64,000 nucleotides of DNA from Clostridia bacterium. Lineage in GTDB: Bacteria; Bacillota; Clostridia; TANB77; CAG-465. Shown one piece after another: positions 1 to 64,000 of this stretch. The position numbers were made by a program, and so were the translations under genes. The stretch is taken from contig JAZUNZ010000018.1 of the NCBI GenBank assembly GCA_045604405.1, positions 69,519 through 133,518 of the forward strand, read 5' to 3'. Every line of letters starts with the position of its first letter. Within the stretch, counting starts at the first letter, position 1. The notes under the pieces were generated by a model. That model ran no database searches. It had not been told where the DNA came from and saw only the letters and a list, made by a program, of their open reading frames with translations.

Positions 1-1053
1 CTTTTAGACGAGCCAACAAACGGTTTAGACTTACCAGCAGTAGAATGGTTAGAGGAATTTTTAATAAACTTTGAAAACACAGTAATTGTAGTATCACATG
101 ACAGATATTTCTTAAATAAAGTATGTACACATATTGCAGACATAGACTATGGAAAGATACAACTATTCGTAGGTAACTATGATTTTTGGTATGAATCTAG
201 TAAACTTATTCAAAGACAAATGAAAGAGGCTAACAAGAAAAAAGAAGATAGAATAAAAGAATTACAAGACTTTATAGCAAGATTTAGCGCTAACGCGTCA
301 AAATCTAAACAAGCCACTTCTAGAAAGAAAATGTTAGAAAAGATTGTTTTAGATGATATAAAACCATCAAGCAGAAGATATCCATTTATAGATTTTAAGC
401 CAGATAGGGATATTGGAAATGATGTATTAGTAGTAAAGAATCTTTCTAAAACAGTAGATGGCAAAAAAGTAATAGACAATGTATCATTTACAATGACTAA
501 AGAAGATAAAATTGCATTTGTTGGCGAAAACAGCGCAGGAATATCTGCTTTAATGGAAATATTATCTGGCGAATCTAAACCGGATTCTGGGGAATTTAAA
601 TGGGGTCAAACAGTGACAACATCATATTTTCCAAGAGAAAACATTGAATTTTTTAAAGGAGATATAAGTCTAACAGATTGGTTAAGACAATATTCTAAAG
701 AAAAAGAAGATGCTTTTGTTAGAGGATATCTAGGAAGAATGTTATTCTCCGGAGAAGAAAGCTTGAAGAAAACTAATGTGATATCTGGAGGAGAAAGAGT
801 AAGATGTATGTTAACGCGCATGATGTTATCTGGCGCTAATGCACTTTTACTAGATGAACCAACAAATCATTTAGACATGGAAAGCATAACAGCTTTAAAT
901 GAGGGAATGCAAAACTTTAAAGGAGTGTTATTATTTAGATCATATGACCATCAATTAGTTCAAACAGTAGCAAATAGAATAATAGATTTAACGCCAGGAA
1001 ACTTTAAAGACAGAAAATGTACATATGATGAGTATCTAGAAGCAAATAAATAA
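1..1053 (+). CDS. ABC-F family ATPase, C-terminal part (5' end outside window)
   Basis: Frame is open from base 1 (LLDEPTNGLD, Walker B of cassette 1). The second cassette has the ABC signature LSGGERVR and Walker B LLLDEPTNHLD. No TM segments. Same frame as track ORF 220..1053. Confidence 0.85.
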   Translation, partial: LLDEPTNGLDLPAVEWLEEFLINFENTVIVVSHDRYFLNKVCTHIADIDYGKIQLFVGNYDFWYESSKLIQRQMKEANKKKEDRIKELQDFIARFSANASKSKQATSRKKMLEKIVLDDIKPSSRRYPFIDFKPDRDIGNDVLVVKNLSKTVDGKKVIDNVSFTMTKEDKIAFVGENSAGISALMEILSGESKPDSGEFKWGQTVTTSYFPRENIEFFKGDISLTDWLRQYSKEKEDAFVRGYLGRMLFSGEESLKKTNVISGGERVRCMLTRMMLSGANALLLDEPTNHLDMESITALNEGMQNFKGVLLFRSYDHQLVQTVANRIIDLTPGNFKDRKCTYDEYLEANK

Positions 1054-1107
1054 TTGTAACAAATATATCTTCGCATGCGTAAAATATCGTATGTGGAGGT
1101 ATTTTTT

Positions 1108-2091
1108 ATGGATATTGTTGTGCAAAAATATGGAGGAACTTCTGTAGCAGATAAAGAAAAACTTGAAATTGTTATTAATAAGATATTATCTGCCATAAAG
1201 GAGAATAACAAAGTAGTTGTTGTGGTTTCAGCTCAAGGAAAAACAACAGATTCATTAATAAACAAAGCAAATGAATATTGTGAAAAAACATATGGTAAAG
1301 AAATGGATTTGTTGCTTTCAACAGGAGAAATACAAACGGTTGCTTTACTTACCATGATGTTAAAAAATAAAGGATATGACGCAATTGGAATGACAGGTGG
1401 GCAAGCGGGAGTAATTACTGATTCTAATTTTTCCAATGCAAAGATAAAAATGATAATGCATGAAAATATAACTAAACATTTAGAAAGTGGAAAGATAGTA
1501 GTTGTTGCGGGATTTCAAGGGGTAGATAAGTTTGGTAATATTACAACACTTGGTCGTGGTGGCAGTGATTTATCCGCTGTAGCTATAGCAGCAAGTCTTA
1601 AAGCTGTAAGATGTGAGATTTATACAGATGTTGATGGGGTGTTTTCTGCTGACCCTAATGTAATACAAAATACTAAGTTATTAGAAACTGTGTCTTATGA
1701 TGAAATGCTAGAAGCAGCAACGGCCGGTGCGAAGGTGTTGCACAATAGATCGGTTGGAATTGGCAAAAAATATAAAATGAAAATAAGAGTAAAGAATACA
1801 AGAAATGATAAAGCAGGAACACTAGTGTATAGTGAAAATGACGAAGTAAATGAAGATATAAAGTCTAAGATGTTAGCAATTGAAAACAATTTAGCTAAAA
1901 TAAGTATCATAGGTCAAAACTTTATATCTAATTTAGAATATTTAACAAAAATATATGAGGCTGCAAAAGAAAAAAATATAATTATACATATATTGAATCT
2001 CAGCGAAACAATGGTAAGCATTATTGTTAAAGAGAAAGATGCTAAGGAACTAGCAAATATATTACACGAAAAATTAATATTAAACAAATAG
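1108..2091 (+). CDS. aspartate kinase (short, single ACT-region form)
   Basis: ATG at 1108 follows TGGAGGT. N-terminus is MDIVVQKYGGTSV, with GRGGSD and a C-terminal ACT-like region. The earlier ATG at 1075 lacks an RBS. Confidence 0.85.
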   Translation: MDIVVQKYGGTSVADKEKLEIVINKILSAIKENNKVVVVVSAQGKTTDSLINKANEYCEKTYGKEMDLLLSTGEIQTVALLTMMLKNKGYDAIGMTGGQAGVITDSNFSNAKIKMIMHENITKHLESGKIVVVAGFQGVDKFGNITTLGRGGSDLSAVAIAASLKAVRCEIYTDVDGVFSADPNVIQNTKLLETVSYDEMLEAATAGAKVLHNRSVGIGKKYKMKIRVKNTRNDKAGTLVYSENDEVNEDIKSKMLAIENNLAKISIIGQNFISNLEYLTKIYEAAKEKNIIIHILNLSETMVSIIVKEKDAKELANILHEKLILNK

Positions 2092-2140
2092 AAAAGGACT
2101 GCCAATTGAAGTGTATTTCAATTGGAAGTCTCTAATTCTT

Positions 2141-3034
2141 TTAATATTGGGTAAGCGCGATTTGACAAAGTTTATACACATCTTCCTTGGTTTCTGCGCG
2201 AGCAAAAAACAAATTGTTATGACAGAATGTTGCTGTATCCACACCAGAAACTTCAGGGAGCGTCGAAGTAAGTCCAGCCCAGTGACGAGGAAAAGGGATT
2301 CTTTGCTCAAAATGATGAACAAGTGATGGTGGTACTGCCTGTGCTGCATAACCGCCTGCTGAATAAGGAAATACAACGAAATCCACTGGAATGTCTGCAA
2401 GCGTATTGTATTTGATAACCTTTGGTTTCCAATCAATGAATTGACTTGGAATTTCCAAAATATGAGATTGCAAATTGTGTCTGGATAATAGATCCATCAT
2501 AATATGATCGGAATCTTCATTTACAATTTCTTTTCTTATTGAGTTGATCAAAATTTCTCTTGTAAGAGCCAAGGCGTCATTAAACCTTATATCGGCTTTG
2601 GTAAAGTCTTCGTTCCAATTTGGAATGAAGAATGGAATAAAATCGAAAAGAGATGATGCCATATAGTCATTATCAATTTTGTCGACAGGCTCAATTATAT
2701 TCTTATCAACCCGTATAGCCACATCATTAATGAGGTGTTCAGGGCAATCACAAGATTTAAGAATATCGTGTGAGTATTTTTTCCATACAAGACCTGCGCT
2801 TGCGTAAGGAGTATTGTTTTCCCTACAGCCGTTGCCTCCTGGCATATGATGGTCAAATTCTCCGCCGCCAACATCTACTAAATAGTCACAGGTATTGAGA
2901 ATAATTGGATCACGGGACCGTTTTACTTTAACATTTGAGTTATGCAAAATAGAAAGTAAAGCAACAGCTACCACTTCATCTTGGTGGAAAATACCACTAT
3001 GTGTACCTACAGAAATTCTTTTATTAGTATTCAT
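2141..3034 (-). CDS. MYG1/UPF0160 family metal-dependent hydrolase
   Basis: Start ATG at 3034 is preceded by GGAGGA. N-terminus is MNTNKRISVGTHSGIFHQDEV, followed by an HH-rich metal motif (FDHHMPGG). The upstream 120 codons of the track ORF are low-complexity and overlap the next gene's promoter. Confidence 0.7.
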   Translation of the reverse strand: MNTNKRISVGTHSGIFHQDEVVAVALLSILHNSNVKVKRSRDPIILNTCDYLVDVGGGEFDHHMPGGNGCRENNTPYASAGLVWKKYSHDILKSCDCPEHLINDVAIRVDKNIIEPVDKIDNDYMASSLFDFIPFFIPNWNEDFTKADIRFNDALALTREILINSIRKEIVNEDSDHIMMDLLSRHNLQSHILEIPSQFIDWKPKVIKYNTLADIPVDFVVFPYSAGGYAAQAVPPSLVHHFEQRIPFPRHWAGLTSTLPEVSGVDTATFCHNNLFFARAETKEDVYKLCQIALTQY

Positions 3035-3162
3035 TAGAACATCCTCCAAAAAAATATTTACCCACATATTATAGCATAGAACTTTACATAAATCAAATAA
3101 TATGGTTGAAAAAAGTGTAAGGAGGAGGTATAATAAATGTTGTAAAATAGGAAGGATAAAAA

Positions 3163-4200
3163 ATGAAATTAATCGACTTAAAAAATAGTAATGAATATGA
3201 CAGAATTGAAGACGCGGCAAAGACAATACAAAATGGTGGACTAGTACTATTTCCAACGGAAACGGTATATGGGTTAGGGGCAAATGGTTTAGATGAAATA
3301 GCCGTAAAAAAAATATTTGAAGCCAAGGGGAGAGCACAAGATAATCCATTAATATTACATATAGCAAATACGGACATGTTAGCCCAAATTGCAACGGATA
3401 TTACACAGTTAGAATATAAACTAATGGATGCTTTTTGGCCAGGACCTTTTACTATAATATTAAATAAAAAAGCAATTGTGCCAAGTGTGGTAACTGGAGG
3501 ACTAAATACAGTCGCTGTAAGAATGCCGTCAAACATCATAGCAAACAAACTTATACAATATTCTGGAGTACCAATTGCAGCTCCTAGCGCAAACATTTCT
3601 GGAAAGCCAAGTGGAACATGTCTTGAAGATATATATGATGAATTGGCAAATAAAATGGACTATATAATAGATGGTGGCAAATGTGAAGTGGGTCTAGAAT
3701 CTACTGTCGTAAAAGTTGAAAATAATCAAGTAAAAATATTACGTCCGGGAAAAATAACAAAGGAGCAAATAGAAGAAATAATCAATTATGTAGAATATGA
3801 CAAACACATATTTGAAGATTTAAAGTCTAATGAGGCTGTATTATCACCTGGTATGAAGTACAAGCATTATGCGCCAGATACTAAATGTGTTTTGGTGTAC
3901 GGAAAAGAAAATGATAAGATGGTAGAAAAAATTAACGAATTAACGACACAAGGTGACGATAGTTTGGTTATATGTTCTAATGAAAATGTAGACAGATACT
4001 TGTCAAAGAAAGTTTTAAGTTATGGTTCAAAAACAAATAAAGAAGAAATAGCAAGGAATATATTTACTATACTCAGAAAGGTAGATACTCTTGAAGTAGA
4101 CACTGTGTATATTGAAGGTATAGAAAAAGAAGGAATAGGTATTGCAATAATGAATAGGCTTATAAGAGCATGTTCGCATAATTATATAGAATTAGATTAA
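3163..4200 (+). CDS. L-threonylcarbamoyladenylate synthase (Sua5/YwlC type)
   Basis: Contains FPTETVYGLGAN, NPLILH, VAVRMPS and APSANISGKPS motifs. The 345-aa length fits a TsaC domain plus a Sua5 C-terminal domain. Confidence 0.85.
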   Translation: MKLIDLKNSNEYDRIEDAAKTIQNGGLVLFPTETVYGLGANGLDEIAVKKIFEAKGRAQDNPLILHIANTDMLAQIATDITQLEYKLMDAFWPGPFTIILNKKAIVPSVVTGGLNTVAVRMPSNIIANKLIQYSGVPIAAPSANISGKPSGTCLEDIYDELANKMDYIIDGGKCEVGLESTVVKVENNQVKILRPGKITKEQIEEIINYVEYDKHIFEDLKSNEAVLSPGMKYKHYAPDTKCVLVYGKENDKMVEKINELTTQGDDSLVICSNENVDRYLSKKVLSYGSKTNKEEIARNIFTILRKVDTLEVDTVYIEGIEKEGIGIAIMNRLIRACSHNYIELD

Positions 4201-4298
4201 AATACAAAAGCGTAGCATAAATATAGTGTTGCGCTTTTATATTATTCATAAAAAGGAAGTAATATATCATATACTTGTAACTAAGGAGAGTGATTTTT

Positions 4299-5585
4299 TT
4301 GAATCCGTTTGAACAAACACCGATAGACTTAAACAAATCGTTTATGAACTGGAAGGAAATTTATCCTAAATCATATGATAAAAATTGTGTAGATCCTTAT
4401 ACAAAAACAAGAATAATACTTATGAATGGAGCTGAAACCGAACAAGTATTTTTCTTACACCAATTCAGTAGGAATTGTAACAATAATGATGTAAGAAGAC
4501 ATTTGGCGACAATAAGAAGAGCATCACAACAAATGCAAAAATTAATACAATGTTTGAAGCCAATAAATGAGAGTGCGTTAGAAGAAACTATAAGTTATGA
4601 GATGCTTGCGGTAGATTTAACAGCAAGACTTGCTCAAACAGAACCGGATCCATATGTAAAGAAAGCATTGGATTTTGCTCTTTTAGAGGATTTTGATCAT
4701 TTATATAGATACTCAAATCTTCTAGAGATGGATTATGGAATACCAGCAGAAAAATTAGTTGGAAGATATACAGAAATAATGCCTGCTAGACCTACCATTG
4801 CACATCATAGATGTCCTGTAGATAGCGTTAGATTCCATATAGATAATGATAGAGCTGACATTCTTACAAAACTGCATATAAACATAATAACTGCAGCAGA
4901 ACAACAAACAATGAACTTCTATATGAATATATGTAATTTATATCCAACAGATTTAGGTAGAAGATTATATCAAGAAATAGGAATGGTAGAAGAGCAACAT
5001 GTAACCCAATATGGAAGTTTAATGGATACAAATGTGGGATGGTTTGAAAACTTACTAATGCATATGTACACAATGTGTTATTTATATTATTCTTGCATGT
5101 GCGACGAGACAAATATATGTGTTAAAAAAGTATGGGAAGAAGGATATATACGTTCTGTAGCAGGATTACATCTTGCGGCATATCTTTTAAGAGAATATGA
5201 TGGAAAAGATCCAATGTGCGTAATTCCAAACGGAACATTCCCAGAACTTTTAAAACTTGGCCCAAATATAGAATATGTAAGAGAAGTGCTAAAATGTACA
5301 GTAGATTATACGGCCTTAAGAGAAGATTATGTACCAGTTCAAAATTTACAGCCAAATGCGGATTTCTTTGCTTATCAAGGAATGGTTAATGATCCAGTAG
5401 AATGTGTACCAAGCCATAATGTCATAGAAAAATATATTTCTAAAAATGGTTGTGATTATAGATTTGAGGTTGCACCAAATCCAATACCAGAATTAAGGAA
5501 CAGAAGACAGGACAACACAACAGTTGGTAGAACGTGGTCGTGTCAAAGATATAGAAAAAGTAGCGGAGAAGAAAATAACAAATAG
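4299..5585 (+). CDS. ferritin-like (di-iron carboxylate type) superfamily protein, function unknown
   Basis: Long ORF. TTG at 4299 lies 10 nt after GGAGAG; the track's GTG at 4290 abuts the RBS. ExxH-type pairs are present (LLEDFDH, VEEQHV). Confidence 0.45.
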   Translation: MNPFEQTPIDLNKSFMNWKEIYPKSYDKNCVDPYTKTRIILMNGAETEQVFFLHQFSRNCNNNDVRRHLATIRRASQQMQKLIQCLKPINESALEETISYEMLAVDLTARLAQTEPDPYVKKALDFALLEDFDHLYRYSNLLEMDYGIPAEKLVGRYTEIMPARPTIAHHRCPVDSVRFHIDNDRADILTKLHINIITAAEQQTMNFYMNICNLYPTDLGRRLYQEIGMVEEQHVTQYGSLMDTNVGWFENLLMHMYTMCYLYYSCMCDETNICVKKVWEEGYIRSVAGLHLAAYLLREYDGKDPMCVIPNGTFPELLKLGPNIEYVREVLKCTVDYTALREDYVPVQNLQPNADFFAYQGMVNDPVECVPSHNVIEKYISKNGCDYRFEVAPNPIPELRNRRQDNTTVGRTWSCQRYRKSSGEENNK

Positions 5586-5618
5586 TATTTATATGGAAAA
5601 AGAAAAGTAGCATGTTTG

Positions 5619-6218
5619 CTACTTTTCTATCATTTCAATTGCTTTTTCTAATGTTAAACTTTCATTGTGTACTTCTTGGACTTTACCACTTTTATCTACA
5701 ACATAAGATATTGGAATAGTTGAAGCTTCAGGATCTATAGTTTTTCTAATTATTCTTTTTAAATCAACTTTAACTTCAGAACTTCCAAAATCCACATCGT
5801 TTTCTATTAGGTTAATTAAATCAGTTACAGTGTTATCATATTCGTGCGCTATTAAAACAACATTCACATTTTTATTATCTTTATAGTAATCTAAAATCTT
5901 TTCTATCTCACTAACTTCTTCTTTACAATTTGGACACCAAGAAGCAAACATAATTAATAAGTTTTTCTTTGCCGTAAAAAAGTTATTATCATACTCATTA
6001 ACAACTCTAAGAGTAGTTTTAACCTTTGTAGAAATTACAGTATCATTTCCCTCTGTAGGCAGGTCTAGATTATTATTCTCAAGTTCTGTGTTATCTATTA
6101 TATTATTACCGTTGTTTGGGACCTCCTCATTGTTGCGAGTTATAGAGTACATGCAAACGGTTGCTATTACTAAAATTATAAAAATAATGGTTACTACAAG
6201 TGATGGCTTTTTAAACAT
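5619..6218 (-). CDS. membrane-anchored thioredoxin-fold thiol:disulfide oxidoreductase (TlpA/ResA-like)
   Basis: N-terminal TM helix, WCPNC active-site motif, thioredoxin-fold length. Confidence 0.75.
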   Translation of the reverse strand: MFKKPSLVVTIIFIILVIATVCMYSITRNNEEVPNNGNNIIDNTELENNNLDLPTEGNDTVISTKVKTTLRVVNEYDNNFFTAKKNLLIMFASWCPNCKEEVSEIEKILDYYKDNKNVNVVLIAHEYDNTVTDLINLIENDVDFGSSEVKVDLKRIIRKTIDPEASTIPISYVVDKSGKVQEVHNESLTLEKAIEMIEK

Positions 6219-6330
6219 TAATTAGCTCCTCCTAAATATGAGTACATTATACACAATTTATGATTAAAAAACAATAAAATTTATTGTAAAATGAAATTAT
6301 ATAAGATATAATTTTGGTGAGGTAGTTAAA

Positions 6331-6711
6331 GTGGACGTAAGAGAAGTAAATGTAAAAACACTAGCATACATTGGAGATGTTGTTTATGAGTTATATATAA
6401 GAGAACACGTTATTTCAAACTCTCATGAACAGGTAAACAGATTGCATAAAAAAACAATTAAGTATGTAAGTGCAAAAGCTCAAGCAAAAATAGTGGAAGT
6501 ATTAACAAACGAGTTTTCAGAAGAAGAAAAAGATATAATCCGTAGAGGCAGGAATGCGGAAGCCAATACTGTGCCTAAGAATACGGATGTAATAACATAT
6601 AAAATAGCAACAGGTTTTGAAGCTTTAATAGGATATTTGTACTTAAGTAAAAATGAAACTAGGCTAAGACAGGTAATAACAAGAAGCATAGAAATTATTG
6701 AAGGAGTGTAA
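6331..6711 (+). CDS. mrnC: mini-ribonuclease 3
   Basis: LAYIGDVVYELYIREH and FEALIGYLYL motifs. At 126 aa it fits Mini-III RNase. Confidence 0.85.
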   Translation: MDVREVNVKTLAYIGDVVYELYIREHVISNSHEQVNRLHKKTIKYVSAKAQAKIVEVLTNEFSEEEKDIIRRGRNAEANTVPKNTDVITYKIATGFEALIGYLYLSKNETRLRQVITRSIEIIEGV

Positions 6712-6714
6712 GCC

Positions 6715-6984
6715 ATGAAAAATAAAAGAATGGAAATAGATGAATATATTCCACAAGACCCACTAGAATTTTTAAAAGGATATGAGGATAAGGAATGCTT
6801 TACAGAAGTACTATATACATTTGGGGACCAAGAGATACTTAAGGAAAATGGAAAGTTCTATCTAGCAAATACAATTTATCCAACATGTAATAAAGAAATA
6901 ACAAGAGAGATGGCGACAGAAATCTGGCAAAGTTGTAATATGAAGGAAAGGTCAGATGTTTCTATGAATTTTGACTTAAAGTAG
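6715..6984 (+). CDS. hypothetical protein (89 aa)
   Basis: ORF starts 4 nt after the mrnC stop. Protein-like composition. No recognised motif. Confidence 0.5.
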   Translation: MKNKRMEIDEYIPQDPLEFLKGYEDKECFTEVLYTFGDQEILKENGKFYLANTIYPTCNKEITREMATEIWQSCNMKERSDVSMNFDLK

Positions 6985-7060
6985 AGTGCATATAACATAT
7001 GCATTCTTTTTTCACACATTTTAAATACCGCCATATAATATACAGTAGGAGGAATAAAAA

Positions 7061-7645
7061 ATGGAATTTGATAGAAATTATATGGGGTATGGCCCTATGA
7101 TGAACCAAATAGATAATTGTCCGGGACAATGTTTAAAATTTGAAAACAAATATATGGAAAAAGGAATGCCACCATATATGTATGGTAAATGTATGGAAAA
7201 ATGGGATGACGTACCCAATATGTGTTCTAAATACATGCCTGCTTGGGATAAAATGCCGATGCATTATGATGTAAGAGGAGATAATACGATGTACCATATG
7301 CATCAAAACATGGAGCCATTAGAGAACATGTGTGGAAAAACATATAAAGTACTTATTGTGCATGTACATAAAACAATGCATAAAATAATGCTAGAGAATA
7401 TGGGTGTAATGCCTAAAGCAATATCTAAGGATAAGTTTAATAAGGAAATGAACGATATGATCTGTGAGGTAATGAAAAAAGAAGATGAGATAAAGAAAAT
7501 AGTAGTTATAGACAGAAAAGAAACAGATGATGTTGAAAGCACAGCCAGAGCATTCTGCCCATTCTGTAACGGATTATTAAGAGATGCCTTAGGAATCTTA
7601 TTTGTTACAGAGTTACTAAAAGGTGGCTGTACATTCTGTTATTAA
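7061..7645 (+). CDS. Met/His/Cys-rich hypothetical protein
   Basis: GGAGGA RBS. 194-aa ORF with many Met residues (MYHMHQNM, MHKIM) and terminal Cys pairs (CPFC, CTFC). Confidence 0.6.
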   Translation: MEFDRNYMGYGPMMNQIDNCPGQCLKFENKYMEKGMPPYMYGKCMEKWDDVPNMCSKYMPAWDKMPMHYDVRGDNTMYHMHQNMEPLENMCGKTYKVLIVHVHKTMHKIMLENMGVMPKAISKDKFNKEMNDMICEVMKKEDEIKKIVVIDRKETDDVESTARAFCPFCNGLLRDALGILFVTELLKGGCTFCY

Positions 7646-7785
7646 TGAAAAATATAATGTATGAAATAAAAGCGAGGTTTGTAAACCTTGCTTTTATTCG
7701 TGCTTAGGATAAATGGTTATAATTGACAAAATTCGACAAACAAAACTGGAGAAAAATGTTATCATATATATCATGGGAGGACTTT

Positions 7786-8238
7786 ATGATTAACAATACA
7801 AAGGTAGTAATTGCAGATGATATGGAGCCAATATTGTTATATATAGAAAAATTATTATCTGAAATTAATGAAATTCAACTAGTAGGCAAAGCAAAAAATG
7901 GTAAGGAACTAGTAGAAATTGTATGCATGAAAAAGCCGGACTTAGTAATAACAGATGTAGAAATGCCAAAATATACTGGTATCCAAGCTATAGAAGAATT
8001 AAATAAATTAGGAGTAAATTCAAAATATATTCTTATTACTAGTAACGGAAATGCAATTATAACCTCTAAAGCAAATGAAATGGGGATTTTAACAGTTATA
8101 AAAAAACCAATATTAGATGATAAAAAGTTTATAGAACAAATTAGAAAGCACATAACAAATGAAAATATTGACAAAGGTTGTGAAGAAAAAATAGAAGCAT
8201 CAAAGCTAACAGATAAACAAATAAAAAAGAAACTATAA
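7786..8238 (+). CDS. single-domain CheY-like response regulator
   Basis: ATG at 7786 follows GGGAGGA. The receiver domain has VVIADD ... DLVITDVEMP ... ILITS; no output domain. Confidence 0.7.
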   Translation: MINNTKVVIADDMEPILLYIEKLLSEINEIQLVGKAKNGKELVEIVCMKKPDLVITDVEMPKYTGIQAIEELNKLGVNSKYILITSNGNAIITSKANEMGILTVIKKPILDDKKFIEQIRKHITNENIDKGCEEKIEASKLTDKQIKKKL

Positions 8239-8414
8239 TTAGAAGAATAATAGGAAAAAATTTTAACAGTAAATAGGCTTAAAAAAGCTTATTTACTTGA
8301 TTTTTTACCCTCTCTGTAATAAAATATATGAAAAGTTGAATTAAAATCAAATTGTGACAAAATACGATGGTATAGTTGCTGTATTATATGTGTAAAAAAG
8401 TAAGAGGTGTTCAC

Positions 8415-10766
8415 ATGATATTTGAAGAAGATTTAGTAGTTGAAGAAAGGGTAAATATAAAAACAAATAGATTTAAACAAGTAGTTGATACTTTTAAAAG
8501 TTTATTTGATTACAAAACGATTCCATACCTTATAGTTCTTTTACTTACTTGTATGACAAGCTTTATGGGAGTAAGTCCATTTGGTATTGTAATGTTAGGA
8601 ATAGCCACGGTATTTAATATACCGCTTGCGGTGCCACTTATTGCAACCATTATATGTTATTTAATATTTGGCGCGGACGTAAGCATGTTTGTAAATTATG
8701 GACTAGTATATGTGTTATATATAGTATTTACCTCAGTTATAGAGATTGAAGGATATAGTAAAAAGTATATAACTATGATAAAACTGGCTGGAGCCACACT
8801 TATATCCAACGTAATAACATGTTTAATATTTAGGCAGACAAGCTTTTCTGTTTCCCAAGCCATAACACACTTATTGCTTACAGTATCATTTTACTCAGTG
8901 TTTACTTATGGGATGTCAATGTTACTTAACATTACTAAAAAGATTGTGTTTTCTAAAGAAGAAATTATAAGTTTTGGAATTGTATTATCATTGTTATTAA
9001 TACCGTTTTATAGATTTAGTATATTAGGCTTTAACATAGCTAATGTAATAATAATGGCAATAATTATGATTATTGCGTGGAAAAACGATTGGATGGTTGG
9101 TACTGCTACAGGAGTTTTAGTAGGGCTTATTTATACAATAGCTACTGGACAATCTTCGCTTGTACTTTCTGCATTTGCATTTTCTGGATTTATAGCGGGA
9201 GTACTTAATAGATACAATAAATATGTTGTAGTAGGAGCTTTTGTTATAGGAAATTTAGTGCTATCTTATGTGTATACTACAGATTTAATAATATGGAGTA
9301 AACTTGCTGAACTTCTAGTTGCTTCAGGCGTACTTTTAGTTTTACCAAAAAAACTTATACTAAAACTAGAAGATTTATTTGGCACTAATACTAATGGCCT
9401 AAAAAGAGGATATGAAAATTTACTTGGCGCAGGTAATGAAATAAAAGAAAGACTAAATGCCATGTCAGAGGTTTTCGAAAACTTGGCACATATAACGACA
9501 CCTGTAACAGAAGAAACAATTGATGAAACAAAAAATGTCATAAAAAAGTATTTAGAAGATTATAAGAAAAATGAATGTATCAGTTGCAAGAACAAATTAA
9601 ATTGTTTGAGAGATGAACTTGATATAGTTTCTGAACATATAGCAAAAAGGCTGGAAGAAAACAAGCCTATAACTCAAGAGATGCTGCCTGTAGATTGTGA
9701 TTTGAAACAAGAACTTTTGGAAAATATAACTGACATATATAGCAACGTTAAACTGATGAGAATTGTTAAACAAAAAGAGGATGAATCAAACAGAAAGCTT
9801 GCAGAGGAATATAAAACTATATCTAGTTTAATTAAAAATATTGCAAGAGAAGACAAACCTGTAAAAACAGATACTCCAGAACAAAAGAGGATTCGCGAAG
9901 AATTAAAATATATGGGGTATGTGGTATATGAAGATGGCTATGAGAACACAGAATCAGTTAAATATTATGAGTTCATAACAGATATTTTAGTAGATATAGA
10001 TAAAGCAAAAAGAGAAATACAAAAAATAGTAAGTGATGTGATGGGGACTAATATGAGTATAAAACTAGTTCTAAACAGCAGTAAAACTGAAAAATCTAGA
10101 ATAAAGCTTATACCAAGTAGCAAATATGTAGTAAAGGCTGTAGTAAAACAAGTTAGAAAAGCAGACAGCATGGTAAGCGGAGACTCATACATTGTAACAG
10201 AGCTTAAAGATAATAGTAAGATTATAGCTATAAGTGACGGAATGGGTTCTGGAGTGAAATCTAAAGAGGTTAGTGAAACAGTTATATCTATGATAGAGAA
10301 GATGGGAGCTAGCGGATTTAACAAGCAAGAAATATTAGATATAATAAACAAGCTTGTAAAGCTTAAAGAAAGTGGAGAAACTTCGGCAACGCTAGACATG
10401 TGTGCTATAAACGAGAGAGACAACATCTTGGAATTTATAAAACTTGGAGCAGCTCCTTCATATATAATAGAAAATGATGAAATTGTAGAGATAAAACAAG
10501 ATAATATGCCAATGGGACTTGTTTCTAGTATAAAGTACACAGCAATTGAAAGACCTGTTAATAAAGGGGATTTTGTAGTGCTAATTTCAGACGGGGCAGT
10601 AAGTGATGTGAACAAAACAGCTCTTCAAGATATATTGGAAAGTTTAAAAGAAGAATCTGAAATTACAGAGAAAAATCTTATGGATAGAATAATGGCCCGT
10701 GTAGTTGGTAGCCAAAACAAGATAGTGCTAGACGACGTAACGGTAGTTGTTTGTAAAATAGCATAA
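8415..10766 (+). CDS. spoIIE: stage II sporulation protein E (PP2C phosphatase)
   Basis: About 10 N-terminal TM segments, a central region and a C-terminal PP2C domain (SGDSY ... ISDGMGSG ... LISDGA ... DDVTVVV). ATG at 8415 follows AGAGGTG. Confidence 0.9.
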   Translation: MIFEEDLVVEERVNIKTNRFKQVVDTFKSLFDYKTIPYLIVLLLTCMTSFMGVSPFGIVMLGIATVFNIPLAVPLIATIICYLIFGADVSMFVNYGLVYVLYIVFTSVIEIEGYSKKYITMIKLAGATLISNVITCLIFRQTSFSVSQAITHLLLTVSFYSVFTYGMSMLLNITKKIVFSKEEIISFGIVLSLLLIPFYRFSILGFNIANVIIMAIIMIIAWKNDWMVGTATGVLVGLIYTIATGQSSLVLSAFAFSGFIAGVLNRYNKYVVVGAFVIGNLVLSYVYTTDLIIWSKLAELLVASGVLLVLPKKLILKLEDLFGTNTNGLKRGYENLLGAGNEIKERLNAMSEVFENLAHITTPVTEETIDETKNVIKKYLEDYKKNECISCKNKLNCLRDELDIVSEHIAKRLEENKPITQEMLPVDCDLKQELLENITDIYSNVKLMRIVKQKEDESNRKLAEEYKTISSLIKNIAREDKPVKTDTPEQKRIREELKYMGYVVYEDGYENTESVKYYEFITDILVDIDKAKREIQKIVSDVMGTNMSIKLVLNSSKTEKSRIKLIPSSKYVVKAVVKQVRKADSMVSGDSYIVTELKDNSKIIAISDGMGSGVKSKEVSETVISMIEKMGASGFNKQEILDIINKLVKLKESGETSATLDMCAINERDNILEFIKLGAAPSYIIENDEIVEIKQDNMPMGLVSSIKYTAIERPVNKGDFVVLISDGAVSDVNKTALQDILESLKEESEITEKNLMDRIMARVVGSQNKIVLDDVTVVVCKIA

Positions 10767-10839
10767 TTTAAAGGAGGAAATTTAAAAAGAATTTCCTCTT
10801 TTTGTTATATAGTATCAAAATGAATAATATATTAGTTAT

Positions 10840-12126
10840 ATGGTACAAGAAATTATATCCAATATAAATAATTATATCTGGGGATATCCGTTTATTATTC
10901 TGCTTACAATAACTAGCATATATCTTAGTATTAAGTTGAAATTTCCGCACATAAAAATACTTACTGCAACTAAGGAGTTATTCAAAAGTAAAGATGATGG
11001 AAACAAAAATAAAATTACATCGTTTAAATCTTTAATGACAGTACTTGCTGGAACATTAGGCACAGGAAATATAACGGGAGTCGCATTAGCAATAGCGATT
11101 GGTGGCGTTGGAAGCCTTTTTTGGCTATTTGTATCGGGTATACTTGCTATGGTAATTTCGTATGCAGAAAATTTAGTGGTACTAAAATATAGGAAGAAAG
11201 ACAAAACAAAAGGATACTATGGTGGAACAATGTATGTTTTAGATGAGATACTGGACAAAAAAAGATTAGCAATATTATTTGCGCTAGTTGTTGCCGTGTC
11301 TGCTGTGTGTACTGGAACGATGACACAATCTAATTCATTGGTTACAATACTTAATGCAAGTTTAGGAATAGATAAAAGAATTGTAGGATTTATGCTTGCG
11401 ATTCTAACAGCATATATTGTGTTTGGCGGGAAAAGAAGAATTGCAAAAATAAGTAGCATAGTAATACCAATTTGTACTGTAAGCTATGTAGCTTTATGCT
11501 TTCTAGTGTTATATATAAATAGGTATAACATACTACCAGGCTTAAAGGTAATACTTCAAAGTGCTTTTGGTATAAAGCAAGTGGCTGGAGGAATAGTTGG
11601 TATAAGTTTAAGCAAGATTATAGGAAGAGGATTTGCTATAGGGATGTTCTCGAATGAGGCGGGAATGGGAAGCGCACCAATATTTACAGCCACTGTAGAA
11701 GAGGAAGATATAGAGGTACAATCTAGGATTGCTGCAACAAGTGTTGTGATAGACACAATAATACTATGTATTCTAACAGGTGTAACGATAGTAAGTACAG
11801 GACTATATAATATACCAGATACGGGGATAATGCTAAATAGGGTATTTGGTATGGCGCCTTTTGGAAATATAATATTAAATGTTTGTATGGTGTTTTTTGT
11901 CATATCTACAATACCTTGTTGGGAGTACTATGGAGAAGAAGCTATAAAGTACTTATTTAAGTCGAATTTATCAATATATATTTTTAGAATACTTTATGTA
12001 ATAGGGATATATTTTGGAAGTATAATAATAGCGGAAGTTGTTTGGGATTTAGCTGGAATAGCGAATGCTTTAATGACACTGCCTAATTTATATATGATAT
12101 ATAAGTGTATAGATAAAAATATATAA
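10840..12126 (+). CDS. alanine/glycine:cation symporter (AGCS family)
   Basis: Polytopic membrane protein with FKSLMTVLAGTLGTGNITGVA and NEAGMGSAP motifs typical of AgcS. Confidence 0.85.
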   Translation: MVQEIISNINNYIWGYPFIILLTITSIYLSIKLKFPHIKILTATKELFKSKDDGNKNKITSFKSLMTVLAGTLGTGNITGVALAIAIGGVGSLFWLFVSGILAMVISYAENLVVLKYRKKDKTKGYYGGTMYVLDEILDKKRLAILFALVVAVSAVCTGTMTQSNSLVTILNASLGIDKRIVGFMLAILTAYIVFGGKRRIAKISSIVIPICTVSYVALCFLVLYINRYNILPGLKVILQSAFGIKQVAGGIVGISLSKIIGRGFAIGMFSNEAGMGSAPIFTATVEEEDIEVQSRIAATSVVIDTIILCILTGVTIVSTGLYNIPDTGIMLNRVFGMAPFGNIILNVCMVFFVISTIPCWEYYGEEAIKYLFKSNLSIYIFRILYVIGIYFGSIIIAEVVWDLAGIANALMTLPNLYMIYKCIDKNI

Positions 12127-12387
12127 GTGTATAGATAAAAATATTTACAAAACAGAAGAAGTATGATAGAATACCGTTGGTGATAGGCATGCTATTTCAA
12201 AAAGAACGAGAGCAATTAAATGAGATAAATTATGAGGCACTAAATCAAATGGAATATAAGAGCAAATTTGGTTTTTTGGATGAATTAAAAAAATCTGTTA
12301 GAACAGATGAGGAATATGCAAAATTCAAAGGATATATAGATTAATTTGCGATATATGTTAAAAACTAAAAAAAATTTTAAAAAACTA

Positions 12388-12415
12388 TTGACAATTTTTC
12401 AAAATAATATATAAT
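12388..12415 (+). promoter_or_regulatory. sigma-A type promoter of tRNA-Gly
   Basis: TTGACA (12388-12393), 16-nt spacer, TATAAT (12410-12415), about 17 nt before the tRNA 5' end. Confidence 0.55.
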
Positions 12416-12431
12416 ATATATCGTAGCGAAT

Positions 12432-12505
<74 letters not shown>

Positions 12506-12510
12506 ATTTG

Positions 12511-12536
12511 TACTCCCACATGGGAGTATTTTTTCA
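12511..12536 (+). terminator. rho-independent terminator of tRNA-Gly
   Basis: TACTCCCA-CA-TGGGAGTA hairpin followed by a T run. Confidence 0.7.
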
Positions 12537-12693
12537 TTTTTACGCATAATCGAGTTTCTTCTAACTTCTTAACATTGAAAAATTATGTAAATAGTGGTAT
12601 AATGATAATTGTAAAAAAATCATAACTATGCTAACTATAATAAGGATAGCAGGTTTATATATTCTGGTAAAATAATTGTTAGGAGGAATGTTT

Positions 12694-12900
12694 ATGAGTC
12701 GGACATATGCAGGTTATCTTTTTACATGCAAGAGGTGTGGAAAACTACATTTAATGGATAGTGGGGCGCCGCACGATGGAATTCTTTTGCCCTGCGTTGA
12801 TTTTAAGTATTCTGTAAATGAATATAAGGAAAAGGATTTTAAATTTTGGCATGGTATTTACTGGGATGTGTATAACATCCGTGTTCGAGAAGAAAAATAA
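12694..12900 (+). CDS. hypothetical small protein with a CxxC motif (68 aa)
   Basis: ATG follows GGAGGA. Upstream promoter is TTGAAA-17-TATAAT with TG extension (12575-12603). A terminator hairpin lies at 12909-12942. Confidence 0.5.
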   Translation: MSRTYAGYLFTCKRCGKLHLMDSGAPHDGILLPCVDFKYSVNEYKEKDFKFWHGIYWDVYNIRVREEK

Positions 12901-12989
12901 ATAATGACTAAAAAACTTTCAGTTTGCACTGAAAGTTTTTTATAATATATGTATTGAAAAATTATCAAACTTTATATATAATAAATTCA

Positions 12990-13059
12990 GAAAGAGAGCG
13001 CCAAAGTTCGTAAGCTGTAGCTTAATCGCTCCAATTTGTACTCCCATATGGGAGTATTT
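12990..13059 (+). repeat. degenerate copy 1 of the tRNA-Gly 3' end plus terminator
   Basis: CGCTCCAATTTGTACTCCCATATGGGAGTATTT (13027-13059) matches 12499-12531 with one mismatch. Upstream, AGTTCG... resembles a T arm. Confidence 0.8.
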
Positions 13060-13254
13060 CTTTATATATAATTTATAATAAAAAAGAATAAAAAACTAAA
13101 AGATGTAGATAAATATTAATAAAAATAACTGGAATAGAATATTACTATTTCAGTTATTTTTGTATAAACTAAATGAAATTGCAAAAAATATATTTACAAA
13201 TATGCCACGAAATGATAAAATAGTGGCATGAATGTAAAAAAGTGAGGAATAGAT

Positions 13255-13839
13255 ATGATAGATAAAGTTTTAAGTATTATGAAGGAAAACAACAATATAA
13301 TAACTCCATCTATACTAGAGAGATATGGTGTGTCTAGAATATATTTGTCAAAGATGGAGAAGAAAGGAATAATAGAGAAAATAACTAGAGGAATTTATGC
13401 TACTAAGGACTATAAATATGATGAATACCATGTATTTCAATTAAGATATCCTAAAACAATATTTTCATACAATACGGCATTGTATCTATATGAAAAGACT
13501 GAAAGAACACCAATAAATATGGATGTATCAATACCTAAAAATTATAATCCATATTTGTTTAAAGATTTGGTTAATGTGTATAGAATAAATGAAGAGATAT
13601 TTGAACTAGGTTCAAGTTATAAAGAAACGCCATTAGGAACAAAAGTAAGAGTATATAATCTAGAAAGAACGGTATGCGACCTTATAAAAGATAAAGATAG
13701 TATGGATATAGAAATTAGAAATAAAGCAATTAAAAACTGCATAAAAAGCAAAGAGTTTAATGCTAGTTTGATGTTTGAATATGCTAAAAAAATGAAGATA
13801 TATGATAAAGTAAAAAACTATATGGAGGCGATTATATGA
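13255..13839 (+). CDS. AbiEi-family antitoxin/transcriptional regulator (type IV TA)
   Basis: N-terminal wHTH (ILERYGVSRIYLSKMEKKGIIEKITRGIY), 194 aa. Overlaps the downstream AbiEii gene by 4 nt. Confidence 0.8.
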   Translation: MIDKVLSIMKENNNIITPSILERYGVSRIYLSKMEKKGIIEKITRGIYATKDYKYDEYHVFQLRYPKTIFSYNTALYLYEKTERTPINMDVSIPKNYNPYLFKDLVNVYRINEEIFELGSSYKETPLGTKVRVYNLERTVCDLIKDKDSMDIEIRNKAIKNCIKSKEFNASLMFEYAKKMKIYDKVKNYMEAII

Positions 13840-14669
13840 TAAAAAGTGCTAAAAGTTTGATGGATAAATCAAAGAATTTAGCTAAAGCAAATAATATAAG
13901 TGTTAATGAAGTATTGCAAAATTATATGTTTGAAAGAATACTAGAAAGATTATCTATTTCAAAATATAAGCATAATTTTATATTAAAAGGTGGTTTGCTA
14001 CTATCTTCAATTATGGGTATAGATACAAGAACAACAATGGATATGGATACATGTATTAGAGGAATTACACTAACAGATGAAGAGTTATATATTGTGTTAA
14101 AAGAAATACTAGATATAAAACTAGAGGATGGAGTTGAATTTAGCATTAAGAATTCTGAGCCTATAAAAGAAGAGGATGAATACAGTGGATTAAGATATAA
14201 CATATTAGCTATGTTTGACCATTTAAAAGTTAATTTAATCATTGATATAGCAACAGGAGATTTAATTACACCAAGAGAAATAGAATACAATTATAAAATG
14301 TTATTTGAAGATAGAAATTTGAAAATCATGACATATAACATAGAGAGTATAATTGCAGAAAAGTTTCAAACAGTAATATCTAGAGGTGTGCTAAATAGTA
14401 GAATGAAAGATTACTATGATCTATATTATTTAATTACAAACAAAGAGTTTTCAGAAGATATATTAAAAACAGCTATAAATAAAACATTTGAAAAGAGAGA
14501 AACAGATATTGCTAATGTTAATAGTGTGTTAAATGATATAAAGAACGCCGACTTTATTAAAGAAATGTGGACAAACTATTCTAATCATTATCCATATGCA
14601 AACGAAGTTGGATTTGAAGATGTAATAAGTGCTATGGAAAAAATAAGTTATATAATTAGTTTAGAATAA
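13836..14669 (+). CDS. AbiEii/AbiGii-family nucleotidyltransferase toxin
   Basis: N-terminus has ...VLQNYMFERILERLS...FILKGGLLL and DMD residues of the nucleotidyltransferase fold. 277 aa, coupled to AbiEi. Confidence 0.8.
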   Translation: MIKSAKSLMDKSKNLAKANNISVNEVLQNYMFERILERLSISKYKHNFILKGGLLLSSIMGIDTRTTMDMDTCIRGITLTDEELYIVLKEILDIKLEDGVEFSIKNSEPIKEEDEYSGLRYNILAMFDHLKVNLIIDIATGDLITPREIEYNYKMLFEDRNLKIMTYNIESIIAEKFQTVISRGVLNSRMKDYYDLYYLITNKEFSEDILKTAINKTFEKRETDIANVNSVLNDIKNADFIKEMWTNYSNHYPYANEVGFEDVISAMEKISYIISLE

Positions 14670-14713
14670 TAAAAATATTGAATTATTATTGAAGATTTAT
14701 TCTAATGAACATA

Positions 14714-14787
14714 GAAAGAGAGCGTTGTAGTTCGTAAGCTGTAAGTTACTCGCTCCAATTTGTACTCCCATACGGGAGTATTTTTTT
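14714..14787 (+). repeat. degenerate copy 2 of the tRNA-Gly 3' end plus terminator
   Basis: CGCTCCAATTTGTACTCCCATACGGGAGTATTTTTTT (14751-14787). The upstream 37 nt closely match copy 1 (GAAAGAGAGCG..AGTTCGTAAGCTGTA..). Confidence 0.8.
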
Positions 14788-14953
14788 GTCTATTAATCTA
14801 TTTTTTGTTAATGAGAAAGATATACAAAAACATATTAAAAATGTCAAATAGTGCGCAAAACATGTCTTAAACAGAAAAATACATCATTTTTTTGTATATA
14901 CTGTAAGTTGCTTGTTAATGTGTTAGATAGTATAATATTAAAAGGTGATTGGA

Positions 14954-15700
14954 ATGCAAAAAGAAGTACAGGTAAGAAAAAACAGGAATGCAAAAATAAT
15001 AAAATTAATTGCAATTATTGTATTTAGTGTAATTTCAATAATTGTATGCATACATATATTCCCAGTAATAAAAAACTTAAGTTTAGAACAAGGGAGAATA
15101 GAATTTAAAAATACAGTAGAAAAGGCAGGGGCATTGGGAACTGTTTTATTATTAGGTTTACAATTTTCCCAAATGCTACTTGCTATTATTCCTGGTGAAC
15201 CAATTGAGATATTAGCCGGCATGTGTTATGGAACTGTTGGCGGGACTTTATTTATGTTAGTTTCTTTTTTCATATTTTCATCAGTTATATTCTGGGGGAT
15301 TAGAAAAATAGGAATAAATCTAGCATATACATTTTATAGTGAGGAAAAGATAAACAAAATACAGAATAGTAAAATATTTCAAAATCCTAAAAAAGTGGAA
15401 AAAGTTTTATACATTCTATATTTATTACCAGGAACGCCGAAAGATTTATTTACTTATGTCGCAGGATTATTACCTATAGAAAAGCCATTAAGATTTTTAA
15501 TAATATCTACATTAGCTAGATTGCCGTCAATTATATCGTCTACTATTGCTGGTGCCGGATTTATTGAAGGTTCATTTAAAATAGCGTTAATATCTTATCT
15601 TTTAATATATATAATTGTAGTATTAGGGATTGTTATATATAAAAAGGTAACAAAAGATACAGATAGCCATGAAGCGCTTAATGATTTAAATAGCAAGTAA
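14954..15700 (+). CDS. TVP38/TMEM64 (DedA-related) family membrane protein
   Basis: ATG follows AAAGGTGA. Multi-TM protein with IPGEPIEILAG and LPGTPKDLFTYVAG motifs. Confidence 0.75.
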   Translation: MQKEVQVRKNRNAKIIKLIAIIVFSVISIIVCIHIFPVIKNLSLEQGRIEFKNTVEKAGALGTVLLLGLQFSQMLLAIIPGEPIEILAGMCYGTVGGTLFMLVSFFIFSSVIFWGIRKIGINLAYTFYSEEKINKIQNSKIFQNPKKVEKVLYILYLLPGTPKDLFTYVAGLLPIEKPLRFLIISTLARLPSIISSTIAGAGFIEGSFKIALISYLLIYIIVVLGIVIYKKVTKDTDSHEALNDLNSK

Positions 15701-15826
15701 ATTAATTTATCTCAATTCAGTAGATTATAAGGTTAAACTTGCTAGAATTAGATAAATGTGGTATAATAATTATGTAAATTGTTTTACACATAAATGCTTA
15801 AATAATTATTTTAAGGAGAAAATAAA

Positions 15827-16009
15827 ATGGGATATTGTGCAGTTTATGTTTATGAGGCAACTTTCCAAGAAGCGCAAAAAAAGTTGGAGGGCAAAGTAAA
15901 TCTTCTCTGTAAAGCAGGATGGAAGCCACAAGGTGGAGTATCTTTAAGTGTGACTACGCAGAAGTATTCAATGGCGCAAGCAATGGTAAGAAATTCAAAA
16001 AAAGCTTGA
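15827..16009 (+). CDS. small hypothetical protein (60 aa; DUF1737-like by recollection)
   Basis: AAGGAGA RBS. Promoter TTGCTA-17-TATAAT with TG extension (15739-15767). GWKPQGGVS motif. A terminator follows. Confidence 0.45.
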   Translation: MGYCAVYVYEATFQEAQKKLEGKVNLLCKAGWKPQGGVSLSVTTQKYSMAQAMVRNSKKA

Positions 16010-16044
16010 TTTGTATAAGTTTTAATTTTCACCGAACACCAAAA

Positions 16045-16078
16045 ACAAACCCTAGAAATTTTCTGGGGTTTGTTTTTG
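16045..16078. terminator. bidirectional rho-independent terminator
   Basis: ACAAACCC ... GGGTTTGT hairpin flanked by A and T runs, between convergent genes. Confidence 0.6.
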
Positions 16079-16094
16079 GTAATAATACAATTTA

Positions 16095-16673
16095 TCACAA
16101 ATGAAGCATTTTATTATACATTTCTCTATAAGGGTCCGTGGCAAGAAGTTCACGCCTTAAACGATCATACATTTTATGGGTCTTTTCATCAACAAAATGA
16201 GACCAGTATAAGAAATCATCTTTTATCAAAGCTTCCCTTAACATTGTTGCTGAAATTGGAATTCTGCTTCTGGGAATTACCAGTTCCGCGGTGTCCATAA
16301 TATCTTCAGGAGCAAACCATTTGCTTCTGAATTCATCGTTGCCGTATACCATAAGTGAAGGGGCTTTGCGAATATGAGTCTTTACATTCTTTAAAACATA
16401 TTTGCCCCAATCAGTTGTAATATCATTTTCGTCTGTTAAGTCGGGAAGTTCCTTTACAATGAGATTATCATTGTCTTTTCCATAGATTTCACGAATTACA
16501 TCGATACGTGTAGAGGGCAAATATGGATTCCTCAAGGTTCCTGCTTCTTGCGAGGAACCTACAAGGATAAGTACCCGATCACACAATTTGTATGCATTTT
16601 CTACAAGGGATTTATGCCCTATATGAAAATGCTGAAAACGACCAACGATAAGGCCGATGTCATAAGGCTTCAT
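16095..16673 (-). CDS. cytidylyltransferase-fold nucleotidyltransferase, NMN adenylyltransferase family (NadM/NadR-like)
   Basis: GRFQHFHIGH (HxGH motif) at the N-terminus and an ISAT-type motif (RIPISATMLR). 192 aa. Confidence 0.7.
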   Translation of the reverse strand: MKPYDIGLIVGRFQHFHIGHKSLVENAYKLCDRVLILVGSSQEAGTLRNPYLPSTRIDVIREIYGKDNDNLIVKELPDLTDENDITTDWGKYVLKNVKTHIRKAPSLMVYGNDEFRSKWFAPEDIMDTAELVIPRSRIPISATMLREALIKDDFLYWSHFVDEKTHKMYDRLRRELLATDPYREMYNKMLHL

Positions 16674-16800
16674 ACAAATTACCTCTTTTCTAAATTATTA
16701 TTAAGTATAAATTTTAACCAGGCTAATTATACTATATTTATGTAAATATTGCAAACTTACAAATATAATATATTCTAATAGTTATCATAAACATATCTTA

Positions 16801-17700
16801 TTATAAATTAGAATTAATAATGTCTATTAACTTTTGAGTGCTAAAGCTAGGCAGATAATCCTTCTTTGTAAGGACAAGTATTTTCTGTTTAGGAAAAACA
16901 GGTTTTAAATCAATGGTAAATAATTCTTTGTTTTCCAATTCTTTTTTTATGAATTCTTTAGCGGTAAAGCCTACCCCTAGCCCTATTTTAGTAAATTCAA
17001 TAACAAGAGCATAGCTAGAAAGCTCCATATCGCTATTTAATTTTACACCGCATTTGTTTGCAAATTCATCCAACATTCTTCTGGAATTAGTGTGCTGATG
17101 TTGTAACAATAGCGGGTAGGTATTAAGTTTTTCTAAAGAAATTTGTTTGTTTATTAACTCTGGGTAATTGTTATTGCATATGAAGCAATATTGTATATCT
17201 TTTGAAGAGTGAACGTTAAGCCCTTTAAAATCATCTGTATCGTTTGTAATTATACCAATATCTATTTTACCTTCTTCTAAATTTTTAATAATTTGGCTGG
17301 TCATGTTTGTATCAATATGTATACTAACTTTTGGATATCTTTCATGAAAAGCTGCTAAGTGTTGTATAAGAAAGTATTTAGTAAGAGTAGTGCCAATTCC
17401 AATGCGAATATTTCCAGTTTCTAAGGTTTTTAAGCTGGCAAGTCTATTTTCACCAAGCTTAATACTATCCATAGCAGAAGAAACGTGTTCATATAACACT
17501 TTACCCTCGGTAGTTAATGTTACGCCTCGTTTATTTCTAACAAATAATGTGGTTTGTAATAATTCTTCCAATTTTTTAATACTCATTGTAACTGCAGGTT
17601 GAGAAATAAACAAAGCTTCAGCAGCCTTAGTTATATTAGAGTGTTTTGCAACAGTATAAAATATTTTATATAGTTCGATATCTATTTCAAAATCTATCAT
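16801..17700 (-). CDS. LysR-family transcriptional regulator
   Basis: N-terminal HTH (FYTVAKHSNITKAAEALFISQPAVTMSIKKLE) plus a substrate-binding domain. 299 aa. Confidence 0.85.
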   Translation of the reverse strand: MIDFEIDIELYKIFYTVAKHSNITKAAEALFISQPAVTMSIKKLEELLQTTLFVRNKRGVTLTTEGKVLYEHVSSAMDSIKLGENRLASLKTLETGNIRIGIGTTLTKYFLIQHLAAFHERYPKVSIHIDTNMTSQIIKNLEEGKIDIGIITNDTDDFKGLNVHSSKDIQYCFICNNNYPELINKQISLEKLNTYPLLLQHQHTNSRRMLDEFANKCGVKLNSDMELSSYALVIEFTKIGLGVGFTAKEFIKKELENKELFTIDLKPVFPKQKILVLTKKDYLPSFSTQKLIDIINSNL

Positions 17701-17842
17701 AACTCCTCCTTATAATATACATAAATAATATATATTTTAATTATATCATTAAGGGGTGTATAATACAACCGAAGTAAAAATATATTAATTGTACTATTGG
17801 ACATTTTAAAAATAACTATTCTTGATTAAGGAGGAATTTGAA

Positions 17843-18727
17843 ATGATAGATTTACATGTGCATACTATATACTCTGACGGAGAATATGATCCGCTTCAAG
17901 TTTTACGGATGTGTAAAGAAAGAGGGATAACTACAGTAGCAATAACTGACCATAATTCTTTAGAGGGTTCTCGGCAAGCGGTTTCTAAAAATCCATATAA
18001 AGATATAACTGTTATATCCGGAATTGAACTAGGAGCGCTTTATTCGATTAAAGGAGCTAATTTGCACATTCTTGGATATAATATAGCTCTGAACAATAAA
18101 CAAATCAATGAAGTTTCACAAGCAATTATGCGAGATAACATAATGCGGATAAAATCCTGTGTGGATTTACTTAAGAAGTACTATGGTATCTCTTTTGATG
18201 AAGCAGATGTTGAACAGATCTTTATGTCTGTAGGAAATATAGGAAGGCCAGACATAGCAAAATTATGTGTGAGATATGGTTACAGTTCTAATGTACAAGA
18301 TGCTTTCAAAAGATATCTTAATCCTGTGGATGACGAAGTTGCAAAGCGTAGCACAGAACTTACAGATAAAGAATGCATAGAATATATTGTAAATGCAGGA
18401 GGTATAGCATGTTTAGCACATCCAATTGAGCTAAAAAAAGATATACAAGAGCTAAAGAAATATATTTCTAAGCTTAAGTCTTACGGTCTTGGAGCTGTTG
18501 AAGTATACCAAAGTAAACATACACCCCAATATAGCAAGGAATTACTTAGTATAGTAAATGAGTATGAACTGTTGTATAGCGTAGGAAGTGATTACCATGG
18601 CCCTGTTGTAACTCCGGATATAGAATTGGGATACGGTAAAAACAACAACTTAAATATGAACAATGCAACAATACTTTCTAAGATACTGGAGAAAAAACAT
18701 GAAAGAAAAAGTCCGACTCTATGTTAA
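17843..18727 (+). CDS. PHP-domain metal-dependent phosphoesterase
   Basis: ATG follows AAGGAGGA. MIDLHVHTIYSDGE, AITDHN, LAHP and GSDYHG motifs. Confidence 0.8.
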   Translation: MIDLHVHTIYSDGEYDPLQVLRMCKERGITTVAITDHNSLEGSRQAVSKNPYKDITVISGIELGALYSIKGANLHILGYNIALNNKQINEVSQAIMRDNIMRIKSCVDLLKKYYGISFDEADVEQIFMSVGNIGRPDIAKLCVRYGYSSNVQDAFKRYLNPVDDEVAKRSTELTDKECIEYIVNAGGIACLAHPIELKKDIQELKKYISKLKSYGLGAVEVYQSKHTPQYSKELLSIVNEYELLYSVGSDYHGPVVTPDIELGYGKNNNLNMNNATILSKILEKKHERKSPTLC

Positions 18728-19484
18728 TAGCACAAAAGCCATAGCAATTACTTTATCTGAATTTATAAAAGAGGAATTAAAATTACAAGGATATACGATA
18801 GTAGAAGCTGAAGCGGATATTGTTATTGGTTTCGGCGGAGATGGAACATTACTTCATTTTCTAAGGCAAAACAACTATGATATGAAAGCAAAATATATTG
18901 GAATAAACTGTGGCACTTTAGGATTTTTACAAGATTTTAATGTAGACGATGTAAAAAAGTTTGTAACCAATATACCTATGTATGTTGAACAGGTGTTGCA
19001 GTTTATTGTAATAGAAATTGAGTCTCGGGGTCAGAAAAAAGAATATAAAGCTCTTAATGAGTTTGTTATTCAAGATGCTCTAGACAAAAGTTTTAGGTCA
19101 ACAATGAGTGTAGAAAATGAGTTTTTGGAGAATTTTGTAGGCACAGGACTTATTTTCTCAACACCAACAGGTTCTACTGCTATTAATCTTTCAGCAGGAG
19201 GATGTATAATTCATCCAAATATTGATATGATTCAGATAACCCCAAGAGAAGCTATTGCAAATAGCAAAATGCACTGCCTGTCAAAGAGCATATGCATTCC
19301 TAAGGATTTTGATATTACGCTTACTCCTAGTAGTACAGAACATATAAAAGTTTACTCGGATGGGGAAAAGGTATATGAGGGTCCATATAATAAAGTTAGA
19401 GTATATTACTCGAAGCAAGGAATGTTGAAGCTTAAGGATAAGAAAGATAGCTTTATAAAAACAATAAGAGAAAAACTTATATAA
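18699..19484 (+). CDS. nadK: NAD kinase
   Basis: GFGGDGTLL motif, NCGTLGFL and TPTGSTAINLSAGG. The internal ATG at 18699 gives the usual length of about 261 aa. Confidence 0.85.
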   Translation: MKEKVRLYVNSTKAIAITLSEFIKEELKLQGYTIVEAEADIVIGFGGDGTLLHFLRQNNYDMKAKYIGINCGTLGFLQDFNVDDVKKFVTNIPMYVEQVLQFIVIEIESRGQKKEYKALNEFVIQDALDKSFRSTMSVENEFLENFVGTGLIFSTPTGSTAINLSAGGCIIHPNIDMIQITPREAIANSKMHCLSKSICIPKDFDITLTPSSTEHIKVYSDGEKVYEGPYNKVRVYYSKQGMLKLKDKKDSFIKTIREKLI

Positions 19485-19545
19485 TTGCATACTAGAAAAT
19501 CTAAAAGCAAGCGATTACGAGTAACGTAGTCGCTTGCTTTTGTTA

Positions 19546-20676
19546 TTATAAAAGCTTTTTAATTTCATCTACTTTATCCAATTTTTCATAAGGAAGATTT
19601 TCCTTACCGAAATGAGAGTAAGCAGTAGTTTTGCTATATATAGGCTGTTTTAAATTTAATTGTTTTATCATATTGTTTGGAGAAAAATCAAAAATGTTGT
19701 GTATAATTTTTTCTATTATATCAATATGTGTTTTTTCAGTTCCATATGTATCAACAAATATAGATAATGGACGACTAATACCTATTGCAAACGAAACTTG
19801 AATCATAATTTTGTCACACAATCCACTTGCTACTATATTTTTACATACATAACGTGCATAGTATGCTGCGGTTCTATCTACTTTAGTGTAATCCTTTCCG
19901 GAAAAAGCTCCTCCGCCATGAGGAATAACACCACCATAGGTGTCTACTATAATTTTTCTGCCAGTAAGACCAGTATCACCTACAGGACCACCTATTACAA
20001 ATCTACCAGTAGGATTTATAAATATTTTTGTATTTTCGTCTAAATATTGCTTAGGAATAACTTGGTTAATAACATGCTTTTTGATATCTTCGCGAAGCAT
20101 GTCCATATCTACTTCCTTGTGTTGAGTTGAAATAACAATAGTATCTATCCCTATAAACTTGTCGTTTTCAAATTTTCCTGTAACTTGAGTTTTACCGTCA
20201 GGACAAAGATATGGAATAACACCTTGTTTTCTTACTTGTTCTAGCCTTAGCGCAAGTTTATTTGCAAAGTATGCAGTATATGGCATGAAACTATCTGTCT
20301 CATTTGTAGCATAACCAAACATCATTCCTTGATCGCCTGCGCCTATATCTTCTGTATTTACACCTCTACTTATATCTTCAGATTGAGTATTTAGTATTAT
20401 TTCAATTTCAACATTATGGCCATTAAAACCTAATTCGTCATTGTCATAACCAATATCTATTATGGCATCTCTTACGATTTTTTCTACATCAACAGTTGCT
20501 TTACTTGTTATTTCGCCTGAAACAACAACTTTCTTGTGAGTTGCAAAAGTCTCACATGCTACTCTAGAATTTGGATCTTGTTCTAAGTGGGCATCTAGAA
20601 TTTTGTCGCTAATGATATCGCACATTTTATCTGGATGACCAATTGTCACAGATTCGCTTGTAAATAATTTATACAT
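19546..20676 (-). CDS. metK: S-adenosylmethionine synthetase
   Basis: MYKLFTSESVTIGHPDK, GAGDQGMMFGYA, GGGAFSGKD. ATG at 20676 follows GGAGG. Confidence 0.95.
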   Translation of the reverse strand: MYKLFTSESVTIGHPDKMCDIISDKILDAHLEQDPNSRVACETFATHKKVVVSGEITSKATVDVEKIVRDAIIDIGYDNDELGFNGHNVEIEIILNTQSEDISRGVNTEDIGAGDQGMMFGYATNETDSFMPYTAYFANKLALRLEQVRKQGVIPYLCPDGKTQVTGKFENDKFIGIDTIVISTQHKEVDMDMLREDIKKHVINQVIPKQYLDENTKIFINPTGRFVIGGPVGDTGLTGRKIIVDTYGGVIPHGGGAFSGKDYTKVDRTAAYYARYVCKNIVASGLCDKIMIQVSFAIGISRPLSIFVDTYGTEKTHIDIIEKIIHNIFDFSPNNMIKQLNLKQPIYSKTTAYSHFGKENLPYEKLDKVDEIKKLL

Positions 20677-20711
20677 AATTTTACCTCCTTTGTTCTTATT
20701 AAGCTTAAGAT

Positions 20712-20845
20712 AAAAAAACACACTAGAATAATCTAGTGTAACATTCAGATTATTCTTATCTTTCGGTATAACCGTAGGATTTAGCACCTAACTTAATAGG
20801 TTGCTGGACGTCAACGGGCCTAGTCCCTCAGTCACTCTTAATAAG
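20712..20845 (-). promoter_or_regulatory. SAM-I (S-box) riboswitch with terminator, leader of metK
   Basis: The minus strand reads CTTATTAAGAGTGACTGAGGGACTAGGCCCGTTGACGTCCAGCAACC...GGTGCTAAATCCTAC...AGATAAG, then hairpin ACACTAGATTATTCTAGTGT plus a T run. Confidence 0.85.
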
Positions 20846-21012
20846 ATTTATATTTACAAAAAGATTATATAATTAATGGCGATTATTGTCAAACAAATTC
20901 GGTTGATTTGTATATAAATTTAATATATAATGTAAGCATGACGGATGAAAGTATATATGTAGTAGAAAAATTAAATGATAATACCCATAAAATTATTGAG
21001 AGGTGAGGTACA

Positions 21013-21861
21013 ATGAAGGCAGACTTAGAGCTTAATCTTAAATGCTTCAATCTAAAATACACTTTAGAATGTGGACAGTGTTTTAGATGGAAAGCCTTAA
21101 ATGACAACGAATATGTAGGAGTTATTGAGGATAGGGCGATACGCATAAAGCAAGATGGGGATAAAGTGTTTATTTGGTCAAATGAAAAGAGAAATCTTAA
21201 AGCAGTTGTGGAAAACTATTTTGATTTTAACAAAAATTATGAGGCTATAGAAGCTGAAATCGCAAAAATAGATAAAAATATAGCTAGGTCTTTAAAATTT
21301 TCTAGCGGAATCCATATATTGAATCAGCCGTTGTTTGAAACAATAATTTCGTATATAATTTCTGCAAATAATAATATAAAAAGAATAAGCCGTTCAGTAG
21401 ATGAAATAAGTAAAAGATTTGGAAAAGAAATAGAATTTGAAGGTAAAAAATATTACCTTTTTCCAACATTAGAGGAAATAAAAAATGTTACAATGGATGA
21501 TTTGTTAGCAGTAGGAACTGGATTTAGGGCAAGATATATTAAACATGACATTGAATATTTTTTAGCAAACCCAGATTTTATTTGTAGTTTAAACTCATAT
21601 AATACAGAAGAATGTACAAAAGCACTTTCTAGCCTTATGGGCATTGGGCCTAAAGTAGCGGATTGTATAATGTTATTTTCGTTAGGAAAAGGGGAAGTTT
21701 TCCCAATAGATGTTTGGGTAAAACGCATAATGGAAAAATTATATTTTAGAGAAAATAAGAGCTTAAAAGAAATAAAAAAATATGCAAATGAAAACTTTGG
21801 AAAGCATGCTGGAATTGTTCAACAACATTTATTCCATAATGTAAGAGAGTCAAACATATAG
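21013..21861 (+). CDS. ogg: 8-oxoguanine DNA glycosylase/AP lyase (HhH-GPD, clostridial/archaeal Ogg type)
   Basis: ECGQCFRW N-terminal motif, HhH region LMGIGPKVADCIMLF, catalytic-region PIDVW. Confidence 0.75.
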   Translation: MKADLELNLKCFNLKYTLECGQCFRWKALNDNEYVGVIEDRAIRIKQDGDKVFIWSNEKRNLKAVVENYFDFNKNYEAIEAEIAKIDKNIARSLKFSSGIHILNQPLFETIISYIISANNNIKRISRSVDEISKRFGKEIEFEGKKYYLFPTLEEIKNVTMDDLLAVGTGFRARYIKHDIEYFLANPDFICSLNSYNTEECTKALSSLMGIGPKVADCIMLFSLGKGEVFPIDVWVKRIMEKLYFRENKSLKEIKKYANENFGKHAGIVQQHLFHNVRESNI

Positions 21862-21870
21862 GGGGAAAGA

Positions 21871-22506
21871 ATGAATAAAAAAATAATAATTATTATAGGT
21901 ATAGTTTTAGTATTAATAATTGGCGCCGTAGTTGGAATTGTAGTTGTTAATAAGTTAAATTCGGCACAAGTAAATAATGGTGGCGAAAATGATATAACAA
22001 ATCAAATATCTAATGATTCTAGTAAATTAGGGACATATCTAAGTGGTTTAACAAACAATTATTATATAAAATATTCTGGAGATTTTAAAAGTAATTCGGG
22101 CGAAAGTATAAATGCAATAGTGGAATATACTAAAGATGGTAAAGATTTTGCTTTAAAATCAACTGCACTAGATATGCATTTGATATGTACAGAAGATAAA
22201 TTATATAGCATATCTCACACATATAAAATGATAGTAGAGATGAATAAAGAAAGTTTTGATATTAGTGAATATAATCCTGCATCAAACATAGGACAAACAT
22301 TTATAAAGTCATATAAAGAAAGCTTAAATAATACAGAGTATGATGTTGAAGAGTATACATACAAAGGGAATACTGTTAAATATTACTTTAAAGGAACGGA
22401 CCTAAGAATAATTAGATATAATTCATCAGAGATATTAATAATACGTGTGGAGAAAAATACAAATACAAATCTTTTAGTAAAACCTAACGGTTATTCTAAC
22501 ATTTAA
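21871..22506 (+). CDS. membrane-anchored hypothetical protein
   Basis: N-terminal TM helix followed by a soluble domain. No recognised motif. Confidence 0.55.
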   Translation: MNKKIIIIIGIVLVLIIGAVVGIVVVNKLNSAQVNNGGENDITNQISNDSSKLGTYLSGLTNNYYIKYSGDFKSNSGESINAIVEYTKDGKDFALKSTALDMHLICTEDKLYSISHTYKMIVEMNKESFDISEYNPASNIGQTFIKSYKESLNNTEYDVEEYTYKGNTVKYYFKGTDLRIIRYNSSEILIIRVEKNTNTNLLVKPNGYSNI

Positions 22507-22540
22507 AGTGTAATTGTGTTATATAAAAAGGAGATATCAT

Positions 22541-23158
22541 ATGGAAAATATACCAAAATCAAATCAAATTAAAATAATAATTACTTTTATATTAGTTGCA
22601 ATAATTATCACTCTTATAGTGTTATACAAAGATCAACTTTTTAAATTAAATAATAATATGACAGATAGTGAAAAATTTTATACAGAATATAACGGAGTGC
22701 CGGTAAATAATGTATATAAATACACTACAGCTAAAGAGGCAATAGAACTATTTAAGTCTGATCTTGCAATAATTTTCTTTGGCTTTAAAGAATGTAAATG
22801 GTGCCAAAGCTATGTACCAATGTTAGACCAATATGCAAAACAAAACAATATTAATACAATATATTATGTAGATATTAAAGAGGATAGAGCAAACAATACA
22901 CAAGAATATAAAGAATTAGTACAGCTGTTAAATAAATATCTTGCTGATGATGAAAACGGAAATAAAAGAATTTATGTACCAGATGTATATTTTGTGCAAG
23001 AAGGTAAAATCATAGGGCATAATAACGATACAAGTATGGAAGAGGGAGCAGACACACAAACGTATTATGATGAGCATGGAAATGAGTTAAAAGAAAAAAT
23101 AAGCGGCTTATTTAATAAAATAAATGTCACATGTGATGATACTGGAAAAGGCTGTTAA
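22541..23158 (+). CDS. membrane-anchored thioredoxin-like protein
   Basis: ATG follows AAAGGAGA. TM helix and CKWC redox-type motif. Confidence 0.6.
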   Translation: MENIPKSNQIKIIITFILVAIIITLIVLYKDQLFKLNNNMTDSEKFYTEYNGVPVNNVYKYTTAKEAIELFKSDLAIIFFGFKECKWCQSYVPMLDQYAKQNNINTIYYVDIKEDRANNTQEYKELVQLLNKYLADDENGNKRIYVPDVYFVQEGKIIGHNNDTSMEEGADTQTYYDEHGNELKEKISGLFNKINVTCDDTGKGC

Positions 23159-23256
23159 TGGGATAAGTAAATCTTATCTCATTTTTTCGTCGCTTGGTAA
23201 GTATAAAAAGGGGACAACGTGAATATATATAATATTAAGTCTAAGGAGGAAAAGTT

Positions 23257-23535
23257 ATGGAAGAAAAAAAGAATATGACGCCACACAACTTAATAATGGA
23301 AAATAGAGAAAAGTTAACTCTTACAGGAGTTGTAGATATTCACAGCTTTGATGATGAGCTTGTACTTGTTGAAACGGCAATGGGAATTCTTACTGTAAAA
23401 GGAATAGATTTAAAAATGAATAAATTAAATTTAGATAACAATGAATTAGTGGTAGAGGGAAGAATATCTGCGTTAGTATATAGTGAAGCAGAGATAGCAA
23501 AAAAAGGCGGCATGTTTGGAAAAATATTTAAGTAG
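23257..23535 (+). CDS. yabP: sporulation protein YabP
   Basis: HNLIMENREKLTLTGV...VKGIDLKMNKLNLDNNELVVEG pattern, 92 aa, followed by yabQ. Confidence 0.85.
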   Translation: MEEKKNMTPHNLIMENREKLTLTGVVDIHSFDDELVLVETAMGILTVKGIDLKMNKLNLDNNELVVEGRISALVYSEAEIAKKGGMFGKIFK

Positions 23536-23542
23536 GTGAGTT

Positions 23543-24055
23543 ATGACAATTTCTCAGGAAACAACGGTATTTTTGATATTTGTAGTAATAGGCATGTTGT
23601 TTAGCGTTATATTTGACGTATTTAGAGCTATACGCAAAGTAACCAAATTTAAAAATAGAACTATATATATTCAAGATATACTTTACTTTTTAATAATAGG
23701 GTTAATACTTCTTTTAGTAATAGTTAATTATATGGATACTGAGCTTAGGGTTTATTTAATACTTGCAATAATCTTAGGAGTAGTTATATACATTAGCACA
23801 GTTGGAAATCTAGTCGTGAATCTAATTATAAAACTAATAAAAGTAAGTAGGGAAGTAGTAGAATTTTTAGTATTGCCTATTACTTTGTATACTCAGATTT
23901 TTGAAAAAGAAATTGTTATTTTGAAAAAATATGTAATAAAGTGTTGCAAAAAAATAAAGTATATGATAAATTTAAATCATATTAAAACGAAATTTAGAAT
24001 TTTTAGAACAAAAGAGGATTGTATAAATGGTAAGAGCGGGAGTGCACAAAACTAA
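23543..24055 (+). CDS. yabQ: spore cortex biosynthesis protein YabQ
   Basis: Small polytopic membrane protein immediately after yabP (conserved synteny). Confidence 0.7.
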   Translation: MTISQETTVFLIFVVIGMLFSVIFDVFRAIRKVTKFKNRTIYIQDILYFLIIGLILLLVIVNYMDTELRVYLILAIILGVVIYISTVGNLVVNLIIKLIKVSREVVEFLVLPITLYTQIFEKEIVILKKYVIKCCKKIKYMINLNHIKTKFRIFRTKEDCINGKSGSAQN

Positions 24056-24329
24056 AAAAAGGTATAAAGTGGATTATTTAAGAGTAATCCTGGTTGTTGC
24101 GCTCATTTTTTTTGCAATCACTTTTGTAAAACAACAATTTGAAATTAATGAATATAATGTAAAAATAAATAGTATAAAACAAGACATAGAATCTGCCAAA
24201 CAAAAGACTGCGGAACTAAAATCTGTAGAAAACAAAGTAAATGATTCTGAATATATAGAACAAATAGCAAGAACAGAGCTTGGACTTGTTAAACCATATG
24301 AAAAAATATTTATAGATGTAGACAAATAA
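24027..24329 (+). CDS. septum formation initiator (DivIC/FtsB family)
   Basis: TM helix plus coiled coil, C-terminal IARTELGLVKPYEKIF motif. In the yabP-yabQ-divIC synteny. Confidence 0.75.
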   Translation: MVRAGVHKTKKRYKVDYLRVILVVALIFFAITFVKQQFEINEYNVKINSIKQDIESAKQKTAELKSVENKVNDSEYIEQIARTELGLVKPYEKIFIDVDK

Positions 24330-24355
24330 AAGCAATTGGTGTAAACCAGTTGCTT

Positions 24356-25018
24356 TTATGCATCTATGATTCTTTCTTCCTTTAATGTTACAGTTACAGT
24401 ATATCCGTCGGTATATGTACATATCATTATGTTTGAGTCGGAAGTATTTATAAATTTAAAATCTGGGCCGCCAGAATATACAGTTGCATCTTTATCTTTT
24501 GGCACATAATATACACGCCTACTGTGAGCATGTCTTTCGGTTACTTCTAAATTCGCTATAAGAACAGCATTGTACAAAGTACTACTTATTTGACATATTC
24601 CTCCACCGTACATTTTTATTTTATTTCCATTGCTGTCGAAACCAACAGCTTTTTTGTATCCGTCAGTGGCTCCCATGTCACCCATTTTGTTGTTAAATGA
24701 GAATTCTTGATTAGGAGCCACTATATGACCATCTAGCCTTTCGCATGCAAGTTTAATATTATACATTCTATTTTTATCTTTATCATATATATTTGTTGTA
24801 TATGTTGCAATTTCTTCATATGTTTTCTTAAGATTTGTTATCTTGTTTTGTTCAATTATTTCTTCTGTATGTTCATGGTAGATACTAGAATCAATATCAT
24901 TGTTGTTAGAGTTATTTATTGCGCTATTTGTATTTAAGAAATATATTATTGTAAATATTGCAAATAATATTATTATAATAGCAGCAATTATTGTTGTAGT
25001 ATCTTGAGTTTTTTGCAT
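24356..25018 (-). CDS. VanW-family protein
   Basis: N-terminal TM helix. GGGICQISSTLYNA and ERHAHS motifs typical of the VanW domain. Confidence 0.75.
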   Translation of the reverse strand: MQKTQDTTTIIAAIIIILFAIFTIIYFLNTNSAINNSNNNDIDSSIYHEHTEEIIEQNKITNLKKTYEEIATYTTNIYDKDKNRMYNIKLACERLDGHIVAPNQEFSFNNKMGDMGATDGYKKAVGFDSNGNKIKMYGGGICQISSTLYNAVLIANLEVTERHAHSRRVYYVPKDKDATVYSGGPDFKFINTSDSNIMICTYTDGYTVTVTLKEERIIDA

Positions 25019-25104
25019 TTTGAACCTCCATGAATATTTTGGGCCAAAATATAAAAAATATTCAAAAGAAAAGCAAATCTACCACAAGTAGACTTGCAAT
25101 CGTA

Positions 25105-25263
25105 TTAATTGTTGCAGAAACAGAAAATTAGAACAATTATAACTAAAATCCATATCCAGCTACAACTAGAACCGCAACTGTTATTATTGCTACAACAAGT
25201 GTCATAACAATTAAAATTGTTTGATGTATTAGAACAACTATTTTGATTATTTGAATTACTCAT
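25105..25263 (-). CDS. small Cys/Asn/Ser-rich membrane-tailed peptide (52 aa), not in ORF track
   Basis: My translation is MSNSNNQNSCSNTSNNFNCYDTCCSNNNSCGSSCSWIWILVIIVLIFCFCNN. GGAGGA lies 7 nt upstream of the ATG. Confidence 0.45.
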   Translation of the reverse strand: MSNSNNQNSCSNTSNNFNCYDTCCSNNNSCGSSCSWIWILVIIVLIFCFCNN

Positions 25264-25492
25264 AAATCATTCCTCCAATTCTTTTTACAATATATTATAC
25301 AGGGGACAAATTAAGTGTTACTTACAGTATGTACTAAATTTTATTCGTGAAATATTATAAAAACAATGTGAAATGTATTATTCGACTTGCAAAAGGATAA
25401 ATTTCTTTTTCGCGAAAGCAAAATTGAGTTTTGTGGAACTTTTTATAATATAGATAAAATTATAATATAAAATGTAAATAGAGGTCGAACAA

Positions 25493-26110
25493 TTGATAGA
25501 AAAAATAAGTAACAAAATACTAGAGTTAATTTCAAATAAAGAACAGACAGAAGACGAAAGACAAATATTATTATTTGGGATAACAAGAATAGTAGAAGAT
25601 ATACCAAAAACAATAGGTATAATAATAATAGGATTAATACTTGGAATACTAAAGGAAATGGCAATAGTTACACTAGTTATAGCAGTATACAAAACTTTTA
25701 CTGGAGGAGTACATGCAAAAACAAACTGGGGATGCTTTGCTTATTCGTTAGTATTTTATTTAACTATAATTTACACATCAAAATATTTAATTTTAATTGG
25801 AATGGCTAAATATAGTATGTTTGCAATAATATATATATTCTCAGTGTACACAATACTTGTTTATGTGCCAGCAGATGTTCCAGAAATTCCAAAAGTGAAC
25901 TTAAAGTTAAGGAAGCAATTGAAAATAAAGTCATATGTAATGTTAAACATAATATACTTAATTGCCATATTTGTTATAAAAGATACAATAATACAAAACT
26001 TATTAATTTATTCAGTGTTATATATAGGAGTGATGACAACAAGGACAATATATCATTTGTTTAAAGCGGAATATGGATTTGAAACATATATTCCAGACGA
26101 ATTAATTTAG
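25493..26110 (+). CDS. agrB: accessory gene regulator B (AgrB peptidase)
   Basis: Polytopic protein. GGVHAKTNWGC retains the His...Cys catalytic pair spacing of AgrB. Followed by a short precursor ORF. Confidence 0.85.
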   Translation: MIEKISNKILELISNKEQTEDERQILLFGITRIVEDIPKTIGIIIIGLILGILKEMAIVTLVIAVYKTFTGGVHAKTNWGCFAYSLVFYLTIIYTSKYLILIGMAKYSMFAIIYIFSVYTILVYVPADVPEIPKVNLKLRKQLKIKSYVMLNIIYLIAIFVIKDTIIQNLLIYSVLYIGVMTTRTIYHLFKAEYGFETYIPDELI

Positions 26111-26166
26111 GTTAATAGTATCGGCCATGGAGATACTTTTAATAGATAAACAAGGAGGATAAATAT

Positions 26167-26277
26167 ATGAAAAAACTTATAGCTAAATTAGTAGAAGCAT
26201 ATGCTAAATCTACTACAACTTCATCAATGTTATGGTTCTTTCACGCTACAAAAGCGCCAAGAAGTTTAGTAAAATAA
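26167..26277 (+). CDS. agrD: AgrD-like autoinducing peptide precursor (36 aa, no Cys)
   Basis: AAGGAGGA RBS. MKKLIAKLVEAYAKSTTTSSMLWFFHATKAPRSLVK. Its position after agrB and the LWF..H...P+SL core resemble clostridial AgrD. Confidence 0.6.
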   Translation: MKKLIAKLVEAYAKSTTTSSMLWFFHATKAPRSLVK

Positions 26278-26401
26278 TTAAAACAATAACTGCAGAACTA
26301 ATAAAGTATTAAACGTAGAATAAATATATTAATAACAAACAATAAAATTAAAATAAATGGAATAAAGTAATGTTCCAACCAACAACAAAGTACGATGGTA
26401 T

Positions 26402-27790
26402 TTAAGCCACCGTACTTTTTAAAATGCTTTCATCTAATTCTAAATTAGAGGTAGATTTAATGGTTAATGTCTGAGTAAATAGCATATCTGTTTTGTCTAT
26501 TGTAGTAACAATATAACTTTGAGGATTTTGCTTTAAGAATTTATTTACTTCATATAGTCCAAATCCAGAAGGATTTTCCTTAGTAGAATAATTCTTAGTG
26601 AATATTTTATCTGTATCTATGTTTGTACTGGTTATAGAATTAGAAATTACAATAATATCTACGTTCCTATCGTAATCGTGATGCATATTTAATGTTAATT
26701 TTTTATCTTCAGTTTGTTCTCCGGCTTCTATAGCATTATCTAGCAGTATTCCTAATATTCTAGACAATTCAAATTTTGGGAAATTAATATTTGAAACGCT
26801 AGTATTAATATCTAAAGATAATGTCATGTTTTTATCTCTTGCAATAAGGATTTTGTTTACAACAACACCATATATTGCAGGGTCGTCTATAACTTTTGGT
26901 GAAAGAATAGACAATACGTTTATATCATTAAAACCAATTACAAGATTTTGACAATATTTTTTAGCGCCCTCTGAATCATTAATTGCTATGTATCCTAATA
27001 TAGCTTGTACAATATTACCCATATCATGTTTAAACCCACGAACACCTTCGTTTACTTTAGATAATGTTTCATTATGAATAATAGTGTTTGCCAATGCTAA
27101 TTCTGTATTTTCGTGTTTGGCAACAAATTTTAAATTGTATATACCTACAAAAGCAACTACTAACAATTGTAATAAATTTATTATTATAAAAAGAGCAGAA
27201 TATTTAAAATAATTAAACATTAGTAAAGCCATTGTCGGAAACATACATATAATTATAGCAATTAGTTGTGGAATAAAATATTTTAATTTGTTTTCCATAC
27301 TAGCTATTGTTGTGTTGTAAATATTTGCTATTTTGTATATGGCAAAGCCAATTACCGCTTCACTTAAGGATATGCAACAACCATAAATACCATTATAATA
27401 AATATTTGAAACAATTGTTATTGGTTGAATATCAAATACTTTTAAGGTTAAAATTGACAATACTTCAAGCACAGCAGAAATTGCTAAAGTTAAGATAGAG
27501 ATAATAACACTTTTATACACTTTAATATCATATACAAGTTTAGCGCTTAAAGCATTTAATACCATATATGTAATTGATTTTAACCATTTCATATCAGGTA
27601 AAAACAAATGTATGAATTTACTAATTACGTATGAAATCAAAATGGCTATCCAATACTTAAAAAATTTCTTGTGTGAAAGTATGTTGTCAGATTTATTTAC
27701 TATATAGAAGAGAACTGCTGACAAATAAGCAACACACAAGGATTCTACAACCCCTAAAATTAAATTTAACCCAATTTCCAATAAACTCAT
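26402..27790 (-). CDS. agrC: AgrC-like sensor histidine kinase (HPK10/GHKL)
   Basis: About 6 N-terminal TM segments, FKHDMGN phospho-acceptor box, C-terminal ATPase (LDNAIEA ... GFGLYEV). Confidence 0.8.
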   Translation of the reverse strand: MSLLEIGLNLILGVVESLCVAYLSAVLFYIVNKSDNILSHKKFFKYWIAILISYVISKFIHLFLPDMKWLKSITYMVLNALSAKLVYDIKVYKSVIISILTLAISAVLEVLSILTLKVFDIQPITIVSNIYYNGIYGCCISLSEAVIGFAIYKIANIYNTTIASMENKLKYFIPQLIAIIICMFPTMALLMFNYFKYSALFIIINLLQLLVVAFVGIYNLKFVAKHENTELALANTIIHNETLSKVNEGVRGFKHDMGNIVQAILGYIAINDSEGAKKYCQNLVIGFNDINVLSILSPKVIDDPAIYGVVVNKILIARDKNMTLSLDINTSVSNINFPKFELSRILGILLDNAIEAGEQTEDKKLTLNMHHDYDRNVDIIVISNSITSTNIDTDKIFTKNYSTKENPSGFGLYEVNKFLKQNPQSYIVTTIDKTDMLFTQTLTIKSTSNLELDESILKSTVA

Positions 27791-27807
27791 AATTACATCA
27801 TCTCCTC

Positions 27808-28482
27808 TTAAAATTTGTTATAAAGTTGTCCTAATGGACAAGTTAAATTATCACTAAAATATATAGATTTATTCTCTTTATTTATCTTAGCGATTTGTTC
27901 TTTGTTTACAATATAAGATCTATGAACCCTAACAAAACTATCTGGCAAATCATTTTCCAATGAGTTTAAAGAATAGCAAGTTTCATAAGTAGAATCTTTT
28001 GTATATATAGTCGCCTTAGATTTATTTCTTTCAATAAACAGAATATCTTTTGTTCTTACCATATAATCTTTATTAACTTTTAATAATCCTAATTCACATT
28101 CAGACAAATCTGTCATAAGTCTTTTTAACACATTAGTAATTTTGTTTATATCCATGGGCTTCATAATATAATCAAAAGTTTTACATTTGAAAGACAACAT
28201 CACATATTCAAAATGTGCAGTCATAAATATTAATTTAAAATCCTTATTAATTTCTCTAAGCTTTAATGCAAATTCAATTCCGTTCATGCCACCATTATTA
28301 AAATCTACATCTAAAAATAAAACATCAATCTCGTGATTACGTATTCTTTCAAATATAATATTTTGGTCGGTAGTAACCGCCATTACTTCTGCATCAAATT
28401 CATTAGATATAATAGCCGCCTCAGTAATCTTAGCAATTGCTTTAAGAGTTGGCAGCTCATCATCACATATCGCAATATTCAT
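27808..28482 (-). CDS. agrA: LytTR-family response regulator (AgrA-like)
   Basis: REC domain (MNIAICDD ... DVLFLDVDF) plus a LytTR DNA-binding domain (FVRVHRSYIVN). Confidence 0.85.
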   Translation of the reverse strand: MNIAICDDELPTLKAIAKITEAAIISNEFDAEVMAVTTDQNIIFERIRNHEIDVLFLDVDFNNGGMNGIEFALKLREINKDFKLIFMTAHFEYVMLSFKCKTFDYIMKPMDINKITNVLKRLMTDLSECELGLLKVNKDYMVRTKDILFIERNKSKATIYTKDSTYETCYSLNSLENDLPDSFVRVHRSYIVNKEQIAKINKENKSIYFSDNLTCPLGQLYNKF

Positions 28483-28634
28483 AAAATTTTAACCCCTATT
28501 ACATTTTTTTCCATAACTAATATGTTACCTATATTTTCCAGATTTTTCAAGTGTTACTTTAAATACTTAAAGAGTATATTACATTATTCATAAAAAGTCC
28601 AGCTTATGCGTACTATGTATTGGAGAGTGAGAAC

Positions 28635-28964
28635 GTGAAAGTCAAGAAACATAAGGCGTTTATAAACATTAGAAAGCTAAAAAAAGCAAATACAACAAAA
28701 GAAAAAATGGTGGATAGAATAGCAGATTTTTTAGAAATGCCAGGGGAACTTGTGGGAGATAATACAAAAATAACCTTAGTGGATAATAAGTATTTATATT
28801 TAGAGGGAAAGAATCAAATTATAGATTACTATGATCATTATATAAAAGTAAAAACAAAAAAGGTAACAATAACTTTAGATGGCAAAAAGATGGAAATTAA
28901 AGAAATAAATGATAATGAACTTGTAATTGAAGGGGAGCTATTAAACATATCATATAACAAGTGA
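28635..28964 (+). CDS. yqfC: sporulation protein YqfC
   Basis: LEMPGELVGDNTKITLVDNKYLYLEG pattern. GTG at 28635 lies 7 nt after GGAGAG. The start is uncertain (TTG 28620 and ATG 28707 are alternatives). Confidence 0.75.
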   Translation: MKVKKHKAFINIRKLKKANTTKEKMVDRIADFLEMPGELVGDNTKITLVDNKYLYLEGKNQIIDYYDHYIKVKTKKVTITLDGKKMEIKEINDNELVIEGELLNISYNK

Positions 28965-28972
28965 GGTAAAAG

Positions 28973-30145
28973 ATGAATGTAAGTAACTTTAGTACATACG
29001 TAAGAGCGGTAATAGAGGTTGAAGCAGAGGGCTTTTTTGTAGAAAGATTAATAAATCTATGTAAAATAAATAATATAAAAATATGGGATATAACGTATAT
29101 AAATGAAGGAAGAATAAGATTTTGTGTGGCGCCTAAGAATTTTAAAAAGCTAAAACCATACGTCAAGAAAAGCAAATGCAAATTAAAGATAAAAAAGAAA
29201 AAGGGAATATATTTTGATATGTTTAGATATAGAAAAAGAAAGCTAGCAGTATATTTAGTACTAGCTTTAGTTCTTTTTGCGTTTATAATGTCAAATTTTA
29301 TATGGAAGGTAAACATATCTGGCAATGAAAAAATTGCTACAAATACGATAGAGTCATTACTTAAAGATATGGGCGTTCATAGAGGGAAAATTAAATTTTT
29401 AATATCTAAAGGGAAAGTTGTAGATTTTTTAAGAGCAAATCTTTATGAAGCTGCGTGGGTAGGAGTAGATATCGATGGCACAGTAATGAATATTACTGTT
29501 AAAGAGAAAATAATATCCGAAGAAGAGGACAAAACATTCCCGGGCGATATTGTAGCTACAAAATCTGCTGTAATATCTAAAATTATTGCGGAAAATGGGA
29601 CTGCAAAATTTAAGACAGGAAGTTATATAACAGAAGGAAGTGTTGCAATAGAAGGGGTTATACAAAGCGAGATTTTGGAACCAACTTATGTTCATGCAAG
29701 CGGAATTTTAAGAGGGGTAGTAGAATATTCATTTGAAAAAGAATATAAATATGAAGAACAAATCAAAGAATATACAGGTAAATCAAGGCGTGGAGTGGGC
29801 ATAGGAATAAATAATAAAGAATTTTTAATAAAATATTTGCCAAAAGAAAATAAATATGATATAAATAGTAAGGCAAAAATATTTGATATTTTTAGTGTAA
29901 GCATTTCGTTTATTTTTAATACATATGATGAGTATATCTTAAAAGATATAGTAAAAACAAAAGAAGAACTTGTGCAAACAGGACAAAGTGATAGCACCCT
30001 ATATTTTGAGGAAATATTAACAAGTGATAGCAAAGTTGTAAATAGAGTTGAAGATCAAATAGAAACAGGAACGGGAATAATATATAAAGTTGTGTTAAGT
30101 GTCGAAGAAAACATAGGGAAATTCGTAAAGACAGGGGAAAATTAA
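28973..30145 (+). CDS. yqfD: stage IV sporulation protein YqfD
   Basis: 390 aa with a single central TM segment, directly after yqfC (conserved pair). Confidence 0.85.
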   Translation: MNVSNFSTYVRAVIEVEAEGFFVERLINLCKINNIKIWDITYINEGRIRFCVAPKNFKKLKPYVKKSKCKLKIKKKKGIYFDMFRYRKRKLAVYLVLALVLFAFIMSNFIWKVNISGNEKIATNTIESLLKDMGVHRGKIKFLISKGKVVDFLRANLYEAAWVGVDIDGTVMNITVKEKIISEEEDKTFPGDIVATKSAVISKIIAENGTAKFKTGSYITEGSVAIEGVIQSEILEPTYVHASGILRGVVEYSFEKEYKYEEQIKEYTGKSRRGVGIGINNKEFLIKYLPKENKYDINSKAKIFDIFSVSISFIFNTYDEYILKDIVKTKEELVQTGQSDSTLYFEEILTSDSKVVNRVEDQIETGTGIIYKVVLSVEENIGKFVKTGEN

Positions 30146-30148
30146 GAG

Positions 30149-30646
30149 ATGGGTATAAGTATAGATTATTACACTAATTATGAGATTCAAGAAATGATCG
30201 AAAAGTACAACAAATTTATTGAAGATTACAAGGATACAATTGATAAACTTGTAGCAAAGGCGTTCAAATTAGAAGGCTTTAGTATACCTAATGTATATAT
30301 AGGTATAGGTGTAGTTACCGAAGAAGAAATTAAACAAATTAATAGTGAATTTAGAAAGGTGGACGCTCCAACTGACGTCCTATCTTTCCCTATATTTTCG
30401 AAAGAAGAATTGGCTAAAATGAAAGAGGACAAGTATGATACAGAGACTTCTATAGGAGATATAGTTTTATGCATGGATGTTATTGAAAGACATGCGAAAG
30501 AATATGGGACAGGCTTTAATAGAGAAATGCTATATATGATAGTGCACGGTATATGTCATCTTTTAGGATATGACCACGAAATAGAGGACGAAAAGAAAGA
30601 AATGCGCATACTTGAAGAAAAAATATTAGAAGGATGTGAAAAGTAA
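30149..30646 (+). CDS. ybeY: rRNA maturation endoribonuclease YbeY
   Basis: HGICHLLGYDH zinc motif. TDVLSFP. Confidence 0.9.
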   Translation: MGISIDYYTNYEIQEMIEKYNKFIEDYKDTIDKLVAKAFKLEGFSIPNVYIGIGVVTEEEIKQINSEFRKVDAPTDVLSFPIFSKEELAKMKEDKYDTETSIGDIVLCMDVIERHAKEYGTGFNREMLYMIVHGICHLLGYDHEIEDEKKEMRILEEKILEGCEK

Positions 30647-31441
30647 TTGGACGAAAAGCTTAAAGACAAAAATTTAGATCAAAACTTAGATAACAAACAT
30701 AAAAACAAGACGTTCTTTTCTGCAACGAAAAATGCGTTAAATGGAATTATACACGCATTTAAAACTGAACGAAATCTAAGAATAGATTATTTAATAGGAG
30801 CATTAGTTTTAATTGTGAGTTTATTTTTCGACTTTACAAAAATAGAACTCATTTGTCTTGTTATAACTGTGGGCTTTGTAATATTTGCAGAGATGATAAA
30901 TTCTACGGTTGAGTATATAGTAAATTTAGTCAAAACAGAATATGATTTAAATGCTAAAGCAGCAAAAGACATTGCTGCAGGTGGTGTTTTGATAGCAAGT
31001 ATAATAGCAGTAATTGTTGCATATATTTTATTTGTAGATAAGATAAAGCAAGCATCTACTGAACTACTTGCAGCAGTTTTAAGCTCTAAAGCACATATGC
31101 TCGTTACGATACTTTTTATAGTAACTATACTTGTTGTTATACTTAAGGGAGTATTTAGCAAGGACAAAGATAACAACTATGTAAAAGCTTTTCCTTCAGC
31201 TAGAGTGGCAATAAGCTTTGCGCTTTCTACTTACTTATTTATAATAACTCAAAATTTAATTGTTGGTGGTGTAGCGCTAGCATTAAGCTTTATAGTAAGC
31301 TCTATTAAAAGAGAGAATGATAAAACTACAATAATACAAATTGTACTTAGTGCGCTTTTAGGAATACTGCTTGTAGTAAGTGTTTACCAACTTACCTTTA
31401 TAACACCTTACTTATCTAATTTTACAATTAAATTATTCTAA
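30647..31441 (+). CDS. diacylglycerol/undecaprenol kinase (DgkA family) with extra C-terminal TM region
   Basis: TERNLRIDY, AEMINSTVEYIV and AKDIAAGGVLIA motifs. The C-terminal extension has a degenerate PAP2-like FPSAR. TTG start abuts the ybeY stop. Confidence 0.75.
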   Translation: MDEKLKDKNLDQNLDNKHKNKTFFSATKNALNGIIHAFKTERNLRIDYLIGALVLIVSLFFDFTKIELICLVITVGFVIFAEMINSTVEYIVNLVKTEYDLNAKAAKDIAAGGVLIASIIAVIVAYILFVDKIKQASTELLAAVLSSKAHMLVTILFIVTILVVILKGVFSKDKDNNYVKAFPSARVAISFALSTYLFIITQNLIVGGVALALSFIVSSIKRENDKTTIIQIVLSALLGILLVVSVYQLTFITPYLSNFTIKLF

Positions 31442-31514
31442 AAATAAATTGAAATAAAAAAGTGAACGTATAACCCTCTAAAATATGTAAAACATATTTT
31501 AGAGGGTGTTTTTT

Positions 31515-32387
31515 ATGGACTATTTTAGTGTAATTGTTTTAATAATAGTAGTATTTATATTTATGGCAGATAGAAAAACGAAAACTTTAGAACAAACAAT
31601 AAAAGAAAACAGTAGTATCTTAGAAGAAGTAGAAAATGTAAAACAAAACATGAAAATAATAACAATCGATTCAAAAGATATGAATTATGATAAATTATTT
31701 AAAAGCATACAAGAAGAAAATTTAGAGGTACAATATATTTTTATTCAAAATAATGAGATGAATTTAACGCATGATGCAATAGACACATTAATTGCAAATT
31801 ACGTTGTAAATGAAAAAAGACCATGTGGTTTTAATTTGATATATAGCTATAATGAGAAAAAATGGTCTATCAAAAAAATATATGTAGATATAATTAATTA
31901 TTTAAATATCTTTAATAGACAAGAATTATCTACGTATGGAATTATAATATTAAAAAAAGAAGATGATTTAAATAATGAGAAAAGGTTTAAAGAAAATTTA
32001 ATATCATATACAGCAAATGAATCTACCAATGTTAATTTTTCAAATAAAGAAATTAAAAAGGACAAATTAAAGAGAATCTATGTTGATAAATTAAATAGGG
32101 CAAACATATCCATAATAATAAAAATGTTATTGTTAATATTTTCAGGTTCAATTATCACGACAAATTTAATATATTCTATATTAAATGTAAATAATAATAT
32201 AAACGCTGTCATAATAGCTTTAGTTATATACTATTGTTATTCATATATAATAAGATATATATATATTCCAATAGGAAAACAAAGAGTAATTGCTTCGTAT
32301 ATATTTCCAATATATTTTATAGCCTACATAATAGTGAGCATTTATACTTTAGTATCAAAAGTTATAAACAAGGTACATGCATCATAA
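31515..32387 (+). CDS. hypothetical membrane protein
   Basis: ATG follows AGAGGGTG. N-terminal TM helix, soluble middle, C-terminal TM bundle. No motif recognised. Confidence 0.5.
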   Translation: MDYFSVIVLIIVVFIFMADRKTKTLEQTIKENSSILEEVENVKQNMKIITIDSKDMNYDKLFKSIQEENLEVQYIFIQNNEMNLTHDAIDTLIANYVVNEKRPCGFNLIYSYNEKKWSIKKIYVDIINYLNIFNRQELSTYGIIILKKEDDLNNEKRFKENLISYTANESTNVNFSNKEIKKDKLKRIYVDKLNRANISIIIKMLLLIFSGSIITTNLIYSILNVNNNINAVIIALVIYYCYSYIIRYIYIPIGKQRVIASYIFPIYFIAYIIVSIYTLVSKVINKVHAS

Positions 32388-32405
32388 TATGTAGTGGTGA
32401 TTAGC

Positions 32406-32540
32406 ATGAAAAAAAGATTTCTTATAGGAATAATTTTAATTATCATTATATTTATTTCATTTATTGTTATAAGGGAGAGCGCTAAAAGATACAACCATCA
32501 AAGACATAGCGTAATAAAAAACTATAACTTTATGAAATAA
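32406..32540 (+). CDS. possible small membrane protein (44 aa), not in ORF track
   Basis: ATG lies 5 nt after GGTGA. MKKRFLIGIILIIIIFISFIVIRES... has a single TM helix. Confidence 0.3.
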   Translation: MKKRFLIGIILIIIIFISFIVIRESAKRYNHQRHSVIKNYNFMK

Positions 32541-32545
32541 TAATA

Positions 32546-32574
32546 TTGATAATTTTTTTTTTTTCGTATACAAT
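32546..32574 (+). promoter_or_regulatory. candidate promoter with a T12 homopolymer in the spacer
   Basis: TTGATA (32546-32551), 17-nt spacer containing T x12 (32553-32564), TACAAT (32569-32574), 18 nt before the GTG start at 32593. Confidence 0.4.
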
Positions 32575-32592
32575 ATGTGCAAGGTGAGATAA

Positions 32593-34209
32593 GTGAAAAA
32601 AGGAATATCATTAGTAAGCGTAATTATATCAATAGTAGTAATGACTATATTAGCAACGGTTGTTGTAACTACAGGGATAGATTCATTTGGTTCTGCAAAC
32701 GTTAATGCGTTTGCAACTGAAATATTAAATATACAAACAGCAGTAAATGAATATTATTATAGATATAATGCGTATCCGGTGGGAACTATTACTGCCATAA
32801 ATGTATCAAGTATGACTGAAAGAGAGTTAGCTCAGTTTAATGGAGAAACAATTGTAAATAACAATATAACACTAAAACTAGTTGACTTAAGCCTAATTGG
32901 AATAAATGACACAAAATATGGCAAACAAGAATATTCAACAGATGTGTATGCAATATCTGAACAAACTGGTAGGGTATATTATTTAGCTGGAATAGAATAC
33001 GAAGGAGTTGTGTATTATACACCAACAGAGTATTTATATACCGCTTTTAATATGCAAGATGTAGTAGATAATAATTTATTAGCACCAAAAGATATAAAAA
33101 CATATGATGTAATATTTACACCAAGTAGTGTAGCTTATACTAATAAACCAATAGTGGTAGAAATAAAACTGCCAAGCTCGGCTGCTGTTAATAAAATTAT
33201 AGCAACTAATTCAAAATCTGTAAGTACAGAAACAGTAGAGGGACCATATAAAGTTTTTAAAGTAAATGAAACATCAACAGATAAAACGGGAAATTATACT
33301 ATAGAAGTAAATTATACATATAATGGAGTTCAAAAAACATCAAAATATGAAGTAACAAATTATGATGCGACGCAGCCCACTATAAGTGTGACAGAAGAAA
33401 AATCTAATGGGTTAAGAAAGATAAATATAACAACAAATGATACAATAAGCGGAGTAAAAACCATAAAATATGTAGAGGCATCGGCGAAAGAACAAGCGTA
33501 TTTTCAAACATATGGAAAAACAATTTCTACGCCTCAACTTATATTAGATTCAGACAGTGATTATACACTTTATGTTGAAGACAAAGCTGGAAACTACAAT
33601 ATATTAGAAGCTACAGAATATGCTATATATTCTGAGGCGGACAATTCCCTTACATTTTTGCGTTCTGGAGTTGAAATTGTAGCAGGAAGTACTTATAGTG
33701 GAAAAGTAGCTACAGCTGTTTATACAGATTTTTATTCTTCAAGTAAGTGGGAGAGCTATAAAGAAAATATAACTAGCGTAATGGTGGAAGATAGAATAAG
33801 TCCTACTAGCACAGCGTATTGGTTTGACGATTTTAAAAAATGTACTCAAATGAATCTGGAAAAGTTAGATATGTCCAGTGTAACAGATATGAATAACATG
33901 TTTGAAAATTGTGGCTATAATGCAACGGATTTTAAAATAACAGGGATGGACAAATGGGATGTATCAAATGTAAAAAACATGGAGCTAGCATTTGGTTACA
34001 TGGGGTATTTGGCAACAAATTTTGATATTGGCAACTTAAGTAGTTGGAATACAGGATTGGTTGAAAATATGAAATCGATGTTTGTAAGTGCTGGTCTAAA
34101 CGCTGATTGGTCGCTAGACTGTAGCAATTGGAATGTTTCTAATGTAAAATCATATGCAGCTTTTAATAAAGACATAGCAACAAAAGTAACACCTCCAAAC
34201 TTTATATAA
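32593..34209 (+). CDS. pilin-like N-terminus fused to a surface/adhesin region with DUF285-type (BspA-like) repeats
   Basis: MKKGISLVSVIISIVVMTILATVVV leader/helix is like the 37606 pilin. C-terminus has repeated WDVSNVKNM.., W(N/D)(T/V)..V.(N/S)M..MF units. Confidence 0.65.
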   Translation: MKKGISLVSVIISIVVMTILATVVVTTGIDSFGSANVNAFATEILNIQTAVNEYYYRYNAYPVGTITAINVSSMTERELAQFNGETIVNNNITLKLVDLSLIGINDTKYGKQEYSTDVYAISEQTGRVYYLAGIEYEGVVYYTPTEYLYTAFNMQDVVDNNLLAPKDIKTYDVIFTPSSVAYTNKPIVVEIKLPSSAAVNKIIATNSKSVSTETVEGPYKVFKVNETSTDKTGNYTIEVNYTYNGVQKTSKYEVTNYDATQPTISVTEEKSNGLRKINITTNDTISGVKTIKYVEASAKEQAYFQTYGKTISTPQLILDSDSDYTLYVEDKAGNYNILEATEYAIYSEADNSLTFLRSGVEIVAGSTYSGKVATAVYTDFYSSSKWESYKENITSVMVEDRISPTSTAYWFDDFKKCTQMNLEKLDMSSVTDMNNMFENCGYNATDFKITGMDKWDVSNVKNMELAFGYMGYLATNFDIGNLSSWNTGLVENMKSMFVSAGLNADWSLDCSNWNVSNVKSYAAFNKDIATKVTPPNFI

Positions 34210-34299
34210 ATAAAATTTGTGTGAAATAATGAAATTATGTTTAATATATTAAATATTTGTGATAATATATAATAGATTTATGAAAGGTAGGTAATAAAA

Positions 34300-34728
34300 A
34301 TGGCAGAAAAGAAAAAAGTTGAAACAAAAGACGAAATAATTGGTGGAGTATCTGAGACAAGTGGAGTGAATGTAGAAATTGCAAGTAACCTTACAATATC
34401 TGAAGATGTTATAGGAATAATTGCAGGACTTGCTGCAGCAGAAGTAGAGGGAGTATCTGGAATGACTCTAGGCTTTGTAGACGGAATAAATCAAATACTG
34501 GGAAGTAATAAAAAATACTCAAAAGGAGTAAAAATTGAATTAGATGGTAATGAAGTAGTAATTAATCTGTATGTTATAGTTAAGTACGGGGTAAAAATAC
34601 CAGACGTAGCATTTTCAATACAAAACTCTGTAAAGGATTCTGTTGAAACTATGACAGGCCTTAATGTAAAATCTGTAAATATAAACGTTCAAGGGGTTAC
34701 TTTTGAAAAAGAAACTGAAATAGAATAA
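34300..34728 (+). CDS. Asp23/Gls24-family alkaline shock protein
   Basis: ISEDVIGIIAGLAAAEVEGVSGM and NINVQGV motifs. 142 aa. Confidence 0.85.
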   Translation: MAEKKKVETKDEIIGGVSETSGVNVEIASNLTISEDVIGIIAGLAAAEVEGVSGMTLGFVDGINQILGSNKKYSKGVKIELDGNEVVINLYVIVKYGVKIPDVAFSIQNSVKDSVETMTGLNVKSVNINVQGVTFEKETEIE

Positions 34729-34922
34729 TTTAAACGGCTATGGTTTTTGCCATAGTCGTTTTGTAATAAAAGCCTAAATACTGCACAGAATATTACAAAA
34801 ATGTTACGTCAATTTAACAATTAACTAACAATGAAAAAAAATGTTGATTTATGAAAAAATATGTGTTAAATTAATAATAGATTTAACAAAAGAAACAAAT
34901 GAGATTTACTAAAGGAGTCGGT

Positions 34923-36515
34923 ATGGGAGCTTGTCTAGGAATTTATTTAGGAGACAAAATAATAAAATATGCGAAGTTAATCCGTGATGAAAAAAGCAAA
35001 GGGATTAGCTTGTATTCTTGTGGAACTAAATATGTTGCAGGTAATAAAGAAGTTGCCATTAGCGAAATAATTGAGCAAACAGGAAGTGCCAATGATTTAC
35101 TATGCTTAAATTTATCAGACTATTCTAGAATGCAAATAGAAGTGTTTAAACAACTAGGTAAAACGGACATGCAAAGTGTTATAGGCTTGGAAGTTTCAGA
35201 CTACGTAACAAGTAGAGGACTTAATGATAAAGCAATAGATTATAGATATATTTTTATGGATTCGCTTATATCTAATGATAGTTACACTGCTGAAGTTGCT
35301 GTAACAGACAAAGCGAACATAAACAGATATTTAGAAAATGAAAAATATTCAAAATTAACAGGCCTATATCCACAAGAGTATATTTTGGACAATATGGTGC
35401 AAGATAATTCTAATTATGTTATAGCTAATGTTGACGAAAAAACGCAATTAATTAGTGTTGTTAATGGCAGAATAAGACAGATAGCAGATATAGACATAAA
35501 CATGCAAGACATATTGAACACAATAGCAGAGCAAGAAGGTTCTTACTCTAAAGCGTGTGATCTATGTAAGAGTATAAATGTATTATCTGATGAGAGTTTA
35601 TCTCCTAACATTGAAAGAGTTATAGAGCCAACAATACAGGATTTATTAAACAGAATAAAGAGCAAATTAGAAGAAAATAAAATTGCTTACGAAAAGATAT
35701 ATTTAAACGGATTAATAAACCTATTTATAAATATAGAGATATTATTTGAACAATTTTTTGGTATAGTTACAGAAAAATTAAAGCCTCATTTCTTAAATTT
35801 AGATGATGTATCTAATATAGCAGAAGCAATAGAGGCAAGTGATGCAATAGCATTAGCATATGAAGGCCTTGAGGGGTTAATATTAGAAGCAAACTTTGTT
35901 CAAAACAAGAACAACAAACAAGCATTTAGTGGATTGTTTAGTAAAGGCGATAAATTAAGTGGCGATAAACCTAAAATGTCAATTATGCCAAATATAAATC
36001 TCGAAAAGATTGAAAAAGCGTTAATGTTTACTAATTTAACGGCTGGGGCAGTATTTGCAGGATACTTTGGTTTTAGTTCGGTTTATGACGCACAGATGAC
36101 AAAAATAGAAAATGGTGTTACGAATAAAATAAATAATTTAAAGCTAGAAACTGCAGAAATAACATCTGATACTAATTATATAAATGAAAATACTAACAGA
36201 TATGTGACTTTAAATAATTACATTTCAGATACTGTTGAAAAGATTAAAGCGGGTAAGATTGGAAAATATACAACATACAATGTTGCTAATTTTATGCAAA
36301 AGGTTGCAAAATATATTCCAACTAACGTTCAATTACAAACAATATCTTCAAATGATAACAAAACAGTTTCGATAGTGGCAAAATCTACTTCGTATGCTGA
36401 ACTTGGTTATTTTATATCTCAATTAAAATTACAAGGTATACTTGAGAACATAAAAACAAGTAATGTTCAAAACGGTACATATGTAACAGTTACGATTGGT
36501 GGTGATTTGCCATGA
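34923..36515 (+). CDS. type IV pilus assembly protein PilM-PilN fusion
   Basis: ATG follows AAAGGAG. Actin-like N-terminal region, one TM segment (TAGAVFAGYFGF), then a PilN-like C-terminal domain. The fusion is as seen in clostridial pilMN. Confidence 0.65.
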   Translation: MGACLGIYLGDKIIKYAKLIRDEKSKGISLYSCGTKYVAGNKEVAISEIIEQTGSANDLLCLNLSDYSRMQIEVFKQLGKTDMQSVIGLEVSDYVTSRGLNDKAIDYRYIFMDSLISNDSYTAEVAVTDKANINRYLENEKYSKLTGLYPQEYILDNMVQDNSNYVIANVDEKTQLISVVNGRIRQIADIDINMQDILNTIAEQEGSYSKACDLCKSINVLSDESLSPNIERVIEPTIQDLLNRIKSKLEENKIAYEKIYLNGLINLFINIEILFEQFFGIVTEKLKPHFLNLDDVSNIAEAIEASDAIALAYEGLEGLILEANFVQNKNNKQAFSGLFSKGDKLSGDKPKMSIMPNINLEKIEKALMFTNLTAGAVFAGYFGFSSVYDAQMTKIENGVTNKINNLKLETAEITSDTNYINENTNRYVTLNNYISDTVEKIKAGKIGKYTTYNVANFMQKVAKYIPTNVQLQTISSNDNKTVSIVAKSTSYAELGYFISQLKLQGILENIKTSNVQNGTYVTVTIGGDLP

Positions 36516-37180
36516 AAAAATATTTAAAATTAATAATATTATCTGCGGTATTAGTTACTGTAATAACATTAATAACTCTTGTTATGATATTTGATATGGA
36601 TTTAGGATTATTTAAAAGCTTATCTATATCAGGTATAGAGCAAAAGAAAATGAGTGTGGACGCGCTAATGCTTGAACAGAAAATGGAAGAAATAAATAAT
36701 TCTCTTGCAAAAGAAAAATTAGAGATTTCAAAAAACTCTTATGATGTGGCAAAACAGACTTATGAGAATATAGATGAATCTACTATTGAAATAGTTCAAG
36801 AGGCTACTAAAGAAGAAAAATACTTTATTGAATATTTGTGGATTGTGTTAGGAAACTACGCTAGCGCGAATAATCTGGGAATTAGCATTATTACACCAGA
36901 CTCTACAATTGTTAGTGAAAATCAAAACACAGAAAATGGACAAAATGAAAATAAGGAACAAACTGAAGGTACAACAAATATAGATACTAGTTTATCATCA
37001 ATCTCTAATGGTATAAAAATAAAGATTGAAGGTAGATATGCTAACGTAGCAGACTTTGTATTTGATGTTGAAAATGATAAATCTTTAAGATTTAGATTAG
37101 ACAATATAAAGATGGCTTATGCAGGCGATAATACAATACAAGCAATATTTGATGTTTTAAGTTTATCTGTATTAAAGTAG
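36512..37180 (+). CDS. PilO-like pilus assembly protein
   Basis: 4-nt overlap with pilMN. N-terminal TM helix plus coiled coil. Called by position and architecture only. Confidence 0.5.
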   Translation: MKKYLKLIILSAVLVTVITLITLVMIFDMDLGLFKSLSISGIEQKKMSVDALMLEQKMEEINNSLAKEKLEISKNSYDVAKQTYENIDESTIEIVQEATKEEKYFIEYLWIVLGNYASANNLGISIITPDSTIVSENQNTENGQNENKEQTEGTTNIDTSLSSISNGIKIKIEGRYANVADFVFDVENDKSLRFRLDNIKMAYAGDNTIQAIFDVLSLSVLK

Positions 37181-37192
37181 GAAGGTGAGATT

Positions 37193-37525
37193 GTGGGAAA
37201 AACAGGTTGGATAATTTTTAGTGTTATCTGTGTTGTCATAGTGGTAGCAGCATTAGTAGTTATGCTAGTTTTAGTACCACAAGTAGAGCATAGTGGAACT
37301 CAGCCAGGTGAATATGAAAATATTGCTAAACAGGAGTACACTTTTAGCGGAAATACAAGTAAACTAGAACAAGAATACAGTATAACTTCAAAAGATGTGG
37401 AAAAAGGTAAAAAGACAGATAAGTATGAAGAAGGAAATATAAATCCTTTTACACCTAAAAACGAAGTTACAATTTATAACGAACCAACATTGGAAAATGA
37501 CATTTCAGGAGAGCTTAGTAAATAA
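37193..37525 (+). CDS. membrane-anchored hypothetical protein in the pilus locus
   Basis: GTG start after GAAGGTGAG. One TM helix. Confidence 0.4.
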   Translation: MGKTGWIIFSVICVVIVVAALVVMLVLVPQVEHSGTQPGEYENIAKQEYTFSGNTSKLEQEYSITSKDVEKGKKTDKYEEGNINPFTPKNEVTIYNEPTLENDISGELSK

Positions 37526-37605
37526 GCACAATAAAATTAGGTTAATTCACAGCCTTACCTTGGCGGTGGTTAATATATAAAATTCATTTATAGGAGGAAT
37601 TTAGA

Positions 37606-38007
37606 ATGAAAAAAGGTATTTCTTTAATCGTATTAGTTATCACAATAATCGTTATGATTATAATAGCAGGAGCTATAATAATCTCTTTAAACAGCACAAA
37701 CATAATAGAAAAAGCTAACACAGCAGTTGATGCTTCAAACGCTTCTGAATTATATTCATTAGTTGCATTAACATACATGAACCAATATGTAAGTTACTGG
37801 GAAGCTAAACAATCTATATCAACTGAAGATGATGCTGCAAACCAAATCCCTAACGCTGCAAGAGTTGCAGCTGATCCAACAGTAGCGGCTATGATAAACG
37901 AATTAAACAACAACACAACTGGAGCAGTTTATTCTGTAGTTGACGTTGCTGGAACAAACAAAGTTAAAGTACAAGTTGTAGTTAACGGTGTTACAACTCA
38001 ATACTAA
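37606..38007 (+). CDS. candidate major type IV pilin (non-canonical leader)
   Basis: Strong RBS (AGGAGGA). MKKGISLIVLVITIIVMIIIAGAII hydrophobic N-terminal helix. 133 aa. Followed by a hairpin. Confidence 0.65.
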   Translation: MKKGISLIVLVITIIVMIIIAGAIIISLNSTNIIEKANTAVDASNASELYSLVALTYMNQYVSYWEAKQSISTEDDAANQIPNAARVAADPTVAAMINELNNNTTGAVYSVVDVAGTNKVKVQVVVNGVTTQY

Positions 38008-38075
38008 TATTAATTAAAAAATATTAAGATTAAAGATAAATTTAATTTTTAAAAAACTAATACGAAAATGTACAT

Positions 38076-38109
38076 AGGACATATGCATAATAAATAATGT
38101 ATATGTCCT
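38076..38109 (+). terminator. hairpin after the pilin gene (possible attenuating terminator)
   Basis: AGGACATAT ... ATATGTCCT 9-bp stem. Weak T tail. Confidence 0.35.
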
Positions 38110-38173
38110 TAGTACTAATATTATATTTGTTTGAGGATTCGTCTTGAAACAAGTATATTAAAAGGAGGGTTAT

Positions 38174-38977
38174 ATGGCAGAATATATAAACTTAATATAT
38201 TCACTTTTTATGTTTATAATAGGAACATTATTTGGAAGTTTTTTTACACTTGCAATATATAGAATTCCAAGAAAACAAGACATAGTAAAGACTCGTTCAT
38301 ATTGTCCAAATTGTAAACACAAATTAGGCTTTTTTGATTGCTTTCCAATATTAAGTTATGTTTCTACTATAGGTAGATGCAGATATTGTAAAAAGCCAAT
38401 AAGTATAAGGTATCCACTTATTGAGTTTGCTAGTGGAATGGTATTTTTAATTATATATTTAATATTTGGCTTTACATGGCAAACACTTGCATTAATAGCA
38501 TGTTACATATATTTAGTGTTAGTAATAGGTGTTGATGTTATGAAGAAAAAAATGACACCTGAAGAAATTGAAGAAGTACAAAATAAAAAGAAAATGAAAA
38601 AAGCTGGTGCAATAAATACAGATGTTATAATAGCTGTAATTATATTTGTAATATTCTTTATTTCTACTATATTTGTAACGAGGAATTATAGCAGCACATT
38701 AATTGAATATGGAAGAAAATCTAATGCTTTAAATATTTGCATGAATAATATAAATGATGCGAAATTTAAAACGATAGCAGCTCTTGTAGACTCATCTGGA
38801 ACAACTGAAGTTGATGGAATAACATACAATTATGATATATCAGTAGAGCCATACGTAAATGATCAAGGCGAGACTTTAGACAATACAAGAATAATAGTTT
38901 CGTCTGTAAATTATATGATAGGCGGAACTGAAAATGCTGTAAGTTTAAGATATATAAAGGTGGAAAATAATACATGA
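38174..38977 (+). CDS. prepilin-peptidase N-terminal (Cys-rich) domain fused to a pilin-like C-terminal half; no recognisable second catalytic Asp motif
   Basis: FGSFFTLAIYRIPRKQDIV...CPNCKHKL...GRCRYCKKPISIRYPLIEF matches the PilD N-domain. After residue ~125 comes KKAGAINTDVIIAVIIFVIFF plus a soluble domain. Confidence 0.6.
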   Translation: MAEYINLIYSLFMFIIGTLFGSFFTLAIYRIPRKQDIVKTRSYCPNCKHKLGFFDCFPILSYVSTIGRCRYCKKPISIRYPLIEFASGMVFLIIYLIFGFTWQTLALIACYIYLVLVIGVDVMKKKMTPEEIEEVQNKKKMKKAGAINTDVIIAVIIFVIFFISTIFVTRNYSSTLIEYGRKSNALNICMNNINDAKFKTIAALVDSSGTTEVDGITYNYDISVEPYVNDQGETLDNTRIIVSSVNYMIGGTENAVSLRYIKVENNT

Positions 38978-39408
38978 TCAAAAGTAGAAAATCTGGAGTA
39001 ACATTATCGTCATTAGTTATATACATAGTACTTTTTACTAGTTTTACAATATTTGTAAGTAACATATCTAGCAACATGAATGAAAGACTTTTTAATAATA
39101 GAGGAGAGGCAATAAATTATTCAGCTCTTAACAAATTACAATATAACATAGATGATAGCGCAGTAAATAGTCAAGATATTACTGTAACTGAGACCGAGAT
39201 AAATTATTCTAATGGAGACAAATACGTATATGATAGTGAAAATAAAATGATACTAAAAAATGGTGGAGTTTTATGTCAAAATGTTGAAGCTTTTACAGTT
39301 AATTTAGAAACAGGAACAAAGGTTAAAAAATTGACTGCCACGGTAGAATTCAATAAGTATTTAAATACCATGACAAGAACAATAATAAGTTGTGTGGAGG
39401 GGATTTAA
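38974..39408 (+). CDS. minor pilin-like protein
   Basis: MIKSRKSGVTLSSLVIYIVLFTSF leader/helix. 4-nt overlap with the upstream gene. Confidence 0.5.
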   Translation: MIKSRKSGVTLSSLVIYIVLFTSFTIFVSNISSNMNERLFNNRGEAINYSALNKLQYNIDDSAVNSQDITVTETEINYSNGDKYVYDSENKMILKNGGVLCQNVEAFTVNLETGTKVKKLTATVEFNKYLNTMTRTIISCVEGI

Positions 39409-39409
39409 T

Positions 39410-39586
39410 ATGAAGAAAATAGGTTCAGCTACCATAGTAATAGTTTTATTTTCAATAATATTTATGCTTTATGCCACATCTACATACGCAGATGTAAGAC
39501 ACTTAAGAAATAAGCATGATGAGTATGAACAGTATATTATAGAAAGATACGAAACTCAGTATAATAATAAAATACAAGAATTATAG
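39410..39586 (+). CDS. small pilin-like/membrane protein (58 aa)
   Basis: ATG follows GGAGGGG. MKKIGSATIVIVLFSIIFMLYA. Confidence 0.4.
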   Translation: MKKIGSATIVIVLFSIIFMLYATSTYADVRHLRNKHDEYEQYIIERYETQYNNKIQEL

Positions 39587-39596
39587 GAGGAACAAA

Positions 39597-41234
39597 ATGT
39601 TTGAAAATATTAAAAACAAAAAAAATCCAATAGGGGTAGACATAGTAAATTCTAAGTTAATAACTGAAGAACAACTAAATGAAGCACTAACATATCAAAA
39701 AAATCATCCAGAATTAAAATTGGGTGAGGTTGTTGATGTACTTAATATGTGTGATAAAAGACAATTGTTGGAAGTTTTGTCAGATAAATTGAACATAAAG
39801 GCTGTCGTGCTTGATGAGAATACAAATATAGATTATACGAAGTTCTTATCTCGTGATACTGTTATTAATTCAAAGGCATTTCCTTTTGGAGTAGATGGAA
39901 CTACTGTAAAGGTTGCTTTTGCTGACCCTTCTGATGAAAGAGCAGTAGATAGTGTAAAGCTACAGTTGCTAAAAAAAGGTTTAGAAATGGAAAAATATTT
40001 AACACTATATTCTATGATAATGAATCAAGTAAGAAGTGTTAAAAATGTTCAAGATGAATATGTTGATACGAGCGAAAAAGATACTACAGTACTTGTAGAT
40101 AATATAGTTTTAACAGCTATAAAACAAAGAGCCAGTGATATTCATATCGAGCCAATGGAAAACAGAGTGAGAATTAGATATAGAATAGATGGTGAGCTAA
40201 TAACTGTATCTGAACTTCCAAAGAAAAGACAATCAATGATAGCAGGAAGAATAAAATCTATCGCACATATGCATCAAGAAATAACATCTGACCAAGATGG
40301 CGCTATAGACGCTTATGAAAACTATAGTATTCGTGTATCTTCACAAAAAAATATAAACGGTGAAAAATTCGTTCTAAGACTTTTAAAGAAAAATGGTAAT
40401 GTTAGAAGATTACATGATCTGGGATTCCCTAATGACGAGGAACTTGTTAAAAAAGCTTTTGATAAAAGAAATAGCTTAATAGTTGTATGTGCACCAACAG
40501 GTGAAGGTAAAACAACAACTTTATATAGTATACTAGATTACTTAAACAGACCAGATATTAACGTTGTAACTATAGAAAACCCAGTTGAAATAAGAATGCC
40601 AGGAATAAACCAAGTAGAAATTGGTCATGACATATCTTTTGCTGGAGCATTAAGAACGGTATTAAGACAAGACCCTAATATAATTCTTGTAGGAGAAATA
40701 AGAGATAGAGAGACTGCTCAAACAGCTATTGAAGCAGGTCAAACAGGACATGTGGTTTTAACTACAATCCACACAATTGACGCAATAGAGACTATCACAA
40801 GAATAAGAAAAATGGATATTTCAGACTATGATGTATCTTCATCAATAGTTACTATAATATCTCAAAGACTAGTAAGACAATTATGTCCAAAATGTAAAAA
40901 ACCGCATGAAATAACTGATTCAGACAGAGCATATTTTAAAAGAGTAACAGATTTAACTGGTACAGAATTTGATTTAGAGCATGCTACAATGTTTGAACCA
41001 AAAGGTTGTAAAGCATGTAATCACTTAGGATACATAGAAAGAATCGGAATTTTCGAAGTTCTATGTTTAGATGAACAAATAAAACACATGATTGCTTCTG
41101 GTGAAAATGCTATGGATATAAGAAAATATGCTATAGAAAATACAGAATATAAACCACTTATAGTTGATGCGGTGAACAAGTGTTTACAAGGAATAACAAC
41201 AATAAACGAAATAGAGAAGAAGATAGTTATATAA
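39597..41234 (+). CDS. pilB: type IV pilus assembly ATPase PilB (GspE family)
   Basis: Walker A CAPTGEGKTTT, Asp/His boxes, tetracysteine CPKC...CKAC. Confidence 0.9.
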   Translation: MFENIKNKKNPIGVDIVNSKLITEEQLNEALTYQKNHPELKLGEVVDVLNMCDKRQLLEVLSDKLNIKAVVLDENTNIDYTKFLSRDTVINSKAFPFGVDGTTVKVAFADPSDERAVDSVKLQLLKKGLEMEKYLTLYSMIMNQVRSVKNVQDEYVDTSEKDTTVLVDNIVLTAIKQRASDIHIEPMENRVRIRYRIDGELITVSELPKKRQSMIAGRIKSIAHMHQEITSDQDGAIDAYENYSIRVSSQKNINGEKFVLRLLKKNGNVRRLHDLGFPNDEELVKKAFDKRNSLIVVCAPTGEGKTTTLYSILDYLNRPDINVVTIENPVEIRMPGINQVEIGHDISFAGALRTVLRQDPNIILVGEIRDRETAQTAIEAGQTGHVVLTTIHTIDAIETITRIRKMDISDYDVSSSIVTIISQRLVRQLCPKCKKPHEITDSDRAYFKRVTDLTGTEFDLEHATMFEPKGCKACNHLGYIERIGIFEVLCLDEQIKHMIASGENAMDIRKYAIENTEYKPLIVDAVNKCLQGITTINEIEKKIVI

Positions 41235-41242
41235 GGAGAAAT

Positions 41243-42331
41243 ATGGATAAATTTTTAGAAATAGTAAGGACGGCAGTATATGAAGGGGCAACAGATATAC
41301 ATTTAGTAGAAAACTTACATCCATTGTATAGAATAAATAAAGAACTAAAGCCAAATATTAACGTTGAACCAATGAATAAATATGATCTTGAGGGATTAAT
41401 GGAAGCGTTGGTAGATGATAGTTTAGAGCTAGTGGAATTATTTGAAGAAAAGAAAAGATTAGACTTGCCATTTGAACTAGACCAAGAAACAAGGCTTAGA
41501 ATAAATGCTAGTATGGCAGCAGGCGTTCCTACTTTTTCTATTAGAATAATTAGAAACAAAGCAATAGACATTGAAAAGTTAAGATTAAGATCAATTATTG
41601 AACAACTCAAAGGCATTCATTCAGGCTTAGTATTAATAACAGGAAAAGTTAATACAGGTAAAACAACAACATTAAATGCCTTTGTTCAAGAAGTAAACAA
41701 AGTATTAAATAAAAAAATTGTTATGCTTGAAGAACCTATAGAATATAGGCACACTTCAAAAAAAGCTATAATAGTTCAAAAAGAAGTAAGTACAAGTGCT
41801 GATGTGCCAAATTATTATGATGGAGTAATAAACTTGCTTAGAGAGGATTCAGACATAGCTATAATTGGAGAAATTAGAGACAGGAAAACAATGGATGCGG
41901 TATTAGATTTGGCAGAATCTGGTGGACTTGTTATAGGAACTTTACATACTCGTTCTTGTGGTGAAACAATAGATAGAATACTAGGAATGTATGATCCAAA
42001 TGAACAAAAGGCCATAAAATATGCATTATCTAATGTTTTAAAACTAGTGGTTTCTCAAAAATTGGTAAGAGCAAAATCTGGAGCGACAGTATTAGTTCCA
42101 GAGACTATGCTTGTTAATTCTACAATTGCAGCCCTTATAAGGCAAGAAAAATTTAGTGTATCAGAAATACAGGATGCAATACATCATTCTAAGAATGTAG
42201 GTACAATTAGTTTTGAAAGATCATTTACAAATTTATATAATGATAATATAATAGACATAACGGCTATAAAAAATAATGTAGAGGAAAATAGCTTTAAAAT
42301 TATAACTGACTTGATAGGAGGAGGATACTAA
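41243..42331 (+). CDS. pilT: PilT-like retraction ATPase
   Basis: ATG follows AAGGAGA. ATDIHL N-terminus, Walker A GKVNTGKTTT, GEIRDRKT, LHTRS. Confidence 0.8.
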   Translation: MDKFLEIVRTAVYEGATDIHLVENLHPLYRINKELKPNINVEPMNKYDLEGLMEALVDDSLELVELFEEKKRLDLPFELDQETRLRINASMAAGVPTFSIRIIRNKAIDIEKLRLRSIIEQLKGIHSGLVLITGKVNTGKTTTLNAFVQEVNKVLNKKIVMLEEPIEYRHTSKKAIIVQKEVSTSADVPNYYDGVINLLREDSDIAIIGEIRDRKTMDAVLDLAESGGLVIGTLHTRSCGETIDRILGMYDPNEQKAIKYALSNVLKLVVSQKLVRAKSGATVLVPETMLVNSTIAALIRQEKFSVSEIQDAIHHSKNVGTISFERSFTNLYNDNIIDITAIKNNVEENSFKIITDLIGGGY

Positions 42332-43683
42332 TGCCTGAATATAAATACAGGGGAATGCTTAGAAACGGCAAGATACTAAGAGGCGTTATGATGGCGAAGA
42401 ATCGTCACGAAGTAATAGAAAAGCTGAAGAAGACAAGAGTTCAGCCAATCAGGGTAAAAGCATTAAAAACCCAATTAGTATCAGAATCTAAGAAAAAAGT
42501 AGATTATAAAAAGCTTGAAAAAATACAACAAGATGTTGAAAAACAAAAAGTTAATACAAGGTTAAAGAGAAATAATTTAACTGGAAAGAGTGATTTTTGG
42601 AACTTATTAACATCAGATGTATCATTTGGAACTGTAAAACCTAAAGACATTTTAACATTTACAAACAGTTTATATGTACTAAAGAAGGCCAAGTTTAACA
42701 ATGTGACAGCTTTTGAATCATTATTTAATAGTACAGAAAATAAAAAATTACAAGATATAATAGAAGACATATTAATAGGTATTGAATCGGGTTCAAGCAT
42801 CCACGAGATGATGTCAAGGTTCCCTAAAGTATTTCCACCACTATATGTTAACTTTATAAGAGTAGGTGAGGAATCAGGTTCTCTAGACACAGCACTATTA
42901 CATGCTAGAGACTACATGGAAAGTAGTGCGAAGCTCAAGAAACAAATCAGAGGAATATTACTTCCAAAGATTTTAATGTTTGGATTTATACTTGTTGCCA
43001 TGATAATAGCATTATTGTATGGAACACCTCTTATCGAAAATGTTTATGACATGTTTGGAGTAGATAAAGAGCTACCTAAAGCAACTCAAGTAGCAATAGT
43101 AGCCTCTCAGTGGCTAGTAGATCATTGGTACATAGTATTAGGAGTAATAGCAGGCATTATAGTAGCATTTAGGATATATTTAAAATCTTCAATTGGTAGA
43201 TACCAATGGGATAAGTTTAAAATAAAAGCGCCTGTTTTTGGAACATTAAACTTGAATATAATTACAAACAAGTTCTTCCAAGCAATGTTACTTAACCTAA
43301 GAAATGGTATGAGAATCCAAGAGAGTCTTGAAACATCAAAATCTGTAACCAATAACTATTATTTCTTGTCACTTATAGAAACAGGAAAGAACAACTTACA
43401 AGCCGGTGGATCTTGGATAGAACCATTTGAAGCGGATCACGCATTTCCTCCAATGGCTACTGAAATGTTAAAGATAGGTATGGAATCAGATCTAGTAGAA
43501 ATGATGGATAAAGTTTCAGAGTACATAGAACAAGAAATAGCGGAATCAATTCAAAAAACAATAAAAGTATTACCAGAAATTACATATATTTTCGTAGGTA
43601 TTGTTTTGGTATTCTTTGTATTAACAATAATGGTTCCTTTAATAGACGTTTACATGGGAGGATTCTTATTCGAAACGTTGTAA
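42331..43683 (+). CDS. pilC: type IV pilus platform protein PilC (GspF family)
   Basis: Two GspF-type repeats with 3 TM segments. ATG overlaps the pilT stop. Confidence 0.85.
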   Translation: MPEYKYRGMLRNGKILRGVMMAKNRHEVIEKLKKTRVQPIRVKALKTQLVSESKKKVDYKKLEKIQQDVEKQKVNTRLKRNNLTGKSDFWNLLTSDVSFGTVKPKDILTFTNSLYVLKKAKFNNVTAFESLFNSTENKKLQDIIEDILIGIESGSSIHEMMSRFPKVFPPLYVNFIRVGEESGSLDTALLHARDYMESSAKLKKQIRGILLPKILMFGFILVAMIIALLYGTPLIENVYDMFGVDKELPKATQVAIVASQWLVDHWYIVLGVIAGIIVAFRIYLKSSIGRYQWDKFKIKAPVFGTLNLNIITNKFFQAMLLNLRNGMRIQESLETSKSVTNNYYFLSLIETGKNNLQAGGSWIEPFEADHAFPPMATEMLKIGMESDLVEMMDKVSEYIEQEIAESIQKTIKVLPEITYIFVGIVLVFFVLTIMVPLIDVYMGGFLFETL

Positions 43684-43781
43684 TAAAAAACAAACATAAT
43701 AAATATAAAAAATGTCACTAAAATAGTGGCATTTTTTGATATATGTGGTATAATATTTGTGAATTTATGAGGTGAATATTT

Positions 43782-44330
43782 ATGAAGAATTTTTTAAGAT
43801 CAATGCTAGCAGTATTGGGAGTAATATCTGTTATAATGGTTATAGGTATATTATTATTAATAGCAGGCAAAATATCACTTGCTACAGTTGCTGGTGGATT
43901 AAACTATATATTAACTCACCAAGTTATAAAAATAATAACTATAGTTGTGCTTGCAGTATATGGCCTATGTTCAGTTATAGCCATTGCATTTAGCGGAACA
44001 ATTACAAGTGATTTAAAAGGCGGTATAATTTTACCTTTAAAAATAGGGGAAGTACATATATCTAGCCAAACATTTGAATCTATAGTTACAAATGTTGCTA
44101 AAAGATATGCTGGAGTAAAAACTGCAAAAGTTAATATAAAGATAAAAGAAACAGGAATTAGCGTAGATTTATTTGCATATGTATTGCAAGATACAGTAAT
44201 ATCAGATATAACAAGTAAGCTACAAGAAGATATAAAAGCAGTAGTTCTAAAACAAACTACAGTTGCAGTTGAGACTGTAAATGTAAGAATAAAAGGTGTA
44301 TATACTCTAAATGAAAATAAAGAAGCTTAA
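43782..44330 (+). CDS. alkaline shock response membrane anchor protein AmaP
   Basis: Two N-terminal TM helices plus an Asp23-like C-terminal region. Synteny with DUF2273 and nusB. Confidence 0.65.
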   Translation: MKNFLRSMLAVLGVISVIMVIGILLLIAGKISLATVAGGLNYILTHQVIKIITIVVLAVYGLCSVIAIAFSGTITSDLKGGIILPLKIGEVHISSQTFESIVTNVAKRYAGVKTAKVNIKIKETGISVDLFAYVLQDTVISDITSKLQEDIKAVVLKQTTVAVETVNVRIKGVYTLNENKEA

Positions 44331-44346
44331 AATCAAGGAGTAGATA

Positions 44347-44598
44347 ATGAAAAAAGATAGTTTTTTAGAATTCATAATAAGAAATAGATATGTAATTGTA
44401 TGCGTTACAATTGTATTAATATTAGCCTTTACAGGTATAATTGGTATGCTTTTAGAGGTAATATTTACAGTATTTTTAGTTATTGGTGCAATTTACTTAG
44501 GTAAAAGAATCCAGGAAGATGATGAGTACATATCTAGAGTATTTAAAAAAAGAAAAGATGAAATAAAATATACAGTAAAAGACGATGATAAGGAGTAA
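44347..44598 (+). CDS. small membrane protein (DUF2273-like)
   Basis: 83 aa, two TM helices, between amaP and nusB. Confidence 0.55.
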   Translation: MKKDSFLEFIIRNRYVIVCVTIVLILAFTGIIGMLLEVIFTVFLVIGAIYLGKRIQEDDEYISRVFKKRKDEIKYTVKDDDKE

Positions 44599-44601
44599 AA
44601 T

Positions 44602-45021
44602 ATGAGCAGAAGAAAAGCTAGAGATATAACTTTCAAATATGTGTATTCTACACTTTACGGTGAGAGTGAAATAGATGATACAATTGAAAGTATTATTACA
44701 GCAGATTCAGAGTCAATTGAGGCGCTAGATGGGGAAGAAAGAATTTATTTTGATAAAGTAACACTAGGTATCAAAGAAAATGAAAAAGAAATCGATCAAA
44801 TGATACTTTCTAAGCTTAAAAATTGGACAATTGAAAGAATATTTAAAATAGATTTAGCCATTTTGAGGCTTGCAGTATATGAGATAATCTATTTTCCAGA
44901 GATGCCTATAAAAGTTGCTGTAAATGAAGCAGTAGAGCTTGCTAAAAAGTATGGAAATGATTCATCTTCCAACTTTGTAAACGGGGTTTTAAGAGAAATT
45001 ATAAAAGACAAGGAAAATTAA
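44602..45021 (+). CDS. nusB: transcription antitermination factor NusB
   Basis: MSRRKARD N-terminus, INEAVELAKKYG-like motif (VNEAVELAKKYGNDSSSNFVNGVL). Confidence 0.9.
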   Translation: MSRRKARDITFKYVYSTLYGESEIDDTIESIITADSESIEALDGEERIYFDKVTLGIKENEKEIDQMILSKLKNWTIERIFKIDLAILRLAVYEIIYFPEMPIKVAVNEAVELAKKYGNDSSSNFVNGVLREIIKDKEN

Positions 45022-46227
45022 ATGGAGAGTAAGAACGTATTTTCAGTATCAAATATAAATAAATATATAAAAATGGTGTTCGATAAGGACCCGTTTTTGT
45101 CGTATGTGGCGATTAAAGGAGAGATAACAAATTTTAAAGCTCATTCGTCAGGACACTTATACTTTACATTAAAAGACGAAGCGTCTACAATAAAATGCGT
45201 TATGTTTAAAAGTGCTGCACAAAATTTAAACATAAAACTACAAGATGGAGCGGCAGTTATAGTGATGGGCTCAGTTAGCGTATATGATGTAGGTGGCACA
45301 TATCAAGTATATGTAAAAAGTATTACTTTAGATGGTGTAGGAGAATTATTTGCAAAATACGAGGAGCTAAAAAAGAAGCTAGAAGCTGAAGGATTATTTA
45401 GTCCAATGCATAAAAAGAAAATACCTTTTATGCCTAAGAGAGTGGGTGTTATTACATCACCTACTGGAGCAGTAATTAGAGATATAATAAATGTTAGCAC
45501 TAGAAGATTTAGCAAAGTAAATTTATTGTTATATCCTGCAGCAGTTCAAGGCGACAGCGTAGCTTCTACTGTAATTTCGGGATTAAGATATTTTAATGAG
45601 CAACATTCAGTAGACGTAATAATAATAGCCCGTGGCGGAGGCTCTTTTGAGGATTTATTTGGATTTAATGACGAAAATTTAGCCTACGAAATATTTAAGT
45701 CTGAGATACCTGTAGTCTCTGCAGTAGGACATGAAACAGATTTTACGATTTGTGATTTTGTATCAGATTTAAGAGCACCAACTCCTTCAGCTGCAGCTGA
45801 ACTTGTATATCCATCAGAGATGGAAATTATATCTAAACTACATACTTTAAATTTGAGATTAAAATCTAGTATTATGAATGTATTCCAAAGGAAAAAACAA
45901 TATTTAGAGACTATAACTAAAGGAAGACTAGAAAAGACGCCACAAGATATGATAGCAAGATATAGACTTGTTACAGACAATCTTGAAAGACATTTAGAGA
46001 CAGCTATGGATAAAGTTGTTTTAGCTTGTAAAACAAAATATGAAAAGCAAGTAGCATTACTTGATTCATTAAGTCCTTTAAAAACAATGCTTAGAGGTTA
46101 CTCTGTAGCTTGTAATGCAGAAGGAAATTTAATTTCTAAAGTTTCTCAGGTGAAAGTTGGAGACAATATAGACGTTAGAGTAACAGATGGTAGGATAAAT
46201 GCAAAAGTAGAAAGTATAGGAGGATAA
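45022..46227 (+). CDS. xseA: exodeoxyribonuclease VII large subunit
   Basis: OB-fold N-terminus (GEITNFKAHSSGHLYFTLKD), RGGGSFEDL, SAVGHETD. Confidence 0.9.
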   Translation: MESKNVFSVSNINKYIKMVFDKDPFLSYVAIKGEITNFKAHSSGHLYFTLKDEASTIKCVMFKSAAQNLNIKLQDGAAVIVMGSVSVYDVGGTYQVYVKSITLDGVGELFAKYEELKKKLEAEGLFSPMHKKKIPFMPKRVGVITSPTGAVIRDIINVSTRRFSKVNLLLYPAAVQGDSVASTVISGLRYFNEQHSVDVIIIARGGGSFEDLFGFNDENLAYEIFKSEIPVVSAVGHETDFTICDFVSDLRAPTPSAAAELVYPSEMEIISKLHTLNLRLKSSIMNVFQRKKQYLETITKGRLEKTPQDMIARYRLVTDNLERHLETAMDKVVLACKTKYEKQVALLDSLSPLKTMLRGYSVACNAEGNLISKVSQVKVGDNIDVRVTDGRINAKVESIGG

Positions 46228-46232
46228 GGGAA

Positions 46233-46454
46233 ATGGAAAATACATTTGAACAAAGTTTAAAAGAATTAGAACAAATAGTATTAGAGCTTGAAAAAGGAGA
46301 TCTAACATTAGACAAAGCTATATCAAGCTTTGAAAAAGGAATTGAACTTTCTGCCGAGTGTGGTAAAAAGTTAGATGAAGCAGAAAAGAAAATAAATGTA
46401 CTTGTTAAGAAAGAGAATAAAATAGAAGAGCAAACTTTTGTAGCCACTGAGTAA
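46233..46454 (+). CDS. xseB: exodeoxyribonuclease VII small subunit
   Basis: FEQSLKELEQIVLELEKGDLTLD motif. 73 aa, after xseA. Confidence 0.85.
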   Translation: MENTFEQSLKELEQIVLELEKGDLTLDKAISSFEKGIELSAECGKKLDEAEKKINVLVKKENKIEEQTFVATE

Positions 46455-46493
46455 TTATATGTCACCTAACACATACTATTATAGGGTGATAAT

Positions 46494-46658
46494 GTGGATA
46501 AAAGCAAATACAAAAAGTCGTCAAACAGAAAAAATGTGGACAAACAAAAGATTACCAAAGACCATGAAGATTATGGTTATGATTTTGTGCCAAATCTTCA
46601 CGAATGGGTAAATATTGATGAGCAAAGGCAAAAAGTAAAAGAACTAGAAGACATTTAA
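46494..46658 (+). CDS. possible small basic protein (54 aa), not in ORF track
   Basis: GTG follows AGGGTGA. Protein-like translation (…DHEDYGYDFVPNLHEWVNIDEQRQKVKELEDI). Weak support. Confidence 0.3.
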   Translation: MDKSKYKKSSNRKNVDKQKITKDHEDYGYDFVPNLHEWVNIDEQRQKVKELEDI

Positions 46659-46703
46659 ATAAATATGTAATATAACAAATATAATATTAAGGGGGTAAAG
46701 TAA

Positions 46704-48089
46704 ATGAAAGATTTTACAATGCAAGATTTAGTAGCGCTATGTAAAGGTAGAGGTTTTGTATTTCCAGGTTCAGAAATATATGGAGGACTTTCAAACTCTT
46801 GGGATTATGGTCCTTTAGGAATTGAGCTTAAAAACAACATTAAAAAAGCATGGTGGCAAAAATTTATTCAAGAAAGCAGACATAATGTAGGTATAGAAGC
46901 AGCAATACTTATGAATCCACAAGTTTGGGTTACAACAGGGCATGTTGGAGGATTTAGTGATCCGTTAATAGACTGTAAAGAATGTAAAACAAGACATAGA
47001 GCAGATAAGCTTATAGAAGAATGGGCACATGAAAAAGGTGAAAGTGTTACAGTTGATGGTTGGGATGATAATAAAATATTAGATTTCATGAAGCAAAACA
47101 ATATATCTTGTCCTAAATGCGGTAAGCACAATTTTACAGATATACGTAAATTCAACCTTATGTTTAAAACTTTCCAAGGTGTAACAGAGGATGCCAAGGC
47201 TGAAATATATTTAAGACCTGAAACAGCACAAGGAATGTTTACAAACTTTAAAAATGTTCAAAGAACAACAAGAAGAAAACTTCCTTTAGGAATAGGAATG
47301 CAAGGCAAATCTTTCAGAAATGAAATAACACCAGGTAATTTTATATTCCGTACTCGTGAATTTGAACAAATGGAATTGGAATTTTTCTGCAAACCAGGCA
47401 CAGATTTAGAATGGTACGAATACTGGAAAGAATTTTGTAAAAACTGGATAATAAATTTAGGAGTAACACCTGAAAAGTTAAGACTTAGAGAACATAGTAA
47501 AGAGGAACTATCTTTCTATAGTAAAGGAACTACAGATATTGAATATGAATTTCCATTTGGTTGGGGCGAACTTTGGGGTATTGCAGATAGAACAGATTAC
47601 GATTTAAAACGTCATATGGAAGCATCTAAAGAAGATTTAACATATACAGATCCTGAAACGGGAGAAAAATTTATACCATATTGTGTTGAACCAGCTGTTG
47701 GTGTAGATAGACTTTTGCTTATGTTCTTATGTGACGCATATAATGAAGAAGTTGTTGGTGAAAATGATACAAGAGTAGTACTTAAATTCCATCCATTTCT
47801 TGCGCCAGTTAAAGTTGCAGTTCTTCCACTTTCTAAAAAGCTGTCAGAAAAAGCATATGATGTGTATCTAAAGCTTATAAAGAAATATAATTGCGAATTT
47901 GATGAATCAGGTAGCATAGGAAAAAGATATAGAAGACAAGATGAAATTGGTACACCATATTGTATAACTATAGATTTTGATACTTTAGAAGATGAAACAG
48001 TAACAGTAAGAGATAGAGACACTATGGAGCAACAAAGAATAAAAATAGATGAACTAGATGCATTTTTTGCAGATAAATTTGTTATATAG
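46704..48089 (+). CDS. glyQS: glycine--tRNA ligase (alpha2 dimeric type)
   Basis: [50 protein letters not shown]. Confidence 0.95.
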
Positions 48090-48110
48090 TAAAATAATTA
48101 TTTAAACTAA

Positions 48111-48150
48111 ATACGATGTAGATATTATATATTCTACATCGTATTTTTTC
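48111..48150 (+). terminator. rho-independent terminator of glyQS
   Basis: ATACGATGTAG ... CTACATCGTAT stem followed by T6. Confidence 0.8.
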
Positions 48151-48363
48151 CCTTTTAAAAATCGCTTAATTATTGTCGAATACAGTCGTACGATTTTTCT
48201 TGACATTCATATAATACCGTGATATTTTAGGTATATATCACATGTTACAATGTGAATTTATTCAAATAAATCTAGATTTAAATTTTTTCAGATATATGTT
48301 TTTTCATATCATCTAAATTTTCCAAAACATAAACTTAAATAGTGAAATAATAGGAGAGATATT

Positions 48364-49257
48364 ATGCCAAACAATATGTTATTAAAACCTAAGATAGATG
48401 TTGTATTCCATGCTTTATTTAGGAGTGCAAATAATACTTTATTAGAAGCGATGCTTTCAACAATTATAGGGAGAAAAATAAAAATAAAATCAAATTTGGA
48501 TAGACACTTAGATATTGAATGTGCTGATGAAAAATTAGGAGTTATGGACTTAAGAGTAGAGTTTGAAGATGGGACAAATTGTAATGTGGAGCTTCAACTA
48601 AATAAATATTCTTATGAGAATTAAAGATTTTTATATTATTTATCAGACACATATTGTAGACAGTTAACAAGAGGTGCTAAATATGAATCAATAAATAAAA
48701 CTATTAGTATCGCCATAGTAGACCATGAAACAGATATTTTAAAAGGCATTGAGGATTTAAATGTAAGATGGCAAATGAGAGACGATAAAACCGGCAATAG
48801 ATTATTGACAGATAAATTTGAACTTGTTATAATTGAATTACCAAAAGCAAAAAGAAGATATTTGTATAAGAGCGAGGATGAAATAAGTCAATGGATGATG
48901 TTTTTGGATAATCCTAATAGCAAGGAGGTTTCTAAAATTATGGATACTAATAAAGACATAAAAAAAGCATCAGAAGAACTAAAAAAGGTAAGCGGAGATT
49001 ATGAATTAAGAAGAATAGCTGAATTAAGAGAAAAAGCTATAAGAGATGAACAAGCAGCTTTAGACTATGCAATAAATCATGGATTAAAGCAAGGAATTGA
49101 ACAAGGAATTAAACAGGGAATTGAACAAGGTATTGAACAAGGTATTGAGCAGGCGATTATTCAAACTGCAAAAAACATGTTACAAATTGGAATGGATATA
49201 GAGATCATAGTTAAAGTGACTGGACTTAGTAAAGAAAAAATTTCAAACTTAAAATAA
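48364..49257 (+). pseudogene. Rpn/YhgA-like PD-(D/E)XK recombination-promoting nuclease, interrupted by one in-frame TAA
   Basis: Track ORFs 48364..48624 and 48775..49257 are in the same frame. I read 48625-48774 as stop-free, so TAA at 48622-48624 is the only interruption. GVMDLRVEF...NVELQ core. Confidence 0.7.
49081..49152 (+). repeat. six tandem 12-nt units (GxxQ-type repeats: GLKQ/GIEQ/GIKQ) inside the Rpn-like gene
   Basis: ggattaaagcaa ggaattgaacaa ggaattaaacag ggaattgaacaa ggtattgaacaa ggtattgagcag. Confidence 0.85.
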
Positions 49258-49326
49258 TATATGATACAATAAATATGTTATTCAAGAAGTATAAATTATA
49301 ATTAATGTAGATAGTGGGGGTATTTT

Positions 49327-50376
49327 ATGGAAAACTATGAAGAACTTAAGAAATATGTGAATATATTACTTGTTGATGATGATTTAGATTATATACAAGT
49401 AACAGCGTTTTTCTTAAAGAGCAAAGGATATAATGTAGATGTTGCAACGAGTGGAGCTGATGCAATAAATAAAGTAAGTAAAGGAGATGTGCATGTAGTA
49501 TTATTAGACTATTATATGCCAGAACTTACAGGAGAAGACGTAGTAAACAAGATACGTGAGTTTAATGATAGAATAATTATAATATTACAAACAGGTTTCG
49601 CTGGTCAACAACCTCCAGAGGAGACTTTAAAAAGACTTAACATACAAAATTATCATGATAAGTCTGATGGAGTGGAAAAGCTTTTATTACAAGTAACATC
49701 AGCTGTAAGGATTTTTAATCAACAAAATTTAATAGAACTTTCTAAATATAGAGTAAATGCAATAGGAAAACTTGTAAAAGGAATAGCAGAAGAATTGAAA
49801 GCTCCATTATTGTCTATAGGTGCAAGTTTAGAAGCAACAAAAGTTTTAGTAGAAAGCATAAAATCTAAAACTGGTGATGATGCGTATCAAAAAATGAATG
49901 ATGCATTCGTAAATGGCAAATTACAGATGGAAAGAATAAATAAAATTTGTAAAACTATAATTCATCAAGTAGAAGATGATGGTAAAGATGTTGGTATTAC
50001 CATAGCGGACATTGTAGATACATTAAAGCTTATGACTACTAACGAGTTGAAACTTTCAGGAGTTACATTCGAAGAAGATATTTCGGTAAGTAAAGATTCA
50101 TATATTTATGGAAAAGTTGATGATGTTATATTTATTCTATGTGAGTTAATACACAAGATTGTAGATGTGTCTGTTGCAAAGGATAATATAACACTAGGCT
50201 TGAGAGAGAGCAATACAGCATGGTATATTTCACTTACAAGTGATAAGATTAAATTTATAGAAAAGACAAAAGTATTCCTAATAAAAAATATAATTAGCAG
50301 AATGGAGGATATCAAATTTGAAGAAATATCTGATCAATATGTAATTGAAGTAAAAAAATTAGGAGTCACAAAATAA
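49327..50376 (+). CDS. response-regulator receiver fused to a degenerate (His-less) histidine-kinase-like core
   Basis: REC: ILLVDDD ... VVLLDYYMP ... ILQTG. The following helix IAEELKAPLLSI resembles an H-box with Glu in place of His. Confidence 0.55.
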   Translation: MENYEELKKYVNILLVDDDLDYIQVTAFFLKSKGYNVDVATSGADAINKVSKGDVHVVLLDYYMPELTGEDVVNKIREFNDRIIIILQTGFAGQQPPEETLKRLNIQNYHDKSDGVEKLLLQVTSAVRIFNQQNLIELSKYRVNAIGKLVKGIAEELKAPLLSIGASLEATKVLVESIKSKTGDDAYQKMNDAFVNGKLQMERINKICKTIIHQVEDDGKDVGITIADIVDTLKLMTTNELKLSGVTFEEDISVSKDSYIYGKVDDVIFILCELIHKIVDVSVAKDNITLGLRESNTAWYISLTSDKIKFIEKTKVFLIKNIISRMEDIKFEEISDQYVIEVKKLGVTK

Positions 50377-50385
50377 TAATAAAAT

Positions 50386-50420
50386 ATTGAGGTATAAGAA
50401 ATTATACCTCAATTTGCTTT
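50386..50420 (+). terminator. rho-independent terminator
   Basis: ATTGAGGTATAA ... TTATACCTCAAT stem, then TTTGCTTTTT. Confidence 0.7.
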
Positions 50421-50490
50421 TTAGCTCATTGTATGATATAATTATTCGCATAGTAAAAGACGTCACATTATAATTATAATTGGGGGAGTT

Positions 50491-50949
50491 ATGAAAATTT
50501 GGTTCTCGAATAAAGATTTAGAAGAAATATTCTTCGCTTGGAGAGAGTTGGAATTGACCAAAAAAGAAGAGCTGAAGGAACAACTGCAAGAGTTTAGAAG
50601 AATATGTAGCGATTATGCCGAGGGAATTATGCGTGGCAGAAAAAACTATGCTACGATATATAATAATTATATTGAAAAAGATGCAGATAAACTATCTCTG
50701 CTAAGTAATTTCCTCATGGATGTAAAGAATATTTCACCGGCGGCATATGAGTTCTTATGTGAAGGCTATGATATTATAAATCTTAAAGCTCTTTTAAATT
50801 TTAAAGATAAAACAGAGCAAGAGATAATAAATTTACTTTTCGAGTTAAAATCTTTTTCTATTTTCATCGAGCATGCGTTTATGAAAATATTGAAAGAAAC
50901 AGATGTAAATCGAAAGTTAAGAATACTTTGTGGTCTTATGGGACTATAG
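50491..50949 (+). CDS. hypothetical protein (152 aa)
   Basis: GGGGGAG RBS. Helical-looking protein. A terminator hairpin lies at 50958-50991. Confidence 0.5.
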   Translation: MKIWFSNKDLEEIFFAWRELELTKKEELKEQLQEFRRICSDYAEGIMRGRKNYATIYNNYIEKDADKLSLLSNFLMDVKNISPAAYEFLCEGYDIINLKALLNFKDKTEQEIINLLFELKSFSIFIEHAFMKILKETDVNRKLRILCGLMGL

Positions 50950-51031
50950 ACTCATAAAAAGATGTTAAACTAAAAAGTTTAGCATCTTTTTCTTGGCTTT
51001 AACATAAAAATAGTGTATAATATATATGTAT

Positions 51032-51389
51032 GGGGGTGTAATGGTTTCGACGAATTTCTTAAAGTACAGATAGCGAGTAGTGGATGGCTGCTTTGGCCAC
51101 TGAAAAAAAGCAGATTTTAAAATTACACGCTGATAATAGATTAGCAATGGCTGCTTAGTATAACAAGCGCCTGTTCATATAATTTTTGCCGTAGGGATTA
51201 TATGGGCATCGATTATACGGCTAACAAAGTTATCTTTGCTATTAAGATAATGGGTATTTAAATAGCTACCAAGTATAAGTTTTGTATTTATTACGAGTAT
51301 GAGGGAAAGTTTAAATAAATACTGCACTCGGAGAAGTTTGTATGTATATAGATTTTCGGACACGGGTTCAATTCCCGTCACCTCCACCA
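51032..51389 (+). ncRNA. ssrA: tmRNA (SsrA)
   Basis: 5' GGGGGTGTAATGGTTTCGACG. 3' tRNA-like end GGACACGGGTTCAATTCCCGTCACCTCCACCA. Putative tag ORF at 51129-51158 reads (A)DNRLAMAA*. A TATAAT lies about 12 nt upstream. Confidence 0.9.
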
Positions 51390-51420
51390 ATAACGAATCT
51401 TTTCGAACTACAGATACAAA

Positions 51421-51447
51421 AATCAATCAGAAATGGTTGATTTTTTT
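51421..51447 (+). terminator. ssrA terminator
   Basis: AATCAATC-agaaat-GGTTGATT followed by T7. Confidence 0.7.
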
Positions 51448-51589
51448 GTTTGCGAAAAATATTTTCTTAGTCAACGTGTATTGTCTCGCAGAGCCCACGA
51501 GTTTTGATAGCATGTCATAACTCATAGGGGAGAACGATTTAGTTAAGTACACTAAAATCATTCTCCCCTTAAAATAAGTCATTTCAATA

Positions 51590-53344
<1,755 letters not shown>

Positions 53345-53364
53345 CTAAAAATCTAATAAAATTT

Positions 53365-54907
<1,543 letters not shown>

Positions 54908-54953
54908 TTAAATATCCTTTCTTGCAGGTAGCAAGAAGCGACCAAAGGGAGCT

Positions 54954-54993
54954 GTTACATAACTTTCTTCGAAAGTATGTAACCCACTATGAC
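54954..54993 (-). other. candidate oriT / nick region
   Basis: The minus strand reads GTCATAGTGGGTTACATACTTTCGAAGAAAGTTATGTAAC. This is a 13-bp hairpin next to an ATAGTG(G/T)G-TTA core that resembles the pMV158-type oriT as I recall it. It lies directly upstream of mob. Confidence 0.45.
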
Positions 54994-55558
54994 ACTTTCA
55001 AAACTTCGTTTTGCAAAGATGTCGTGGGCTCCTAGCGGAGTGCTCATAAATTATCTAATCTTGCGATAGATAATTTATGTTTGGCTTCGCCAAATCAAAA
55101 TAATATTTTCATCTCCATTCAAATATTATTTTGACTACTGAAAAATTTTTTGCATACCTGCATAAAATTTTTTCAGTATCTTCTTGCTATGCTTCGTAAG
55201 AATATAGAGCAATACCTATATAGTCTTTTTTAGCATAACAAAAAGACCCATTAGGCACAACAAATAAAACTACTAATATTGCATTTTTTTGCAAAGTAGT
55301 GAATTTTATTTGAAACATGCTAATCGGTCTTAACCACTGCTGGACATTTTACAAACAATTCTTCTAAACCAGCCAAATATTTTTCACCGCATTGGGTTAA
55401 TAAGTTTCCTACAAATCTTAATTTTCATTTTTGGAGAAAGATAGAAAATAGTTTATTGTATCCCTTACTAACCAGTGTTTCGTGTCTATTAATTTTTCAG
55501 TGTACTATAAAATACATCTATTATATATCATCTTTTTATGTAAATGTCAACGAAATAA

Positions 55559-55587
55559 TTGAATTTTATGTTAAATTGTGATAAAAT
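55559..55587 (+). promoter_or_regulatory. candidate promoter of the cargo operon
   Basis: TTGAAT, 17-nt spacer, TAAAAT with TGA extension. About 190 nt upstream of the first start codon. Confidence 0.3.
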
Positions 55588-55774
55588 AGTTACGTAATTT
55601 CTATGATTTACCAATATTCTATCGTTTTTTAGTAAAATCATTACGATTATTGGGATAATTATAAATTTAAATAATAAGGAGGTTTTGTTTAAAGTTTTTT
55701 ATTTTTTTATTAATTGAATAACAAAGGTAATTTGAACTAATTTAACAACAGTAATTAGCACAAGGAGGGCTAGT

Positions 55775-56674
55775 ATGAAACAGGATTGTATTTTAATTGC
55801 CACTTTACCATCACTTAACAATATGGAAAAAGTGCAGAGAGTTTTTGAAAATCCTCATATTTCTGAGGTACGGTTCAATACAGGAGTGCAAACTGCTTAC
55901 TCTATAGAAGAAACTCTTGAAATGCTGAAAAAGCTATCCATAAAGCATAACAAAAAGCTTTGGATAGATATCAAAGGCAGACAATTAAGAGTTACCAAAT
56001 GGGCTGATCCTTTATACTCTTGTATAGAGTTAAGCCACAGAGTACAGGTTTTGTATCCTGCACAGATTTACTTTCGCAATGGTGATAGAGTAAACATTAC
56101 TCACATCAAAGATGGCAACAAGCTGTTTGTAGACCCGTTACCACGACAGGCTTTGGGAGCAGGACAATCTGTTAATATTATTGCCAAAGACATTGAAGTT
56201 GATGGCTATTTAACAGAGAAAGACAAGCAGTATTTAAGAGCTTGTAGAAAACTGGATTTGACCTATATAATGGCTTCTTTTGTAGAGACTTTTGATGACT
56301 TGGCACAAATTCTTCATATTTTGCCTAATGCTCAAATAGTATCGAAAATTGAGTCGTTAAAAGGAATGTCCTTTATTTCTCAGTACAATGTCCCTAATCT
56401 GATGGCTGCAAGAGATGATTTATATCTGCAGTCTGGACAAAATTACAGTATGCTGAATCACTTAAAGACTATCATCGAAAGAGATAGTGGAGCGATTTGT
56501 GCATCTAAAATTTTCTTGTCGTTAGAGAAGAGAGAAACTGTCGATTTTGCAGACTTTGCAGACTTGGAATTAATGTATAACATGGGGTATAGAAAATTCA
56601 TGTTATGCGACAATGTATGCAATTATAGTTTTGCAAAAGCAATACAAGCATGGGAGGAATTTATCAATGGATAG
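55775..56674 (+). CDS. pyruvate-kinase-like TIM-barrel phosphotransferase (barrel only, no C-terminal domain)
   Basis: AAGGAGGG RBS. Aligns by eye with PK motifs: RFNTG (RxNxSHG), WIDIKGRQLRV (DTKGPEIR), TEKD, IVSKIES (SKIEN), MAARDDLY (MVARGDLG). Confidence 0.7.
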   Translation: MKQDCILIATLPSLNNMEKVQRVFENPHISEVRFNTGVQTAYSIEETLEMLKKLSIKHNKKLWIDIKGRQLRVTKWADPLYSCIELSHRVQVLYPAQIYFRNGDRVNITHIKDGNKLFVDPLPRQALGAGQSVNIIAKDIEVDGYLTEKDKQYLRACRKLDLTYIMASFVETFDDLAQILHILPNAQIVSKIESLKGMSFISQYNVPNLMAARDDLYLQSGQNYSMLNHLKTIIERDSGAICASKIFLSLEKRETVDFADFADLELMYNMGYRKFMLCDNVCNYSFAKAIQAWEEFING

Positions 56675-58127
56675 TTTAATTTTATGCGGTATGCAGTTTG
56701 GAGATGAGGGAAAAGGAACTTTTGTTGATTACCTGGCACATGAAAAGAATATTGATTGTGTTGTTCGGTACAATGGTGGTTCACAAGCATCTCATACTGT
56801 AATCACACCTTCAGCGGTTGTTCATAAGTTTAGCCAGCTTGGTTCAGGTATGTTTTTGGAAAAATGCCATACATACTTAACAGAAAATATGGTAATAAAC
56901 TTGGACAATCTTCTCATTGAAATGGAAGTCTTTTCAAATAAAACTGGAATCTCAATTCCAGAATTAATGGATAGAATCCATATTCACGAAAATTGTTTTG
57001 TTGTAACACCGTATCATAAGCTGATTAATAAACTTAGAGAATTCTCTAAAGGAGCTAATCGTAGAGGAACGGTGGGAACAGGTGTAAGCGAAGTTAAATA
57101 CTTACTTTCTGAACCAAAGTGTTTTCCGTATGAACGACCTCTTGGATTGCAAGTAAAGGAGATTTTTAATCCTTATAGCAATAATCCAACTATAGGCAGA
57201 TTGGAAGCACTTCAGAATTATGTATCTGCATTTTACCAAAGCAACAAAGATGTTATTTGGCAAAATGTTCCTGAAGAAATGAAGGAGGCTTTGGAGAGAG
57301 AAATTTCATTTTTACTTGCACCTAAAGCATTCTTAACTCTTGCTTCAGACTATGCAATAAAATTCAAGCAAGCACCACGAGATGTTAACTTTAATAAATG
57401 TATATATAATGCATATGAGTTGACTCTCAGAAAGAATTGCGTAAGTGCTATATTTGAGGGTTCGCAAGGACTTTTGATTGATGGCACTTATGGAATAAAG
57501 CCAAATACTACTTTTCTTGATACAACAAATCATTTTGCACTTGATATTTCCTATTATAGAGATAATATCACTAAAGTAGGAATAACAAAAGCATTCAATT
57601 CAAGACATGGATTGGGAATATTTCCTACTGAATCATCGTATTTAAGTAGAAACATTTCTGATGATAATCAAGAAGAGTCTTTTTGGAACGGTAAAATTCG
57701 TTTCGGATGGTTTGATGCAGTATTGTTTAGATATGCTCAAAACATTAATCAGGTTGATGAATTATATTTATCTTCTCTTGATAAACTAGATGGTTTTGAA
57801 ACTATCAAAGTATGTAATGAGTATCTCTATAATGGTATTGTTGACGAAAGGTTTGACGAGTTGTTTGCTTATTCTACATCGCCTGATGGCAAGATAACTA
57901 TTACAGACATCAAAGGAAGTGGAGAGGATTTAGGCAAATATTTAGAAAGATGTGTTCCCATTTATCTTTATGTTAGAGGATGGAAATCAGATATATCAAA
58001 TATTTCTGATAAATCACAACTTCCTGAAAAATGCTTAAATTACATTCTTTTATTGGAAGAACTTACAAAACTTCCTATAACAGTTGTATCTGTAGGACCG
58101 ACTAGGAATAATAAAATAAGGATGTGA
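56667..58127 (+). CDS. divergent adenylosuccinate-synthetase (PurA)-family enzyme
   Basis: ATG follows GGGAGGA and overlaps the upstream stop (ATGGATAG). QFGDEGKGTFVD, VVRYNGGSQASHT, GSQGLLID, RFGWFD, VVSVGPTR. Confidence 0.8.
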   Translation: MDSLILCGMQFGDEGKGTFVDYLAHEKNIDCVVRYNGGSQASHTVITPSAVVHKFSQLGSGMFLEKCHTYLTENMVINLDNLLIEMEVFSNKTGISIPELMDRIHIHENCFVVTPYHKLINKLREFSKGANRRGTVGTGVSEVKYLLSEPKCFPYERPLGLQVKEIFNPYSNNPTIGRLEALQNYVSAFYQSNKDVIWQNVPEEMKEALEREISFLLAPKAFLTLASDYAIKFKQAPRDVNFNKCIYNAYELTLRKNCVSAIFEGSQGLLIDGTYGIKPNTTFLDTTNHFALDISYYRDNITKVGITKAFNSRHGLGIFPTESSYLSRNISDDNQEESFWNGKIRFGWFDAVLFRYAQNINQVDELYLSSLDKLDGFETIKVCNEYLYNGIVDERFDELFAYSTSPDGKITITDIKGSGEDLGKYLERCVPIYLYVRGWKSDISNISDKSQLPEKCLNYILLLEELTKLPITVVSVGPTRNNKIRM

Positions 58128-58131
58128 TGGG

Positions 58132-58746
58132 ATGAATGTTCAAGAAGAAATTAGTAAGTATCTGCTAAGTCACGATACAGTAAATGTTGTAATCGCAGGC
58201 ACTACGTGTTCTGGAAAAACAACTTTAGCCAATGAAATTCGGAATCATTTTTCGGATAGATATTCGGTTACACTAGTTGCTCAGGATGATTATTTTAAGA
58301 ATCTTCCTGATATTCCAAGAGTACGAGAAGGATATTTAACTGATTCTATTGAAGCCTTTCATACTATTGAGTTCAAGCACGATGTGCAAAAGTTGCTTAC
58401 AAATGGAGTTGCTACAATGCCGAGATATGACATTGCTACAAACACAAGAGTAAGCAAAAACAAAATAGTAAGGGCTGGTAGGATTAATGTCTTTGAGGGC
58501 TTGCATACAATTCAGCTTTTAGGTGAGTTAGATAACTGTATTAAGATTTTCGTTGATACAGATATCGATATTTGCTTAAAAAGAAGAATTGCAAGAGACA
58601 CATCGAAATTTGGCGTACCTGAAGTAAGAATACGTCAGTATTGGAATGACTGTGTAAAACCTATGTGCGAGAGATTTATCTTTCCGCAAAAGGAAGATGC
58701 AGACATCACCATAGATCGTAAAGGCGGTGAATTTAATGACAGTTAA
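58132..58746 (+). CDS. uridine kinase / phosphoribulokinase-family P-loop nucleoside kinase
   Basis: Walker A IAGTTCSGKTT. DDYF, PRYD, VFEGLH, IFVDTDIDICLKRRIARD match the Udk pattern. Confidence 0.75.
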   Translation: MNVQEEISKYLLSHDTVNVVIAGTTCSGKTTLANEIRNHFSDRYSVTLVAQDDYFKNLPDIPRVREGYLTDSIEAFHTIEFKHDVQKLLTNGVATMPRYDIATNTRVSKNKIVRAGRINVFEGLHTIQLLGELDNCIKIFVDTDIDICLKRRIARDTSKFGVPEVRIRQYWNDCVKPMCERFIFPQKEDADITIDRKGGEFNDS

Positions 58747-59779
58747 GCAAATCTATGAAAAGCTGTTGCAGGCAAAACGACCTATTGAATTCTTTGGTGA
58801 AATGTCTACAGATGATGAGTTAAAAAAAGCATACAAACAATATGCAAAAAAAATTCATCCAGACATTGTACCTGATAAGGATAAATACATTGCAGGTGAA
58901 GCTTTTTCAGTCCTGAATAAATTATACAATTTAGGATTAAGCGAATTAGAGCAAGGTATTTATGGTATCGTTGATCCTGTTCAGATTTACAAGCACATGA
59001 CACCTTTATTTGAAATTACAATAAAAGGTGAATTGTATCAGTTCTATGAGAATGTGTTTGAGGGAGAAGTTGGTTATATTTTTAAGGGAACTTCAGCTAA
59101 TGATATTGTTTACTTGAAAGTGGCAATTGATCCTGATGACAATGATTTGATTAATACTGAATACAATGTGCTTTCTACCTTAAGGCATCAATCACTTCCG
59201 TATGTTGAGCAAAAAATCATGGTAAATGATACAAATGCTATTCTTATGCGTGAAGTAAAAGGTGTAACAATGCCCGAATTAATGGGGCAATACGCAAGAG
59301 GAGTTCCTGCTGAACATGTTATGTGGATGTTGGAAAGACTTTTGAGTGTTGTAGGCTATTTACATTCAAACCGTGTAGTACATGGAAATATAAAACCTGA
59401 AAATATCATTATTAACAAAGATAATCATAATGTATCGTTGTTAGGATTTTCGTTTTGTATTCCAAATGCTAATACTTCGGAAGCTCAGTATAAGATCATA
59501 AATGATTTTTATACAGCTCCTGAGGTAAAGAAGACTGCTAGAGTCTTACCATCTTCGGATGTTTATTCTATAGGTAAGATTGCAATTAAACTTTTAGGAG
59601 GTGACGTTGTTAGTAACGGAATGCCGATTTCTGTAGATGCGAGAGTTCGAGCATTTATCAGAAAAATGGTAAGTAGTACCCCATCTGATAGACCAGATGA
59701 TGCATGGAAACTTTGGAGTGAGCTTGCAAAGCTCAGAACTGAAGTTTTTGGAACCCAAAGATTCAAAAAAATAGATTAA
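58736..59779 (+). CDS. J-domain protein fused to a Hanks-type (pseudo)kinase domain
   Basis: J domain: DDELKKAYKQYAKKIHPD...FSVLNKLY. Kinase fold: VYLKVAI, HGNIKPENIII (HRD Asp -> Asn), LLGFSF (DFG Asp absent), TAPE, DVYSIGK. The start may be GTG at 58727. Confidence 0.75.
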   Translation: MTVKQIYEKLLQAKRPIEFFGEMSTDDELKKAYKQYAKKIHPDIVPDKDKYIAGEAFSVLNKLYNLGLSELEQGIYGIVDPVQIYKHMTPLFEITIKGELYQFYENVFEGEVGYIFKGTSANDIVYLKVAIDPDDNDLINTEYNVLSTLRHQSLPYVEQKIMVNDTNAILMREVKGVTMPELMGQYARGVPAEHVMWMLERLLSVVGYLHSNRVVHGNIKPENIIINKDNHNVSLLGFSFCIPNANTSEAQYKIINDFYTAPEVKKTARVLPSSDVYSIGKIAIKLLGGDVVSNGMPISVDARVRAFIRKMVSSTPSDRPDDAWKLWSELAKLRTEVFGTQRFKKID

Positions 59780-59792
59780 GGAGGATTTTATC

Positions 59793-60758
59793 ATGGGTGG
59801 TTCTAGTTATGACAGAGACGTTTACGAAGAAAGCTCCAGCTCGGGCTGGGGAAGTTCTTACGGCAGTAGTTTTGGGACAAGTTCTGAATCTGCAAAGAAG
59901 TTTACAAGCACTACTTTGCATAGTTCGATGAATCCCAACGGCAAAATCTTGAAGAGCAACTCTAAGTCACCTATTATCGTAGTGCTTGACGTGACTGGCT
60001 CTAATATTGATTTTGCAAGAGTAGTTTACGACAAATTACCGATGTTTTACGGACAGATTGAGCAGAAAGGTTATCTGGAAGACTTCGAGATTTCTTTCTG
60101 TGCAGTGGGTGATGCATATCACGATGAATATCCGTTGCAGATTGGTGACTTCGCAAAAGGCATTGAGCTTGATTCTTGGCTTGAGAAAGTTGTCCTTGAA
60201 GGTGGCGGTGGTGCATTTGGAGAAGAATCCTATGAGCTTGCTGCATATTATCTGCTTAAAAATGCGGAATTCGAAAAAGGAGCTAAGCCTATTATCTTCT
60301 TTATTGGAGATGAAAAGCCGTATCCTACTGTGGATCGTTCGCAGGCAGAGAAATTTGGAATTGAATTTTTCCAGAGTGTAGAACCTTTTGGAGAGCTTCG
60401 GAAAAAAGTTAATGATAACGTATTTCTGTTGCTTAACAAAGCTTGCGGAAAATACTTCAAAGATGATATCACATCTTGCTGGGAAAAGCTTTTAGCACCT
60501 GAGCACGTGATTAAAATCAGCGAAGAAAAAGCAATTATCGACTTGATGTTGGGAGTTATTTCGATGGTTTCTTCGGCAAGAACTCTTGAAACATACAAAG
60601 TTGATATGCTTGACAGAGGTCAGACACAGGCAAGAATCGAAGGTGTTTCGAAATCCCTTGCAGGATTGTCGACTGCTCTTGTTCCTGTTAAGGTTACTGG
60701 AGCTATTGCAAAAACTGCAAGTGATAAGAAGAGCACTCAGAAAGGAAAAAGACTTTAA
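59793..60758 (+). CDS. von Willebrand factor A (vWA)-like protein with Ser/Gly-rich N-terminus
   Basis: AAGGAGGA RBS. IIVVLDVTGSN (DxTxS MIDAS-like), GGGG...ES, IFFIGDEKP. Called by architecture. Confidence 0.6.
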   Translation: MGGSSYDRDVYEESSSSGWGSSYGSSFGTSSESAKKFTSTTLHSSMNPNGKILKSNSKSPIIVVLDVTGSNIDFARVVYDKLPMFYGQIEQKGYLEDFEISFCAVGDAYHDEYPLQIGDFAKGIELDSWLEKVVLEGGGGAFGEESYELAAYYLLKNAEFEKGAKPIIFFIGDEKPYPTVDRSQAEKFGIEFFQSVEPFGELRKKVNDNVFLLLNKACGKYFKDDITSCWEKLLAPEHVIKISEEKAIIDLMLGVISMVSSARTLETYKVDMLDRGQTQARIEGVSKSLAGLSTALVPVKVTGAIAKTASDKKSTQKGKRL

Positions 60759-60787
60759 TCAAAACAATTATTAATAATTTATGATTA

Positions 60788-60821
60788 GCACAAGGCACAC
60801 TAGATTTAGTGTGCCTTTGTG
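60788..60821. terminator. strong hairpin after the cargo operon
   Basis: GCACAAGGCACACTA-gatt-TAGTGTGCCTTGTGC (15-bp perfect stem), between the convergent vWA and tnpV genes. T tail is weak. Confidence 0.55.
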
Positions 60822-60831
60822 CTTGTAAATT

Positions 60832-61194
60832 CTAATTATAAATATATCTTTCAAAAATTATTTCTTCCACAGAACTTTTTATATTATTCATTTTTTGTAC
60901 CCATTCCAGTTGATTATTAGCTTTTAATTCCTCTGTTATATTTTCTTTTTCTGCAAATTGTTTCATTAAAAGTTCAAATTGCTTTTGACATTCTATATCA
61001 ATATTATATAAATGTTCATCTAATTTATTATCCATAAACAAAATAATATATTCGGCTTTTTTATGATTTTTTAAATAATTCAATCTCATTCTTCCATATT
61101 TACCCAAATGATAATTTTTAAATTTATTTTCTTCAAGCTTTAAGTTTGGTAAATAATAATCTCCAACTTTGTTATATGTAATTTTATTATTCAT
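60832..61194 (-). CDS. tnpV: TnpV-family transposon protein
   Basis: ATG at 61194 follows AGGAGGA. YYLPNL...GKYGRMRLNYL...ITEELKANNQLEWVQKMNNI matches the TnpV pattern of Tn4451-type elements. Confidence 0.7.
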   Translation of the reverse strand: MNNKITYNKVGDYYLPNLKLEENKFKNYHLGKYGRMRLNYLKNHKKAEYIILFMDNKLDEHLYNIDIECQKQFELLMKQFAEKENITEELKANNQLEWVQKMNNIKSSVEEIIFERYIYN

Positions 61195-61401
61195 TTCAAA
61201 AATCCTCCTAAAATTTAATTTCACTACTTTTAGAACTATAAATTTATATCTGTTTTGCTGTCTAAAATTTAAAGTGTACTTAACTTAAGTCTACTGGGTT
61301 AGGACATATGACACAGTCAAAGTCGCTTCTAAAGTATTGAATTTTTAACATAAATATAGTATGATATACACACAATTTAATAATAGAAAGTGGGGATAAG
61401 T

Positions 61402-61977
61402 ATGAATATAATTAAGAACCAGCTAGTGAATAGAAATAATGTAAATATCGATTTCGAATTACAGCCTAATGAAGTTATAATTGTATGTAATAATTATATA
61501 AAGGAAGAATTGTTGAAAAAAGGAGTAACTTTTAAAGAGATGTATCCTGGTGTATTTATAGTTACTTCTTTAAAAGGTAATTCAACTTTGCAAGATATAA
61601 ATAAGATTACTATGGTAATTAGATTATATAATCCAGACTTAATAGATGAAGGTAATTTAGTTTCTCAAATGTCTGAGGAAAAAATGGATGCATTTTTTCA
61701 AAAACATCATTGGGGTGTTGAAAAAAGAAAGAAAAAAATGAATATAAAAAAATGTGAATATAAAGGAAAAGAAGATGATTATGAACCAGGGACTTTAATT
61801 GTTACTTATCAAGAAGGTAAAATGGGTAGAGAATATACTTTCAAATTTGGAGATGGTTGGACACAATTACTTGGATACACCAAAGATGAGGTGCGAATAG
61901 AAGAGGTATGGGATAGATATTTATTTAACGAAACTGTAAAATCATGGCTCGAAAATGGTTATGATTCTGCAGAATAG
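61402..61977 (+). CDS. hypothetical protein (191 aa)
   Basis: ATG follows AAGTGGGGA. A terminator lies at 62028-62066 (ATACTCCAGCA...TGCTGGAGTAT plus T run). Confidence 0.5.
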   Translation: MNIIKNQLVNRNNVNIDFELQPNEVIIVCNNYIKEELLKKGVTFKEMYPGVFIVTSLKGNSTLQDINKITMVIRLYNPDLIDEGNLVSQMSEEKMDAFFQKHHWGVEKRKKKMNIKKCEYKGKEDDYEPGTLIVTYQEGKMGREYTFKFGDGWTQLLGYTKDEVRIEEVWDRYLFNETVKSWLENGYDSAE

Positions 61978-62142
61978 TACAAATCTCGTTTTGAAAAGCG
62001 TGGATTATCAGTAACAGAGTTTTAAAAATACTCCAGCAGACTTAAAAGTTTGCTGGAGTATTTTTATTAATAATTTTCATAGTATAAAATCTACGGACAC
62101 GAATGTTATAATTGACAGCCAAAGATTTTGAAGTCTCTGGCT

Positions 62143-62285
62143 GGATTACCATTGAATGCAGTATATAAATACTGGATTACAATGTATTAATATTATATGC
62201 AATATTTTAAAAAAATATAATAAAACGATAGTCTTGTGACTATCGGATTACAATGATTACGTTACTTTCGCAACGGATTACAATG
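62143..62285 (+). repeat. four direct copies of GGATTAC(A/C)A(T)TG
   Basis: Copies start at 62143 (GGATTACCATTG), 62174, 62245 and 62275 (GGATTACAATG), all in the same orientation. Spacings are 31, 71 and 30 nt. Confidence 0.7.
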
Positions 62286-62340
62286 TTTTGTTAATTCAAT
62301 TATACCATATTTAGAAAAAAAGTCAAATTTTTTAGGAAAC

Positions 62341-62820
62341 TTATTCCCATTTTGTCATGGTATAATATTTTGTTAATGCTATATTAATGTTATTCCAATC
62401 GTTTAAAGTAATTTTTGTTAATTTGCCTTTTGTTCTATGAGGATTAATTATTCTTAACTTACTTATATTTTTAAGTTGTTCTATTAAAACCGTTGAATTA
62501 TGATTTTCTAAATCTATATGATACCATCTTGTATCATTCATTCTTTCAGAAGTTAAAGGTAATATCGTACAAATAGGAGAATTTCTTTTTGTTTTTACAA
62601 CTAATACAGGTCTAATTTTATTTTGTTCACTACCAATATTTATTCCTAAATTGCACCAATAAATATAATTACTTGTTATAGGAAAGCTAGGAATATCTTT
62701 TTTAAATTTCATATTAGCTTTATCTTTAGTCCAAGTAGCATATTCAATAGCACTAGATTCATCTATATCACTTAAAATATCTATTGTTTCATTAAATTGT
62801 TTATTTATTTCTTTGTTCAT
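62341..62820 (-). CDS. MazF/PemK-family toxin-like protein with a ~55-aa N-terminal extension
   Basis: IYWCNLGINIGSEQNKIRPVLVV...ILPLTSE matches the PemK core. No SD-like sequence upstream, and no adjacent small ORF. Confidence 0.6.
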   Translation of the reverse strand: MNKEINKQFNETIDILSDIDESSAIEYATWTKDKANMKFKKDIPSFPITSNYIYWCNLGINIGSEQNKIRPVLVVKTKRNSPICTILPLTSERMNDTRWYHIDLENHNSTVLIEQLKNISKLRIINPHRTKGKLTKITLNDWNNINIALTKYYTMTKWE

Positions 62821-63035
62821 ATTTCTAATTGTATCACAGAATTTGCAATAATAAAAGAAATTTATGGAAATTTATAGAAAATATTTGTCTCAATCGTTAT
62901 GAGTGGCAAAAGGTTGTAGATAACTACTTCGTTGGCACCAAATAAAGACAATCAAAACATGTTAATTTAATAAATAATTGCACACAAAAAAGAACTGGAT
63001 AAAGTGTTTAGCTTTTATTCAGTTCTTTTTGAATG

Positions 63036-64000
63036 TTATTTGTTTCTTAATTCGTTATACAAGCTAATAACAAAAGCATTTATTTCATCAGACTTTGTTT
63101 CTACATCTTTCAGAAGCAAGAACTGATTTAAAAATCTGTCTTTATTATGAGTTTTGTGTTTGATTTTGAAGTAAACATCGTTGTTGATATAGTCCGTCAA
63201 AAATCTTAAAGCGAGCTCATAGGTAAGAATTTTTATTGACAGCCCTATATATTTTACCTCTTCATAAGTTAAGAAGTTTGCCATTTCTTCCAAATAACCC
63301 TTAAGATACGACTTTGTAAGTTCCAAGTTCAAGAATATCTTGTCTGGATCTGTTTCATCTTCAAAACAGTTGGAACACGCAGAACGTATTCCGTCGCCGA
63401 TATCAAACAAGATGGAACCAGGCATTACGGTATCCAGGTCGATAACAGCGATACCTTCGTTGCTTGTAGAACTCATAAGCACATTGTTAAGCTTTGTGTC
63501 GTTATGAGTAACTCTTACAGGGATGGTTTTGCCCATGCTGTTCCAGATAACAGAATACTCTTTTATCTTTGAAATCAAATAAATGATTTCGTGCGGATTC
63601 TCAAAGGCTCTATTTGTAACACCATTTTCAATGGCTGTTAATAAATCTTGGAATCTCTTGGGAGTATTGTGGAAATTAGGAATAGTTTCGGCAAGAAGAT
63701 TTACAGGGAAGTCGCTTAAGAGCTTATGAAAAAAGCCAAAACATTTTCCTGCGTGATAAGCTACCAAGTTTGGATTATCACATTCGCCAAAATTGTTATA
63801 TGAAATACAGGGATCTATATATTCATATACTCTGTAGTATTCTTTTTCGCAATCTGCGTTAGTGTACGTGTACATTAAATTGCCTTCGCGCGTTCGAATA
63901 AAGGTAAGAGTCTGGTAGGTCTTATCCGGAATAATATCCAGCTTAGCTTTGATATGTTGAGTTATAAGCCCGATATTTTTCATAACAAGGTAAGGTTCTT
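63036..64000 (-). CDS. N-acetylhexosamine 1-kinase-like phosphotransferase (APH/NahK family), 5' end outside window
   Basis: IPNFHNTPKRF, VRVTHNDTKLNNVLM, VIDLDTVMPGSILFDIGD. The frame stays open beyond ATG 63983 to the window edge. Confidence 0.75.
   Translation of the reverse strand, partial: EPYLVMKNIGLITQHIKAKLDIIPDKTYQTLTFIRTREGNLMYTYTNADCEKEYYRVYEYIDPCISYNNFGECDNPNLVAYHAGKCFGFFHKLLSDFPVNLLAETIPNFHNTPKRFQDLLTAIENGVTNRAFENPHEIIYLISKIKEYSVIWNSMGKTIPVRVTHNDTKLNNVLMSSTSNEGIAVIDLDTVMPGSILFDIGDGIRSACSNCFEDETDPDKIFLNLELTKSYLKGYLEEMANFLTYEEVKYIGLSIKILTYELALRFLTDYINNDVYFKIKHKTHNKDRFLNQFLLLKDVETKSDEINAFVISLYNELRNK

Follow-up and report, generated by a model that had tools for sequence, protein, structure and literature searches.

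The window analyzed here, a 64,000-nt stretch from a Clostridia bacterium, contains a five-gene operon (g1-g5) carried by a mobilizable transposon. The relevant features, in window coordinates, are as follows.

51032-51389: tmRNA gene, adjoining the transposon
51513-61313 (about), minus strand: Tn4451-family mobilizable transposon (Pfam, inverted repeats)
51513-51553 and 61273-61313: imperfect terminal inverted repeats (I1)
51590-53254, minus strand: TnpX-type serine recombinase (Pfam Resolvase, Recombinase, Zn_ribbon_recom, DUF4368)
53365-53631, minus strand: TnpW (Pfam TnpW)
53621-54907, minus strand: TnpZ/Mob_Pre (Pfam Mob_Pre)
55559-55587, plus strand: operon promoter, TTGAAT, 17-nt spacer, extended -10 TGTGATAAAAT (consensus scan)
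55585-55700, plus strand: conserved 5' leader, 14-bp stem around ~35 nt (RNAalifold, covariance model)
55775-56674, plus strand: g1, mini pyruvate kinase (PK) with A and B domains and no C domain, 299 aa (Pfam, AF2, Foldseek)
56667-58127, plus strand: g2, PurA paralogue, predicted GTP/catalytic site intact, aspartate pocket replaced, 486 aa (PF00709)
58132-58746, plus strand: g3, Udk/PRK-family nucleoside kinase, 204 aa (Pfam PF00485)
58736-59779, plus strand: g4, J-domain and predicted pseudokinase protein, 347 aa (Pfam DnaJ, Pkinase)
59793-60758, plus strand: g5, vWA-fold protein, 321 aa (AF2, Foldseek)
60787-60823, plus strand: operon terminator hairpin, 16-bp stem, 4-nt loop (direct sequence reading)
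60832-61224, minus strand: TnpV (Pfam TnpV)

Architecture of the operon and its carrier

The ORF listing of the window confirmed five plus-strand ORFs at 55775-60758, and the tight coupling of co-directional genes claimed in a preliminary description holds for both coordinates and junctions. The g2 ATG overlaps the g1 TAG within ATGGATAG (56667-56674), TGGG (58128-58131) separates g2 from g3, g3 and g4 overlap by 11 nt (ATGACAGTTAA, 58736-58746), and a 13-nt spacer, GGAGGATTTTATC, precedes the g5 ATG at 59793. For g4, the GTG start at 58727 given by the ORF tool was set aside in favor of the ATG at 58736, which better matches the N-termini of homologues. Every gene is preceded by an AGGAGG-type ribosome-binding site, and one promoter and one terminator bracket the translationally coupled set. 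The terminator is the single strong hairpin noted earlier after the last gene, and the operon does run antiparallel to the mobility genes, on the opposite strand from tnpX, tnpW, tnpZ, and tnpV.

The operon lies within the Tn4451-family element, bounded by its Pfam-identified genes and inverted repeats, which bears out its proposed status as transposon cargo. The complete element, cargo included, recurs at ~81% identity in a Clostridium MAG contig. The Tn4451 carrier family classically bears resistance genes, such as catP on Tn4451. At 35.6%, operon GC content stands above that of the transposon backbone (27.3%) and the window (29.9%); the statement in the preliminary description that several 60-nt lines reach 50% GC was overstated, with 1 of 83 lines at 50% or more and 7 at 45% or more. 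The peak of 53% falls in the Ser/Gly-rich start of g5.

The promoter is kept in an alignment of the regions upstream of 10 loci. Nucleotide homology with chromosomal copies of the operon begins at ~55555, and cassette homology with other loci stops at ~60820. The 5' leader is a putative conserved RNA element: RNAalifold supports a 14-pair stem in which compensatory double changes affect 4 pairs, and 3' of the stem come an invariant AAGGAGG and then a conserved run rich in T, which reads TTTTG in the window. A covariance model of the leader (R1) found it only upstream of g1, at 12 Clostridia-clade loci, and comparison with Rfam gave no family match.

Predicted properties of the encoded proteins

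All five domain calls of the preliminary description were upheld, including "pseudokinase" (HRD to HGN, DFG lost) and "vWA" (AF2 and Foldseek). Sequence and model indicate that g1 adopts the pyruvate-kinase fold and has kept every catalytic motif. It matches the Pfam PK barrel (5.6e-12), its family profile retrieves only pyruvate kinases from the PDB, and its AF2 model (pLDDT 91.8) returns pyruvate kinases for all of the top 50 Foldseek matches (TM 0.70-0.79). The motifs RxN, DxKGRQLR, KIES, and MAARDDL are kept across phyla, from Clostridia to archaea. The nucleoside kinase g3 matches PF00485 (5e-20), its closest PDB match is the Thermus uridine kinase, and it scores 112.8 bits against the NCBIfam uridine kinase model, below the cut-off of 180.

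Although g2 matches PF00709 at 8.4e-75, it falls far under the NCBIfam cut-offs for both PurA and PurZ (for the latter, 40.8 bits versus 300). All that PurA requires for GTP binding and lactam-oxygen phosphorylation is retained in g2: the P-loop, Gln224, Asp333 for guanine specificity, and the equivalents of the base Asp13 and the acid His41. Across 52 non-redundant family members, D13, K16, H41, and D333 are invariant and Q224 is kept in 51. The aspartate pocket, T300-T301-G-R303 in PurA, reads [W/Y/F]-[Q/N]-G in g2 members. V273 is replaced by His, T300 by Trp, Tyr, or Phe, and R303 is deleted, each in 52/52; T301 is likewise absent from all 52 (Gln or Asn in 50), and N38 has become Gln (46/52) or His (6/52). 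The 5'-phosphate loop is also altered relative to PurA. Because T301 and R303 are absent from every member, the canonical aspartate reaction should not be possible for g2; with the aspartate-binding residues missing throughout the family, the enzyme is predicted not to make adenylosuccinate.

These features bear on whether the enzymes are ordinary purine/pyrimidine salvage paralogues, or a cassette for resistance to, or biosynthesis of, a nucleoside-analogue antibiotic. All three do belong to salvage or energy-metabolism families, and the classical resistance cargo of the carrier would suit a cassette. However, g1, g2, and g3 all score far under NCBIfam equivalog cut-offs, g1 lacks the PK C domain, and g2, deprived of its aspartate site, would be unable to complement purA. 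Constant linkage to the vWA gene and the usual presence of the J-pseudokinase would go unexplained, and an antibiotic cassette, the alternative offered in the preliminary description, is hard to square with candidate-phylum bacteria, archaea, and phages. We find this explanation scarcely credible.

The Pfam matches of g4 are DnaJ (30.6 bits, cut-off 27.8) and Pkinase (8.7e-21). The HPD motif is present in 42/45 homologues, and the HRD aspartate is missing from all 45 (HGN, HGA, or HGS); a HMMER alignment with CDKL5 places HGN opposite HRD. In 20 of the 45, the window copy among them, the DFG aspartate is gone as well. By these motifs, the kinase fold is a pseudokinase in which the catalytic aspartate is never present. 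No match to g5 was found in Pfam, NCBIfam, or PADLOC, but its AF2 model (pLDDT 82.7) retrieved integrin beta-I and vWF-A3 folds in Foldseek with probability 1.0. The protein has MGGxSYDRDV as its N-terminal peptide, a linker rich in Ser, a DxTxS motif that resembles a MIDAS (Dx[TS]xS in 54/54 members), and a C-terminal ..KRL tail. Its termini are conserved yet disordered: in the AF2 model the first 25 residues show no ordered structure and are tethered via the Ser-rich linker, and the N-terminus, with an aromatic-acidic motif after the start, is kept down to ~27-30% identity. The protein starts with MG in 107/150 cluster representatives, the remainder being mostly truncated or starting with MS, MA, or MC.

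Distribution, conserved core, and genomic context

The core genes recur in ~60 loci, and identical genes in identical order in ~30 independent loci; the five-gene arrangement is far beyond chance. Bacterial hosts are Clostridia, Bacilli, Bacteroidota, Ignavibacteriota, Leptospiraceae, Myxococcota, and Saccharibacteria; the gene set also occurs in Methanosarcinales MAGs and Rhodococcus plasmids, and the module in ~200 Bxz1-type mycobacteriophages and other large phages. The possibility, raised beforehand, that the genes do not co-occur elsewhere falls away, since they are found together across phyla. The preliminary description had placed the three metabolic enzymes at the center of the system, whereas the invariant core is the vWA protein and the PurA-like enzyme, usually with the J-pseudokinase. 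Wherever a locus has sufficient flanking sequence, g5 lies next to g2 or close by, some viral contigs hold only these two genes as minimal loci, and the J-domain (HPD) pseudokinase accompanies the core in most lineages. The PK-like and Udk-like genes are accessories confined to particular lineages: the former is absent from the versions in Saccharibacteria, Rhodococcus, and Bxz1-type phages, and the latter occurs only in loci with the g1-to-g5 order (Clostridia, Bacilli, Tenericutes, Muribaculaceae, and Ignavibacteriales MAGs).

That g5 and g2 are the only pair common to every version, two-gene viral loci included, would fit a protein-directed ligase. Here g2 would join a purine nucleotide via C6 to the g5 N-terminus ("N-terminal purinylation"), the alpha-amine freed by Met removal (mostly that of Gly2) would replace aspartate as nucleophile, and the J-pseudokinase with DnaK would present or remodel the g5 substrate. 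The conserved g5 N-terminus, whose MS, MA, and MC variants also permit Met removal, and its modeled disorder and tether would fit such a substrate, and g2 has lost exactly the residues that bind the two carboxylates of aspartate, now an aromatic and an amide. Dedicated supply enzymes (Udk-like, PK-like), however, point to small-molecule chemistry at high flux rather than to a protein that is modified stoichiometrically; some members lack Gly2, and no g5-g2 fusion proteins occur among the 150 best representatives. To our knowledge, no such N-terminal modification has been described, and we consider this activity improbable.

Among the 150 nearest ORFs at 41 loci, housekeeping genes dominate, NrtR-type regulators are the top family, and defence genes are not enriched; a few ORFs match defence profiles, such as the MADS components mad2, mad3, and mad8. 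An NrtR-type Nudix-wHTH regulator lies near the module in 13 loci of four phyla, and the Leptospiraceae accessory is an RppH-like Nudix; the window copy has no NrtR gene. One Saccharibacteria locus (L046) provides a detailed NAD-salvage context, with the order PncA-NadR-PnuC-ADP-ribosylglycohydrolase-Sir2-[module]-NrtR-NadE-NadD. In Vibrio phage pv27, the g5-g2 pair lies a few kb downstream of anaerobic ribonucleotide reductase genes, with an exonuclease gene directly downstream. In one common Clostridia species, which is recorded in 287 blocks of the assembly collection, the operon holds a stable chromosomal position between housekeeping genes. The module has no linked Hsp70 gene.

This context weighs on the earlier proposal of a conflict system. 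In an abortive-infection type of anti-phage or anti-plasmid defence, the vWA protein and J-pseudokinase would sense infection, through phage proteins that titrate DnaK or a phage protein that binds the MIDAS, and release the PurA-like enzyme. With substrates from its Udk-like and PK-like companions, it would make a toxic or chain-terminating nucleotide analogue or, alternatively, drain GTP, IMP, and PEP. A sporadic, horizontally transferred spread over very distant phyla at varying genomic positions is consistent with defence, as are the window operon's place as cargo with GC above its carrier and the few MADS matches. Defence-type modules are often carried by phages, the combination of a regulatory pair with an enzyme recalls immune systems, and CmdTAC is a precedent for chaperone-coupled toxin control. 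Direct support is lacking, however: PADLOC assigned no system to the operon (no match for g1, g2, or g5, and generic kinase matches only for g4), the flanks are mainly housekeeping and NrtR genes, the locus is fixed between housekeeping genes in a common Clostridia species, and the Saccharibacteria module sits inside a NAD-salvage cluster. Moreover, the Bxz1-type mycobacteriophages carrying the module are lytic, another large phage has it near nucleotide-metabolism genes, and the operon encodes no nuclease, pore, or NADase effector. We judge a defence role rather unlikely, while keeping it as a real contender. No description of the five-gene module was found in the literature, and no defence profile matched it, in agreement with the initial view that the combination is undescribed.

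Proposed mechanism and relation to known systems

Given an altered PurA relative, its constant vWA partner, and their spread over bacteria, archaea, and phages, the operon probably encodes an unknown nucleotide chemistry. Our main reading, held tentatively and at somewhat less than even chances, is a chaperone-assisted nucleotide-conversion system of cells and phages, a self-contained, horizontally mobile module with the PurA paralogue at its center. As the residues lost and gained in g2 suggest for the nucleotide and the amine, g2 would use GTP to activate IMP at C6, or a different NMP at the corresponding oxo group, and install ammonia (one-step re-amination) or another small amine; with an amine other than aspartate, the product would differ from adenylosuccinate. 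In the window version, g3 would make the NMP from a nucleoside and g1 would use PEP to recharge GDP to GTP and/or take the product to the triphosphate, so that GTP and PEP would drive the pathway.

In the same scheme, g4 and g5 would form an Hsp70-coupled adaptor, not a signaling kinase pair. The g5 MIDAS and terminal peptides may grip a client while the g4 J domain fires DnaK. Together they would carry out assembly, activation, or resetting of the enzyme, as an Hsp70-based counterpart of the MoxR-vWA activase pairs. vWA proteins are established co-chaperones of remodelling ATPases (PMC7159879). The module would serve nucleotide or cofactor (adenylate or NAD-linked) homeostasis in small-genome and gut bacteria, with co-option by large phages and, in the window, carriage as transposon cargo. 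Several points weigh against nucleotide conversion. A plain metabolic enzyme has no obvious need for an obligatory vWA protein and J-protein, an architecture also compatible with a sensor-effector immune system, and an adaptor role alone leaves the small-residue/aromatic-acidic peptide of g5 unexplained. With no linked Hsp70 gene, the DnaK connection rests on the J domain only. Furthermore, NrtR-family regulators can sense ligands besides ADP-ribose, and the window copy lacks NrtR and is carried by a transposon whose family is known to bring resistance genes with it.

Among known systems, NARP1/NARP2 (phage NAD+ reconstitution) and the NrtR regulons are likewise small phage or cell enzyme sets that rebuild a nucleotide cofactor; NrtR-type regulators occur at 13 of our loci, and NAD-salvage genes at the one Saccharibacteria locus. 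We know of no enzyme family that NARP1/NARP2 share with the module, and no NAD-related reaction is assignable to g1, g2, or g3. Prokaryotic viperins with nucleotide kinases are a precedent for defence by modified nucleotides, as is CmdTAC for chaperone-gated effectors, but the module has no radical-SAM enzyme, toxin-antitoxin pair, or defence-island context, which leaves an analogy only. The TerY-P triad (vWA TerY, PP2C phosphatase, Ser/Thr kinase) also sets a vWA protein beside a Hanks-type kinase fold, and a weak TelA-like gene lies near one related locus (L056). In contrast, the module carries a J domain on a kinase fold without the catalytic aspartate (45/45) and includes a PurA-like partner foreign to Ter systems, and PADLOC made no TerY-P assignment for the operon. 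With neither phosphatase nor catalytic kinase, the parallel drawn earlier is superficial.

The phage PurZ pathway for the Z-base (2-aminoadenine), with MazZ/DatZ, likewise relies on a PurA paralogue, carried by viruses, whose substrate use has changed, and on accessory enzymes that feed the nucleotide pool or alter its make-up; in PHROGs, g2 and PurZ share one broad family (phrog_1211). PurZ still condenses aspartate and depends on host PurB (PMC12884076), whereas the aspartate residues are missing in g2; the operon has no MazZ, DatZ, or DpoZ, and a vWA or J-protein partner of PurZ is not reported in PMC12884076. For g4 and g5, the best mechanistic analogy is the MoxR-vWA pairs (CbbQ-CbbO, NorQ-NorD, RavA-ViaA), in which a MIDAS vWA adaptor works in concert with a remodeller driven by ATP and has its gene next to that of the enzyme it presumably services. 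We found no literature report of Hsp70 recruitment through a J-domain pseudokinase with a vWA adaptor. The module has no MoxR AAA+ gene; its remodeller would instead be host Hsp70, engaged via the J domain on the pseudokinase scaffold.

A transposon-borne five-gene operon

The operon comprises five genes (g1–g5), which the preliminary description had proposed as a novel nucleotide-based conflict system at 55775-60758. The features of the operon, its carrier and its surroundings are as follows.

51032-51389: tmRNA gene, with the carrier element inserted immediately 3' of it
51513-51553 and 61273-61313: imperfect 41-nt terminal inverted repeats (71% complementary), bounding an element of ~9.8 kb
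Strand opposite to the operon: genes for a TnpX-type large serine recombinase, TnpW, TnpZ and TnpV, with Pfam matches for all four
55559-55587: operon promoter, upstream of the 5' leader
55585-55700: 5' leader, upstream of g1
55775-56674, + strand: g1 (ORF call), mini pyruvate kinase
56667-58127, + strand: g2 (ORF call), PurA-like protein
58132-58746, + strand: g3 (ORF call), Udk/PRK-family kinase
58736-59779, + strand: g4 (ORF call), J domain and pseudokinase
59793-60758, + strand: g5 (ORF call), vWA protein
60787-60823: operon 3' hairpin with a 16-bp stem, read in the sequence
62341-62820, - strand: PemK/MazF-family toxin gene, immediately beyond the transposon's right end
63036-63983, - strand: APH-family phosphotransferase gene, also just outside the right end

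All five ORFs and their junctions lie exactly where the preliminary description had placed them. Genes g1 and g2 overlap by 8 nt (ATGGATAG), a 4-nt spacer (TGGG) separates g2 from g3, g3 and g4 overlap by 11 nt (ATGACAGTTAA), and a 13-nt spacer precedes g5, with an AGGAGG-type ribosome-binding site at every start. At 35.6%, the operon has a higher GC content than the element around it (27.3%) and the window as a whole (29.9%); the earlier statement that several 60-nt lines reach 50% GC was too strong, as just one line does. A canonical purA gene was not found in the window, where g2 is the sole PurA-like gene. A 12-mer (ATTAGCACAAGG) occurs twice in the 64 kb, at 55754-55765 and 60784-60795, and brackets the cargo: one copy lies right before the ribosome-binding site of g1, and the second makes up the terminator hairpin's left arm. 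Its role as a cassette boundary is unproven, since at least two matches arose in 7 of 100 shuffles and the repeat is not present in related loci.

The carrier is, from its gene content, a predicted mobilizable transposon of the Tn4451/Tn4453 family. Its TnpX-type recombinase contains Resolvase, Recombinase, Zn ribbon and DUF4368 domains, and its TnpZ is a Mob_Pre protein (Pfam). The interval between tnpZ and tnpV contains the five-gene operon only, with no catP-like resistance gene and no other gene. Both backbone and cargo are matched at ~81% identity on a 10.8-kb contig from an uncultured Clostridium MAG (L008; L-numbers denote loci found in other genomes or contigs), which indicates that the combination of transposon and cargo is an established lineage. 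Chromosomal copies of the operon match the window at the nucleotide level from ~55555 to 60820, so the transferred unit consists of promoter, leader, five genes and terminator. Beyond the right end of the element, a 195-aa ORF at 61390-61977 has no Pfam match.

The 5' leader is conserved and can fold into a stem of 14 bp, 4 of whose pairs are compensatory, around ~35 nt; a tiny ORF within the leader is possible. The stem is followed on its 3' side by an invariant AAGGAGG, resembling a Shine-Dalgarno element, and then by a conserved T-rich stretch. Promoter and structured leader are common to the operons of the Clostridia clade, and a covariance model of the leader matched only upstream of g1, at 12 loci of that clade. 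An Rfam scan of the operon 5' region matched no known riboswitch or family. We consider the leader a candidate cis-regulatory RNA; a ligand of this RNA could point to the metabolite of the pathway.

Conserved and lost residues in the five proteins

The PurA-like protein g2 belongs to PF00709 (8.4e-75) and shares 27% identity with E. coli PurA, for which an approximate reference sequence was used. It scores 219.9 and 202.1 against the curated NCBIfam purA models, with cut-offs of 402 and 395.55, respectively. A census of 52 non-redundant family members, numbered according to canonical PurA, showed that the GTP-binding and catalytic residues are kept: D13 and K16 of the GDEGKG P-loop, H41 and the guanine-specific D333 are found in 52/52, and Q224 in 51/52. 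Around these, N38 is replaced by Gln (46) or His (6), V273 is His in 52/52, and the 5'-phosphate loop changes from GTTGRGIGP to G[ST]xGxG[VI][SG]E. The TTGR loop is altered throughout the family, with T300 replaced by Trp, Tyr or Phe in 52/52 and T301 by Gln or Asn in 50/52, and with R303 deleted in 52/52. HMMER alignments of g2 to two other bacterial PurA structures showed the aspartate loop to be replaced likewise. This residue pattern suggests that GTP-dependent activation chemistry is preserved and that the aspartate pocket is gone. With the L-aspartate-binding T301 and R303 lost and the equivalog cut-offs missed, an assignment of g2 as PurA was rejected. An assignment as PurZ was rejected as well, as g2 reaches 40.8 bits against NF038379 (cut-off 300) in a match confined to its N-terminal 116 residues, and the operon has no MazZ, DatZ or DpoZ gene.

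In g4, a J domain (Pfam DnaJ, 30.6 bits with a cut-off of 27.8) stands beside a Hanks-type kinase domain. Across 45 non-redundant homologues, the HPD tripeptide is present in 42, including archaeal, Saccharibacteria and phage copies, and the β3 lysine of the kinase domain is kept in 41. The HRD position, which a HMMER alignment with CDKL5 places at HGN, is never Asp in 45/45 (HGN in 33, HGA in 8, HGS in 2, and NGN or HGL in the other 2), and the DFG aspartate is lost in 20/45, among them the copy in the window (GFS). An active Hanks-type Ser/Thr kinase was rejected because of these losses, and g4 is, as judged from its motifs, a pseudokinase scaffold bearing a predicted Hsp70-recruiting domain. 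No Hsp70 gene was found near the module among the ORFs inspected, nor among the 25 commonest Pfam families in a census of 150 flanking ORFs.

The g5 protein has no match in Pfam, NCBIfam or PADLOC. Its AlphaFold 2 model (pLDDT 82.7) retrieved integrin βI and vWF-A3 domains with Foldseek at a probability of 1.0, and a MIDAS-like Dx[TS]xS motif together with D107, D173 and E174 is invariant in 54/54 members. Modeling thus assigns g5 to the vWA fold with a predicted MIDAS. Its termini are disordered yet conserved, with an N-terminus of the type MGGxSYDRDV and a C-terminus that often ends in [KR]RL. Among the 150 best family representatives, 107 begin with MG, and the remainder are mostly truncated or begin with MS, MA or MC and continue into an aromatic-acidic motif; no g5-g2 fusion protein was found among the 150 best cluster representatives. 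In L037, a Methanosarcinales MAG, the J-pseudokinase and PK-like genes flank two tandem g5 paralogues (8783-9991 and 9992-11020). In these paralogues, the conserved MGG-type motif begins a few residues inside the called ORFs (VKQMGGETYSRPVG, VTKMGGGSYSRDV), which suggests that the true starts are downstream of the called ones.

The other two proteins are the putative enzymes g1 and g3. At 299 aa, g1 comprises an A-domain TIM barrel with an inserted B domain and has no C-terminal (allosteric/tetramerization) domain. It matches part of the Pfam pyruvate-kinase barrel, its family profile retrieved only pyruvate kinases from the PDB, and its AlphaFold model (pLDDT 91.8) returned pyruvate kinases as all of the best 50 Foldseek matches in the PDB (E ~1e-17, TM 0.70-0.79 on the query). 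The motifs RxN, DxKGRQLR, KIES and MAARDDL are kept from Clostridia to archaeal MAGs. With the C domain missing and a score of 46 bits against TIGR01064 (cut-off 306.4), g1 was rejected as a bona fide pyruvate kinase. The g3 protein retains the Udk/PRK fold and its motifs, including Walker A (PF00485, 5e-20), with Thermus uridine kinase as its best PDB match (2.4e-18); its NCBIfam scores are 108.4 for TIGR00235 (cut-off 220.3) and 112.8 for NF004018 (cut-off 180).

Gene orders and neighborhoods of the module

Relatives of the gene set, which we refer to as the module, are widespread. Hundreds of close relatives of the PurA-like protein were found in metagenomes, and the g5 family accounts for 1212 clusters at 50% identity (E ≤ 1e-10) in a set of 1.84 billion representatives. 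When genomic contexts were looked up and one genome per species was scanned, 50 genomic loci emerged, all of them in MAGs. The order g1-g2-g3-g4-g5 occurs in Clostridia, Bacilli, Tenericutes, Muribaculaceae and Ignavibacteriales; g4-g5-g1-g2, without the Udk-like gene, in archaeal (Methanosarcinales and one unclassified), Verrucomicrobia, Leptospiraceae, Myxococcota and Spirochaetes MAGs; and g4-g5-g2 in Saccharibacteria. Rhodococcus megaplasmids carry a set of g4-like, g5-like, PurA-like and Nudix-like genes.

Phages carry it as well. In Bxz1-type mycobacteriophages, a kinase, a vWA protein, a small ORF and a PurA-like protein are annotated together, and g5 matches 200 Mycobacterium phage records. 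In a subset of these phages (e.g., NC_054722.1 Sauce and OR613471.1 Yassified), the match to g5 is limited to residues 57-165 and the annotated feature is an HNH endonuclease, which suggests that their vWA gene is interrupted by a homing endonuclease or an intein-like insertion. In Vibrio phage pv27, a g5-g2 pair immediately precedes an exonuclease gene and follows the anaerobic ribonucleotide reductase genes at a distance of a few kb. Matches to g5 itself occur in two further phage genomes, one of 485 kb from an uncultured phage and one of 176 kb from human faeces, and six putatively viral IMG/VR contigs carry the module, some with g5 and g2 only. PHROGs families exist for g2, g4 and g5. Together, these gene orders indicate an invariant core of the vWA and PurA-like proteins, usually joined by the J-pseudokinase, with the PK-like and Udk-like enzymes as accessories.

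We then turn to what surrounds it. From 41 distinct loci, we collected the two ORFs closest to the module on either side (150 proteins), and the commonest Pfam families among them were NUDIX (13) and NrtR_WHD (12). PADLOC matches in this census were sparse and non-specific, the biggest class having 6 members of one candidate family. A targeted search showed that 13 loci (L019, L020, L027, L028, L029, L031, L033, L044, L045, L046, L053, L055 and L063) encode an NrtR-type protein, which combines a degenerate Nudix box with a winged helix, no more than ~550 bp from the module. Of these loci, six are from Bacilli, one from Muribaculaceae, five from Saccharibacteria and one from a Rhodococcus plasmid. 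This regulator is the commonest neighbor of the module, spanning four phyla in varied orientations, and in five of the six Bacilli loci it lies ~50 bp upstream on the same strand. The leader RNA may be its regulatory counterpart in the Clostridia clade. In L046 (Saccharibacteria), a complete set of NAD-salvage genes surrounds the module, in the order PncA-NadR-PnuC-ADP-ribosylglycohydrolase-Sir2-[g4 g5 g2]-NrtR-NadE-NadD. In two Leptospiraceae loci (L042, 8170-8643; L043, 4793-5275), the gene directly upstream of the J-pseudokinase encodes an RppH-like Nudix hydrolase, whose Nudix box is intact and which may supply NMP in place of the Udk-type kinase. In one Clostridia species, represented by 287 blocks in the assembly collection, the position of the operon is fixed, with glycosyltransferase genes on one side and rpiB/rpsT on the other.

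A weak TelA-like protein, an ORF of no recognized family and an AAA ATPase precede the module at 5706-8904 of L056, an IMG/VR contig; this locus is the sole hint of a link to Ter-type or AAA-remodeler systems.

These neighborhoods point to nucleotide or cofactor metabolism and away from a defence-island lifestyle, while a conflict role is still compatible with them. We regard it as unlikely, though worth keeping in view, that the module is a sensor-effector immune system.

A working model and comparison with known systems

The most economical reading of the module has four parts, with a chemistry drawn solely from conserved and lost residues. The PurA-like enzyme would use GTP to activate the oxo group of an NMP and then install an amine other than aspartate. 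The Udk-like kinase would supply the NMP from a nucleoside, a role that a Nudix enzyme may take in other lineages, and the PK-like enzyme would use PEP to recharge GDP or to finish the product. The J-pseudokinase and the vWA protein would form an Hsp70-coupled adaptor for the enzyme, in the manner of MoxR-vWA activases. A co-chaperone role of vWA domains has been summarized (PMC7159879).

Since the vWA partner is obligatory, the N-terminal peptide of g5 is conserved and starts with a small residue, and the residues lost from g2 are precisely the ligands of the aspartate carboxylates, other readings stay alive. The last two of these observations would fit ligation of a nucleotide to the N-terminus of g5, which on its own we consider quite improbable. 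Ordinary salvage or antibiotic-related functions appear very improbable indeed. A tentative and possible, if doubtful, joint reading is that the PurA-fold enzyme performs a GTP-dependent amination with a non-aspartate nucleophile, which would be either ammonia, so that an "AMP synthase" would turn IMP into AMP in one step and bypass PurB, or the amine at the N-terminus of the vWA protein, yielding a protein-nucleotide conjugate; that the J-domain pseudokinase and vWA protein constitute a new class of Hsp70-dependent adaptor; and that both belong to a nucleotide-reconstitution device of large phages and small-genome bacteria, run on GTP and PEP. In phages, such a device might counter immunity that depletes nucleotides or NAD.

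The preliminary description was right about the anatomy and novelty of the operon, but it misidentified the core, which is the vWA and PurA-like pair, and its defence reading is unproven. Scans of the five proteins with PADLOC, NCBIfam and PHROGs gave no system-level identity. In PADLOC-DB v2.0, g1, g2 and g5 have no matches, g3 has weak P-loop matches only, and g4 has generic kinase matches (MkoA and PD-T4-6); in the absence of any system-specific profile match, the module was rejected as a defence system cataloged there. The combination of genes had not been recognized as any described system in the preliminary description. Full-text searches for PurA-like genes with defence, vWA, J-domain, phage, PurZ and NrtR themes found no description of the module. 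The nearest mention is the annotation "PurA-like adenylosuccinate synthetase" in genome announcements of C1 mycobacteriophages. A 2020 paper on NTP-dependent conflict systems does not mention PurA (PMC7159879), and a study of PurZ groups such genes as "other PurA homologs" and sets them aside (PMC12884076). As no known system was matched and no description was found, we rate the module as categorically new as a system, assembled from known folds.

Regardless of whether the module serves salvage, phage takeover or counter-defence, or immunity, a function would follow for several hundred genes now annotated as "PurA-like", "kinase" or "hypothetical". At least eight bacterial phyla contain members of the g2 clade, as do archaeal MAGs, actinobacterial megaplasmids and hundreds of sequenced phages. 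The module is open to experiment in Bxz1-type phages of Mycobacterium smegmatis, on Rhodococcus plasmids and on the Clostridium transposon, and its recurrent NrtR and NAD-salvage context provides an entry point via ADP-ribose or related ligands.

The chemistry of PurA is textbook material, and PurZ, which opened the Z-genome field, is to our knowledge the only functionally divergent PurA paralogue so far. PurA shares with g2 the PF00709 fold and the GTP-binding and catalytic residues, whereas the aspartate site is absent from g2. PurZ differs in its companion genes MazZ, DatZ and DpoZ, which the operon in the window lacks, and g2 falls below the PurZ cut-off. A second PurA clade that has shed the aspartate site and kept the GTP activation machinery would imply an unrecognized nucleotide product or protein modification. 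TerY-P systems, which combine a vWA protein with a PP2C phosphatase and an active kinase, have the vWA fold in common with the module, whereas the module has no phosphatase gene and its kinase is dead, so it was rejected as a TerY-P triad; no TerY-P match was found for the operon proteins in PADLOC. The J-domain pseudokinase would offer a rare case, in bacteria and viruses, of a conserved pseudokinase scaffold. In MoxR-vWA activases, a MoxR-type AAA+ ATPase is encoded with the vWA protein, whereas neither the operon in the window nor most loci include an AAA+ gene, the exception being the unrelated AAA gene upstream of the module in L056; a MoxR-vWA system was therefore rejected. Pairing a vWA protein with a J-domain pseudokinase would give these activases their first Hsp70-linked counterpart.

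Follow-up and report, generated by a model that had tools for sequence, protein, structure and literature searches.

A mobile gene module that pairs a PurA-like enzyme with a remodelled aspartate pocket and a vWA-fold protein, and its possible role in nucleotide modification

The gene at 56667..58127 (+) in the 64,000-nucleotide stretch of Clostridia DNA analysed here as a whole (the window) raises the question of whether an enzyme that has the fold of an adenylosuccinate synthetase (PurA) also has its function. The source databases annotate its homologues as adenylosuccinate synthetase, while the initial annotation proposed that the phosphoryl-activation chemistry of a PurA homologue was retained and that the nucleotide and/or the incoming amine changed, with phage PurZ as a precedent. 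Although the reading frame in the open reading frame listing covers 56613..58127 (+), the start at 56667 is preferred: a GGGAGGA Shine-Dalgarno sequence lies 8 nt upstream, and the closest homologues are also 486 aa long and align with 100% of the window protein. This start overlaps the stop of the upstream pyruvate-kinase-like gene by 8 bp. The frame is a real, full-length gene and not a chance open reading frame, because Pfam PF00709 matches the protein end to end (252.5 bits, residues 6-483), a PDB search finds PurA structures at 1.8e-42, homologues form more than 120 clusters at 46-92% identity, and the AlphaFold model (pLDDT 90.9) superimposes on E. coli and B. anthracis PurA with a TM of about 0.8. 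A tblastn search of phages and plasmids with the window protein detected only canonical PurA (24-29% identity) and a mycobacteriophage clade, and no close homologue.

All motifs quoted for the protein were located in its translation: GDEGKG (residues 12-17), GGSQASH (37-43), GTVGTGVSE (134-142), GSQGLLID (265-272), FWNGKIRFGWFD (339-350), SSLD (369-372), and SVGPTR (475-480). In E. coli PurA numbering, which is used in the following, the alignment shows that the positions kept are D13, K16, H41, Q224, T239, D333, and S414. This comprises the GDEGKG P-loop with the base Asp13 and Lys16, the acid His41, and the guanine-specific Asp333, and the first two motifs carry the catalytic Asp and His, as the initial annotation states. 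The GTP-binding and catalytic positions D13, K16, H41, Q224, D333, and S414 are all present in the window protein and unchanged in no fewer than 117 of 119 family members. Since the fold, the P-loop, and the catalytic residues are common to both enzymes, the PurA-like enzyme very probably works as PurA does, by GTP-dependent O-phosphorylation of a lactam and subsequent displacement by an amine.

The substrate pockets are different. Careful alignment to E. coli PurA confirmed that the aspartate loop is replaced and not conserved, with T300W, T301N, R303K, a one-residue deletion, and Ile in place of R305. Together with V273, the aspartate pocket of the window protein reads H, W, N, K, gap, Ile. 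Across the clade, T300 is exchanged for Trp, Tyr, or Phe and T301 for Asn or Gln, the RRRR stretch is one residue shorter and has lost most of its arginines, R303 is variable, and the R305 position is hydrophobic. The 48 GTDB loci all show the same pattern, as do the phage copies; together with the 119 family members, these are the set over which residue conservation was counted. The alteration of the IMP loop, GTVGTGVSE in the window, likewise stood up to alignment (T129V, R131T, G134S, P135E), and further changes had not been listed before: V273 is replaced by His (118/119 family members), N38 by Gln, and G40 by Ser, and R143 is lost. Three of the four ligands of the IMP 5'-phosphate (N38, T129, R143', and T239) are replaced in the clade, with only T239 kept: N38 has become Gln or His, T129 mostly Val or Cys, and R143 Pro or variable (the window protein has Q and V at the first two positions), and S240 has become aromatic. 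The residues that replace the aspartate pocket and the 5'-phosphate ligands are themselves conserved. One argument of the initial annotation had to be dropped: the exchange of TKLD for SSLD has no diagnostic value, because Bacillus PurA itself has NSID, and thus also a Ser at the K331 position.

These differences are reflected in the placement of the protein. The phylogeny with PurA and PurZ that had been suggested as a check was calculated as a small neighbour-joining tree with eight canonical PurA sequences, and in this tree the PurA-like clade is separate from both (bootstrap 191/200), with canonical PurA forming its own group (183/200) and PurZ as the outgroup. The protein stays below the cut-offs of the NCBIfam purA equivalogs (NF002223, 219.9 vs 402; TIGR00184, 202.1 vs 395.55), and the neighbours of the gene are not purine-biosynthesis genes. 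From PurA (EC 6.3.4.4; E. coli 1CG0/1ADE, B. anthracis 4M0G), whose fold and long bacterial-type architecture it shares, the enzyme thus differs in its rebuilt aspartate pocket, the changed positions N38, T129, and R143, the sub-cut-off scores, its separate clade, and a non-purine gene context with an obligate partner that has a von Willebrand factor A (vWA) fold. It could be argued that the gene encodes a second, divergent, but bona fide adenylosuccinate synthetase that uses IMP, Asp, and GTP, as the full-length PF00709 match, the identical fold, and the names of the annotated homologues would suggest; however, with T300, T301, R303, R305, and V273 replaced across the family, scores at about half of the equivalog cut-offs, a clade apart from canonical PurA, and the non-purine context, we regard this as highly improbable. 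A PurZ-type enzyme, which would join dGMP and Asp to a 2-aminoadenine precursor, has in its favour the RefSeq and PHROGs labels of the phage copies ('2-aminooxy adenylosuccinate synthetase'), yet the chance of this being correct is close to negligible: the NCBIfam purZ model NF038379 gives 40.8 against a cut-off of 300, D13 is present where PurZ has Ser, the 486-aa protein is of the long bacterial type and PurZ is short, the tree has PurZ as its outgroup, the Asp loop has disappeared, and there is no datZ, mazZ, or dpoZ nearby. PurZ/DgsS of the 2-aminoadenine pathway (phiVC8, S-2L) is comparable in being a PurA homologue that phages recruited to a new nucleotide substrate, and databases give its label to the phage copies of the clade, but PurZ, a short enzyme of archaeal type, retains the ligands for Asp and the 5'-phosphate and carries Ser in place of Asp13, whereas the PurA-like enzyme changes the opposite set of residues; Foldseek places the model nearer to PurA (E 1e-31) than to PurZ (about 1e-12). 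The PurZ precedent therefore holds as an analogy for a repurposed PurA homologue and fails as an identification. Sequence comparisons hence point to a separate clade of PurA paralogues that would not be purine-biosynthetic adenylosuccinate synthetases, and the residues, the equivalog scores, the separate clade, and the non-purine neighbours all support the proposal that the activation chemistry was kept while the nucleotide and/or the amine changed.

More informative than the enzyme by itself is the conserved set of genes around it, which the initial annotation had not noticed and which is the principal new result. The vWA gene adjoins the PurA-like gene in 44 of the 44 testable GTDB loci and in 6/6 IMG/VR loci, in three architectures, and about 200 cluster C mycobacteriophages and a Vibrio phage share these neighbours. 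A gene for a J-domain pseudokinase usually also belongs to the module; it is absent at loci L043, L049, L053, L059/60, L063, and L072 and therefore not strictly required. In Firmicutes loci, including the window, minimal pyruvate-kinase-like (PK-like) and uridine-kinase-like (Udk-like) enzymes are added, resulting in a five-gene cassette that is found in unrelated genomic contexts; architectures B and C and the phage copies are without the Udk-like gene. Altogether, the module is found in bacteria, archaea, and large phages, and lineages with small genomes such as Saccharibacteria, Woesearchaeota, and Tenericutes-like Bacilli are among its carriers. In metagenome-assembled genomes, the flanking genes are mostly housekeeping genes (rny, SAHH, G6PD, clpC, ffh), and there is thus no defence-island signature. 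PADLOC-DB v2, applied to six proteins, gave no match for the PurA-like, PK-like, and vWA proteins, only generic kinase models on the pseudokinase, and weak P-loop-only matches (E about 5e-4 to 1e-2) on the Udk-like kinase. A promoter and terminator scan yielded fewer matches than shuffled sequence.

The partner that is always present, the vWA-fold protein (59793..60758, +; 321 aa), has no Pfam, NCBIfam, or PADLOC match, and no Pfam vWA model reaches threshold, but its AlphaFold model (pLDDT 83.5, tails below 50) matches integrin beta-I and vWF-A domains in Foldseek at 8e-7. It contains a MIDAS-like LDVTGSN motif, in which the MIDAS-type D66-V-T68-G-S70 is invariant, and an FIGDE strand. Both tails are disordered (N-terminal MGGSSYDRDVY..., C-terminal ...KGKRL). 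The 54 vWA proteins that were compared, of bacterial, archaeal, and phage origin, all begin with MG[GS] on a disordered, Ser-rich tether, and they usually end with [KR][RK][LIV]. The family comprises from more than 1,200 to 1,622 clusters at 50% identity, and the window protein matches phrog_2971, which is labelled 'unknown function'. The gene upstream of it (58727..59779, +) encodes a 350-aa protein with Pfam DnaJ and Pkinase domains. The DnaJ score is 30.6 (cut-off 27.8), with the HPD motif conserved in at least 80% of members, and the kinase fold is predicted to be that of a pseudokinase: the HRD aspartate is absent in 46 of 46 family members (HG[N/A/S/G/L]), the clade to which the window protein (HGN and GFS) belongs has also lost the DFG aspartate, and the alignment to CDKL5 likewise shows HGN for HRD.

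The two additional enzymes of the Firmicutes cassette are reduced or divergent members of their families. The PK-like protein (55775..56674, +; 299 aa) consists only of the TIM barrel with a reduced lid and has no C-terminal domain, and is thus without the full pyruvate kinase architecture of B lid and C-terminal domain. Pfam recognises the barrel at 5.6e-12, and the scores on the NCBIfam pyruvate kinase models are far below their cut-offs (TIGR01064, 46 vs 306.4). The catalytic residues of the barrel (R, N, D, K, and the K-I-E and A-R-x-D-L motifs) are present in the alignment to yeast and E. coli pyruvate kinase, with R33, N35, D65, K67, R69, K191, E193, R213, and D215 invariant in 39/39 sequences and R72 in 37/39. 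The Udk-like nucleoside kinase (58132..58746, +; 204 aa; Pfam PRK 5e-20) is below the NCBIfam udk cut-offs (112.8 vs 180; 108.4 vs 220.3), has its best PDB matches among T. thermophilus and human uridine-cytidine kinases (2e-18), and keeps P-loop K29, R152, R155, and D156 in 31/31 and D52 in 30/31 sequences. An assignment as nicotinamide riboside kinase is unsupported, as the NRK1 match is only 1e-4 and covers the P-loop region.

Further neighbours of the module share an NAD/ADP-ribose theme. An NrtR regulator adjoins it in 10 loci, about one-fifth of the total, at differing positions and in at least three lineages; a Nudix gene is a neighbour in Leptospiraceae, a NADAR gene in the Vibrio phage copy, and NadR-like neighbours also occur.

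How could these components act together? Most likely, judged from the residues, the PurA-like enzyme functions by GTP-dependent activation of a lactam nucleobase and subsequent displacement by an amine that is not aspartate. GTP would phosphorylate the exocyclic oxygen of the base, most likely of a 6-oxopurine nucleotide. The phosphate would then be displaced not by L-aspartate but by another nucleophile, for which ammonia, a neutral amine resembling glycine, and the amino group of a peptide are candidates, so that an aminated or N6-substituted nucleotide would result. Because the chemistry is kept, the aspartate pocket is lost, and the vWA protein is a constant companion, the enzyme probably makes a novel nucleotide. 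The Udk-like kinase may supply the nucleoside monophosphate, the PK-like enzyme may draw on PEP to turn GDP back into GTP or to lift the product to the triphosphate, and the vWA protein and the J-domain pseudokinase may together act as a regulator or scaffold that brings in the DnaK of the host. The whole could serve as a horizontally mobile, nucleotide- or NAD-centred module for phage-host conflict or salvage, which in several lineages would be under NrtR-type, ADP-ribose-sensing control. We would give this explanation in its entirety—a predicted-active, distinct PurA paralogue with GTP activation and a non-aspartate amine in a mobile nucleotide/NAD module—an even chance of being correct. The remodelled 5'-phosphate site suggests that the substrate may not be IMP, and a nucleoside, a di- or triphosphate, a dinucleotide, or a pyrimidine are possible alternatives; the Udk-like partner resembles pyrimidine nucleoside kinases and hence fits a purine substrate poorly. 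A bolder version appears unlikely to us: the enzyme and its vWA partner would form a new kind of nucleotide-protein system, in which GTP is used to couple a purine nucleotide via C6 to the invariant glycine at the vWA N-terminus, or to a different amine that is not aspartate, so that a novel nucleotide arises. The J-domain pseudokinase would be the link to host Hsp70, and phages, transposons, and cells would all employ the system in nucleotide/NAD conflicts.

Other functions can be formulated for the same set of proteins. With ammonia as the amine, IMP or an inosine-containing nucleotide would be aminated directly, which would restore AMP, or the adenine of ATP or NAD, independently of PurB; together with the Udk-like and PK-like enzymes, adenine pools could be rebuilt, as salvage in hosts with reduced genomes or as a phage counter to deaminases or NAD/ATP-depleting defences. 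Such a role agrees with the aromatic residue and the universal His that replace the ligands of the aspartate carboxylate, the His being a possible general base, and also with the occurrence in large lytic phages and small-genome lineages, the NrtR, Nudix, NADAR, and NadR-like neighbours, and the housekeeping flanks. It leaves unexplained, however, the obligatory vWA protein with its conserved termini and the usual J-domain pseudokinase, the known phage NAD+ pathways NARP1-3 use unrelated enzymes, and changed 5'-phosphate ligands would be unexpected were IMP still the substrate; we consider this function possible but rather unlikely. If instead the attacking amine were the alpha-amino group of the vWA N-terminal glycine after removal of Met, the vWA protein would carry an N6-linked AMP. 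The universal MG[GS] start on its disordered tether in the 54 vWA proteins and the obligate linkage of the two genes would then make sense, and the loss of the carboxylate ligands in the Asp site is what a peptide amine would lead one to expect. Hadacidin, an inhibitor of PurA, is a glycine analogue, which also counts in favour of such a protein purinylation. The idea is purely inferential, though, and to our knowledge no enzyme of the PurA fold modifies proteins; in addition, L040 may hold an internal second copy of the motif, which would favour a docking motif over a free N-terminus, and the conserved vWA termini could just as well be peptides that bind the pseudokinase or DnaK, so that we think it quite unlikely.

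A pyrimidine could also be the base that is activated, in which case O4 of UMP supplied by the Udk-like kinase would be phosphorylated and aminated to CMP or an N4-substituted CMP. The similarity of this partner to uridine-cytidine kinases speaks for it, as do the remodelled residues that position the 5'-phosphate and the bulkier pocket (N38Q, S240 to aromatic, T300W), which may reflect the need of a smaller base. Against it stand the missing Udk-like gene in architectures B and C and the phage copies and the invariance of Q224 and D13, the purine readers in PurA, and we know of no precedent for a pyrimidine substrate in the PurA fold; this makes the pyrimidine route very unlikely. The non-aspartate amination of a lactam nucleobase, most likely of a 6-oxopurine nucleotide, is thus the reading that we prefer.

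A search of the literature on PurA-like enzymes, phage defence, vWA proteins, J domains, jumbo phages, and NTP-conflict systems revealed no description of the module, but parts of it resemble known systems. NARP1, NARP2, and NARP3 are likewise small metabolic cassettes on phages or mobile elements that rebuild a nucleotide cofactor, and the link of the PurA-like module to NrtR and thus to ADP-ribose sensing suggests a related theme. However, the NARP enzymes are Adps/Namat, Nampt/Nmnat, and PnuC/NadR, and no homology to the PurA-like module was found; NARP3, composed of PnuC and NadR, was rejected as a related system for this reason. In the TerY-P triad (vWA protein TerY, PP2C phosphatase, and Ser/Thr kinase) and in MoxR/vWA activases such as CbbQO, too, a cytoplasmic vWA protein and a kinase-fold protein or chaperone ATPase together serve for sensing or remodelling and are attached to an enzyme or effector. 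The PurA-like module differs from these systems in that a PP2C is missing, the kinase fold is without the catalytic Asp, the ATPase would act indirectly, via a J domain that would recruit DnaK, and the partner enzyme is a PurA paralogue.

The example of PurZ shows how phages gained a new DNA base through a single change of specificity within a PurA homologue. The clade described here is a second offshoot of PurA that is much larger and more widely spread. The conserved manner in which its amine pocket was rebuilt implies a novel nucleotide product. Nothing comparable to its fixed partnership with a vWA protein and a chaperone-recruiting pseudokinase has been described. The PurZ label on these genes is widespread in databases and could be corrected. 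Furthermore, the module is tractable, with small and soluble enzymes and copies in phages of M. smegmatis that are genetically accessible.

In the window, a Tn4451-like mobilisable transposon carries the five module genes as its cargo. The left part of the backbone consists of a large serine recombinase with DUF4368 (51590..53254, -) and a MobV relaxase (53621..54907, -), and the right-hand backbone gene encodes TnpV (60832..61224, -; Pfam PF14198, 1.4e-38). In a megablast comparison of the cassette with plasmids, the only match was 200 bp long and lies in the transposon backbone. The backbone recurs on an IncHI2 plasmid, where its cargo is aac(6')-Ie/aph(2'')-Ia, and since it bears antibiotic-resistance genes elsewhere, a selectable function of the module is suggested.

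The gene for the PurA-like enzyme and its assignment to the PurA fold are real, as evidenced by its motifs, by Pfam and PDB matches, and by the superposition of an AlphaFold model. The open reading frame has its longest extent at 56613..58127 (+ strand, 504 codons), and the start at 56667 chosen in the initial annotation is correct, as a GGGAGGA Shine-Dalgarno sequence lies 8 nt upstream and the closest homologues, with 486 residues, align end to end; every motif quoted there is found in the translation. Pfam PF00709 covers residues 6-483 with 252.5 bits, and PurA chains in the PDB are matched at 1.8e-42. The AlphaFold model (pLDDT 90.9, computed from an alignment of 59 family sequences) superimposes on PurA from E. 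coli, B. anthracis, and H. pylori with TM ~0.8 and E ~1e-31, whereas E is only ~1e-12 for structures of PurZ/DgsS, the phage PurA homologue of the 2-aminoadenine pathway.

The window protein was aligned with 119 family members, PurA of E. coli (MG1655) and Bacillus, and phiVC8 PurZ. In E. coli numbering, the P-loop G12-G17 with D13 and K16, as well as H41, Q224, T239, D333, and S414, are conserved in essentially all members, which bears out the earlier claim that the GTP-binding and catalytic motifs are kept. Other positions have changed to new conserved residues, namely N38 to Q, G40 to S, and, in the IMP loop that had rightly been called altered, T129 to V, R131 to T, G134 to S, and P135 to E; R143 is lost, D418 is replaced by T, and position S240 is mostly aromatic (F/Y/H). 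The replacement of the aspartate loop was likewise confirmed: Trp and Asn stand in for T300 and T301, the RRRR stretch is one residue shorter, position R303 varies, and R305 has given way to a hydrophobic residue. V273 is His in 118 of the 119 members. We take the L-aspartate/hadacidin site of E. coli PurA to be formed by T300, T301, R303, R305, and V273, as known from structures and mutagenesis of the Honzatko and Fromm laboratories, and the IMP 5'-phosphate to be held by N38, T129, T239, and R143'. Set against these roles, the conserved and replaced residues indicate an intact phosphoryl-transfer machinery, and a rebuilding of the amine pocket and of most of the 5'-phosphate site. The argument that SSLD in place of TKLD signals a specificity change fails, because Bacillus PurA also has Ser at this position.

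The NCBIfam scores agree that the enzyme is no purA equivalog: the two purA models gave 219.9 against a cut-off of 402 and 202.1 against 395.55, and the PurZ model gave 40.8 against 300. When a neighbour-joining tree was rooted with PurZ, the module-linked enzymes formed a single clade (191/200), apart from another clade of eight canonical PurAs (183/200). The tree is small, yet the synapomorphies, compared across all module architectures and the phage copies, independently point to a separate clade. His occupies the V273 position in 100%, T300 is replaced by Trp, Tyr, or Phe, T301 by Asn or Gln except in one locus (L033, Val), and R143 is never Arg, while D13, K16, H41, Q224, T239, and D333 are invariant. 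Gln or His replaces N38 in all aligned loci; the copy of Vibrio phage TDDLMA, outside that alignment, retains Asn.

The PurA-like gene is the second of five co-directional, tightly packed genes. The first encodes a pyruvate kinase (PK)-barrel protein of 299 aa, whose PK catalytic residues do not vary among 39/39 relatives, and its stop overlaps the PurA-like ATG by 8 bp; the two genes appear translationally coupled. The third product, a uridine-kinase-like (Udk-like) protein, is closest to uridine-cytidine kinases and keeps the P-loop and the catalytic residues. The fourth combines a J-domain with a kinase fold; HPD is conserved, the HRD Asp is absent in 46/46 relatives, and the window's clade has also lost the DFG Asp, so that the protein is a predicted pseudokinase, though one still expected to recruit DnaK. 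The fifth, a protein of 321 aa that belongs to no Pfam, NCBIfam, or PADLOC family, was modeled as a vWA domain (pLDDT 83.5), and its DxTxS MIDAS-like motif is invariant in the family. The cassette is flanked on the left by a DUF4368 large serine recombinase and a MobV relaxase, and on the right by TnpV. IncHI2 plasmids of Klebsiella, Citrobacter, Enterobacter, and Salmonella share a 200-bp stretch just beyond mob (55000..55200) at 91% identity, and in the one plasmid examined, Klebsiella pD610-HI2, aac(6')-Ie/aph(2'')-Ia is carried on the same backbone of recombinase, TnpW, and Mob. From these flanks, and from the resistance gene on the same backbone, we assign the cassette to the cargo slot of a Tn4451-like mobilisable transposon (51590..61300). 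To the right of the element are genes for a PemK/MazF-type toxin and an APH-family phosphotransferase (62341..62820 and 63036..63983, both on the - strand).

The five-gene set recurs in unrelated chromosomal surroundings of Clostridia and other MAGs, and its first four genes in an Ignavibacteriales MAG. A survey with the vWA protein as query and one genome per GTDB species yielded 48 loci, and IMG/VR contributed 6 more. When the five proteins were mapped onto these loci, the vWA gene adjoined a PurA-like gene wherever the contig extended far enough (44/44 and 6/6). The window's gene order is shared by Clostridia, Bacilli, Tenericutes-like lineages, and Muribaculaceae; the order J-kinase, vWA, PK, PurA-like is found in Woesearchaeota, Methanosarcinales, Verrucomicrobia, Leptospiraceae, Myxococcales, and Spirochaetes; and J-kinase, vWA, PurA-like in Saccharibacteria, Acidimicrobiia, Burkholderiales, and ~200 cluster C mycobacteriophages (Bixzunavirus). 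The cluster C vWA protein is 32% identical to that of the window (6e-39), the phage kinase-fold protein has the same J-domain architecture, and the phage PurA-like protein shares the odd motifs NGGSQAGH and EGMWQGKFRQG. As a minority of loci lack the J-pseudokinase, the PurA-like enzyme and the vWA protein make up the invariant core. Phage copies (L008:2980-4308; phage CharlieB, L071:5326-6654; TDDLMA, L072:5836-6948) are named '2-aminooxy adenylosuccinate synthetase', that is PurZ, in RefSeq, GenBank, and PHROGs. For the cluster C and Vibrio phage copies this label is probably wrong, since they keep D13, lack the Asp loop, and fall within the vWA-linked clade.

The best-supported reading is that the enzyme would catalyze GTP-dependent O-phosphorylation of a lactam base followed by displacement with an amine other than aspartate, and its nucleotide substrate may be other than plain IMP. 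The PK-like enzyme would most simply use PEP to turn GDP back into GTP, or else convert the product to its triphosphate. The Udk-like kinase could supply the nucleoside monophosphate, and the vWA protein together with the J-pseudokinase resembles a unit for regulation or remodelling that would act via host Hsp70. Such a module could serve pool restoration or salvage, which in phages would be counter-defence, or make a modified signal or toxic nucleotide, or modify a protein. The module's occurrence in phages and on a transposon, together with its patchy spread across domains, speaks for an accessory function that is tied to conflict or selectable in some other way; the flanks in MAGs are mostly housekeeping genes and thus bear no defence-island signature. 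PADLOC has no model for the PurA-like enzyme, PHROGs groups it with PurZ and lists the vWA protein as unknown, and within the literature searched we found no description of the module, which as a whole appears undescribed.

NrtR proteins are ADP-ribose-responsive repressors of NAD metabolism, and an NrtR-type regulator (Nudix and NrtR winged helix) adjoins the cassette in 10 loci of several phyla, at differing positions (L024:5404-6078, L030, L031, L032, L034, L036, L023:11028-11705, L046:12616-13290(-), L052, and L055); the window has none. Of the six Bacilli/Tenericutes-like loci, five have it 1-24 bp upstream in the same orientation, and L031 has it 455 bp upstream, separated from the PK-like gene by a 145-aa ORF. 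It is downstream in the Muribaculaceae locus, which also encodes an AAA_28 (NadR-kinase-like) protein (L023:11629-12852), and in Saccharibacteria it is upstream (L052), downstream (L046), or divergent (L055). Other neighbours, this AAA_28 protein among them, also fit an NAD or ADP-ribose theme. In Leptospiraceae, a stand-alone Nudix gene is directly upstream (L044:8170-8643) or, as a homologue, overlaps the J-kinase ORF start (L045), and TDDLMA has a NADAR gene two genes upstream (L072:3318-3968). A viral contig of 139 kb (L058:3706-6904) encodes an AAA ATPase immediately ahead of the J-kinase gene and, another two genes upstream, a weakly TelA-like protein. We regard the NrtR neighbours as a lead to an NAD or ADP-ribose connection, and not as its demonstration.

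The vWA family comprises 1,622 clusters (50% identity, E<=1e-3), or 1,206 at E<=1e-10. Both termini are predicted to be disordered, yet they are conserved. MG[GS] opens each of the 54 sequences, which come from bacteria, archaea, and phages, and leads into SYDRDV or SW-type motifs and a Ser-rich linker; the C-terminus is mostly [KR][RK][LIV] (e.g., KGKRL, TTRL, ADRL), preceded by an LP motif. These tethered ends look like docking or substrate peptides, which leads to two speculative ideas, that the N-terminal glycine is the amine acceptor and that the C-terminal Arg stands in for the lost R143. In CharlieB (L071:3285-5066) and some other cluster C phages, the vWA gene encodes 593 aa under the database name 'HNH endonuclease' and contains an intein-like insertion of ~250 aa, which extends from the Cys that follows KGY to ...SSN|C and ends precisely where the conserved IFIGDE strand begins; matches to Hint modules are weak. 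Inteins usually insert at sites that are critical for function. The vWA proteins of Myxococcales and Spirochaetes (L049, L050, L051, L053) have an extra beta-rich insert of ~150 aa with the motif SLVWN..DLDLHV. The Ignavibacteriales locus (L003:11049-12023) has only ORFs of 98 and 111 aa at the vWA position, which may be a decayed copy, and a Methanosarcinales locus (L040:8777-11020) has two vWA paralogues in tandem, possibly with a second, internal copy of the N-terminal motif.
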